In this document: positions 1 to 64,000 of the stretch, in pieces | Position numbering within the stretch: the first letter of the stretch is position 1 | Layout: each line of letters opens with the position of its first letter | Origin: Vitrella brassicaformis CCMP3155 | Taxonomy: Eukaryota > Protista > Chromerida | Assembly: GCA_001179505.1 (NCBI GenBank) | Contig: CDMY01000542.1 | Coordinates: 186,001 to 250,000, forward strand | DNA length: 64,000 bases | Direction of reading: 5' to 3' | Translations under genes and position numbers: made by a program | The notes under the pieces: generated by a model | Database searches by the model: none | What the model saw: only the letters and a program-made list of their open reading frames with translations | Told to the model about the DNA's origin: nothing

Positions 1-130
1 TACATCCAGTTGGTGGCGCCTCTCATTGGGCAGCAGATCGTCGTCAAGGACAAGAACGGCAACCCGGTGCCCCCGCTCAGCCATCGGCATGGTCAAGTAC
101 CTCAGGAAGAGCCGGGTGGCTGAGGCGTCC
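1..130 (+). repeat. Dispersed repeat segment A (encodes a ..VAPL.GQ..KDKNGNPVP..MVKYL.KSRVA fragment)
   Basis: Close match to 57910-58040 (+) and to 30620-30720 (reverse complement). Confidence 0.8.
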
Positions 131-360
131 ATGCCATCGGAGGACACCACTAAGAAGGCAGTAAGATGGCAGAGCACGCCCTCAGAAAGTGATTCATCGA
201 CGTTCCTTGCGTGCGCTATCTTCAGCAGCAGCAGCAGCAGCACAAGTTGACGCTGGAAGAGGTGGTCACTCCCGAAATCATGGTGTGTTGATGTCAACTT
301 GTCAAGCCCAACTTAACGAGGACCACTCTTTGTTTGTTTGTTTGTTTGTGTGAGCTGTCA

Positions 361-1150
361 AAGCTCGGCCTGCGGGTCTAGACGGACAGCTCGGGCCAGC
401 CCATGACGGTTGGGGAGGGCATGTACGTCGTGTACCTCGAGTACACCGATGTGCCACCTGGCCAACACCCAGAAGACCGCCCCCGTTTTGTGGCCAAATT
501 CCTCAAGCGGCCCTCGTTCCCAGATTTTGTAAGTGAAGAACCTCATAGCTTGCCTGTGTTCTGATACATATGAGCGTCTGTCCTTCACCTTCAGGCCCAT
601 GAAGGCTTTAAGACGGTGCGACGCGCGGCCAACAAGTGGAAGGGCGAGCGCGCTACAAGCGCCAAGGAGACGGCACCCATCCGCCACCCGCCCATCCCGC
701 CAGCCTCCTGGATGGCCCCTGGGCTGAAGGAGCCGGCTGAGGAATGGAGCGGGTGGCCTCCAGCCGTCCTCCCCTTTCACAACACACACATCAACGTCCA
801 GACGGACAGCCGGGGTGTCGAGGGGCGTACCGTTGTGATAATGCCATTGATGGAGGGTGAGACAGCAGACGACACATGCAGCACTGCTTCTATACTTTCA
901 CCTTTCTTTGGTCAGGTACCTGGGACGGACTACAGCTGGGTGAAATCAGCGTTGCTGAGCTCAAGGGCCATTTCGCTACGGCGTTGAGAGGGCTACATTT
1001 CTATCAAGAGAGGGATGTATCCATTTTTGACGTCAAGGTAAGGAGACAAAGGCCACCAGATGAGCTTCGTTTGACCTTGTCTTAAGTGGCTCTCCGTCCC
1101 CCTTTGTGGCTGCCCAGGTTGACAATATGGGAATCTTCAAGGGCCAGTGA
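361..1150 (+). pseudogene. Atypical protein-kinase-like pseudogene (subdomains I-VIb), truncated by a repeat
   Basis: Hand-spliced: KLGLRV*TDSSGQPMTVGEGMYVVYLEY..VAKFLK..|AHEGF..IMPLME|GTWD..FATALRGLHFYQERDVSIFDVK|VDNMGIFKGQ*. There is an in-frame TAG at 379-381 and a GT-AG intron at 1038-1117. The sequence switches to a repeat shared with ~58060 before any DFG-equivalent motif. Confidence 0.7.
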
Positions 1151-2110
1151 TGTGGCAGGGGCGCCCACCACAAGAGACGGACAAGGCGGTCGAGCCGCAT
1201 GGCTGCGAAGGGGGAGGGAATGAGTGTACATGGGGCCATGGATGGGTGGATGGATGGATGAATGAACGGCAGCCACACGACAGCCACACGCCGTGACACA
1301 CAGGTGGATGGTGCACCTCTCTAGCTCTAGCCACACTTGCCTACAATGCATTCCAATGACGATTGATTGGTCGCCTGGATGGATGAGTTGTAGTTGTGCT
1401 TCTTTCTAGTGAGTGACGTGTGTGCGGTGTCCGTCTGCTGTGTGTGCTGCACGTTTGGCTGACCGACCGAGTTGTCGATGCCCTTTGTCTGTGTGTAATT
1501 TATGTCGTGAAGTGAGTGGAGTACCCGACTGTCGCCTTATCTCGGTAGTAAATGCCTTTTCTGTGATGCATTTGTCCGGCTGCGCTTGATTAATTGTGTG
1601 CACGTGAGAGCGTACATGTCCATGGAGAGGGGAGAGCGGCGACACGCCATACATACCTTCATGCATCATTACCTACGTGTGTCCATCCATTTGTGTGTGA
1701 GAGAGAGAGAGAGAGCGTCCGTCCGTCCATGTGCATACGAGAGAGCGCGGCGGCTTTAGTCCCATCCATAGTTCATGAGGCCATCTGTGTACGGGGAGTG
1801 TGCTGTGGGATGGCTGTGAGACAGCAGCTTACATGGGAGAGAGCGCCTCGGCGAGTGTGTGGTCTGCCGAAGTTTTTGTTAGTGAGAGAGCGAAGCTCGT
1901 GTTTGTATGTCGCCCAACCAGCGGGGTTGTGTGTGTCTGAGGGAGGGGTGAATGGGAGGGTGGCGTGTGTGGCGGCAGAGAGGCCTTTCGTCTTTCGTTG
2001 CCTACATTTTATATTCGGATGTCAGCGTTGGCACAGCGGCATACGTACGGCGGTTTTGCTACTAGATGAATGAAACATCTGGACAGAGGAGACGAAATGA
2101 CTGGCCACGT
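1145..2110. repeat. Mosaic of segments of the 30-58 kb repeat family
   Basis: 1145-1260 matches ~58060-58180. 1560-1665 is the reverse complement of ~32580-32680. 1840-2100 matches ~52650-52700 and 52960-53100. Confidence 0.75.
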
Positions 2111-2175
2111 GTCACACACAATCCTGGGCCCACACACGCCGACGTATCCATCCATCAGTCCATTCATACCCAGGC

Positions 2176-2530
2176 ATGCACGATGTCTCTTTCACATGTC
2201 TCTCTATATTGTATTGTGTGCGAGTACGAGTTGCGGAGAGCGGCGACGCATTCGAAAGGCTCCGGGAGACCAATGTCAATGTCCGTCGGCTCGTCGGCGT
2301 ACACGCAATGCATCGCACCCAGGCAGCTGCATACACAAAACAGACACATGCAAGGGGACGGCTCAATGCCGGGCTCATTCAAATTTCATTACAGAACCTG
2401 GCATTCGGGGTTGAACTTTGCCAGAATGGGGTTGACATCTGCACGGGCTGCCGAAGGCGGCGGTGTGTCATGACCCTTGCTGAGTACTTCCTGTCATCAT
2501 CATGAAAGAGCTGCTGATAGAGACATTTTT
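2176..2530 (-). pseudogene. Partial, frameshifted duplicate of exons 1-2 of the neighbouring secreted-protein gene
   Basis: Retains DVNPILAKFNPECQ|LPGCD and CVYADEPTDIDIGLPEP. It has a frameshifting insertion in exon 1 (three in-frame TGA upstream) and a 26-nt deletion in exon 2 relative to 3540-3944. Confidence 0.8.
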
Positions 2531-2879
2531 ATGGTGATAATGGAAGTGACGGGCTTCGGTATTTGTTGACATTGAGCCGTGTCGTGTCTCGCGATCAGTC
2601 GCCCGACACACATTCGTAAATGTTTGTCAGCGAAAGTAAGAGCAAGGCAGCGCATGCATCGGCAGCCACACATGCCTTCGAAAAGTGAACGGGCGAAAAA
2701 GAAAGCGAGAAAAAAGAAAAGGGACACAATCTCACGGGCCACGTCATGTCAATCAATATGTGTGGGGCGTCCGTCCGATCCAAGCTGCAGCCGAATGAGG
2801 GCGAGAGAAAGACAGTACATCTCACTGTGTTTAGACGAGAACGCGGGTGATCGATGGCTCTGTCCATCTCTTACCTTCT

Positions 2880-3944
2880 TCACTTCTTTTTGTGCTTTTT
2901 CTGCGCCTTCTGCGGTCGGCTCGCCTCCATGTCCAGGATCGCATCGAGCGATTCCTTACTCGGCTCGCTCGACTTGGGGCACAGGTTGGCAAAGCTGAGC
3001 GTGCAAGGGTGCTCGTCGATGTCGAAATCGCAGACAAAGTCGGCAAGAGTCACGGATTCTTCGCCTTCGTCGGCAATAGAGCGGATGGTGCCGGTGTAGT
3101 ACTTGTCAAACAGAGACTCGCCCTGATCACGGTTGCACCGCCGTACCTTGCACACCCCCTTTTTCTTCTGAGCTTGTTCTTCTGGGGTGAGGCAGAATTT
3201 GAATGATGCGATTTCTTTGTCGTCGCAGGCCCAGTTGCAAGATGGCGCACATTTGGCACTGACGGGCAGGGAGCATTGCACGTCTCGCTTGTCGGCAGGG
3301 TCAAGTTTGGGCTTGAAGAGGCAGTGGGGGCTCTCGCTGTGAGGTTCGATGGGAGACAGACAGAACAGATACGTGACCAATGGATACATTCAATGGATCG
3401 TACACAAAAGCGTCCTCATCACATGTCGGTAAGACATCACACCTGTGGGGTTCGAAGATCTTGCCGGGGAAGAGCTCCAGCTTCTCCCTGCAACGCATCC
3501 ATTCACACAAAGAATACCCAGGCATGCACGATGTCTCTTTCACATGTCTCTCTCATATGTGTGTGAGTACGAGTTGCAGAGAGCGGCGACGCATTCGAGA
3601 GGCTCCGGGAGACCAATGTCAATGTCCGTCGGCTCGTCGGCGTACACGCAATGCTCATGCGCAGCTATCTCGGCGGCCGCATCGCACCCAGGCAGCTGCA
3701 TACACAAAACAGACACATGCAAGCAAGAAGGCATATAGAAGGCATATCAAGAAAACAGGCGACGGCTCATTAATGACACAACCTGGCATTCGGGGTTGAA
3801 CTTTGCCAGAATGGGGTTGACATCTGGCTCCGCTAGCTGCGGTGCGTCATGACACTTGCTGTCATCATGATGATGGAGCTGCTCGGCGGCAGCACCCTTC
3901 ACGATGAGCACCAGGACGGAAAATGCCACATACAGCATTGTCAT
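2880..3944 (-). CDS. Secreted cysteine-rich protein of unknown function (4 exons, ~265 aa)
   Basis: Signal-peptide-like MTMLYVAFSVLVLIVKGAAA|EQ. GT-AG introns join in phase: ..NPECQ|LPGCD..ALCNS|EKLELFPGKIFEPHS|ESPHCLF..KKHKKK*. Confidence 0.7.
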
Positions 3945-4340
3945 GTGCCGGCAGCCTTGTTTGCAATGGGCGGCCAAGTTGGCGAACTGCAGCGGTTTCT
4001 GGGAGCACCCTAGGCGGCCTGGCGGCCAAGTCCCCTGTTGGTCTGTCCAACATGAAAACACGCACCCTAACATGCAACCCGGACACGCAACACGCAGCAC
4101 GCAGAGGGCAGACGCAGCAAACAGGAGGATGTGCAATGCGCTGCGAACGACGGCAACATACAGGCAGGCACACAACGTCGCACACACGCCAACCCAGCAG
4201 CAGCTTGAAGGCGGCGTGCATGCGTGCATCCTGCACCATGACTCCATACGTAGATACCGCCCATCCCCAGGTGGCGAACTGAAGTTGCGAGCTTAGCCGA
4301 GCAAAGGGGAAGCCACAGATCGTCGTCCCCTTCCCAGATC

Positions 4341-6327
4341 ATGCTGCCTATCCGCACGCCTGTCGGATTGTCAGGTCTCACAGCTGCAGCTGCCCTCCGG
4401 AGAGCTCCGGTTGCTGTCCAGCGAAGATGGCACCACCCTGATCTAACAAAGGCAAGGAGGCAAGGAATGAACCTGGGGAATGAATGAATGCACGACAGAT
4501 GAGCGAGCTGACACACCTGATCTGCTGTGCTGTGCGAATGCTGTCCTGTTGATACACTTCAGCTCAAGGGGTGGAAGAGTGTCGAGAAGGAATCAAGCAT
4601 CCCACACACAGCTGCTGAGAGGGAAGCACAGCATGCACTCAAGATGGGGCTGCCAGGGGCGTCGAGCATCACCGACAAGTCCATTCCCACCTTCTCGAGA
4701 GGGGAGCTGCCTCACTTTGCCGGCATCCTGACGTTCATGAAGGCGCCTTATGTCGAGGACATCACGCAGGTGGGCAAGTACGATGCTGCCGTGGTCGGTG
4801 CGCCGTTTGACGGCGGAACTACGTACAGATCTGGGGCAAGGTGAGCCTCAATCAAGACAGATCTGCCATTACTGAATGTGACGCGATTGATGTGTTACTT
4901 TGGTGGTGGTTGTCCTGCAGATTTGGGCCGCAGGGCATCAGGAAGATATCTGCCTTGTACTCACCATACAACTTCGGTATCAAGGGCACAGGCACACACA
5001 CACACACACACACACACACGCTCACTGCTCAGTCCATGCACTTTTTTGTTGTCTGCCTGCTTTCCGTTACTTTCTTATCAGAGTTGGGTGTCGATCTGCG
5101 CGAGCAAATGTCACTGTGCGACTGTGGCGACATATTCAAGTAAGACAGGCTGCTGAGAGAGAAAGCGAAACGAGAGCTGTGTAAGGCTCTGTGTTCCTCC
5201 TTGTGTCAGCATCCCTGCCAACATCGGTACTATACATCAGTCACGCAATCTAGACACGCCATCTGTCCTTTCTCTGCTCTCATTCGCACACGTGTGTGTA
5301 TGTGCAGAGAAGACCTTCGACCAGATCACCAATGCGGTCGGGCACATCGCGCAGAGCGGCGCCATGCCGGTAGTGCTGGGTGGCGATCACTCGATAGGCT
5401 TCCCGACTGTGCGTGGGGTGGCGGCATGCACAAGCAAAAAGATCGGCATCATCCACATCGACAGACACCTCGACATATCGGTCAGCCGGCCGTCAGTAAT
5501 GACCACACCCTCACACAGGATGCCGAGAGTGCTCATATCCGTGATATGCGCTGTCATTAATGTCATCAGGAGAAGGATCACGATGAGAGAATGCACACCA
5601 CGCCATTGTAAGATCAAGACACGACAACACGAGAGAGCACGTATGCCTCTATGTGTGTGCTTGGCTTGTATCAGTTTCCACGCGACGAACATCCCAAATG
5701 TGCCCGCCAAGAATCTGGTGCAAGTGGGCATCGGGGGCTGGCTCGTCGACCGCAGTGCCTTCCCTGTCATACGCGAGCGCCGCCCCACCATCTTCACCAT
5801 ACAAGACATTCAGGAATACGGACCTGAAAAGGTATCCAGACGCACAAACATCGATCGATCATCCGTGCGTGTGTGTGTGTGTGTGTCGATGTGTTTGTGG
5901 GTCAGGTGATGGAGATGGCGTTGGACAGGGCGTGGGATGGAGTGGATGCCGTCTGGCTGTCATACGACATCGACTCCATTGAGGCCGCATTCGTGCCCGG
6001 CACTGGCACTCCCGAACCGGGCGGACTGCTGCCCAGAGAAGCACTCAAAATGGTGAGTGAGGGGAGAGATGTCATGACAACAGACACGAGCACTCGGTGC
6101 TCACGCTGTGTGTGTGTGTGTGTGTGTGTGTCGATTAGGTGAGTATGGCTGCGCGGGAGGGCATATGCGGCATGGAGATTGTGGAGGTTTCCCCGCCTTA
6201 CGACCATGCGGACATCACCTCGTTGATGGCGCTGCGCATCGTGGTGGAGGTGCTGGGCAGCCTGGTGTCCTGCGGCAAGATGGGTGCACACAAACACATA
6301 CTGGACAGGGAATTCAAACCATTCTGA
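4341..6327 (+). CDS. Ureohydrolase (arginase/agmatinase fold) of the guanidine-hydrolase-like subgroup, with a probable mitochondrial presequence
   Basis: Metal ligands GGDHS, DRHLD and YDIDS are present. IPTFSRGELPHFAG, ELGVDLREQ, DERMHTTPFFHATN, PGTGTPEPGG and VEVSPPYD resemble bacterial GdmH-type enzymes (from recall). Multi-exon; stop at 6325-6327. Confidence 0.93.
5835..5890. repeat. Example of an intronic (TG)n microsatellite typical of introns across the window
   Basis: (TG)n/(CA)n, (GACA)n and (GGAT)n tracts recur in many introns of the conserved genes. Confidence 0.9.
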
Positions 6328-6753
6328 CACATGTAATGACACGTGTGCATGCGGCTGAGCGATGATCATACGGTGGCTACGTGGAAGCAAGGCCGCTTTT
6401 TCGGCCCTTCCCTGCCAATAAGGACAGCTGTCTCTGTATTTTGAGACGAGGGTTGTATGAGTCTGTTGGCCTTTGTTGATTACGTGGGTGTGTCGTCAGC
6501 TGTTATGGAGTTTGCCCTTTGCCCTTAATGGACCACGCTCACTTCACTTGTCTATGATCATGGATGTGCTCTGATGCCTCCCTGATGTGTGTCCTTCACA
6601 CACATGCACGTCAAAGGAAGGCGCCACCGAGACTCGGTATCCACCGAGACTCGGTATTCACATGAATCGAATGTCTGTACAAGGGATCATCAATACGACA
6701 CATACTCCCTCCCTATATCGACACATCCCTCACATGCAATATCTGCACACAAG

Positions 6754-8494
6754 TCACGTTGTCGTTTTGACCCCCGCCAGATTGCTGGCATACTCAGCTA
6801 CCTGGTTGCATGCTGGGCACCGCAGCGCCTTCCCGCGCCTGCGTTTGCGGCACATGTCCTCCCAGCATGACTCACAGACACACTGCTGCATACAGGGGAA
6901 GAAACACACTGTGGGCAGCCGATCCAGGCACACCACACACGTGCCCTTCCGCCTCTCCGCCTCCCCCAGCAGCTGGCTCAAGCTACGCTGCTTCTCGATT
7001 ATCTCCTCTTTGAAGCCTTCGATGGCAGCAGAATCGCCGCTCCGAAACAGCAGGGTGCCAACACTCAGTCTGATGCGTGCACACACAAAGGGAGGCATAT
7101 GCATGGCTGAATCGGGCCGTGTCTCTTTGTGTGTTGTACCTGTCGTCAGCCACTTGCTCGATCTCATCGCGTTTCTTCTGTAGCGACACAACCAAGGTCT
7201 TCTGCAGGGCCGTCTGGTCCGCTTGTGCAGAAAGCGCATCTATCAGGCCGCACACACAGTGACAGACGGGGAGTAAGGCACACATGCACACACATCCAGG
7301 GAGTACTCACCGGCGGGTCTCGGTCATGAGTTTGGCAACCGTCTGCCGCTGCTGCTGCTCCGCTGGCGACGATGACACGCTCAACCCCCTGCATGTGCCA
7401 TGCACATTTGTCGGCGTGTCCTTGTGAGGTTGGAGTGGACTCACCGTGTATCGTCGTATCCGTCCCTTGGCATGGCGACAGCCGCATCGTAGAGCTTCTG
7501 CAGCCGAGTGGCTTCATCGCGGATGCGTGAGCAGAAACGATCTACTTCATCTGATGTCGTCGTGGCGATCAACGAGGCACGCGTCAACCTGCAAACGTAC
7601 AATAAGTGGCCAGCACAGTGGCCATTGGTACCCGTCTGAATACCCCTTTTGAATGATCGCACGACAGCACTCCTCATGGTACACGCTGATCGAGGAAGGA
7701 GACACACACGTGCGAACGGCCAGCGAGATGTGTGTGCGACCATGACGGCGTAGCGTACGCAAGTATGGTATCAACGGCCTCCTCCGCCAATGAAGAGATG
7801 TCGAGGTCATCGTTGACCACCATGAGGGCGCACAAAGGCTCAACACAGCCGCACTGAACCGCCTGCCGCACCTGAATAGACACAGACACCCCTTGTGGTT
7901 TCTTGTGTCCTTGATGGATGCGGCACTTGCCTGAGTGGTGTGTCTGGGTGTCCCCTTGTCCGCCGGCGATGGCAGAACTATGACATTCTTGATGGCCGTG
8001 AGAGCCAGCTTCTTGGCGGTCGACAGCACTCGTGCAGCGGCGAGAACCGTCGTCGACGGCCGCTCGCTGTCAGTGGTACAGGCATCTCGCAGAATGTCCA
8101 GCAGAGGCGTCAGCGCCGTGTCAAGGATCCGCCGCCGCGACTCAGGCTGACTTTGGATGATGAAACCCATCGCCACCAAGGCGTGCTCTCGCACCACGCC
8201 GCTAGAGGACGACAAGAGCTCCGTCAAGACGGAAAGGGCCCCAGCTCTGACGACTGCTGTAGGCTGCTCCGCTGCGATGTAGCTGAGGGCCTTTGCCGCC
8301 TCCTGCTGCAGGTCAGGCCGGTCGCGGATCTTGCACAACTTGATAAGCACCGGCACCACACCGGCCTTCACGAGCCGCTGGGTTAGCACCTTCCCATCGA
8401 TGGACAGATATTCGCCCAGCTGCTGTGTGGCGCTGAAGCGGCGGCTGTGGTCGTCCCTATGGAGTGCGTCAACGAGGTCATCTATCAAAGCCAT
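6754..8494 (-). CDS. Armadillo-repeat (importin-alpha-like) protein with C-terminal RING finger, probable E3 ligase
   Basis: ARM-like helices (AGVVPVLIKL..DLQQEAAKALSYIA..GALSVLTELLSS..VREHALVAMGFI) and RING CVVC..PCMQQCVCESC..CPAC. Internal exon boundaries are only partly resolved. Confidence 0.7.
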
Positions 8495-8759
8495 GCGGCC
8501 AGAACGATGAGGGCCGGCTGCATCTGCCGCATCCAGATCTTGCCTCAGATCTTGCCTCAGATCTCAAGGTACGCGCCTGAATCGACGAAACAAGAAACGC
8601 GCTTCAACCATATGTGCAGGGGTGCTGCGCAGAAGCTTCCTCTTACCCTTGTGGCCTGCGGCGTCAACTCGACGATCGGAAGACGGGGGCATCTGGGGGT
8701 CTGCATGCACCGTTCACGACGACCACGAGAAAGGCAATAGGAGCGTCTGATTCATCACC

Positions 8760-11700
8760 ATGGCAGATGAACAGAAGCCCGCCGAGGAGCTGCCGCCGCC
8801 AGCAGAGGCCGAACACACAGAGGCTGAAGCTCCTCCCTCACTCCAGGACACTTTGGCAGACACTGGCAAGTCCAAGCTGTGGCAGCTGGACGAAGTCTTC
8901 TACTATGATGACGGCATCGATGACACCGACCTGTACCCCAACCAGTGCACCGCTGATGCCACCCTGCCGCCGCCAGTCAGCGCTGAGAATGAGGTGGACG
9001 GCGGTCTGGCCTATCTTTCACGAGCTATGGGCTTTGATTTTGCAAAGCGGTGCAACCTGGTGTTCCTCTCAAACGATGAATTCGCGTACTCGACAGGGAG
9101 GACGGTCCGCATTTGCTCACTCAAGGATCCCTGGGGCAAGGAGCACACACGAAAAGGGCGACAGAAGCATTTGTATGGCCGCGATGATGGAGGCATCGGG
9201 GCGCTGGCCGTCAACCCCTCCGCCAAGTACCTTGCTGTGGCTGAGAAGTCCACCTCCCGCACCCCGTGTGTGTACATCTACGAGCTGCCCTCTCTCAAGC
9301 TCTACCGCATCCTCCGCAAAGGCACGGCAAGGGAATATGTCGGCGCCGCCTTCTCGCCACACGACCCCCGCACACTCGCAACCGTCGGCAGCGCTCCCGA
9401 CTTTCTGCTCACAGTGTGGGATTGGCCGAGCGAGCGGATCGTGCTCAAGTTCAAGGCCTTTTCTCAGGAGGTGTATCGGCTCGGCTGGTCGGTGCAGATA
9501 CCGGGGACGCTGACGACGTGTGGCACGGGTCACATTCGGTTTTGGAGGGTGGCGCAGACCTTCACGGGCCTCAAGCTGCAGGGCGACATTGGGAAGTTCG
9601 GCCAGACGGAGCTGTCGGATATCAGCGGATTCCAGGAGCTGCCCGACGGGAAGATCGTATCTACGACGGAATATGGCAAGCTCCTTCTGTGGGAGGTGAG
9701 ACAGGCAGAGAGTGAGAGAGAGGGAGAAAGAGATATGGGCTCTCCCTCTGTGTGCGTGTGTGTGTGTGTCTGTGTCTGCTCCAGGGCATGTTTGTGAAGA
9801 CTGACCTGCTGCGTGCGGTGGATGAAGGCGAGTCTGCCATGTGCCATGATGGAGCCATCCACTACCTCTGTCTGGACCCCTTGGACACTTCCCTTATCAT
9901 ATCGACGGGCAGCGACGGCTATCTCAGATGGTAGGTAACGAGACGAGACACTCGATGTAGTGCAGCCAGACGCACAAGTAAATGCTGACTTTTTGGTCAG
10001 GTGGTCGGTGAATGAGATTGACAGCGCAGAGGCCCCGGAGGACAGCATCGACTGTGCCATCCACTGCGTCAAAGAACTCCAAATACCTGAGGGTCGGTCT
10101 GTCACTGCCAGCCAGACAAAAAACACATGGATCACGTCTCTCTCTGCGTGTGTCCGTCTGTCTATCTCTGTATCAGGTGCCGACATCACCTACATAGTGT
10201 ACCCGCCATGCCTCTTCCCCCGCCCTCCGCCCCCAGAGGAAGAACAGCCCATGATGGACATCGAGACCCCCACCGATGCAGCCCCAGCCGAGGCACAGCC
10301 GGACGGTGCTGACAACAGCGAGGAGAAAGCCGCTGCTGAGCCGGCCAAGGAAGGGGACAATGAAGAGGAGGAGGCGGAAAAACTTGGTGAGGTGGACAGG
10401 AGTGCGCTGCCGTGGATACTGCAAGACAGCGGGGGCAGCAGTGGGCGCCTGTGGCTCTACTACCCCGATTCAGGGAACGTGGAGAAGGTAGGAAGGGTGA
10501 CGCACACGGTAGAAGACATGTATGTCTCTCATGGTTGGCGCGATTGCCTCAGCTGATGGATTTCCACTCGTCATCGATTATCGGTGTGCAAACGGTGCCG
10601 TCAGCCCCGGGGCTGCTCTTGACTGCCGGCCACGAAGGCGCACTCAGAACATGGTCAGTCGACGCAACCATCACATTGTGCACCGGTGTCTCTGAGATGC
10701 AGCGCTTCCATTTCTCTGACAGGAACTACACAATGGAGGCCCCGTCTCTGTCGGCCATCGAGCGCTCCTGGCCCACACACATTACTTGTTTCGCAGAAGC
10801 ATTCCCAGCAGAGGAGCAGCCAGCCGGCCTCTGCGCAGTCGGCTTTTCGGACGGTGTGGTGCGGGTGGTGTGTGTGCGGTCGAATGGCATCGAGCTCATT
10901 CAGGCCTTCAAGCCGCATTCTTGTCCTGTGGTCGCTGCCGCATACTCGCCGGACCGTACGAATGACAGTGGATATCGGCACAGACCCACGAAATTGCGCC
11001 GCTTTTCTCTCTGATTTCCAGATGCCATTTTCGCCTCGGCTGGTGAGGATCGGTCCATATTCTTCATGAGCCGGCACGACAAGTCGCCCTTTTACAGGCC
11101 GATAGGCTTTGTAGCCCCCGACAGCCGACCACCCTTTGATCCATCAGCAACCGAGGCGCGCATCGTCGGCCTGGTGTGGAGCCCCGACTCGCGACGGCTC
11201 TTCGTCAAGCAAAACTTCGACGGCATTGTGGAGATCGTCCGGTCGCAGAGCGACCAGTACGACAACGCCGAGAGCTTCGATATCGCCGGCTCGATGGACT
11301 TCAGGTGGATCTCTCCAAACCTGATCATGCCCACACCCACAGAGGAGGAGGAAGAGGATAACGAGGGAGAGGAAGGCGCCCAAAACAACGAGAGAGACAT
11401 GGCCAAGTCGGTCAGGTCAGCCAAGTCGGTCAGATCAGCAGCCAGGTCCGTCAGGTCGGCCAAGTCGGGTGCCAGGTCTGAGCGAGCGCGGCAAGAGGAG
11501 GAAGAGGATGAAGATGAGGACCACCCCGCGGCCAGACGGCCTGCGTCGTGGGTGACGCAGGCCGTGTACCTCGATGAGAACGTGGTCCTCTTCACTGGCA
11601 CGGGGGCATATCAGGAGGCCGTTTGGCGGTGCCACGTCACTGCAGTGCCGTCATCAAGAGCAATGGACGTCAGGAATGTAAGCAACACAGAGAGACACGG

Positions 11701-13609
11701 AGAGCCGCCCACTGACTCTGCTTTTCGTGACTACAGCTGGGATCTTCCACTCCCCGGGACTTCTCTGAGAAGCCGACAAGCACCCCGATGGAGTGCCCCG
11801 CCGTAGCTCTTCTCCCAGACCACTTCGCCCCGCCCTCCCTCCTCACACTCACCCCCTCAGGCGAGTGGGCCGTCCTCGGCACACAGGACGGCAGATTCCT
11901 CTTCATCTATGTCAACCTGGACCCAGAGAGCGGCGAGGGGTCTGGCCCGTCGATGGGCTTCTTCTACCAGCTGTGTGTTGGCGACTCTGTGAGCGGGGCT
12001 GTGTCATGTTGCGCGTTTGTGGAGGGGAGTCCGTGGCTGGTTTCGGGCGGGAGGGACGGGGCGCTCTTCAGTGTCAAGATGAACTTCGATGGCCTCAAGA
12101 TGCTCGTGCACCGAAAGCAGAAGGAACTCGAGGCAAGAAAGCGGCGAGAGGCACTGGAGGACGACCCAGATCTGCCGTTGAAGCTCGAGGCCACCCGGGT
12201 GCCGCCGACCGAGGGCAGACTGGACGATTTGGCGATCAGGTCGTGTCTGTCGGTGGTAGACGAGGGCGCGGCGACGCTGGTGATCGACATTGACGACCCC
12301 AACCACTACGCCATCCAGGACGCCAAGCTGCGGCAGGAGGAGGAGAGCGCCGAGGCGGCAGCCGAGAGACACAAGGAGAAACTCCGACGCAAAATCGACG
12401 GAATCAGAGACGAGCTTGTGCGACTCATGGCCAAGAATGCTGCAGCGCCCATGCCCCTTTCCGACAGCGAGTTGGTCATCGACTCGGAGTACCTGGAACA
12501 GCTCAAATACGAGGGCGAGGAAAAGGTGCATAAGCATGCCGTAGTTGAGGCAGCAGCTAGCCCTCCACAAATTCCGCGGATGTGTGTGTGGTGCCTGTAG
12601 GTGCTGGAGGTGCACAAGGAGCTGGCGTGGTCGGTCGCTTACCACCAACTGGGAGTGGACAAGCTGAAAGTCAGTCAGTCAGTCAGTGAGACAGACAGAC
12701 AGACAGACAGACAGACGGGCACGCTTCTCTGTCTGTCTCTGTGTGTCTCATGCCGCTTCCCGTCCTTGTGCAGAGCCGTTATCTCGACGACGTTGAGTGC
12801 GAGCGCATTCTGGTGCATGCCCTTGAGCAGCCGTGGAGCGTGGCGACCTTCAGGTGCCGCAAGATGCCGCCCGAGCTGGAGGAGAACCTCGCCAAACTTA
12901 GGGAGCTCATCCTGCTGCGGGAGGCTGACAACGCGCGCGACGACACCATGTCGAGAGGACAGACCTCCGGAGGGGTGCTCAAGACCGCGACCACTCAGAA
13001 AATGGCCACAGGTGAGAGCAGTGCTTATAAATGTGTCATCTCCATGTGCATGTCTCGCACGTGTGTTGTGTCCATGGCAGGCAAGACGATCGGGAACCTC
13101 GGTGCGACGGGTGGTGGCCCGTCCCAGGCGGGTACGGGTATGCAGATGGGGGCCGAGGCGGGGGAGGCCGGGGCGCCCACCTCACATGAGCACCGGGAGG
13201 ATAGAAAACTACTCAGACAGCAACGCAAGCGACAGATGGAGGTCAGTGGGCAACACAACGGCACAATTCTCTTCTGGCACAATACATGTGTGTCATGCAG
13301 GAGTTGGAGCGTCAGCGGCCATCTGAGAGCTATGAGGACCCTGCTGACGTGGAGGCCATCGTTCACGCTGAGAAGACCTTGGGTCACTGTCTGCTCAAGA
13401 CTTCCCCCGAGTACAAGGTGCCCGAGGAGCAGCGCATGAATGCCGAGAAGAAGAGGAGACAGATCTGCCTCCTGGACGAGTCGGTCCACGCCATTCGCAC
13501 CGAGTTCAACCAAAGGGTGCTCGCACTCAGGACGTACAAACAAAAGGTCGGTGCGTGTGTGTGTGTGTGTGTGTGTCGGGCGACAGACAGACAGACAGAC
13601 AGACAGACC

Positions 13610-13640
<31 letters not shown>

Positions 13641-16600
13641 GGGAATGAGCATGTGTCTCATCTCAGGTGAAGGACATGCTGAGCCGCGACTTGGCCACCT
13701 TGGACTCCATCACGTACCAGCTCAACGTGCAGCTGCGCCCCACCCGCACGACATCCGCCACGGCCCCCCCAGCGACAAACCCACTGGCTGCCCGCATGTC
13801 GGTACTCGCACAGCAGCAGCAGCCACCTCAGCCGAACCATGTCTCGGCCGACGATTTGGAGGATACGGTGACAGCGGACCGTATACGGCGTCTGCTGGTG
13901 GATCCACCGAGGTCTGAGTATCCCGAACAGAGATATGACATCACTCAGGAGGAGCTCACGTGAGCACCAAGAGGCACTGGACACACGGAGAGAGAGGGGA
14001 GGTGATTGCTGAGGTTCTTCCTTTGATTCTGTGTGGCTGCATTGCATTGCGTTGCAGTGTATTCCGTGCGAAAGAGGAAAAGGAGCGGCAGGAGAAGGCC
14101 GCCAAGGGGAGGGGGGGCAGGCGGGCCGCCGACAGGGACAAACCATCGGCCATACAGAAGACCGAGCCACGTAAGTTAGGCAATTTCCACCCATCCACCG
14201 CGACATACACATTTGAGTCCCGCTTTCCATTGTTCGTCATGCAGCAGCCCACGAGACGGCCGAGAGGGAGGAGGAGGAGTACGAGACCCTCCCGGCCACT
14301 GGCACGGGAAAGGGCTGGATGGCCACACTGGCCGGCCGCAGAGAGCGGCTCTTCCAGTTGAGGGCGGCAGCCATGGCACTCAACCCCACTCCATCGGCAC
14401 CATCACCCGCTGGCGCATCGGACGACGGCAAGGGCGGTGCGATGGCAGCGAGGGCTGCGGGGCAGCAGCTGGTGCTCAAGGAGAGGAGACAGCGGCTCAT
14501 GCACGAGAAGAAAGTCATGGAGAAACATGTCAGTAGGGATGGGGAGGAGAGAGGAAGGCGTCGTCGGCTGGTGATGTTGGTGCCTCTGTCTCTGTCTCTC
14601 TGTCTCTGTGTCTTCACAGATGTTGCGTCTGATAGAGACTTTTGACTCGGCCCTCTCCACTTTGGCCAAGGAGCGCACCAAGCTCGAGTCAGACCTCAAA
14701 AACGCGGAGATCAAAAGACTGGTAGAACAGGGAGCCTCGCAAGACACGCAGATGACACACATAAGCGCTTTTCTGCCCCTCAGGTGCTGAACGAGGAGCT
14801 GCAGCTGCTGAACGAGCTAGAGGAGCGCGACGCTGCCCTATACAAGAAGTCCCAGAAGTGTCGTGCGGACAAGAACGCCAACCTTCAGTCGATCAAGGAT
14901 TGCCAGGAGCAGCTGGCCGACAAGAAGGCCGAGATCGAGCAGTGGCAGCAGGAGGAGCAGAACCTGCAGGCGGAGTTCACCGAGATGGTGGGCGAGAACA
15001 GCCCATTCCTGGCACCGCTCCTCAAGATATACAAACGAAAAGTAAGCAAATAACGGTCAGATTGCGAAGACTCACTGGGCGTGTGTGTGTGTGTCTATGT
15101 GTGTGTAGGTGAAGCGTAAGCGCAAGAAGGGCGTTGAGGGCGAGGAGGAGATGGAGGAGGAAGAGGAGGAGGAAGCCGAGGAGGAAAGCGACATCGACAG
15201 CGAGGAGGAGGAAGAGGACATCGAAGAAGACATCTGCCCACAAGGTCAGGAAGGAACCTGCCCATCCCCCTCCCCTCCCCCATGTGTGTGTCCGTCGTGT
15301 GTTTTGTGTCAGGGTGTGACATGAGCATCTACGAGTCGGTGTTGGAGCTGCGCGACAAGCGTCTCGACATGGAGGAGGCCTTGCAAGACATTCAGAAGGC
15401 CGTCGAGGAGCTCAAGAAGACCCACACCAAGCTGCTGGCGCAGGAGAAGCAGATGGCCAAGGAGCAGAAGGCCACGGAGGACGAAATCCAGCGGTTCCAG
15501 ACGGAGAAGCAGCACAAGCTCAACCAGGTGGACGTCTGCTTCTCGCTGCGGCTCTCCCAGCTGCAGTGCATGGGCGACACCAACACCCTCCCGGCTCACC
15601 TCGACGCCCACGTCGTCTTCACCAACCAGAGACTGCAGCAGCTCATGACACGGTCGGTGGCCGGTGGCTGTGGGTGAGGGAGCGCACCCACACAATGGTC
15701 TCTCTCTCTCTCTCTCTACTGTGTGTGTGTGTGTGTGTGGCTGTGTCCCTCATTGTTTGCCAGTATAGAGGAGCTGCATCGCGAGAAGCAGGAGGTGCGT
15801 GTCAAGTACCGGCAGCTGCAGAAGGACTACACTACCGCACTCAAGGAAAAGAGACACGTGCGCACACACACGGACGGGCGGCAGGAAACCCACAGCACAG
15901 AGCCCTATCACGTGTGTTGTGTTTTGCTGGGACATTGCAGAAGGTGAAGGACATAGAGGATTTGCGGCGCAAGTACGAGGACGTGCAGATGCTGCGCTTC
16001 GGACAGATCGTCGACATCGACAGACTCGAGGCGCAGGAGCCTTCCAAATACGTCAACGTCAGCACGACACAACACACACACACACACACACACATGTGGC
16101 CCCAGCTGATATGCCGGCATTTGTGTGAATGTCTCTCAGGAGTTGCGTGATCGCGTCAAGGAGTCGGAGGTGTCGGCGCATGAGCAGATCCAGGCCTGGC
16201 GCAAGAAGGTTGACGACGCCAACACCGAGCTGCTCAGACTCACACAGGAAAACACACAACTCATGGACCAAATCGCATCACTCGGGTGCGCTGTGTGTGT
16301 GGATGGATGGGCAGGGAGACACAACCCCATAGAGACACACACACACACATGAAGGGGTGTGGGCACGGTGTGGGTGCAGATCGATGCAGCTGACGCTTGA
16401 CCAGGCCCTGAACTCTCGTGTGACCAACGTGACGGTCAACGACGCCGCCCCCACGCAGCAGCGGAAGACCAAGGAGAGGGAGCGCATGAAGCAGCTCATC
16501 ACACTCCAGGCACGCTGGAATGCATCACATACACACACACAAACGAATGCGATGTCTCGTGGGCTCACCTAAGTGTGTGACGCTGTGTGTGTAGGCCAAG

Positions 16601-16824
16601 GAGATAGCGACACTGCAGGCAGAGATCAATTTGTTCAGGAGAAAGGGTGAGTGAGTGAGCTGTGTGATGGATGCTGTGTATGTGCGCATATGCCCGTGTG
16701 CGGATGTGGCTGTATGTGTGTGTCAGGTGGTCACATCTACACGACAGTGACGGCCCAGCGTCTCGACAAGCCGCCGGCCCCGGCCAACTCGAACCCACAG
16801 CAGGGCGCAAGGATGGTTCGATGA
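8760..16824 (+). CDS. CFAP44: Cilia- and flagella-associated protein 44 (WDR52), WD40 repeats plus long C-terminal coiled coil
   Basis: Motifs GIGALAVNPS..AVAEK, YELPSLKLYRILR.GT, KAFSQEVY, TFTGLKLQG.IGKFG.TE.SDI.G..ELPDGK and AIQDAKL match CFAP44 (from recall). Ends ..RRKGGHIY..MVR* at 16822-16824. Confidence 0.9.
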
Positions 16825-17535
16825 CGTGTGGATACGCATTCACGTGACGCACGGGACATGATGTGTCTTCCATGCACATGTACACCTGATGAGTCGGATG
16901 GATGGATGGATCGATCGATGGATGGCCATACAGTCTGTGTGGGTGTGTGCATGTGGGACGATGTTTTGCTCATGCATGTCTGGATTGTCCTTGCTATTCA
17001 TTTCGTGACGGCACACAAGACAGACATTCAAAAAATAATCAAGTGTCTCCGGCATCACAATGCATCCCGTGGATCCAGCCGTGGGGCATGTCTGTCTGCC
17101 GCAGGACGGAGCAACGCTTCTCTCGCTCTTTGAAGGACCAAGGGCGAGAGAAAAGTTACCGCCACCTGAGATAGACACACATGCCGCCTGGGCGGACCCC
17201 ACACGGACTCAGATCATCTTACTGACGTTTCTCTCGTTCATTGGTTATGATCGTCTGCCGCTGGCTCCTACCGCCACCCACAGCACCACCGACACATGCG
17301 TGTGCGCATCGGCGGTGGTGCTGTGGGGTTGAGGATCTGACCAGCGACAGAACGACCAACGTGCAACGAGAAGCCAAATCAATCCACGAAACGACACCCT
17401 CCCTCCCTCCAGCATCCATCTACCGACAACACGCACCGCCCCTCTCTCTGTACGACCACTGCAAGTACGCAAAGGGCACCAGCCAGCACCAAAGGGCTGT
17501 ACAGACTCGGAAGACACGAACAGACGACCCGACCC

Positions 17536-27677
<10,142 letters not shown>

Positions 27678-28650
27678 GGGGGAGGGGACGCACAGGCACA
27701 GGCAGACAGGGAGCGGAGCGTGTGTGCGAGCCTGTTTTTCGTCCGTCCGTCTTGAGGTCTTGAGGTCTTCGGGGGTGCGAGAGTGCATGTCCCCGTGTGT
27801 GTGTGTGTGTGTGTGCGCGAGATGGAGAGAGGCAGCTCCAGAGCGAGTGGAGTACTGCTAGGCAGGCGGACCAGCGAGAGATGAGATGCTCCGTGGATTG
27901 TCTTTGGACGTGGTCGAGGTGCCTTTATCATGTCGGTTTATTTAGTTGTGTTTGACGTCGGTTATGTCTGCCCGTCTGTCTGTCTGTTGAACACACACAA
28001 CCAGCCTGTTGTCCTCTCGTCGGCTGTGGTGGTCTACTGTTGTTCTGCTTGTGGTTGTGCGACGTGCCATCAAAGTGGCAACGGAGTGCAGTCATGAGTA
28101 TGGCGACCGTAGCCTATCGAAAGCTCTGACGGGAGACGCAGTACTGGATGGCTGATGTGGATTTGTCGACTAAGTGAATGTGAACGTATTAGAGACATCG
28201 ATTGGTTTCTCTCACTATGTATTCGCTGCATGTCCGTGTTCAGTGCACACGCAACCAGCTGCCTCATACTGTAGGTTTCTGGTCCGACAGTCAGAATCCT
28301 TCGGTTCACAGTAATCGAATGAAGCCCATTGTAAAGCCTTACAGCAAAAGATGTCTCACGGCTAAAAGTCCCGCTTATCCGAAACCTATTGTAGCGTGTC
28401 TTTGGGAAGTTGGCCAATAACAATGCAAGTCGCCAATGCCATGCGTCACATGCACAGTCACTCATGGCATGCACAGTCACTCATGGAAACAAGAGATCGC
28501 GACAGCGGGGAAAGAACGAAGAAAGACAGCGCCTGGCAGACACCCCCCACCCCATCCCCCCCTCCCTCTGTCTTCTTCCGCTGGGAAGAACATCAAACAT
28601 CCTCAGAACTCACTAACCTAACCCGCGGTCCCTTCCCCCTCCCCAGAAGA

Positions 28651-28780
28651 CATCAGTGTGAAGGTCTTGCCCGCCCAGTTGATGAGCACCGCCGACCAGC
28701 CGAGCTCCTCCAGCGCATCAGTGTGAAGGTCTTGCCCGCCCAGTTGATGAGCACCGCCGACCAGCCGAGCTCCTCCAGCG
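28651..28780. repeat. Exact 65-bp tandem duplication
   Basis: catcagtgtgaaggtc...ctcctccagcg occurs at 28651-28715 and 28716-28780. Confidence 0.95.
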
Positions 28781-29252
28781 CATTCATCCCCAGCACGTTG
28801 ACGTCGGCGAAGTGGCCGTGGGAAGGGTAGCAGTGTACACGGACGCCTTCGATCTCCACCGGCATGCTGCCGCCGGTCCCCTCTCTGTCGGGAGAGAGCG
28901 TCTTCATGGTCTTCTCGCTGAGGTATGTCGAGTCCGTCCCCGTCTGGACGACGAACAGCACGTTGTACGACTCGTTGGGCGGCTGCTGGGATCTACGCAG
29001 ACGCTCCTGCTCGTCCAAGGTCGGAAACACGAAGCGCCATGCGCGCCACACCAGCGGGACCACGAGGCGCCGATGACTGCCATAGACTATGCCAGTGCGA
29101 TGCTGAGGCGTCCCTGACGACGGTGCCGTCGGCTCACCGAGGGTCCGCAATGCCGAAATCTCGAGCGGCAATATGCTGTGTCGCCTCCCACGTCAGGTCG
29201 TACAGCCAGAAATCCTGCTCATATGGCCCGGGGCGCGGCACGTCATGCACCA
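28653..29252 (-). pseudogene. Retropepsin-like (clan AA) aspartyl-protease-fold gene, frameshifted, catalytic D replaced by Q
   Basis: NVLFVVQTGTDSTYLS aligns to the hydrophobic-DTG motif and HFADVNVLGMNAL to the C-terminal LG motif. The upstream MVHDVP..YDLTWEATQHIAARDFG is in a different frame (~29145). Confidence 0.6.
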
Positions 29253-29607
29253 TTTGAGCAGAAGTCCGAGCGAGCTCACAGTCCCAGCATTGGAGCTCGC
29301 ACTTTGATTTACGCGGCGGCGTGGTTTTTCCCACGCGCACTTTGATTTTGTGGCGCCGCTGAGCTGCGCGCGGCAAGTGAAGCAGAAGCTGTACAGGGTG
29401 GCGTTGGGTGCAGGGCACAATTAAGAAAGTATCGCATTGCATCATGACACTTGCAACATCACCCGTGCATGCCGTCTGTCCAGATCATTCATTCATTCAT
29501 TCATTCAGCAATACACTCGTACACCCGTGTGCAGCTGTGCCAACACTGACATCCGAATATAAAATGCAGGCAACGATAGACGAAACGCCTCGCCCATCAC
29601 CCGTGTC

Positions 29608-30430
29608 TCAGTTCTGAGAAACGAGGCTGTCGGCCGTCTCTAGTCGAGCACACACAGAGTCGAAGGCGAAGACGTCTGAGGCTGTGGAGGTCCACACGTA
29701 TTTGCACGACAGGCCGAAGCCGACAACAAAGACGATGGGGACGCCTGCCCGTACCACCCGCCACCCCGCCCGTGCGATGGCGTCCAGGCTCGGAAGGGCG
29801 CACTTGCCGCAAAAGTCGGGGGCCCCTGAAGGCAGACGGCTTCTGCATCCACTCGAGGTAGCTTTCCATGATCGAGAGAAAAGCCTCGACGAATCCGAAG
29901 ATGCCAACTGGAAGCAACACGGAAGAGAACAGCACGCGTTGTGGCGGCCCGTCTCGCCTCTCTCAACCGCTCACCAACACCGCCTACCGATCGTGATAGA
30001 CTTCTCCCTGCAAGCAAACAGAAACTGACATGGTGTATTTGTTTCTTCTGATGCCGTCTTGTGTGTCTCACTGGAGGTCTGGGAAATACGTGAAACCTGA
30101 TGCACACACACACACGCGCACTGATCTGTGCGCCCTGTCTGTGTGTATACGTATGCTCTCCTTCCTTTATCGCTCACGTGAGTTCGTCTTCTCAGGGACA
30201 ACCGCACCTGCAAGCACACATCACACATACGCACACACGCACGCAAAAACATTCGCGTCATGCTGACCTCCTGGTACTTGAGATGCCGCTGGCGACGCTT
30301 GACCGCATGTACATGCCCGTGTGCATTTCGCACAGCACCTGAAGACCGCCTGACTTCGAAAAAGATGGGCCTGTTCTCACTCACACCCTTGTCGCGGTCG
30401 AACGCATCCTTCAGGAGTATGTTGTCATCG
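29608..30430 (-). pseudogene. Exon-like fragments of an unidentified gene
   Basis: Splice-flanked coding-like pieces (KQKGNDDNILLKDAFDRDK|VLCEMHTGMYMRSS..). No coherent model or family found. Confidence 0.3.
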
Positions 30431-32938
30431 TTGCCCTTCTGTTTTCTGCAGAACAGAAGCCATTAATGATGGGCATGATATGTCCTCCTCCCTCCCTGCC
30501 GCCCTCGCTTCCATCCATCCACCCACCCATCCATGGCCCCATGTACACTCGTGCTCTCCCCCTCACTGGGCAGCGGGTGGGCTGGACGCCTCAGCCACCC
30601 GGCACCTCAGCAGCTCGAGCATATCCTCGTGCGTGAGCTGGGGCACCGGGTTGCCGTTCTTGTCCTTGGCGACGATCTCCTGCCCAACGAGGGGCGCCAC
30701 CACCTTGACGTAGGCGACTTTGGCACGCCCCGGACCTGTTGGCCGTCCTCATGCGTCTCGGTGAGGGGTTTTAGGAGGGCGCGAACGGCCCAACCTGACA
30801 TGACAACTGCTTCGAGTTGAGACATAGCCTACATTCATTCAGAAGACACAAATGACCTCCTCAAATGACAAGTGCTCACATTCGCTTGAGCAGCATGCGG
30901 TACATCAAAGAATGTGCGTTCTGGACGCACACATACGGGAGAGAGAAATTTTCCCTTGTGTGTGTGCGTCTGTGTACTTGATGTGTCTCACTTTGGGGTT
31001 TCGAATCCCGAGTCTTGTTCTCCACTCTCAGCATCAAACGGTCGTTGCCCAACACCAGAGAAGCTACGCACACCATCACAGGACAAAGCGAAATGGTGCA
31101 ATGAGCACGCCTCTTGTCAATTCGCTCATTACCGATCGATCGTGGCATGGCTTTTGTCGGTGTTTGCACCTCCTCGGTTGCCAGAGATACAAACCGGACC
31201 GTCTGGGGCCCTGATATCTCTCTTCCGCCATCGGTCGGCGCCCTGTGGCTTTTCCCGGGGCGCCGTGTGCAAGACAGGAGTGGGGCTTGCGGAGGCGTCT
31301 GTCTTCTGCACCGTCTTAGGTTTCTTCGTCTGAGGCGGGCCGAGCCTGCAAAGAGCAGGGGTAAGGAACAGCTGAAGAGGTATGTCTCTGCGAGTTTCGG
31401 TAAACCGGTTTACCGAAACTCACAGCCACTTGCAGGGGAAGCATTCGATCACCAAGCATTCCTTCTGAGCGCCCTCAAAGCATCCATACCGAAGAGATTT
31501 ACATCCAGCGCACATTGTGAATGCGCACCACCATATCTTCCTCCTTCAAGTCTGTCACCGCGAGTCGCTGTGCTTGTGGTCGGTGGCCTCAGCCTGCAAA
31601 CAGCAGGGTTAAGGAACAGCTGAAGAGGAATGTCTCTTGTACCTCGCCTTTGGTGGGCGTGCACTTGTCGGTTTGTGTCCATGGATCATAGCTTTTGGTG
31701 CTGCATGTCCACAGGTATGATGAGGAAGACCAGAGTGTCTTGGTATTTGTTTGTATCGTTGGCCACCTTGGATCATGCTGCTTGCGCTGCCTGCCCCTGT
31801 CAGTCTTGCCGACGCCTGTCTGCGCCATGTGTGTCGTGTCTCTTCGCCTGTCTACTGAGGCGAGGGCAAAAGAGGATCAGAGACACCATGGTATATTTCG
31901 TAACCTACCTTTTCGAGTCGGTGGCTGTTTGGCTGTTGCTTTGCTGTCGTGGCTGTTGCTCTGCTGTCGTGGCTATAATGTCTCTTTTCTGCTTCCAAGC
32001 TGAGACATCATAGCATTTGATGCCCTTGGTACTTGTCCCACCTCTCTCGGCGCTCCTTAGCAATCTGACGAAACAAACGAACGCACACGCGCCCACATGA
32101 CGCTATTGCTGACTCGACCACTCACCGCATGTGGGGCTGCTGGCTGGGATGAGATATGTATGTGTGCGTCTTGTGGTCGGTGCCGAACAGGCTGAGGGAG
32201 GGAGAGAGCGTCACGCATAAGGAAAATCCCGACGAATATAAAATGTATTCGGCGATCTGATGAAACATAACATGACAGGAGACACAAGTAGGATGACATG
32301 AAGAAAGGACATGTACATCGGGCGGAGGGCGACGTGCCGGAGGGCGTCAGCCGTTGTTGTTGACCACCTGCGCCATCAATTAAGTCTTCATCCTGCATCT
32401 CAGTGGCAGCCACATGGTATGGAGGGCATCGGCGTTTGTAATGGCTCACCTGCTGGTACTTGTCCCGCCTCTCTCAGCGCCACTCAATAATCTGACCAAA
32501 CACACGAAAGCGCCCACTCTCTCGTATGCACATGGATGCTCTCTCTCTCTCTCTCACGGATGGATGGACACACGTAGGAAGTGATGCATGAAGGTACGTA
32601 TGGCGTGACGCCGCTCTCCCCTCTCCAAGTAGGCTCTCACGTGCACACAATTAATCAAGCGCAGCCAGGCAAATGGACCACGCAAATTGCAGCCAGGCAA
32701 ATGGCAACGCGGCAGACAGACCACACACTTGAAAAATCACCAAGGCGCTCTCCCGTCCCATGCACGCAGACCACACATCACCCCACCCAACCCAAACGCA
32801 CACACCCCTCCCTCCCTCCCTGCCGTCCTCCTGTCCATCCATCCATCCAAAACTAAGGAATCTCTCGCGACTCCCTCGCTAGCTGCCTACATGTGTCGCT
32901 GCTGGTTGTGTGTATGGGTGGGTGGATTGTGTGATGCA

Positions 32939-34314
32939 TTACACGAGGCAGCCGGACATGCACCATGCAAAGGGGCTGGGCAGCGCGAACCAGCCCCAGC
33001 ACCCTTTTCTCCCTTCCCCATCCCCCTCTATCTTGACCTCCCTCTCCCTCCCCTCCCACATCCCCTGAGCCGCCTCGCCCTGGTCGGCCACCAGGTGCAC
33101 CGCGCCGTCGACGCCCACCGGCAGCCGGATGGACTCGTCGGTATCGCACCTGATCACCTGTTCCAGACACACACGAGGCACTTGTGTCGGCCCTCCAACA
33201 CAAGTATGTGCACTTACCGAGATCCAGCAGCCGGGTGACTGGCAGGTCAAGGTCCAGAGCACTCTGAATCCTCACCAAGGCCACCACCTACGCCACACGC
33301 GCTCCCAGATAACACACTGGTTTGGAGAACAATCTGCCAGTGAGCCCCTTCACACCTCCATCTCGCAGCGCTTCGAGACGAGGTGATATAGGGCAAACCT
33401 CAGGTAACGTGCACGCGTCGCCCCAGTGTCCATGCGCTTGCCCAGGGCAGCAGCTACTTGCCCACGGCGAGCGCCCAAATGCTGGCTGGTCCTGCAACAC
33501 ACACACCATGACGGACCTGCTGTATGAAAAGCGAACGGCGTCTTAACGTACCGGTCATGGGTTTGTGGTGTTGATCTGCTCGCACCGCCGCTGCAGTGTG
33601 TGCTCCTCGAGCAAGCGGCGGCGCTCCAGGATCTGGTTGCGCAGCTTATCCCTCTTCTCGATCAGGGTGGGCAGCTTATCCCTCTTCTTCTCTTCCTCCT
33701 GCATCTGAGTGACAGACAGGTCAGAAGCAGCCATGTGTTGTGTGTGGTGTTGGGATGCGTGTTATCGGTGGGTCTGTGCGGGGGTCACCTGCCGGTATCT
33801 CTCCTGCATCTCTAGGGCTCCTTGACGATCTGAGCGACCGAACGAATGCACACACGTACATGCGAGGATTGATGAATGCAGCGGGGTGGTGCTGTGCTCT
33901 TGGTGTACCGGGTCAGACGGGTCGCCATTCTCCAGTCGCTCGAGGTCCTTCTTGATGGCCGTGTAGGCCTCAACCAAGGCCTGGAAGTCCTCCTTGCGAC
34001 CCTGCTTGTCCGTGTGGGTTTTCTGCAGACACATACACATCCGTCCGCCAAGATGTGTCCAATCATTCGTATCGGTTTGCAGTGCGTACCAGGGCGCCTT
34101 TGTGATATGCCTTCTTGACCTCATTCAGCGGGGCGCACGGATGCACGGGCAACTTCTCGTAGAACCCCACGTATTCGGAACCGACGAATCCCGTGCGGCC
34201 GTCGGCACGCGTGATGGGCATGCTGGCTCTTTCTCCCGGCAGGGCAGCAACTGCTGCGGTGTGCAGGAATGCCAACATCTTGCACACTCTCCCTCGCTTG
34301 CGGGTACGAAGCAT
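32939..34314 (-). CDS. J-domain (DnaJ-like, HTD variant) gene copy L1, with an internal deletion in the last exon
   Basis: FYEKLPVHPCAPLNEVKKAYHKGAL|KTHTDKQGRKEDFQALVEAY. Lacks ~190 bp present in copy R1. Confidence 0.6.
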
Positions 34315-34649
34315 TGGTGTCTCGGGCGTGTCGTCTCGCGGTCGGTGTCGAGCAGTGCTGTGAGACAGACCGTCACGCTGATAAGAAAAAGCCCGACGAA
34401 TATAAAATGTAGGCGGCGATCTGAGAAGGAGGAGAGAGACACTGATAGAATGGCACCAACAAAAGACGGGCGAGACACCACATACTTACATGTCTCCTCC
34501 GGCCAGCACTTGCGCCCCTGTGTCGGTTCCAGCGAGGGTGCCCACCTCCCAAGCACGCACGCCCTCCGTCACTCCCATCACTCTCACACTTTCCCCCGCC
34601 CCTTTCCTCGGGCTGCCCTTGCCGCCTGATGATCTGATGAACCAGCACC

Positions 34650-35430
34650 GGACGTGTTCGTCGTGATGCGCTGGGTGTGGGTGCCCCTCCCCCTCACTGC
34701 CCGAGGAGCACAGCCAGCATCTGCCGATGCGTCAAGGGCTGCGCGCCTCTGTCGGTGCCCACGACCCTCATGTGGATGTCCAGTGCCGCCTGGGCTGCCG
34801 GGCTGCGGTATGGTCGGCCGGTGGGGCCGGTCCTGTCCTTCTGGAAGAGCCGTCTGATGATTGGCATCATTGCATACCCTGAGCGAAGACCACACATTAA
34901 TGGTGCGTGTGTGCTGCGTATGCGTGTCGCCACCATTCAGTCCACTCTTACCGAGCAGCATCACTTCGTTCTCCTGGCTCCTGAATGGGTCTGTCTGCTG
35001 CGCGGAGCCCTCCATGATGTGGCGGCGGCTTTGACCCACACACACATCCATCCACGCGTCCATTCAACATCCACACGCAAATGTGTGGCTGGCGATGTGT
35101 GTGGCGCTTGTCGGCTCACTCACGGCTGCGTCGAAATCGAACCACTTGCCCGTGTTGTCCGCTGCACACACATGCAAATAGAGCAGAGGCGTAGGCACCC
35201 ACTGTTGCTCTGTCTCTCTCTGTAAACGTCTCTCTCTGTGTGCGTGTGGTTATACTCACGTTGGGCTTGATGCCGTTGATGCTGATGCCGCCCCACTCAG
35301 AAACTTCCCCAGCCCCTCCAATGCATCGTGGAAGAACACTTTAGCCTGGGGCAGAGCCACGCCCTGAGCCTGCACATCAACACCAACACCAGCCAACACA
35401 CGATGTGTGCACGATAGTGTGTCTAGTGTG
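34650..35430 (-). pseudogene. Atypical kinase C-lobe fragment
   Basis: FHDALEGLGKF.., FDFDAA, MEGSAQQTDPFRSQE, NVWSSL; frameshifted; mirror of 53480-54130. Confidence 0.5.
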
Positions 35431-35557
35431 CGTGCGGTAGCCCACTGACCTTCCACGAAGCCGGTCACAGGCGCTTACTCAGTCGCTGGCGAATGTCTTT
35501 CTGTGCGTGCATCGGCCTTTCCACCACCAGGCTGCACACAAACCATAGCAACACACA

Positions 35558-35592
<35 letters not shown>

Positions 35593-36302
35593 GATGCGCA
35601 CATGGGAGACGCGAAGACATCCGAGCTGAGCCGTGCTGTGCTGACCTCCTAGCTATGTCCATGACCTTCCTCCTCTCCTCTCTCTCTGTGGCCTTCTGGT
35701 GGGCCCTCTTCTCTTTCTTTTGCTGTGCCTTCTGATGGGCATTTGTTTTCCTCTCTGCCCACACCCACACCACTCATTTCGTCTCCTCTGTCCAGATGAT
35801 TCATTCATCTAGTGCTACTAAACCGTCGTACGTGTGCAGCTGTGCCAACACTCACATCCGAATATAAAATGTAGGCAACGATAAACGAAACGCCTCTCTG
35901 CCGCCACACACACCGCCCTCCCACTCACCCCTCCCTCAGAACCATGTCGGTGACCTTCCTCCTCTCTCTCTGTGGCCTTCTGGTGGGCCCTCTTCTCTTT
36001 TGCTGTGCCTTCTGATAGGCATTTTTTCCTTTCTGCCCCCATCCACACACACAACCATGTCGCCTTTACTTGGGCTGACTGCCGCCCTCTCTAGCTCTAT
36101 CACACTGTACCCGTCCACATACGGCCAGCCGCTCTCTCTCGTTGTGGTCACCCACCCATTGTGTCACCACGTCCACGCGGCCCGTTCGTTGGGCGACACA
36201 CAAAGACGAGCTTCGCTCTCTCACTAACAAAAACTTCGGCAGACCACACACAGTCCAAAAATAACCAAGGCGCTCTCCCGTCCCATGCACGCAGACCACA
36301 CA

Positions 36303-37394
36303 TCACCCCACCCAACCCAAACGCACACACCCTCCCTCCCTCCCTGCCGTCCTCCTGTCCATCCATCCATCCAAAAGTAAGGAATCTCTCGCGACTCCCT
36401 CGCTAGCTGGCTGCATGTGTCGCTGCTGGTTGTGTGTATGGGTGGGTGGGTTGTGTGATGCATTGATTACACGAGGCAGCCGGACATGCACCATGCAAAG
36501 GGGTTGGGCAGCGCGAACCAGCCCCAGCACCCTTTTCTCCCTTTCCCATCCCCCTCTATCTTGACCTCCCTCCCTCCCCTCCCACATCCCCTGAGCCGCC
36601 TCGCCCTGGTCGGCCACCAGGTGCACCGCGCCCTCGAAGCCCACCGGCAGCCGGATGGTCGTCTCGTCAGTCTCGTCCTGGTCGCTGTCGGGCGAGTGCT
36701 GGGTGTGGCGGGTGGACGGCGACGTGTTGGGCGAGCTGGACCGCTGGGCGCTGCGGGGCGATGCGTCTGTGGTGGCGCTGTCAGACTTGTTGGTCTGGAT
36801 GTGCTGCCGCCTCTCTCTCAACAGACGACGGTGTTGGATCTCCTCGAGCTCCTGTTCGATGAGCTTGAGCTCCTTCTCCCTCTCCGCGTCGGCCGCCTTC
36901 ATCTGAGTTAGTGGGTGAAGGCGTGTGAATGCGTGTGTGTGTGGGTGTGTGGCGGGGTCACCTGCTGGTACATCTCCCTCCTCTCGCGGCGCCGCTTGAT
37001 AATCTGACCGGCCGAACGAACGCACACACGTACATGCGAGGATTGATGAATGCAGCGTGATGGTGCTGTGCTCTTGGTGTACCGGGTCAGACGGGTCGCC
37101 ATCCCTCAGTTGCTCGAGGTCCTTCTTGATGACGGTGTAGGCCTCAACCAAGGCCTGGAAGTCCTCCTTGCGACCCCCCTTGTCTGTGTGGCTATTCTGC
37201 AGACACACACACATCCGTCCGCCAAGATGCGTCCAATCGTTCGTATCGGTTTGCAATGCGTACCAGGGCGCCTTTGTGATACGATTTCTTGATCTCATGT
37301 AGCGGGCCCACGGATGCACCTTCAGCTTCTTGTAGGAGCCGCATTTGTCGGCGGCGGTGAAGCCCTGGCGGCCGTCTGGCAGCGTGATGGGCAT
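36303..37394 (-). pseudogene. J-domain (HTD variant) copy L2, frameshifted in the first exon
   Basis: MPITLPDGRQGF..KLKVHPW, then a 1-nt deletion relative to R1. Next exon NSHTDKGGRKEDFQALVEAY. Confidence 0.65.
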
Positions 37395-38499
37395 CCTGGC
37401 TCTTTCTCTCTCGACAAACGGTATAGGAACACAACCATCCCGTTCTCCATCGCTCAGCGACAACTGCCAGAACGAGGCGATCTGCTTCAGTCGTTCAGTT
37501 ATGGGGAAGATCCTGACGAATATAAATGTAGGCGGCGATATGAGAGCATCTGAGATGAGAGAGAGAGGACATGACGAAGGATTGTGTCTCACTCACGTAC
37601 GTGTCAAGGAAAGTGTCGTGGCATCAGGTCAGGTAAGCTGCCCACAATTTGAAATTGCCACTTCGCCGGCCGGTATGAGAGTTCGCATCGTTGATCGCTT
37701 CTAGGACCTTCCACGACCTTGATCACAGCATGTCAGAAGAGAAGCACCTGTGCGTTGTTTTCCATGCGTCTCTACGCACCCACCGATTACCTTACCTGGC
37801 CGAATACAGCACAAGAGCGATCGATCTCCTGGTATTCTCTGTTGGTGATGAAAAACTGGCTCTGTCTCTGTGTGAGAGGCCCGCCCCCAGCTGTCGATTC
37901 TCGCGACCTGAACTACAGCTGGGGGAGAGTAGAGGGCAAATGAGCTGAACTACCTGAACTACCTGAACTACCCTCTACTCTGAGTAGGGGGCCCACAGCT
38001 CAGTCAGCTGTCGATGGTGGAGAGTAGAGGGCCCACAGCTCACAATCGACCTGAACTACCAGACAGAGGCAAATGAGACCAATGACAGAGCGGGGCAGCG
38101 TTTGGTGGACGTCTCCTGTGTTCAGTAGTCAGATAAGTCCTTGAGCTTCCGACGGATCTGCAAGGAGAGCATGCGAAAACAGGCTGCTACATTCGGTGAG
38201 AAAGGCAGCTTCTGCAGAGGGGAAACAAGACAGCGGTCACTAGAATCAGCACTGATGAGGGCTCACCGTGAGGCGCTGCTCCAGGGGCGTTGTTGTTTTC
38301 TCATTATTGTTTGTCCTGAGGTGCAGGGACGCGAGACATGACAAAATCTCTTTGCGCATGTGTCCATCGCGATGGCGGCTCACACTTGCTTACGGTAAGG
38401 GGCCGCAAGAGGTCGCACATGGCCCAGCCTGACAAAGATACAGACGAAAGAGTCCATACGACACCAAATTGGATGGATTACAGTAAATGTGTGTGTGTG

Positions 38500-38990
38500 C
38501 GTGTAGCTCACCCAGCTGCTTGAGCTCGGCCTCTGGGCTCCGATAAGGGTCAGTGCCCTGCTCGGAGCCCTCCATGATGTGGCGGCGACGGTCATCCATG
38601 GCCCCTGCCCTCACCTGCAGCCATCAATGGAATACACCCAACACGTCAACGACACTATGAGAAGTGCTGCCGTGTGTGCCTTACAGCCTGGTCGAAATCA
38701 AACCACACCCCATTCCCGCGGAAGGAACGCTGTCCCCCTGCACCCATACGCACACGGAGAGAGACAAAAAGTGGTACGGTTATGTCGTGTGTCGGCCTGT
38801 TCCCTCTGTGTGTCGTCTTACATTCGACTTGATGTCATTAATGGAGATGCCCCACTCATGAAACTTCCCCAGCCCCTCCAACGCAGTGTGAAAGAGCCCA
38901 CACGCCTGCGGCAGTGTGAGCCCCTCACGGACGCGACCGCTATCCCACGTCCCTGGCACACACACCAACACAGAGACCATCAAGTGCTCG
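38500..38990 (-). pseudogene. Atypical kinase C-lobe fragment
   Basis: GTWD..ALEGLGKFHEWGISINDIK, GNGVWFDFDQA, EGSEQGTDPYRSPE (subdomains V-VIII). Confidence 0.6.
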
Positions 38991-39963
38991 GTGGACTGAC
39001 AATTGCTCTCTGGTGGCACACTGACATACCTTCCATGAGCGCATCAGTGAGGAAGCCCATTTTTATATAAGCGTCTCCGTGCGGGCAGAGGGGAAAAGCG
39101 ATGTCCACGACTCCGCTCCGCCCTCGGTCGGTTGGCGGGAGTGCCATCTCGCTGCTGATTGATTCAACTTACAGACAGGAGCAAGGACACACATCCCATG
39201 AGGGGGGCCGGAGTAGGACGGTCTCATCGGGGCACCCACCGCCAGGTGCCTTGATGGTGTGGAGCTGGTGCGACGAAGTGATTACGGAGAGGAGAGAACA
39301 CAACAGGGACGAACTGAGGTCGAACGCCGAAATGATATTTGTTGTCCGAAAAGAGACGTTGCTGTCCAAAATTCTCGCCGGCCAGTAACGTCTCGAATTC
39401 TCGCCGGAAAGGAAAGGGCAGCCCTGGGGGTGTCGCTGACTTATTCTGCCGGCCATGATCCCATCTCTCGGTGCTTGCCTTGCCTGTCCATGTATGTGGT
39501 TTGTATGTGGTTTGTCTGACAGTCTGTCTGTGCTGGTGTGGTTAGTGCGATGTGCGGACTGACTTCCTTTGCGGTCATTGACGGCTGGAGGCTGAAAGAT
39601 ACATCTGGAGACATGTATGAATGAGACAGACGGCACACAGACTGACAGAACGAGACAGCGTGCGTCGAATGAGGACTTAGTCAAATCGTACACACCCACA
39701 TACACTTGGCTGGCTGTCCTCTCCCCACCCACACCCACACCCACCCACCCGGTAGTCTTTTGACAGAGCAAATCGCATGCATGTGCAGTCATGGTCACAC
39801 CCACAGCTATATATGAACATCCACCCACCATCTATATGAACATCCACCCACCATCCAACGGCAATGGTGGAACAGGCTGCCCTCTCTCGAGCGAAGAGGG
39901 CAAGGGGTAAGCAACTCCGCACATGCAGACAGCATTCACATGCGGCAATGACCCATCCCAGCA

Positions 39964-42517
39964 TCATGATGAGTCCATGCCCGCACGATGGATGAGCTCG
40001 TTGACGTCGACCGGACGGCGGCCCGACTCGTGCAGCGCACGGTGGTCAGCAGGATGCAGTTGCACTAGTGCCTCGGGCGGTATGCTCGGGAAGTCGCTGC
40101 GCAGCTCCGTCAGGCTCTCGTCGGTCAGCGGCACCACGCCAGACATGTCCTGAACGAACAAACCGACACCGGAATCACCCACAGAGATGCACCCATTCCG
40201 TGGCATGTGTTTATCTTCGTTTGTACCGGCAGGGAGTCTATGCGGGCGGCTGTGATGACTATCTGCCCGTTGCCTCTGAGGGCCTCCTCGGTCGTGCACG
40301 AGATGCGGTAGCCGTCCATCTCACCGTCTGGGAAGCGGTGCTGCATCATGTCCCGGACGAAGTAGTGGGTGAAGGTGCCAATGGTCGGTTGCACTCGAAG
40401 GCTCAGCTCGGCCGCCCGCAGCTTCAGCAGAGACAGGATGCTCGAATGCACGTACTCGATGGCATTCGCATCACGCGGCACTGCACACACAGGACACAGA
40501 CATCCACCACCCTGCTGAGAAGGCCTCCTTCTGTGTGTGCTGACTGACCCCGTAGCTCTATGTCAATGCTATGGGTCGTCTGCAGAGCTCCCGCAGCAGC
40601 ACCGTCCCCTAAACCCACGGACCGACCCCACATCACCCGCACTCTGCGCACCTCCCGGCCCCTGAGTGCCGCCAACGCCCTCTCGCTGCCTGCCGGTACA
40701 GTCAGCTCCTGCAGCGGCTGCCCCATCTTGTCTGCCAGCACCCCCAGCACCTCCGATGCGATGTGGCTGTACACGAACAGGTCTGGCTCAGGGCCAGATT
40801 GCCCTGAAGGACAGCAGCTCCTGCTCGGGAAGGCCCTGCCCTCCTGCAGGTGGTCGAGCACCGATGGGCGCGGGGAGGGGGCGTTGGGTGGAGGCGTGAA
40901 TCCGGGTGTGTCGATGAGCTCGACTTGAATGGCAGTGTCGAACGTCAGGCTGGCTGCCAGGTCCTTCGCCGATCGAGTGGACATGTCCATGGGGTGGGAC
41001 AGGTGTGCCGCTTCGGACTGCCACTGCACACGGAAGGCCCCCTTGGCCAAGGTGACGAGGGCCCGCGCGACGAAGGGGGGCAGCGGGCCAGGAGGAAGGT
41101 CGTGCAGCAGGGCTAAGTTGAAGACACGGATGGGGCTGTATGTCACGGGGATGTCTGGTGATGTCGCGACGGCGCTGACGAAGGACGACAGGGCCTGCAG
41201 GGTGTGCACGAGGCTGCTGTCGACCACATTGACGTCCACAAACTGGATGTGGAGCGACTTGATCGTGCGACGGCAGCCACGAGCCACCAACACGGCCTGC
41301 AAAACGCACACAGAGCAACATCCATCCATTCATCCATCCATCCATCCATGTTAACGTTCGCCTCCCTTCGTCCCCTCCTCGCCCACCGTCAGCTCGTTGA
41401 GTTGATCGTTCTCGTCTGCATCTGACAGCTCCAGGATCAGGCACTGCAGCCGCGCCAGCGGCCCTCTCTGCCCCACAGGCGGCAGTGGGAAGGCTGTGCA
41501 CGCAGATGCCAGGTCGCCGGGTCGCATGGGCACCATCAGCCGCTTGAGGCATCGGGATGAGCACAGGATGCCCCCCATGTGTGGCGCGCCGGTGCCGGGG
41601 CCATCGGTGCCGCCGGTCACCTCCTCGAGTGCAGGTGTGTGCCACCCTCGCGCGATGGCCTGGCCCTGGGCGGTCCACACGCCTATGATCTTGGTCAGCG
41701 AAGGGAGGGTGGGTGGGGTGGCGGGCACGGGCGGCAGGGTGGGCTGCGTGCGCTGGGGAGCCTGGGAGTAGACGCGATCGTTAAGAGCGGGGAACAGCCG
41801 CATCGCGATGGTGCCGTCTGGGTTGCCCCCCATCGCTACGCAGTGCGCCTGGTGCTCGTGGGGGTAGATGGTGGGTGCCGTGCGCTCGAATGCGATGCAC
41901 TGGAGGGACCCGCCAGCCCTGCCCTTCTCTCGCCCATGTGCGTGGCTCTCCACCAAGGCCACCAGCACGTCCAGACACCATCCCTCGTGTCGGCGCGGCT
42001 GCCGCAGCGTGATTGTCCTGGTTGACCAGCTCCTTTCCCCATCGCGATGCCGCCTCGAGAGGGATCCGCTCCCAGAAGCGCCGCATCCCTCCGTCCTCCC
42101 GACCGTCGTGCTCCTCGCAGTCGATGACTAGCTCCGTGTAGTGGGAGGTGGCCTGGTCAAAGAGAGAGGTGCCTATGGACGGCCATAACTTGAACAGCCG
42201 GAGCGGATGGTCGCAGGCAAACACGAATGGGAGGCAGTCGTTCTCTAACAGACGCAGCACCGCCTGCATTAACTCGTTGCAGAGAAGACGGTATCCATCA
42301 CAATCCATCAGATGCCCACATCTGTGCGTTCTTACCGGTCCTTCGTCGGTCGCCTGCCGCCCACTCGTGCGAGTCAAACGAAAGAATGAGCCGTCCGAAG
42401 CATCCTCCTGAATAAACAAGCACAGGACAAGCACAGGGCAGTTTCTGCTTTGTCGTTCATTCAATCATCTGAGTCTTTCACCTCTGCAGGCGAAGATGCG
42501 GCCTCGCTGTCGGTCAT
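39964..42517 (-). pseudogene. Large multi-exon gene of an expanded lineage-specific family, 1-nt frameshift near 42015
   Basis: MTDSEAASSPAE|EDASDGSFFRL..RRFWERIPLEAASRWGKELVN, frameshift to TITLRQPRRHEGWCLDVLVALVESH..LPSLTKIIG..|AVLVARGCRRTIKSL... Family assignment is from recall of Vitrella repetitive proteins. Confidence 0.6.
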
Positions 42518-42914
42518 TGCCAGCGCTAGCGCCGTCCACGGCGTCCCGCAGCCCGCCAGAGAGATGTGAGATGTTGGCGATGAGTGAATCACGCTATTGG
42601 AATCACGAATCAGTGGCGATGACAGGCGAGCAACAGGCGACGAAGGACCATCAACTGCTGTGTAGCGAATGCTCCTCTTTCCCAGCTCGCGATCAAGCAC
42701 CCACAAAAGTGGCAGAGATGGAGATGGAGATGGTATCGGGACTGCAGCCCGACTGCAGCAGAGGCTTCTTCAAGGAAGAGTCCGTCCGCACGACTGCATT
42801 TATTCATTCATTCATTCATTCACTCATCAAGCGTCTCCTATGAACGTCTATCTGACATGCTCAGTGTCTGTCTGTATGCCCAGCCAGTGCGTGATCGCCC
42901 AGTCACACACAAAC

Positions 42915-42948
<34 letters not shown>

Positions 42949-43248
42949 NNNNNNNNNNNNNNNNNNNNNNNNNNNNNNNNNNNNNNNNNNNNNNNNNNNN
43001 NNNNNNNNNNNNNNNNNNNNNNNNNNNNNNNNNNNNNNNNNNNNNNNNNNNNNNNNNNNNNNNNNNNNNNNNNNNNNNNNNNNNNNNNNNNNNNNNNNNN
43101 NNNNNNNNNNNNNNNNNNNNNNNNNNNNNNNNNNNNNNNNNNNNNNNNNNNNNNNNNNNNNNNNNNNNNNNNNNNNNNNNNNNNNNNNNNNNNNNNNNNN
43201 NNNNNNNNNNNNNNNNNNNNNNNNNNNNNNNNNNNNNNNNNNNNNNNN
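42949..43248. other. Assembly gap of 300 N flanked by poly-C
   Basis: N-run seen directly; ~30-C homopolymer on the left and a shorter C run on the right. Confidence 0.99.
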
Positions 43249-43819
43249 CCCCCCCTCCCTCGCTCAGGCCTCTTCCAAGCCGGATGCCTTCGATGTAGGC
43301 GCCGGTGCCGATCCCTTGGGGCCGCAAGGCGGCGGACTCGCCCACAGCTCACCCAACCAATCGTCAGCAAGGACTCCTCGAGTGAGTCAGTCAGTCAGGC
43401 AGTCCGCAGGGCTGCGGTGCGAGCTCCAGCAGCGGCACACGCAAAGGAGAACGCACGTCAATGCGTCCTGGGCCTTGCTGGTGCCGCTGGGTTTGTCCTT
43501 GCCCTCCCGAGAGGTTGTCTGTGCAGGTGCTGGCGCCAGCGTTGGCTGAGACCTTGTGGCAGCTTGTGTGTCCAGCTGAGGGGCGCCCAAGGCACCCAGC
43601 GGTATGATGCCCTCTGGAACTTCATCCTCCAACTGCTGGGTAATCCTCTCGCCGACGACTGCAGCACCTTCACAGCCATCTCTTCGAACGGACGGCCGTG
43701 AAGGACGGGCTTGGTCGCCTGCCGACATCAGCTCCCTGATGGAGCACACAAGGGTGCATGAAGGGGTCCATTGTCAGTCGGTCTAGTTCCCTCCCTACCT
43801 GGAGGTCGCGGCCTGTGCT

Positions 43820-44760
43820 GTGCCATCGACTTGCGCAGCGCCGTCCTGATGCCTGACCAAGGGCACGCACAAACACGCCAACACACAAACACACCGCACG
43901 CCCTCACAAGACGAGATGAGCAGACAAGCTGCAACTGCAGGTGATCTTCATCCTTGCGCACCTTGGGGGGAGATCACCGTGCTTGCGCGCAACGTCCTCG
44001 AACATCAACAGCAAGGTGTCCTTGTCGTTAACTGTATAGTCGTCGTTAACGTACTTGGCGGGGGCACGATACTCATCCCGCGTCCACTTCTTCAAGCTGA
44101 AGTGAGCGAGAATTCCCCGCTTCTCCTCGTCGACTTCGGAATCCTTTTGAAGCCGAACGAGGACAGTCACCACGCTACCGAATTTTCGCTCCCCACTGCA
44201 CCAGTGCCTCCCCAACAACCCAAGGTTGTCTAAAAGGTTCCCCAACCAGTCAACAAGCATTTTGGCTCCTCCTTCCCTCCCTACACGGGGGTCGCCGCCT
44301 GTGGACCGGTGGGCAGACCGACGTCCGGATGCCTGACCAAGGGCACGCACAAACACGCCAACACACAAACACACCGCACGCCCTCACAAGACGAGACGAG
44401 CAGACAAGCTGCAGCTGCAGGTGATCTTCTTCATCCTTGCGCACCTTGGGGGGAGATCACCGTGCTTGCGCGCAACGTCCTCGAACACCAACAGGAGGGT
44501 GTCCTTCTTGTTGACCGTGTAGTCTTCGTTGACGTACTGGGCGAGGGTACGATACTCCTCCCGCGTCAACTTGCCCGGGTCGAAGTTAGCGAGGATTCCC
44601 CGCTTCTGGTCGTCGACTTCCTTTTCGAGCTGAGCGAGGGCAGTCCCCACGATACAGAATTTTGGCTCCCTATAGCACCAGTGCCGGCCGAACAACCCAA
44701 GGTTGTCTAAAAGGTTCCCCAACCACTCGAGCATTTTGGCTCCTCCTTCCCTCGAGCATT
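43820..44760 (-). repeat. Tandem ~480-bp duplication of a short ORF (copies 43904-44260 and 44384-44734)
   Basis: ML(VD/E)WLGNLLDNLGL.GRHWC..RGILA.F..YVN.DYTVN.KDTLLL.FEDVARKHGDLPP in both copies. Confidence 0.85.
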
Positions 44761-44909
44761 TTTCACTGTGAGCTCGCGATGAAGATCCTGAGCTCGCACG
44801 CGAAGAAGGCAAAAAGGGGAGCAGCAGGACGCCATTGATATCGTGCCTTGGCCCATTGTCGTGAAATTCAGTCAAGAAATCGCACATTTTCGTTTTGTTG
44901 CTGGTGAGG

Positions 44910-45670
44910 ATGGCGGCTGCATCAAGCACCAGCAAGAACGTGACGATTTCCATCGACCGTGAGGCGGCGGAGAAGATAGACACCGCCGCCCACATGCGGC
45001 TGCTGCAGACCAAGGCAAACGATATCGGAAAGAAACGTGAGCAACGCAGATGACAGAGCGGGGCGGCACAACGTGTGTTGTATGGTGTGTGTTGTGGTGT
45101 GGTGCGTGTCGGTGCAGGTGAGCCTGACCCCACTGTCCATGCGGACAAGTCGAGCAGGGTGTCGGTGCAGGAGACCGAGATAGAAACGACGGGTTCCACA
45201 AATGTGCCGGGCATTCTCACCTTCCAGGTACTGAATGCACGTACGGACGGACGGACGGACGTGTGTGCTCAAATGAGTCACTGTGTGTGCCTGTCTGTTC
45301 TCTTCGGTGTGATCTGGGTGCAGGTGGATCTGACTGGTTCGATAGAGGAGTGGCACATGGCGCTCGTCAAGGAGAGCGGCGAGAAGGTCGTCGTTTCTCG
45401 ACAAAACACCACGGTAACTGCCCCCACACACAAATAACATATGGCCACTCGCCGCAGGGCACTCCTCCTTCTCTGCCTGCCTGCCTGCCTGCCTGCTGTT
45501 TTCAGGTCAAGTATGCCGAGGGCGTCTTAACACTTGAGGACGCCACCATCGAGCCGGGGACGTACGTGCTGCGCATCCAGCAGGAGACCTTCGGGGCGCC
45601 GAGTGACATGATGGCCGACGCGCCGTCCCCCTCGCCCGCCCGATCGCCCGTTGACGTGCCCATGACGTAG
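44910..45670 (+). CDS. Hypothetical protein (4 exons, ~170 aa)
   Basis: In-phase GT-AG splicing: MAAASSTSKNVTISID..DIGKK|REPDPT..ILTFQ|VDLTGSIEEW..QNTT|VKYAEGVLTL..VPMT*. Confidence 0.6.
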
Positions 45671-46859
45671 AAGAGGGAGAGTAGCGGGAGCTGGTGTGGT
45701 GTCAAGACAGACAGACCGACAGACTTCCTTCCTGCCTGAGTGTACGCCTTGTTGTTTTTCATGGGCGTCTGTGTACAGACTGGTCTGGTATCGGGGCTCA
45801 GAGAGAGAACGGGGTGGCGTGAGGTGAGATTTGTGTGGATGGGTCAATCGATCGGTAGATCAGCCAAGATTGGGTTGAGCTGATGTGCTGTGTTGTTGGC
45901 GGGGATGATGGGACGGATGGATGCGTTTAAGATAGCGCCATGCTATGTGATGGGCTGGTCGTGTCGAGGGGCCATCGTCGGGCAATTGTAGCATCCGCAT
46001 CGACAACTCAGTCGTTCATGCGCGAAAAGCTTGGCGAGGCTGTGGGTGGGCGATGCGGTCACTGCGATCGCACGACGCGACAATCCAGCCTGTGTTGTGT
46101 GCGGACAAACATTCCATGATGAAATGCCAGTGTGTCACGGGTGTCGTCGCTATGGAGGCACAGGACATTGTGCGCATCTGTTCCTAACTGTGCGCCGTTC
46201 GATTGTGTCCGCTGACTTGCTGCCGTCCAGACGGATGTTATGAGAATCCTTCCATCAATCCGGCCACGGACGCAACAAGAGAAACAATCGCAGGTTGATG
46301 GTAGACCTCTCCCTCCTACATCGCTGCCACACTGGCACATCGGCTGTGTTTGATCTGACGGTCTATGCCTAGCAATGGCCGGCAGAATAGGTCAGCCGAC
46401 ACACTAACCACCACGGCTGCCCATTTCCTTTCGGCGAGAAAAATTGGAGACCTTACTGGCCGGCGAGAATTTTGGACAGCAACGTCTCTTTGGACACACA
46501 TATCATTTCGGCGTTCGGTATCTGTTCGTCGTTCCCTGTTGTGTTCTCTCCTCTCCGTAATCATCTCGTCGCACCAGTTCCACGCCATCAAGGCACCTGG
46601 CGGTGGGTGCCCCGATGAGACCGTCCTACTCCGGCCCCCCTCATGGGATGTGTGTCCTTGCTCCTGTCTGTAAGTTGAATCAATCAGCAGCGAGATGGCA
46701 CTCCCGCCAACCGACCGAGGGCGGAGCGGAGTCGTGGACATCGCTTTTCCCCTCTGCCCGCACGGAGACGCTTATACATGGGCTTCCTCAATGAGGCGGT
46801 CATCGAAGGTATGTCAGTGTGCCACCAGAGAGCCACCGTCAGTCCACCGAGCACTTGAT

Positions 46860-47440
46860 GGTCTCTGTGTTGGTGTGTGTACCAGGGACGTGGGATAGCG
46901 GTCGCGTCCGTGAGGGGCTCACACTGCCGCAGGCGTGTGGGCTCTTTCACGATGCGTTGGAGGGGCTAGGGAAGTTTCATGAGTGGGGCATCTCCATTAA
47001 TGACATCAAGTCAAATGTAAGCCAAGACAAGCACACAACCAGAAAGAGAATGATACAAGGGCCACGCCAACGACACAATCAACTCGTCTGTGTGTATGGT
47101 GTGTATGGGTATGTGCAGCCCGACAACGCGGGCAGCTACCGAGGGCATGGCGTGTGGTTCGACTACGACACTGCCGTGAGACAGACGCACACCCAGACAG
47201 ACACCACGTATCACAGTGTTGTTTACGTCTTGCGTGTATTCCATTGCAAAGAGACGGCGTCTGGTATCCGTGTGCGCGTGTGTGTGGCGTGCAGGGGCGG
47301 GAGGGAGTTTGGCTCGAGGGGGGTTTTGTGGGTGCGTTGCCGGGAGGAAGACCACTCCACCACTCCGGGTATGCACCCATCCAACCCCCGACTACGGCAC
47401 TCGACCTATCGCTGCGTGTCTGTCTGTCTGTCTTTGTTGG
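46860..47440 (+). pseudogene. Atypical kinase C-lobe fragment
   Basis: GTWD..FHDALEGLGKFHEWGISINDIK..PDNAGSYRGHGVWFDYDTA. Confidence 0.6.
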
Positions 47441-47774
47441 TGTACCTGCAGGCGGCTGGCACTGGCGTTGCCCCACGCCACCTGTCCAGTGCGGCCCGCG
47501 AGAACCGCTTGAATGAATGGGGTTCGTGCGGGTGGGGAGGGAGGGAGCCGGGGAGAGGGAGAGGGAGGTCACACGCGTGGAGCTACCCCGAGAGGTGATA
47601 CAACGCACAACACGACTCACCAATGGGGATGATATGTGTCATGTCCGTCATCTTGGCGGTGCCTGTTGGTGTGTGGGTGTCAGGGCTCGGCGACCGTGCA
47701 GGGCCCGACGCCCGCCGCTCCCCGCGCCACCGGTAGGTGCTGACACGACATCAATCAACTCATCTCCCCCTCAC

Positions 47775-48510
47775 TCACTGGTTTGGATGACCTGTGTGGC
47801 CCTCAGGAGCGCCAGTCTTCGAGGCCCCTCTACGACCGGCGGACGACGACGAGTTGCCCGACGAGGCCCAGCTGCCCGCACCGCAGTGGCGTGTGCCCGG
47901 GGCTGTGCGGCTGGACGCCATCAAGCCGGAGCAATACGTCCAGGTAGGATGGATGAATGGATGGGTGACATCACACCAGCAGATGGACAAATGGATGTGT
48001 TTCCCGTGTTGGTGTGTGTGGTCAGTTGCAGAGGCTGCTGGAGTTCCTCGACGGCGACGTCGTGGTACGCACACAAACACCACACGCACACAGAGAGGGA
48101 GAGATCAGATGCACACACGCTTTTCTGTGGTGTGATGTTGATTCAGGGGGAGCTGTTGCGGTACGGCCTTCGGGTGCGTACGGACAGCGTGGGCCACCCC
48201 AGGATCGTCGGCAATGGCGGCAACGGCACGGTCGTGCACTTGGACTATATCGACGCTGGCCAGGTGCCTAAGGACGCCCCGCAGCTGTCCATCAAGCTCA
48301 TCAGACAGGCTGATGAGGACAACTGGGTACACACAACACACGTCCATCCATTCGTGTATGTCTTGTATGTGTGTGGGTGTGTGGGTGTGTGTGCAGGTCA
48401 AGGAGGGCTTTCTTTTTGGTGGAGGAGGCCGTGGCCAGGCCAGCAGTACAGCCAAAGAGGACGGACAAGGACACCCCAGGCAAGTGGCATGGAGTCAGGT
48501 AGGAGAGTGA
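47775..48510 (+). pseudogene. Atypical kinase N-lobe fragment
   Basis: GELLRYGLRVRTDSVGHPRIVGNGGNGTVVHLDY..SIKLI..NW|VKEGF: Gly loop, beta3 Lys and alphaC Glu. Homologous to 361-640. Confidence 0.6.
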
Positions 48511-48769
48511 TGTGTCAGAAGTCTGTTTATGTCACCCCCTTTGTGTGTCGTCTCAGGTGATCTCATATCGCCGCCTACGTTTTATATTCGTCCGGATTTT
48601 CGACGTCCAGACAGACACGCGTGGGGTTAACGATATCTGTTTCCCTTCCTGCTGTTGCTCCCCTGTCATCGTGACTCGTTCTGATCCATCTATCCATGTG
48701 AGCAGCTCACAAACACGGGCAGGTGTGAGTCACCAGTTTGGTCATCTGTCTGATATCGCCTTCGTTGCA

Positions 48770-49260
48770 GGCCCATTGCATGTGATCAAGACGATGAATA
48801 TCGCAGCGGCGGCGGGCAACACACCGGTGCCCTTCACTGGCGGTAAGTCAGTCACTTGACACCACTTGAATCTCCACTTCTTCGTGTCTGTGTGTGTGGT
48901 GTGTTTGCATGCCTATCCTTCGAACATTCAGCCGTCAGCTTCCCCGACTCGATCAACACGAGGACGCAGACCATGATGCTTCTGTGTCTGTGGCGCAGCA
49001 TGACGGCCGAGAGGATGCTGGGGCTCATCAGGAGGGGGGCCGACGCCACAGCCATCGTCGTCATCCCACGCCTTACCAGCCGCCAAACATGCGGCATGCA
49101 GCTGCCGGCGCAGGAGCACCACTTTAGCCTTATCGAGACCGTGTGCGGCGAGCTATTAGTGACCGTCGACAGGGTATGCACACCTTCGGAAGCACACATA
49201 CACACCTTACTTGAGAGGGTCACTCTCTGCTGCTGGAATGTGTGCAGCAGCGGCTGAGAG
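48770..49260 (+). pseudogene. Fragment of an ankyrin-like lineage-specific gene
   Basis: MNIAAAAGNTPVPFTG..SINTRTQTMMLLCLWRSMTAERMLGLIRRGADATAIV; weak ankyrin-like 'LI..GAD' pattern only. Confidence 0.3.
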
Positions 49261-50219
49261 GGACAACAAGAAGCCCTCACAGCCCTCAGACGACACGCAA
49301 TTGGCAGCCGGCCAAGGACAACACCAAGAGGGCATCGATCTGGACGACTCCCCGGGCAGATTAACTGAACGGCCGTCATAGTGGGACGTGAAGTGAGCAT
49401 TAAGGGAGTGATGTGTCAGCCATCTGTTATGTCATCTTTCTTGTGTATTTTCTCAGGATTTCTGGTATCGCCGCCTACATTTTATATTCGTCGGGCACTT
49501 TCATCATCGGACGTCCCCTGCCTGTCGCCGCCTGCGATGGAGCCGCCGATATCCGGGCGAAACTCTTCCAGACTTCGGTGCGTAAGCAAGTGTGACGCCA
49601 TCGCGATGGACACATGTGCAAAAGGATTTTGTCATGTCTCGCGTCCCTGCACCTCAGGACAAGCAATAATGAGAAAAGAACAACGCCCCTGGAGCAGCGC
49701 CTCACGGTGAGCCCTCATCAGTGCTGATTCTAGTGACCACTGTCTTGTTTCCCCTCTGCAGAAGCTGCCTTTCTCACCGAATGTCGCAGACTGTTTTCGC
49801 ATGCTCTCCTTGCAGATCCGTTGGAAGCTTAAGCTTAACACAGGAGACGTCCACCAAACGCTGCCCCGCTCTGTCATTGGTCTCATTTGTCTCTGTCTGG
49901 TAGTTCAGGTCGATTGTGAGCTGTGGGCCCTCTACTCTCGCGAGAGTCGACAGCTGGGGGCGGGCCCCTCACACAGAGACAGAGCAACTTTTTCATCACC
50001 AACTTCTTCGCTCTTGTGCTGTATTCGGCCAGGTAAGGTAATCGGTGGGTGCGTAGAGACGCATGAAAAACAACGCACAGGTGCTCCTCTTCTGACATGC
50101 TGTGATCAAGGTCGTGGAAGGTCCTAGAAGCGATCAACGATGCGGACTCTCACACATACCGGCCGGCGAAGTGGCGATTTCAAATTGTGGGCAGCTTACC
50201 AAACCTGACGCCAGGTTGT

Positions 50220-50877
50220 GGCGGGATAGAGCTAGAGAGACTGAGATACTTCGCCTCGAGGAGGAGGTTCGCAGACTCACTCGCGAGTACGTGACGCAAG
50301 CAGGGAGGGAGAGGGGATGGGTGGGGGTGAGTGCAGTGCAGATCAGGCAAACAGACCTCTTGTGACGCAGATGTGTGTGATTGTGTCTTTGTGTGTGTGC
50401 GTTGGTATCAGGGTGGGGCTGCTGCGGACCCAGAACAACCACCTGCTCAGTCGTGACCCAAATACCGGAGTCGATGCCGCAAAGGTGGATAAGGACACAG
50501 ACAGACAAGCTCCAGTGTCCACTCTGTCTCTCCCTCTCAGTTTGAGTCCTCGTTCGTGAGCCCCATGCTGCGCGAGCTGGACGGAAAAGACGCCGCGGCA
50601 ACAGAAGTGTACGTAAGGGAAAGCGCAGTGGAGGACAGAATGTCAAAGTGCCCGTTTCCCTTGCCTCAGGATTGAGCAGATACGTGACAAGCATAACTCG
50701 GCGATCCTTCCTCCATATGTTGACCTAGATGCTGACGATTCTGACAAGGTACTTCGCCACGCACGCCCACCTACCGACCCACCGACGCATCCATCCCACG
50801 CTCTCTCTTCCAATCTGTGTGCAGGAGGGCGTAGCGAAGGGCAAGGGCAAGGCGATGATGTCCCGCTGCATGCCGTA
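50220..50877 (+). pseudogene. 3' exons of an unknown coiled-coil gene whose 5' end is replaced by repeat sequence
   Basis: Splice-flanked ETEILRLEEEVRRLTRE|VGLLRTQNNHLL..|FESSFVSPMLRELDGK..|IEQIRDKHNS..|EGVAKGKGKAMMSRCMP*. Confidence 0.4.
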
Positions 50878-50948
50878 AGAAAGGGGAGACGGGGGAGGGG
50901 ACGAGAGCAGCCAAGCCGCACCTGCCCTCTGTTTTCAGGCGTTTCAAG

Positions 50949-51527
50949 ATGACGCTGTCCAAACTGAAGGCTCGCACTCAGCCCAAGGACAGAGGTACGC
51001 ATGGGCCGATACACAGAGCGCCACACGGACACACACATCTCCATCCTTCTGGCTGTTTACACAGCTGGAGGGCCACTGGGATGGTTCCGCCATGGCAAGT
51101 CCACCACCAACACCTTCAACGACGCCCCGCCCAAGGGCATGGTGGCACAGCAGGAGGACGAGACCATCATCGACACACCGATCATCGCCGGCGGCACGGA
51201 CCTCATCGGCACGGTGCAACAGGAGGACCCGGACACACCGCTCATCGAGACGGTCCGCGCCGCGCCCACCATGATAGATGCCAAGCTGGCCCTCCCTGGC
51301 GGCAGCGCTGACCGTCACTACTTCAGCAGGTGACTGACGTGCACACCACACACACACGTCACATGTGCGGTCGCTAAACGTGTGTGGCTATACGTGTGGA
51401 TGGATGTGTGTGCAGACACGTGCTCCGCGCTGCGACCGAGGACGAGAAAGAGGCGGCGGAGCACGTGCACGATGCCATGAAGGCGCTGCACTACCGGGGG
51501 GAGGAGGACGACGGCTGCCACACGTAG
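50949..51527 (+). CDS. Hypothetical protein (3 exons)
   Basis: MTLSKLKARTQPKDR|AGGPLGWFRHGK..RHYFS|RHVLRAATEDEKE..GCHT*, with in-phase introns. Confidence 0.5.
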
Positions 51528-51639
51528 ATAGACAAAGACACACATACAAACAAACCACATCACCCCATCACATCACATGGCGGGAGAGAGGGGGTAGCCT
51601 AAGATACACACATGCATGCGTGCCTTCATCAATGTGTGG

Positions 51640-52450
51640 CGGGCGGGCGTCGCCAAATGGGGTCAAGAAGGCATATCACAACGGCGCCCTGGTACGCACT
51701 CCAAACCGATACGAACGATTGGACGCATCTTGGCGGACGCGTGTGTGTGTGTGCAGAAAACCCACACGGACAAGGGGGGTGGCAAGGAGAACTTCCAGGC
51801 CTTGAACGAGGCCTACACCGTCATCAAGAAGGACCTCGAGCAACTGAGGGATGGCGACCCGTCTGACCCGGTACACCAAGAGCACAGCACCATCACGCTG
51901 CCGCATGTACGTGTGTGCGTTCGTTCGGTCGGTCAGATTATCAAGTGGCGCCGCGAGAGGAGGGAGAGGTACCAGCAGGTGACCCCGCCACATACCCACA
52001 CCCACACGCATTCACACGCCTTCACACTAACTCAGCGGAAGGCGGCCGCCGCGGAGAGGGAGAAGGAGCTCAAGCGCATCGGACAGGAGCTCGAGGAGTT
52101 GCAACACCGTCGTCTGCTAAGGCGGCAGCACATCCAGACCATGCTCAGCGAGACAAACAACTCTGACAGCGCCACCACAGACGCCGTCCACCCGCCACAC
52201 CCAGCACTCGCCCGACAGCGATCAGGACGAGACTGACGAGACTGACGAGACGACCATCCGGCTGCCGGTGGGAGTCGAGGGCGCGCTGCACCTGGTGGCC
52301 GACCAGGGCGAGGCGGCTCAGGGGATGTGGGAGGGGAGGGAGGGAGGTCAAGATAGAGGGGGATGGGAAAGGGAGAAAAGGGTGCTGGGGCTGGTTCGCG
52401 CTGCCCAACCCCTTTGCATGGTGCATGTCCGGCTGCCTCGTGTAATGCAT
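51640..52450 (+). pseudogene. J-domain (HTD variant) copy R2, 5' truncated
   Basis: Begins mid-domain: ..GVKKAYHNGAL|KTHTDKGGGKENFQALNEAYTVIKKD. Confidence 0.6.
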
Positions 52451-53264
52451 CACACAATCCACCCACACACAACCAGCAGCGACACATGTAGCCAGCTAGC
52501 GAGGGAGTCGCGAGAGATTCCTTAGTTTTGGATGGATGGATGGGAGGACGGCAGGCAGGGAGGGAGGGAGGGAGAGAGGGGTGTGTGCGTTTGGGTTGGG
52601 TGATGTGTGGTCTGCGGCATGGGAGGGGAGAGAGCCTCGGTGATTTTTCAAGTGTGTGTGGTCTGCCGAAGTTTTTGTTAGTGAGAGAGCGAAGCTCGTG
52701 TTTGTGTGTCGCCCAATCAGCGGGGTTGTGGTGTCACAATGGGGGGGTGAGCACAACGAGAGAGAGCGGCTGGCCGTATGTGCACGGGTACAGTGTGATA
52801 GAGCTAGAGAGGGCGGCAGTCAGCCCAAGTAAAGGCGACATGGTTGTGTGTGTGGATGGGGGCAGAAAGGAAAAAATGCCCATCAGAAGGCACAGCAAAA
52901 GAAAGAGAAGAGGGCCCACCAGAAGGCCACAGAGACAGACGAGGAAGGTCATGGACATGGTGTCTGAGGGAGGGGTGAATGGGAGGGCGGTGTGTGTGGC
53001 GGCAGAGAGGCGTTTCGTTTGCCTACATTTTATATTCGGATGGCGGTTTAGTAGCACTTGATGAATGAATCATCTGGACAGAGGAGACGAAATGAGTGGT
53101 GTGGGTGTGGGCAGAGAGGAAAACAAATGCCCTCAGAAGGCACAGCAAAAGAGAAGAGGGCCCACCAGAAGGCCACAGAGAGAGGAGGAAGGTCATGGAC
53201 ATAGCTAGGAGGTCAGCACAGCACAGCTCAGCTCGGATGTCTTCGCGTCTCCCATGTGCGCATC

Positions 53265-53299
<35 letters not shown>

Positions 53300-53479
53300 T
53301 GTGTGTGTTTTGCTATGGTTTGTGTGCAGCCTGGTGGTGGAAAGGCCGATGCACGCACAGAAAGACATTCGCCAGCGACTGAGTAAGCGCCTGTGACCGG
53401 CTTCGTGGAAAGTCAGTGGGCTACCGCACGCACACTAGACACACTATCGTGCACACATCGTGTGTTGGCTGGTGTTGGT

Positions 53480-54130
53480 GTTGATGTGCAGGCTCAGGGC
53501 GTGGCTCTGCCCCAGGCGAAAATGTTTTTCCACGATGCATTGGAGGGGCTGGGGAAGTTTCTGAGTGGGGCGGCATCAGCATCAACGGCATCAAGCCCAC
53601 AGTGAGTATAACCACACGCACACAGAGAGAGACATTTACAGAGAGAGACAGAGCAACAGTGGGTGCCCACGCCTCTGCTCCATTCGCATGTGTGTGCAGC
53701 GGACAACACGGGCAAGTGGTTCGATTTCGACGCAGCCGTGAGTGAGCCGACAAACGTCACACACATCGCCAGCCACACATTTGCGTGTGGATGTTGAATG
53801 GACGCATGGATGGATGTGCGTGTAGGTCAAAGCCGCCGCCACATCATGGAGGGCTCCGCGCAGCAGACAGACCCATTCAGGAGCCAGGAGGACGAAATGA
53901 TGGTGCTTGGTGAGTGGACTGAATGGTGGCGACACGCATACGCAGCACACACGCACCAGTAATGTGTGGTCTTCGCTCAGGGTATGCGATGATGCCAATC
54001 ATCAGACGGCTCTTCCAGAAGGACAAGACCGACCCACCGCCCGACCATACCGCAGCCCGGCAGCACAGGCGGCACTGGACGTCTACTCGAGGGTCGTGGG
54101 CACCGACAGAGGCGCGCAGCCCTTGACGCA
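53480..54130 (+). pseudogene. Atypical kinase C-lobe fragment upstream of J-domain copy R1
   Basis: FHDALEGLGKF/EWGGISINGIKP, DNTGKWFDFDAA, TDPFRSQE, NVWS; contains frameshifts. Confidence 0.5.
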
Positions 54131-54427
54131 TCGGCAGATGCTGGCTGTGCTCCTCGGGCAGTGGAAGGAGGGGCACCCACACCCAGCGCATCACGACGAA
54201 CACGTCCGGTGCTGGCCCGGGGTCGCCCGCCGTTGGTGGGGAGGAGACATGTAAGTATGTGGTGTCTCGCCCGTCTTTTGTTGGTGCCATTCTATCGGTG
54301 TCTCTCTGCTCCTTTTCAGATCGCCGCCTACATTTCATATTCGTCGGGCTTTCTCTCTTGTCAGCGTGACGCTCTCTCCCACAGCACTGCTCGACACCGA
54401 TCGCAAGACGATACGCCCGAGACACCA

Positions 54428-55969
54428 ATGCTTCGTACTCGCGAGCGAGGGAGAGTGTGCGAGATGTTGGCATTCCTGCACACCGCAGCAGTTGCTGCCC
54501 TGTCGGGAGAAAGAGCCAGCATGCCCATCACGCGTGCCGACGGCCGCACGGGATTCGTCGGTTCCGAATACGTGGGCTTCTACGAGAAGTTGCAGGTGCA
54601 TCCGTGCGCCCCGCTGAATGAGGTCAAGAAATCCTATCACAAAGGCGCCCTGGTACGCACTGCAAACCGATACGAATGATTGGACGCATCTTGGCGGACG
54701 GATGTGTGTGTGTCTGCAGAAAAGCCACACAGACAAGGGGGGTCGCAAGGAGGACTTCCAGGCCTTGGTTGAGGCCTACACGGCCATCAAGAAGGACCTC
54801 GAGCGACTGGAGAATGGCGACCCGTCTGACCCGGTACACCAAGAGCACAGCACCACCCCGCTGCATTCATCAATCCTCGCATGTACGTGTGTGCGTTCGT
54901 TCGGTCGCTCAGATTGTCAAGGAGCCCTAGAGATGCAGGAGAGATACCGGCAGGTGACCCCCGCACAGACCCACCGATAACACGCATCCCAACACCACAC
55001 ACAACACATGGCTACTTCTGACCTGTCTGTCACTCAGATGCAGGAGGAAGAGAAGAAGAGGGATAAGCTGCCCACCCTGATCGAGGAGAGGGATAAGCTG
55101 CGCAACCAGATCCTGGAGCGCCGCCGCTTGCTCGAGGAGCACACACTGCAGCGGCGGTGCGAGCAGATCAACACCACAAACCCATGACCGGTACCTTGAG
55201 ACGCCGTTCGGTTTTCATACAGCAGGTCCGTCATGGTGTGTGTGTTGCAGGACCAGCCAGCATTTGGGCACTCGCCGTGGGCAAGTAGCTGCTGCCCTGG
55301 GCAAGCGCATGGACACTGGGGCGACGCGTGCACGTTACCTGAGGTTTGCCCTATATCACCTCGTCTCGAAGCGCTGCGAGATGGAGGTGTGATATCTGGG
55401 AGCGCGTGTGGCGTAGGTGGTGGCCTTGGTGAGGATTCAGAGTGCTCTGGACCTTGACCTGCCAGTCACCCGGCTGCTGGATCTCGGTAAGTGCACATAC
55501 CTGGGTTGGAGGGCCGGCACAAGTGCTTCGTGTGTGTCTGGAACAGGTGATCCAGGTGCGATGGAAGGAGTACAGTACGGCCTTCTTCAGGAAGTCCTCT
55601 CCACGGCGGAGAGCGCCCGGAAGGGCATTTCGGTCCACACGTCCGTGCCGGGTGTGCGGATCCGACGCATCGCTCCGCAGCGCCCAGCGTGACGCCTCTC
55701 CCGCGTCATCACCGTCCACCCGGCACACCGACCACCCGTCCTCAGCCGACAGCGACGGAGACGATACCGACGAGTCCATCCGGCTGCCGGTGGGCGTCGA
55801 CGGCGCGGTGCACCTGGTGGCCGACCAGGGCGAGGCGGCTCAGGGGATGTGTGAGGGGAGGGAGAGGGAGGTCAAGATAGAGGGGGATGGGGAAGGGAGA
55901 AAAGGGTGCTGGGGCTGGTTCGCGCTGCCCAACCCCTTTGCATGGTGCATGTCCGGCTGCCTCGTGTAA
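54428..55969 (+). CDS. J-domain (HTD variant) gene copy R1, the most complete copy
   Basis: FYEKLQVHPCAPLNEVKKSYHKGAL|KSHTDKGGRKEDFQALVEAYTAIKKD, followed by coiled-coil and low-complexity exons with GT-AG boundaries. Confidence 0.65.
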
Positions 55970-58908
55970 TGCATCACACAATCCACCCACACACAACCAG
56001 CAGCGACACATGTAGGCAGCTAGCGAGGGAGTGAGCAGATGTCTTAGTTTTGGATGGATGGGGAGATGGATGGATGGATGGATGGATGGGAGGGAGGGAG
56101 GGAGGGAGGGAGGGGTGTGTGCGTTTGGGTTGGGTGATGTGTGGTCTGCGTGCATGGGACGGGAGAGCGCCTCGGTGTTTTTTCAAGTGTGTGTGGCCTG
56201 GCTGCCCTGTTGCCATTTGCCCGATGCATTTGTGGGCTGTGCTGCCCTTCTCGCCCAGCTGGGGCCATCTTTCATGTGAGAGAGCTGCATTCATTGCATT
56301 ATGTTCATGTGGCCTCGTGTCTCGTCTGACCCGGTACACACACGCCACCCCGTGATAGCATCACCCCGCTGCATTGACGTGTGTGTGTGCTTTCATTTGT
56401 TCGTTCAGAGTATCGAGTGGCGCTGAGAGAGGCGGCACAAGTACCAGCAGGTGAGCCATTATAGAACGCCGATGCCATCCATACCATATGGCTGCCACTG
56501 AGATGCAGGATGAAGACTTAATTGATGGCGCAGGTGGTCAACAAAAACGGCCGACGCGTCGTCCGGCACGTCGCCCCCCGCCCGATGTACATGTCCTTTC
56601 TTCATGTCATCCTACCTGTGTCTCCTGTCATGTTATGTTTCATCAGATCGCCGCCTACATTTTATATTCGTCGGGATTTTCTTTATGCGTGACGCTCTCT
56701 CCCTCCCTCAGCCGACCACAAGACGCACACATACATATCTCATCCCAACCGCAGCCCCACATGCGGTGAGTGAGTCAGCAATAGCGTCATTCCGCTGCAT
56801 TCACTCACGTGTGGGTGCATGGGCGTTCGTTTGTTTCGTCAGATGCTAAGGAGCGCCGAGAGAGGTGGGACAAGTACCAAATGCATCAAAAGCTATGATG
56901 TCTCAGCTTGGAAGCAGAAAAGAGACATCACAAGGTGGGTCAAGAGGTGTAGCCAATCCGACACCCAGCCACGACAGCAAAGCAACAGCCAAACAGCCAC
57001 CGACTCGAAAAGGTAGGTTACGAAATATACCATGGTGTCTCTGATCCTCTTTTGCCCTCGCCTCAGTAGACAGGCGAAGAGACACGACACACATGGCGCA
57101 GACAGGCGTCGGCAAGACTGACAGGGGCAGCGCAAGCAGCATGATCCAAGGTGGCCAACGATACAAACAAATACCAAGACACTCTGGTCTTCCTCATCAT
57201 ACCTGTGGACATGCAGCACCAAAAGCTATGATCCATGGACACAAACCGACAAGTGCCCGCCCACCAAAGGAGAGGTACAAGAGACATTCCTCTTCAGCTG
57301 TTCCTTAAACCTGCTGTTTGCAGACTTGAAGGAGGAAGATATGGTGGTGCGCATTCACAATGTGCACATGGATGTAAATCTCTTCGGTATGTCGACTGGG
57401 GTGAAAGACCATTCGCGGTTGAGGTGGTTGGTGATCGAATGCTTCCCCTGCAAGTGGCTGCGAGTTTCGGTTTTCCATCCACATCGACATCTTAGGGGCT
57501 TCAAGATGTAGACGTCTTACTATAAGTGTTTTCGGGGTTTTCAGAGAGGCACAAGCAACATACCTCTTCAGCTGCTCTGTGCAGACTCGGCCCGCCTCTT
57601 GACCAGATGCTGAGAGTGGAGAACAAGACTCGGGATTCGAAACCCCAAAGTGAGACACACAATACACAGACGCGCACACACGGCAGAATTCTCTCTCCCG
57701 TATGTGTGCATCCAGAACGCACATTTTTTGGTGTACGGCATGCTGCTCGAGTGAGTGTGAGCACTTGCCATTTGAGGAGGTCATTGAATGGATGTAGGCT
57801 ATGTCTCAACTCGAAACACTTGTCGTGTCAGGTTGGGCCATTCGCACCCTCATCAAGCCCCTCACCGAGACGCACAAGGGCGGCCAGCATGTCCGGGGCG
57901 TGCCAAAGTCGCCTACGTCAAGGTGGTGGCGCCCCTCGTTGGGCAGGAGCTAAAACTCAAGGACAAGAACGGCAACCCGGTGCCCCAGCTCACGCACCAG
58001 CAGATGGTCAAGTACCTCAAGAAGAGCCGGGTTGCCGTGCCGCCCACCACACCCGTTGCCCAGTGAGGTGGCAGGGGCACCCACCACTGGAGACGGACAA
58101 GGCGGTCGAGCCGCATGGCTGCGAGGGGGGAGGGAACGAGTGTACATGGGGCCATGGATGGGTGGGTGGATGGATGGATAGATGCCATGGGGCAACGTGT
58201 TCGTTGGTGTGGCCATGGAAGAAGAGAGCGCCTCGGTGTTTTTTCGAGTGTGTGTGGTCTGGCTGCCCTGTTGCCATTTGCCTGGCTGCGCTTGATTAAG
58301 TCAGTGCACATGAGAGCGTAGAGAGGGAAAGGCGGTGCGTACATGCATCCGTACGCATCGGCAACCACGTGAGTGGGAGAGAGAGAGAGGGGGGGCTTTG
58401 AGGGGTCACTGCTGTTTCTACTTCCTCAGATCGCTGCCTGCATTTTATATTCGTTGGCAGTTTTGTTAATGAATCCGCAGTGAGGGAGTGCGCGAGACAC
58501 GCAGACCAACCATTGTCTGTCTCTTCACCGACAAACAGACAAACAGACAGACAGACAGACATGCAGGAAGACAATCAGATAAGGGTGTATTCATGTCACA
58601 GTTGCCTCCTAACTTTTTGCACCACCAGGAGACCCCCTCTAGGCCCCTCACGCCAAATCAAGAGACAGCGAAAGGCTCTGCCTCCACAGCGACACACCCA
58701 TTTGAGGAAGAGACCACAGTGACTGCGCGCAGAGAGAAAGGAAATGTCACCACATAGATCCAGCTCACCTGACATTGCTCACCTTCACACACCCGATCGC
58801 GAGCTTGAGCCCGCAAGAGAAGGCTTTTCCTTCTCCAAGGCCGTCAGGCAACCAAGAGTGATCTGCGGAGCCTTATCAGACCCAGCCCCAAGCACACACC
58901 AGCCTCTC

Positions 58909-60343
58909 ATGGGCTGCGCGTCGTCCAAGGAGGCCAAAGCCAAGAGGGGCACTGCGGCCGCCAAAGATGACGCATGGGCCTCCCCTGCCAAGATAGAGAA
59001 GGACAAGGACGGCAAGAAGGCACAGACCACGAAAATCGAGGTGGTCAAGGACAACATTGTGGATGAAAAGGCGAGGCCACCAAAGGACAAGAAGAAAGAC
59101 AAGGGAAAGGCTGCCGTATCGGTGAAGGAGATCAGGGCGGTGCCGGCGAAGAATGTGAGAAGCCCTTAGTGATAGATGGATGCATTTGAAGCGGCGGAAG
59201 GAGGAAAGCCCCAAATGACTTCTTTGTCTTCTTGATGCAGGTTGAGCCGACTGCCGATTCGCCCGTTCCCGTGACTACTTCTCACCCTAGCCCCAGCCCC
59301 TCCCCCACCCTCGCCCCCATCGTTCACCAGTCTCATGAGAGGAGGGACCAGCCGTCGGTGGCCAGGGACACCTTCTCGCCTCCTGTCTCCCCACATGAGT
59401 GGGACAGGGGATCGCCTGAAGTGCCCGAAAACCTATCGCAAGCGCAGAGACAGCAGGTGAGCGCAGGGCAGGCAAGACTCGCTCCATTCCATCTGGCTCA
59501 CGTGGTTTGGCGTGATCGTCTCTGCAGGCAGAATTGATGGCTGAGAAGCGTCAGAGATTCGACCCATCCAAGTATCGCTCTGCGGGCTATGTCTCAGGCG
59601 CCAGCGATCAGTTGCAGGCGGCAGACATGTCCTCCCCTCCCCCAACCAATGACCTGCCGGCCGCCCTGCCCCCTCCTCCAGAGACATTTGACCGACAGGG
59701 ATATCACTGGCTCCAGCAGCAGCAGCAGCAGCAGATCGAAGAAATGGGTGGCGTGCCTCCGAGGATGGACGATATGCAGATGGAGGATGTGGAAGACGAT
59801 TTCGATGCGATGATCCAGCAGCTCCCGCCGCCGCCCAAGAATTTGGGGCTCATGCACAGACCCGCAGGTATGCAATCGACACGCACAGACAGGCAGAGAG
59901 AGGGAGACACACGGGTCGGAGACCTGGCATGTCTCTGTGTCTCGGCCGTGTGTTAATGTGCAGCAGTGCCCACCCAGGGGTCCTACGAGGTGGGCCGGCT
60001 ATCACAGCACAGCAGATGATCCATTCTTGCCTGTCTCCACCTCTTGCGCTCACTCGCCTTTGCCGTGTTGCTCTTCGTTTATGTGCAGTATCGCTCGTCC
60101 CCTCCCCCGGTGGTGCACCACAACCATGAGATGCCTAGCCTGCCTGGTGTGATGCCGGACGATGCTTTGCCACTCGATGTGTCACATGAAGTCAAGTCAA
60201 GGTCAGCAACAGACGGAGGAAGGGAGAGGGAGGGAATGTGGACGCATCGGTTGTTCTTTCTGTGGTCGTACAGAAATCGCCATTTCGACGAGGCTGATGA
60301 AATGATGATGGACGACATATTGCAAGAGATAGAGTCCACCTAG
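58909..60343 (+). CDS. Low-complexity protein with N-terminal MGCxxS dual-acylation motif
   Basis: MGCASSKEAKAKR.., Lys-rich exon 1, Pro/Gln-rich middle, C-terminal FDEADEMMMDDILQEIEST*; GT-AG introns. Confidence 0.75.
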
Positions 60344-60641
60344 GTGCTACTACTGAACAACACCGCCGGGTGTTGTCGTGTTGGTGTCAGTTGTTGGTGT
60401 GAGTACTTGATGACACAGTGACTTTCTCCAGACAATGTATTACAATCTGTGTTTTCTGGAACAAAGGCGTCCACCACCCACACGCACACCGAGAAACGCA
60501 CTCACTCACTCACCCATGCACGGACGATCCATCGCCCGCCTCAGTCCGAATTCCTTCCAAGACACCAGCCACCGACCGCATATGCACATATGCATGTGAC
60601 CTAAGTAACCCACCGCCCACTCAACCACAGCCGTCCGTCAC

Positions 60642-63600
60642 TCACTTTTTCCTGTTGCCACGCTGCTCCTTGCCCTTCGGTGTCGACGCAGGCTGGTTAG
60701 TGGTGCTGCTGCTGTTTGATGGCTCGTTGGGCGGCGTCTGGCCATCCCCCGCCTTGAACTGCCAGAGGTTGACTTTGCCGTCGAATGCCTCTTCAAGGGT
60801 GAGGAGAGAGGACTTGATGGTAGCGATGTCGGTCTCGATCTTGAGGATGGAGGTGTGCAGCAGCGCCTCCTGCTCGCACTTCTCGCGCTTCAACTCCTGC
60901 ACGGATCCATGGATGCACCCCATGGGAGGGCGAATTTGTGTTTCCTATTTTCTCCTTGGTGCTTTGCTGACCTCAATGTACAGATACTGATTCTTGACCA
61001 CACCGGCCTGCTCGTCCAGACGCTTCTGAAAAAGAAGAGGCATGAGGAGGGAGAGACATTGCATGCATTGGCGCCCCTTGCGTGCGTTTTATTTTATGTC
61101 TTCATGCCCACCGTGAGTGCTTTGAGGAGCTGCGTGTGGTCCTCCAGTGCTGCCTGCACCCAGCCAGTGGTGCACCCACCCATGCTGCTGGATGAAAGGG
61201 ACGGCTCAGGGGGCCCCATCTGACACACACACACACACACACACACACAGAAGGATGCATCCATTGCTGCTCGCACTGCTATACATGTGCATGTGTGTCT
61301 CTGTGTGTGTATGGTCGCACGTCGTGTCCCTGCCCTCCTCCTCCGCTCGTGTACTGCCGCTGCTGCTGTTGTAGTGAGCCACTACCCGAGCAGTAGCCAC
61401 TATGGCCAGACACCACACCCATCGGCCCCATTCCCATGTGTGACGAGGTGGATGATGGCATGGCGATGTCGAGCGAGGGCAGTGGGGGCAGTGGCGGCTG
61501 CTGTGGTGCCTGGGAGGCATTGAGAGAGGGCAGGGTCTCGTGGCGCGTTGGCGAGGGGGACAAGTCAACCAGCACCACGGGCGCTGAATGAAAACGAACC
61601 AAGGAGAGAGCACGAGTGTATGAATGCATTTCTGGTGGTTGGCGTGTGCATGTGGTACGTGTGGGTTACGTTGGTTGAGATTCCTCGCGAACCACTCCCA
61701 CACAGTGTACCCGTCAGCGATGGCAGGCAAATGGCGAACAGTCAGCTGCAAATCGACCACAAGACACAGAAGGACTCATCAATAAATCCTCAGTTGGCCA
61801 GACATCCACCGTTTTGTGAACGACTTACCGTCCGATAAGGGGGTCTCGATCCGTCCTCACCAGCCCACTGACCAGAAATCGATGGATGGATGGATGTGTG
61901 GATGAATGCCTCCGTGGCCGTCGGTCATGAATTGCGTACGTTTTGGCTGATGGGTCGTATGTCTTTGAGTATGAGATCAACGAACCGCTTGACGCCCTCA
62001 GCGGCGCTCTCATTGGCGTCCAAGGAACACTTCCACTGACGACCCTCAGGCACTGGAAGAAACCAACACATAAGCGCACATATACACGAGAGCCATGTGT
62101 GCATGTGTTGGCAATCATGTGCTTTCAAATACCATAGAAAATGCTGCACTCGATCTGGGGCGCTGCAACAAAGAGACAGGAAAGCAGGTATGCATCCAAA
62201 GCAGCGGATGGTCTTTTGTCGACTTACAAGTGGGGTACACAGATCCATATCTGCTATGGGTCAGCCGCGACGACCCCAGCCCCGCATAGCGATTGCCCAG
62301 CGCCCCACCAGCAGTGGTGGACGAGGCGTAGCTGCCGACGCTGCCCTGATACATAGACGCGACCGACATGCTGGCCGTCATCGACCCCGACGACCCGCCA
62401 TACGTCGACGCCGACCCCCCCTTGCCCTTGGTCGACAGCGATAGCGACGATGAGGCCAGAGACATCCCATCACCCCCTCCCCCCTTTTTGCCTCCTGCTT
62501 TCTTGCCTCCCCCTGGCTGGCCGGTCCCTCCCGGAGACACCGAGCTGCACGTTGACAGGCTGTCAGACGGCAGGGGTGACTGAGACACCGACATGCCGCT
62601 GCTCAGGCATGCAGCTTCGCTGGGGGTGAAGGCTGTCTCGCTCATCTCACTACTCGCCATGCCGGCCGCGTCAGCCTTCTGCCGGTTCTTGCGATGGCGG
62701 TTGCCTTTCGGCGGCTTGCCGATGGGTCTGGGTGGAGGTTGGGGCTGAGGGGGGGCGGGATGGGTAGGGGGATAGTTGGCGACGTTCTTGGTGGTGTCAT
62801 CTGCGTTGAGAGGGGTGGATGGCGGCGTGTCGACGTTGGTGACGGTGGCCGTGGTCGGACTGCCACCCTCCAGGGAGGGCGAGGGCGATGTGCCCTTTCT
62901 GGTGGCGCTCTCGCTGACCTCCCCAACCGCTTCCCTCTCCCCCTTGGCCTCTTCATCTACTCTCCGCCTCGGTGTGGTCACGTCCTCACGTGAGGCTCCG
63001 TCGGCAGCGGGAGCGGCCGTGGCTTCGGCAACGTCGGGAGATTGGTCTTTGTCCGCCCTGGCTGGGCCCGCTGTGGCCGGCGGGGTGTCGATTGAGCCTT
63101 TCTTGCCGCCGCTCTCTTTCTTGTGCGTGTCAGCAGGCTTCAAGAGCGCCTCGTCGGTCTCATCACTTTTCAACAAAGCGATCTGACCATCACCTGAACC
63201 ACCACAGCACGAAGAGAGATGTCTCTTCTGTGTCTCCTTTTGTCCGTCGTTGTCTCACCCCTGCTTTGTGCAGCAGCATCTGCAGACACGTCAGCCTCCT
63301 TCCCCTCCTGAGGCACTAGTGTGTCTTCCTCTATCGTCGGCAGGGCCGGTTGAAGAGCCGGACTCTTGGCACTGCGGCGCGGCGAGCCGTGTTCCTCACC
63401 CACCGACGCCTCAGAGCTGCGATCGAGAGGCTCCTTGGGCGTCTTGCTGTCGATGACGGTCGTGTCGCTACCGTCACCGTCATTCTCACCCACGCCCGCC
63501 CCATCCTCCCCTGTCTCCCCCTTGCCGTCAGCATCCCCATGGTCGAAGACCCACACCGCCTTGCACTGCAGACGCCGGCCGGGTGGCGCAGAGCTCGACC

Positions 63601-64000
63601 GGGACTCTGACGACGCATACGTTGCGGGGACAGCCAGCTTCTCAGATGATGTTGTGACCGACGGGCTCAGGATGGGGCGTTCGTCATGGCCTGGAGGCAA
63701 GAGAGTGCCCTGGGGGATGGCCAGGGCGCACGAGGGAGCCGATGCCTTCGAATACGATGAGCGGGGGAAGCCCATTGACTCGAGAGGCGGGGGGATGGGC
63801 CCTCCAGGCACAGCAGCACCCAGCAGGTTGGCCGCCTCCCTCGACAGAACGACGTCAGTCTCCGATGTGCCTCTACGGCGGTAGTTGTGTGCGCGCGCCC
63901 CTGGGGCGGGGTAAGTGGTTGAATACGACACTCTCGAAGCAGCCGACAACGACACAGGGGGATAAATGGTGGAGGTCGGGGCGTAGGAGCGCACCAGGAT
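60642..64000 (-). CDS. Large Ser/Pro/Gly-rich multi-exon protein with C-terminal coiled coil (5' end outside the window)
   Basis: Long open exons at 63250-64000 and 62200-63190, then short in-phase exons ending ..ELKREKCEQEALLH..GNRKK*. Confidence 0.72.

Follow-up and report, generated by a model that had tools for sequence, protein, structure and literature searches.

Positions 4341-6327 on the forward strand of the analysed window (the whole stretch of 64,000 nucleotides) contain a nuclear gene of Vitrella brassicaformis with 10 exons and nine introns, which extends from the first base of its start ATG to the last base of its stop codon and encodes a product of 407 amino acids (Table 1). 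All nine introns are backed by spliced transcript contigs from four runs of three studies, and an MMETSP transcript ORF (P0389) encodes exactly the same protein. The public gene model (P0001) comprises 393 amino acids and is 14 residues short because it uses a wrong GT donor near position 4410; the GC-AG assignment of intron 1 is supported by comparison with a second Vitrella paralog (P0002), which retains the motif RWHHPDLSKL. The presequence encoded by exon 1, which is free of acidic residues over residues 1-33, is a predicted, probable organelle-targeting peptide and is followed by RRWHHPDLTK, a motif common to bacterial GdmH N-termini. The peptides quoted in an earlier sequence-only reading of this locus (GLPGASSITDKSIPTFSRGELPHFAG, HIDRHLD with its DRH, ELGVDLREQ, IPANIEKTFDQI, DERMHT, FHATNIPNVPAKNLVQVGIGGW, PGTGTPEPGG, GARFGP and PFFH) were all recovered after splicing, with IPANIEKTFDQI encoded across three exons including the 17-nt microexon.

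Table 1. Features of the divergent GdmH-clade gene, in window coordinates.
Feature	Position	Strand	Content or evidence
Complete CDS, divergent GdmH-clade ureohydrolase, ATG to TGA	4341..6327	+	Gene model, spliced contigs and identical MMETSP ORF P0389
Exon 1	4341..4451	+	Arg/Ala-rich N-terminal presequence, then RRWHHPDLTK
Intron 1, GC-AG type	4452..4562	+	Joint 4449/4561, two ambiguous letters, in spliced contigs of X7 and X8
Exon 2	4563..4840	+	GdmH-type N-terminal extension (IPTFSRGELPHFAG); GGTTYR with Thr124 (Synechocystis Thr97)
Exon 3	4921..4976	+	Gene model and spliced contigs
Exon 4	5082..5139	+	ELGVDLREQ...; Asn168 codon split (5138-5139 and 5210)
Exon 5, 17-nt microexon (IPANI)	5210..5226	+	Sequence present between the flanks of the 5139/5307 joint in 4 of 4 runs
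Exon 6	5308..5480	+	Metal ligands in GGDHS (His201) and HIDRHLD (Asp225, His227, Asp229); ends with Ser231 (5478-5480)
Exon 7	5570..5607	+	His235 (5579-5581); catalytic His240 (5594-5596; N. inopinata His222)
Exon 8	5675..5831	+	FHATN...GIGGW loop; Leu267 (5742-5744), Asp269 (5748-5750); Gln290
Exon 9	5906..6052	+	SYDID (ligands Asp317, Asp319); PGTGTPEPGG with Thr331 (ACT, 6008-6010)
Exon 10	6139..6327	+	MEIVEV with Glu361 (N. inopinata Glu344), then C-terminal helix and stop codon

The window protein is a member of the Ni-guanidinase (GdmH) clade. Its best match in a search of the PDB was the guanidinase of Nitrospira inopinata (9FEK; 518 bits, E = 1.4e-154, 61% identity), and 7ESR scored 507 bits, vs 174 bits for the next ureohydrolase. 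An AF2 model of the protein (pLDDT 86) superimposes on 9FEK and 7ESR with TM scores of 0.85-0.89 at 61% identity. An N-terminal extension of approximately 60 residues (IPTFSRGELPH...) precedes the arginase fold, and the exon encoding it, searched alone, aligned over its whole length with the two solved guanidinases (E = 1e-29 and 4e-27). All six metal ligands are kept (His201, Asp225, His227, Asp229, Asp317 and Asp319), as are Thr124, His240 and Glu361, which correspond to guanidinase Thr97/Thr105, the catalytic His222 and the Glu344 that binds guanidinium, respectively. Pfam Arginase (PF00491) matched the exon pieces with E values from 5e-16 to 3e-7, which places the protein in the superfamily; exon-by-exon scans against NCBIfam and Pfam resolve the superfamily only.

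UniRef and JGI label the family of the window protein 'agmatinase', and the Arginase domain would fit such a name. An identity as an ordinary agmatinase or arginase of eukaryotic type is nevertheless scarcely credible, as the protein remains below every curated NCBIfam cut-off: those for agmatinase SpeB (TIGR01230, 165.3 vs 174.3 bits; NF002564, 209.5 vs 302 bits), arginase (TIGR01229, 120.7 vs 227.6 bits) and formimidoylglutamase (TIGR01227, 146.5 vs 229.15 bits). Furthermore, it shares 28% identity with Escherichia coli SpeB vs 61% with guanidinases, and contains the DRH motif together with the GdmH-specific extension. Membership in the ordinary agmatinases or arginases is thus contradicted, although agmatine could still be a substrate if the pocket was retuned as proposed below. 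The scores, identities, cut-offs and spliced contigs agree with the earlier description of an intron-bearing eukaryotic GdmH homologue distinct from standard agmatinases. The GdmH states given in that description were likewise accurate, with 7ESR/7OI1 and 9FEK reading PGTGWPEPGG, GTRFGP, PWFH and DRH.

Relatives were found by a word search with a stop-free 250-codon frame covering exons 5, 6 and 8. In a quick PMSF tree rooted with subfamilies B and C (bacterial DRH-containing relatives with Thr in the column of window residue 331), the window protein and P0002 are sisters (SH-aLRT 99-100) within the GdmH clade; P0237 and P0184 are too poor to represent the cyanobacterial or Nitrospira types in this tree, and Sll1077 and the N. 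inopinata protein lie outside it, their kinship to the window protein being derived from the PDB searches. Proteobacterial GdmH genes, the majority under guanidine riboswitch control, surround the eukaryotic clade in the tree, and this nesting supports acquisition of the eukaryotic GdmH clade by horizontal transfer, in line with the origin proposed from the sequence alone. A guanidine-I riboswitch was identified at seven of eight bacterial loci of the W-type (Trp in the column of residue 331) and at none of four loci of the T-type DRH subfamilies (B and C).

The canonical paralog P0002 (405 amino acids) is 77-79% identical to the window protein, is located on a different contig and shares six of nine intron positions with the window gene, the remaining three introns lying elsewhere in each copy. 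The window gene is best read as the product of an old duplication of a GdmH gene within the Vitrella lineage. The sequence-only reading was silent on this point, making no reference to a canonical W-type gene in Vitrella. The literature searched treats guanidine hydrolases as bacterial and makes no mention of a eukaryotic one, and it contains nothing on urease, arginase or nickel handling in Vitrella.

The copies differ at the active site. Thr331 of the window protein occupies the column of the guanidine-specificity Trp (Synechocystis Trp305, N. inopinata Trp313), which is Trp in 182 of 183 other aligned relatives. Three further replacements in two other active-site loops (Q231S, Q267L and P269D) affect residues that are invariantly Q, Q and P in all 183 other relatives; in P0002 these four signature positions are still W, Q, Q and P. 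The Trp to Thr exchange noted earlier is confirmed, and the remodelling is wider than had been proposed. The change from GTRFGP to GARFGP, also listed earlier, is present and is an ordinary, non-distinctive variant, with A found in 11 of 113 close relatives. Other departures include Asn168 (Thr in 174 of 184 aligned rows of the clade), His235 (Leu at 95% in a 182-relative alignment) and Gln290, where the clade has an invariant Glu.

Residues 231, 267 and 331 presumably correspond to arginase N130, D183 and T246, based on motif register and arginase literature. S231 and T331 are fixed states in the sister subfamily C; the window protein reached the states it shares with subfamilies B and C convergently, from a W-type ancestor. 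The wider agmatinase-like family ancestrally had Thr in the 331 column, and therefore Thr alone predicts no particular substrate. A metagenome scan for exact FVPGTGTPEPGG, which is blind to other Trp replacements, returned 104 stretches; none of the 80 examined belonged to the GdmH clade, and all 80 were ordinary DAH/DTH agmatinase-like sequences with at most 40% identity.

The window protein has a branch approximately twice as long as that of P0002 and has accumulated 44 copy-specific departures from the clade consensus vs 17 in its sister (chi-square 11.95). Among 185 columns with at least 95% conservation, seven carry changes specific to the window protein vs one in P0002. None of the 129 core columns common to GdmH and subfamily C is changed in the window protein, vs seven of the 30 columns that separate the two groups (Fisher p = 4.6e-6), although P0002 shows the same tendency (3/30 vs 1/129) and part of this enrichment is expected under mere relaxed constraint, because subfamily-differing columns are intrinsically more changeable. 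Pairwise dN/dS between the copies is approximately 0.1, a value that describes both branches jointly and is not divisible between them; dS is saturated (at least 1.2), so that a maximum-likelihood estimate of dN/dS is meaningless.

A duplicate that is losing its function by drift under relaxed constraint could account for the faster rate and for the loss of residues that are invariant elsewhere. Such decay is nevertheless very unlikely, as the 407-codon frame is intact despite saturated dS, the nine introns are correctly spliced from a transcribed gene, dN/dS is low and the core columns are unaltered. A truly degenerate relative, the diatom-like P0019, looks quite unlike the window protein, having lost its metal ligands and the catalytic His. 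This loss indicates that non-catalytic copies do arise among eukaryotic GdmH and, together with the presence of two paralogs in one genome, lends some plausibility to a role chiefly as a partner subunit, in which hetero-hexamers with P0002 would modulate stability, metal loading or specificity, on the model of the heteromeric alpha/beta metformin and dimethylguanidine hydrolases, Ni-ureohydrolases composed of diverged paralogs (PMC11399263). We regard this role as improbable, since the window copy, unlike MefH-beta or P0019, keeps every ligand and catalytic residue with no change in the 129 core columns.

The reading we favour, by a modest preponderance of the evidence, is that the window protein is a catalytically competent binuclear-metal ureohydrolase, a guanidinase duplicate retuned off free guanidine. 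It probably splits another guanidine compound, because the guanidine-specificity residues are replaced while the catalytic core is intact. Loss of the bulky Trp (W331T) and of Gln (Q231S) would open the closed guanidine cage, and L267 and the new acidic D269 would occupy the loop site used by arginase to bind the distal end of its substrate, so that the four replacements together could admit an N-substituted guanidine. As in all ureohydrolases, a metal-activated hydroxide would attack the guanidinium carbon, and the products would be urea and an amine. The metal is probably Ni, by analogy with the clade. As for the substituent, we would guess at a small group, either alkyl or amino-alkyl (methylguanidine or agmatine type), in preference to a guanidino acid: Asp269 would argue against an anionic substituent, and the data contain nothing that favours guanidino acids. 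Guanylurea is a weak candidate, as the known guanylurea hydrolase is a member of another family.

The main competing view is that the protein still hydrolyses guanidine, with pocket changes that alter kinetics, gating or regulation, for example as an isoenzyme of P0002 with lower affinity or a different localisation. In favour of this view, the protein falls within the guanidinase clade and retains the equivalents of Thr97, the catalytic His, Glu and all ligands. Furthermore, the rotamer of Trp313 in the N. inopinata enzyme is unlike that of Trp305 and leaves a tunnel open, so that the Trp is no rigid lid, and known guanidinases bind guanidine loosely, since their Km is already in the millimolar range. 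Against this stands the joint change, in one lineage, of four residues that are invariant in approximately 183 relatives, among them all the riboswitch-linked bacterial guanidinases sampled, and the T-type relatives lack a riboswitch link. PMC11410670 makes the guanidine specificity of GdmH dependent on Thr97 and Trp305, a claim whose primary source is Funck et al. (2022), and the literature treats the Trp as necessary; centroids without it are classed in PMC11410670 as 'inferred not guanidinase', a rule that requires Thr105 and Trp313 and under which the window protein falls in this class because Trp313 is lost. The supplements contain no text on equivalents of Q231, Q267 or W331. Retained guanidine hydrolysis therefore seems unlikely to us, at perhaps one chance in a handful.

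On the retuned-duplicate reading, Vitrella might offer the first natural substrate change within the guanidinase clade, and in a eukaryote: we tentatively propose, as a possibility short of an even chance, that the alga took up a proteobacterial Ni-guanidinase gene, duplicated it and rebuilt one pocket (W331T, Q231S, Q267L and P269D) to hydrolyse a substituted guanidine, for example methylguanidine or an amino-alkyl guanidine. If true, this would provide a new enzyme activity and four swappable residues with which to test guanidinase specificity. The window copy resembles a natural mutagenesis experiment, in which the catalytic machinery is unaltered and the specificity Trp and three invariant pocket-loop residues are exchanged. 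This short list of residues could be swapped between the Vitrella paralogs or into Sll1077 to determine what restricts guanidinases to free guanidine, and such swaps would also aid the search for new guanidino-compound hydrolase activity. Guanidine metabolism has become known only recently; the window gene and P0002 demonstrate that the bacterial enzyme has become established among algae (Vitrella, diatoms and brown algae), which makes guanidine use by eukaryotic phytoplankton testable. The window gene also illustrates that a database label ('agmatinase') and a simple Thr-plus-Trp rule can conflict with phylogeny.

Among characterised enzymes, the Ni2+-dependent GdmH/Sll1077 of Synechocystis PCC 6803 (7OI1, 7ESR) resembles the window protein in fold (TM 0.86/0.89, 61% identity), in the N-terminal extension of approximately 60 residues, DRH, the six ligands, Thr97, the catalytic His and Glu. 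It differs in Trp305 (Thr in the window protein), the Gln after DxHxD (Ser), GGWQVP (GGWLVD) and PWFH (PFFH), and the window gene is nuclear, with nine introns and a presequence, and lacks an operon, a riboswitch and an adjacent Ni chaperone. Ni-delivery proteins (GhaA/GhaB, HypA/HypB-like) are missing from comammox guanidinase loci. The N. inopinata guanidinase (9FEK) shares Thr105, His222, Glu344 and the ligands with the window protein, which lacks Trp313.

Subfamily C (Thermomicrobiales/Chloroflexota, e.g. P0276) shares DRH, RMH, GGW, Thr at 331 and Ser at 231 with the window protein, and subfamily B (e.g. P0121/P0404, with a His-rich insert) shares DRH, RMH, GGW and Thr at 331. Both differ in being bacterial and only approximately 52% identical to the window protein, with no guanidine riboswitch at the sampled loci. 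The metformin and dimethylguanidine hydrolases (MefH/MfmAB, DmgH) are, like the GdmH clade, Ni-dependent ureohydrolases with N-terminal extensions, and MefH/DmgH provide a precedent for altering specificity among small guanidines through a few substitutions in the pocket. The window protein lies outside this group: identity is only 25-29%, and these enzymes are obligate alpha/beta heteromers in which the alpha catalytic His is replaced by Asn, while the window protein keeps His and the Vitrella paralogs are encoded on separate contigs. Guanidinobutyrase (GbuA), guanidinopropionase (GpuA) and proclavaminate amidinohydrolase belong to the same superfamily and contain GTGTP with Thr in the same column as the window protein, but share only approximately 28-33% identity with it, have DAH instead of DRH and Asn after DxHxD, and lack a GdmH-type N-terminal extension.

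The window gene, read over 3800-6900 with GT-AG splicing, comprises ten exons on the + strand, and the predicted exon structure is matched by spliced contigs from four public runs of three studies with 0 differing letters. The 17-nt microexon is correctly spliced in all four runs, and the contigs confirm that intron 1 (4452-4562) is of the GC-AG type. The intron-bearing gene proposed in the sequence-only reading is thus backed by transcripts, and every peptide string quoted there occurs in the spliced product. The public annotation CEM21713.1 (P0001, 393 aa) is the same protein apart from a wrong exon-1 donor, a GT near 4410, where the transcripts take the GC at 4452 and gain 14 residues. The correct product has 407 aa and is identical to P0389, a complete ORF from a public transcriptome; as the window product corresponds to both a Vitrella transcriptome ORF and the public annotation, the window is nuclear DNA of the chromerid alga Vitrella brassicaformis. 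The GC content of the gene resembles that of its surroundings. Microsatellites of (CA)n or (TG)n, a single kind per intron, occur in the introns at 4977-5081, 5227-5307, 5832-5905 and 6053-6138.

Exons of the window gene
Feature	Coordinates	Strand	Basis
Exon 1	4341-4451	+	gene model and spliced contigs
Exon 2	4563-4840	+	gene model and spliced contigs
Exon 3	4921-4976	+	gene model and spliced contigs
Exon 4	5082-5139	+	gene model and spliced contigs
Exon 5, 17-nt microexon (IPANI)	5210-5226	+	gene model and spliced contigs
Exon 6	5308-5480	+	gene model and spliced contigs
Exon 7	5570-5607	+	gene model and spliced contigs
Exon 8	5675-5831	+	gene model and spliced contigs
Exon 9	5906-6052	+	gene model and spliced contigs
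Exon 10	6139-6327	+	gene model and spliced contigs

All pieces of the gene match Pfam Arginase, and the whole protein reaches none of the curated NCBIfam cut-offs for agmatinase, arginase and formimidoylglutamase. It matches the guanidinases of Nitrospira inopinata (9FEK; E = 1.4e-154, 518 bits) and Synechocystis (GdmH/Sll1077; 7ESR, 7OI1; 507 bits), followed by guanidinobutyrase as the next best match (174 bits); E. coli agmatinase scores 120 bits. An AlphaFold2 model (pLDDT 86.1, pTM 0.88) superposes on 9FEK and 7ESR with TM 0.85-0.89 at 61% identity, and the next structural matches, metformin hydrolase, proclavaminate amidinohydrolase, guanidinobutyrase and SpeB, share 25-33% identity. Both the DRH motif and the GdmH-specific N-terminal extension are present. 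With these features and guanidinase-level scores, the protein is therefore a GdmH homologue, as first proposed, and clustering with ordinary eukaryotic agmatinases was looked for and not seen. The GdmH residue states given for comparison in the sequence-only reading are right for both solved guanidinases when aligned with 9FEK and 7ESR/7OI1.

More than 4000 relatives were collected by word search. The nearest among the named ones are a second Vitrella protein, P0002 (405 aa, 77% identity), diatom, brown algal and Phaeothamnion proteins (~70-72%), and sequences from alphaproteobacteria. The best 80 of more than 595 prokaryotic loci, scanned with one genome per species, belong mostly to Rhodobacterales, Rhodospirillales and Hyphomicrobiales and share 67-75% identity with P0002. 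Of 8 bacterial W-type loci tested, which encode Trp at the Synechocystis Trp305 column (residue 331 of the window protein), 7 have a same-strand guanidine-I riboswitch ~3 kb upstream, so these nearest relatives in bacteria are very probably genuine guanidinases. At L018, the single locus that was analysed closely, the order is riboswitch, NMT1-type ABC transporter, hydrolase. In two trees (144 rows, LG+G4; 55 rows, PMSF mixture, rooted on DRH-type sister subfamilies), the window protein is sister to P0002 (SH-aLRT 99-100) within a eukaryotic-algal group (support 81-90). This group and a small SAR324-labelled bacterial group together form a clade (support 100). This clade is nested among proteobacterial sequences, which supports an origin by horizontal transfer, as had been suggested for the window gene, for the algal GdmH clade as a whole. 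The bacterial group, the nearest neighbour of the algal clade, consists of a SAR324-labelled MAG (L001), P0075, P0082 and P0107; with its dense intron-free ORFs, the L001 contig looks truly bacterial, and it yielded no guanidine riboswitch. Proteins P0003-P0090 from diatoms, Ectocarpus, Cladosiphon, Nemacystus, Phaeothamnion and Entomoneis carry the database name 'agmatinase' and fall in the clade of W-type guanidinases; diatom urea-cycle schemes that show an agmatinase step may need to be revisited on this point.

The P0002 gene lies on a different contig (L081:6001-7962) and is likewise divided into ten exons. Both genes share six of their nine intron positions, and each has three at positions of its own, at unchanged coding length. 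The duplication therefore took place at the DNA level after intron acquisition, and intron gain, loss or movement has followed. Saturation is seen at synonymous sites (NG86 dS 1.6, third-position identity 51%), and dN of 0.17 gives a dN/dS ratio of ~0.1, consistent with long-lasting purifying selection on both copies. Long neutrality would have cost the window lineage its reading frame, which is intact.

The terminal branch of the window copy is about twice as long as that of its sister (0.33 vs 0.16 in the 55-row tree, 0.66 vs 0.28 in the 144-row tree), and measured against the consensus of the 182 aligned relatives, the two have 44 vs 17 private changes (chi-square 11.95). At 185 columns conserved to at least 95%, it carries seven private changes (T168N, Q231S, L235H, Q267L, P269D, E290Q and W331T) and P0002 one. 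Q231, Q267 and P269 are invariant in every other sequence of the 184-row alignment, in which only P0019 also replaces W331. The altered pocket first proposed would extend from the specificity Trp, now Thr, to further loop changes, and the catalytic apparatus is kept, with all six metal ligands, Thr124, His240 and Glu361. In the AlphaFold2 model, the three changed loops have the lowest confidence within an otherwise confident core. By motif register, we take Ser231, Leu267, Thr331 and His240 to correspond to Asn130, Asp183, Thr246 and His141 of rat arginase I, all of which contact substrate. Drift of a duplicate is a very improbable account of this divergence: the catalytic core is intact, the copy is old, expressed and under purifying selection, and family-specific pocket residues have been replaced in concert, a pattern more in keeping with neofunctionalisation than with decay.

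An exhaustive search of representative sequences identified two DRH-type sister subfamilies, ~50% identical to GdmH, in which Thr occupies the Trp305 column. Subfamily C, a large Thermomicrobiales/Chloroflexota group, has the motifs DRHxDLS, GGWTGS and GTGTPESGG; its members (P0271-P0388; L186-L188) have a uniform length of 386 aa and no conserved genomic context. Subfamily B (e.g. P0404, P0405, P0121) has DRHIDMA, GGWYGS and GTGTPEPGG, and its catalytic His is followed by a His-rich insert. One of its loci (L191:4012-8909) encodes the permease, ATPase and binding protein of an NMT1-type ABC transporter, then the hydrolase, then a NicO-like metal transporter (weak Pfam match), and is flanked by LysR regulators; at L189/L190:5738-8194, only an NMT1 binding-protein gene precedes the hydrolase and no NicO-like gene was called. 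Subfamily B is probably a Ni enzyme for an imported guanidine-like compound. None of four subfamily B and C loci has a guanidine riboswitch, in contrast to 7 of 8 W-type loci.

The window protein's changes fall among the columns that separate GdmH from both subfamilies. Changes affect 7 of 30 columns discriminating GdmH from subfamily C and 0 of 129 conserved and identical in both (Fisher p = 4.6e-6), an enrichment that is suggestive and short of proof, the discriminating columns being more changeable by nature. Private changes alone give 4 of 30 against 0 of 129 (p ~0.001, hypergeometric on those counts), and positions 231 and 331 carry exactly the subfamily-C residue. On balance, we predict a competent ureohydrolase with a pocket opened to an N-substituted guanidine, probably using Ni like its clade. 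The smaller Thr and Ser side chains would enlarge the cavity and admit such a substrate, yielding urea and an amine. Because Leu267 and the new Asp269 would suit an alkyl or cationic substituent better than a carboxylate, we infer that substrates of the methylguanidine or agmatine type seem more probable than guanidino acids. That the enzyme is still a guanidinase, with changed kinetics, is a rather doubtful reading of the same changes.

A different fate is represented by P0019, which comes from a diatom-like lineage, counts five metagenome or metatranscriptome sequences (with cluster members P0390-P0393) and shares 88% identity with neighbours of normal appearance. A ligand His (DRN), both SxDxD ligand Asp (SYNIGS) and the catalytic His (RMQ) are gone, Ser stands in for the specificity Trp, and the protein looks like a catalytically dead copy, which may serve as a partner subunit as in metformin hydrolase. 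A corresponding role for the window protein, as partner of its canonical paralog, is unlikely; in contrast to the truly degenerate P0019, it retains its ligands and catalytic residues. No eukaryotic guanidine hydrolase was described in the literature searched. Thr97 and Trp305 are named in the literature as the residues on which guanidine specificity of GdmH depends, and Palatinszky et al. (PMC11410670) inferred cluster centroids to be guanidinases only where equivalents of both were present. The window protein has the Thr and lacks the Trp; new here is a divergent copy that by descent belongs to the guanidinase clade and is missing one of its two markers of specificity.
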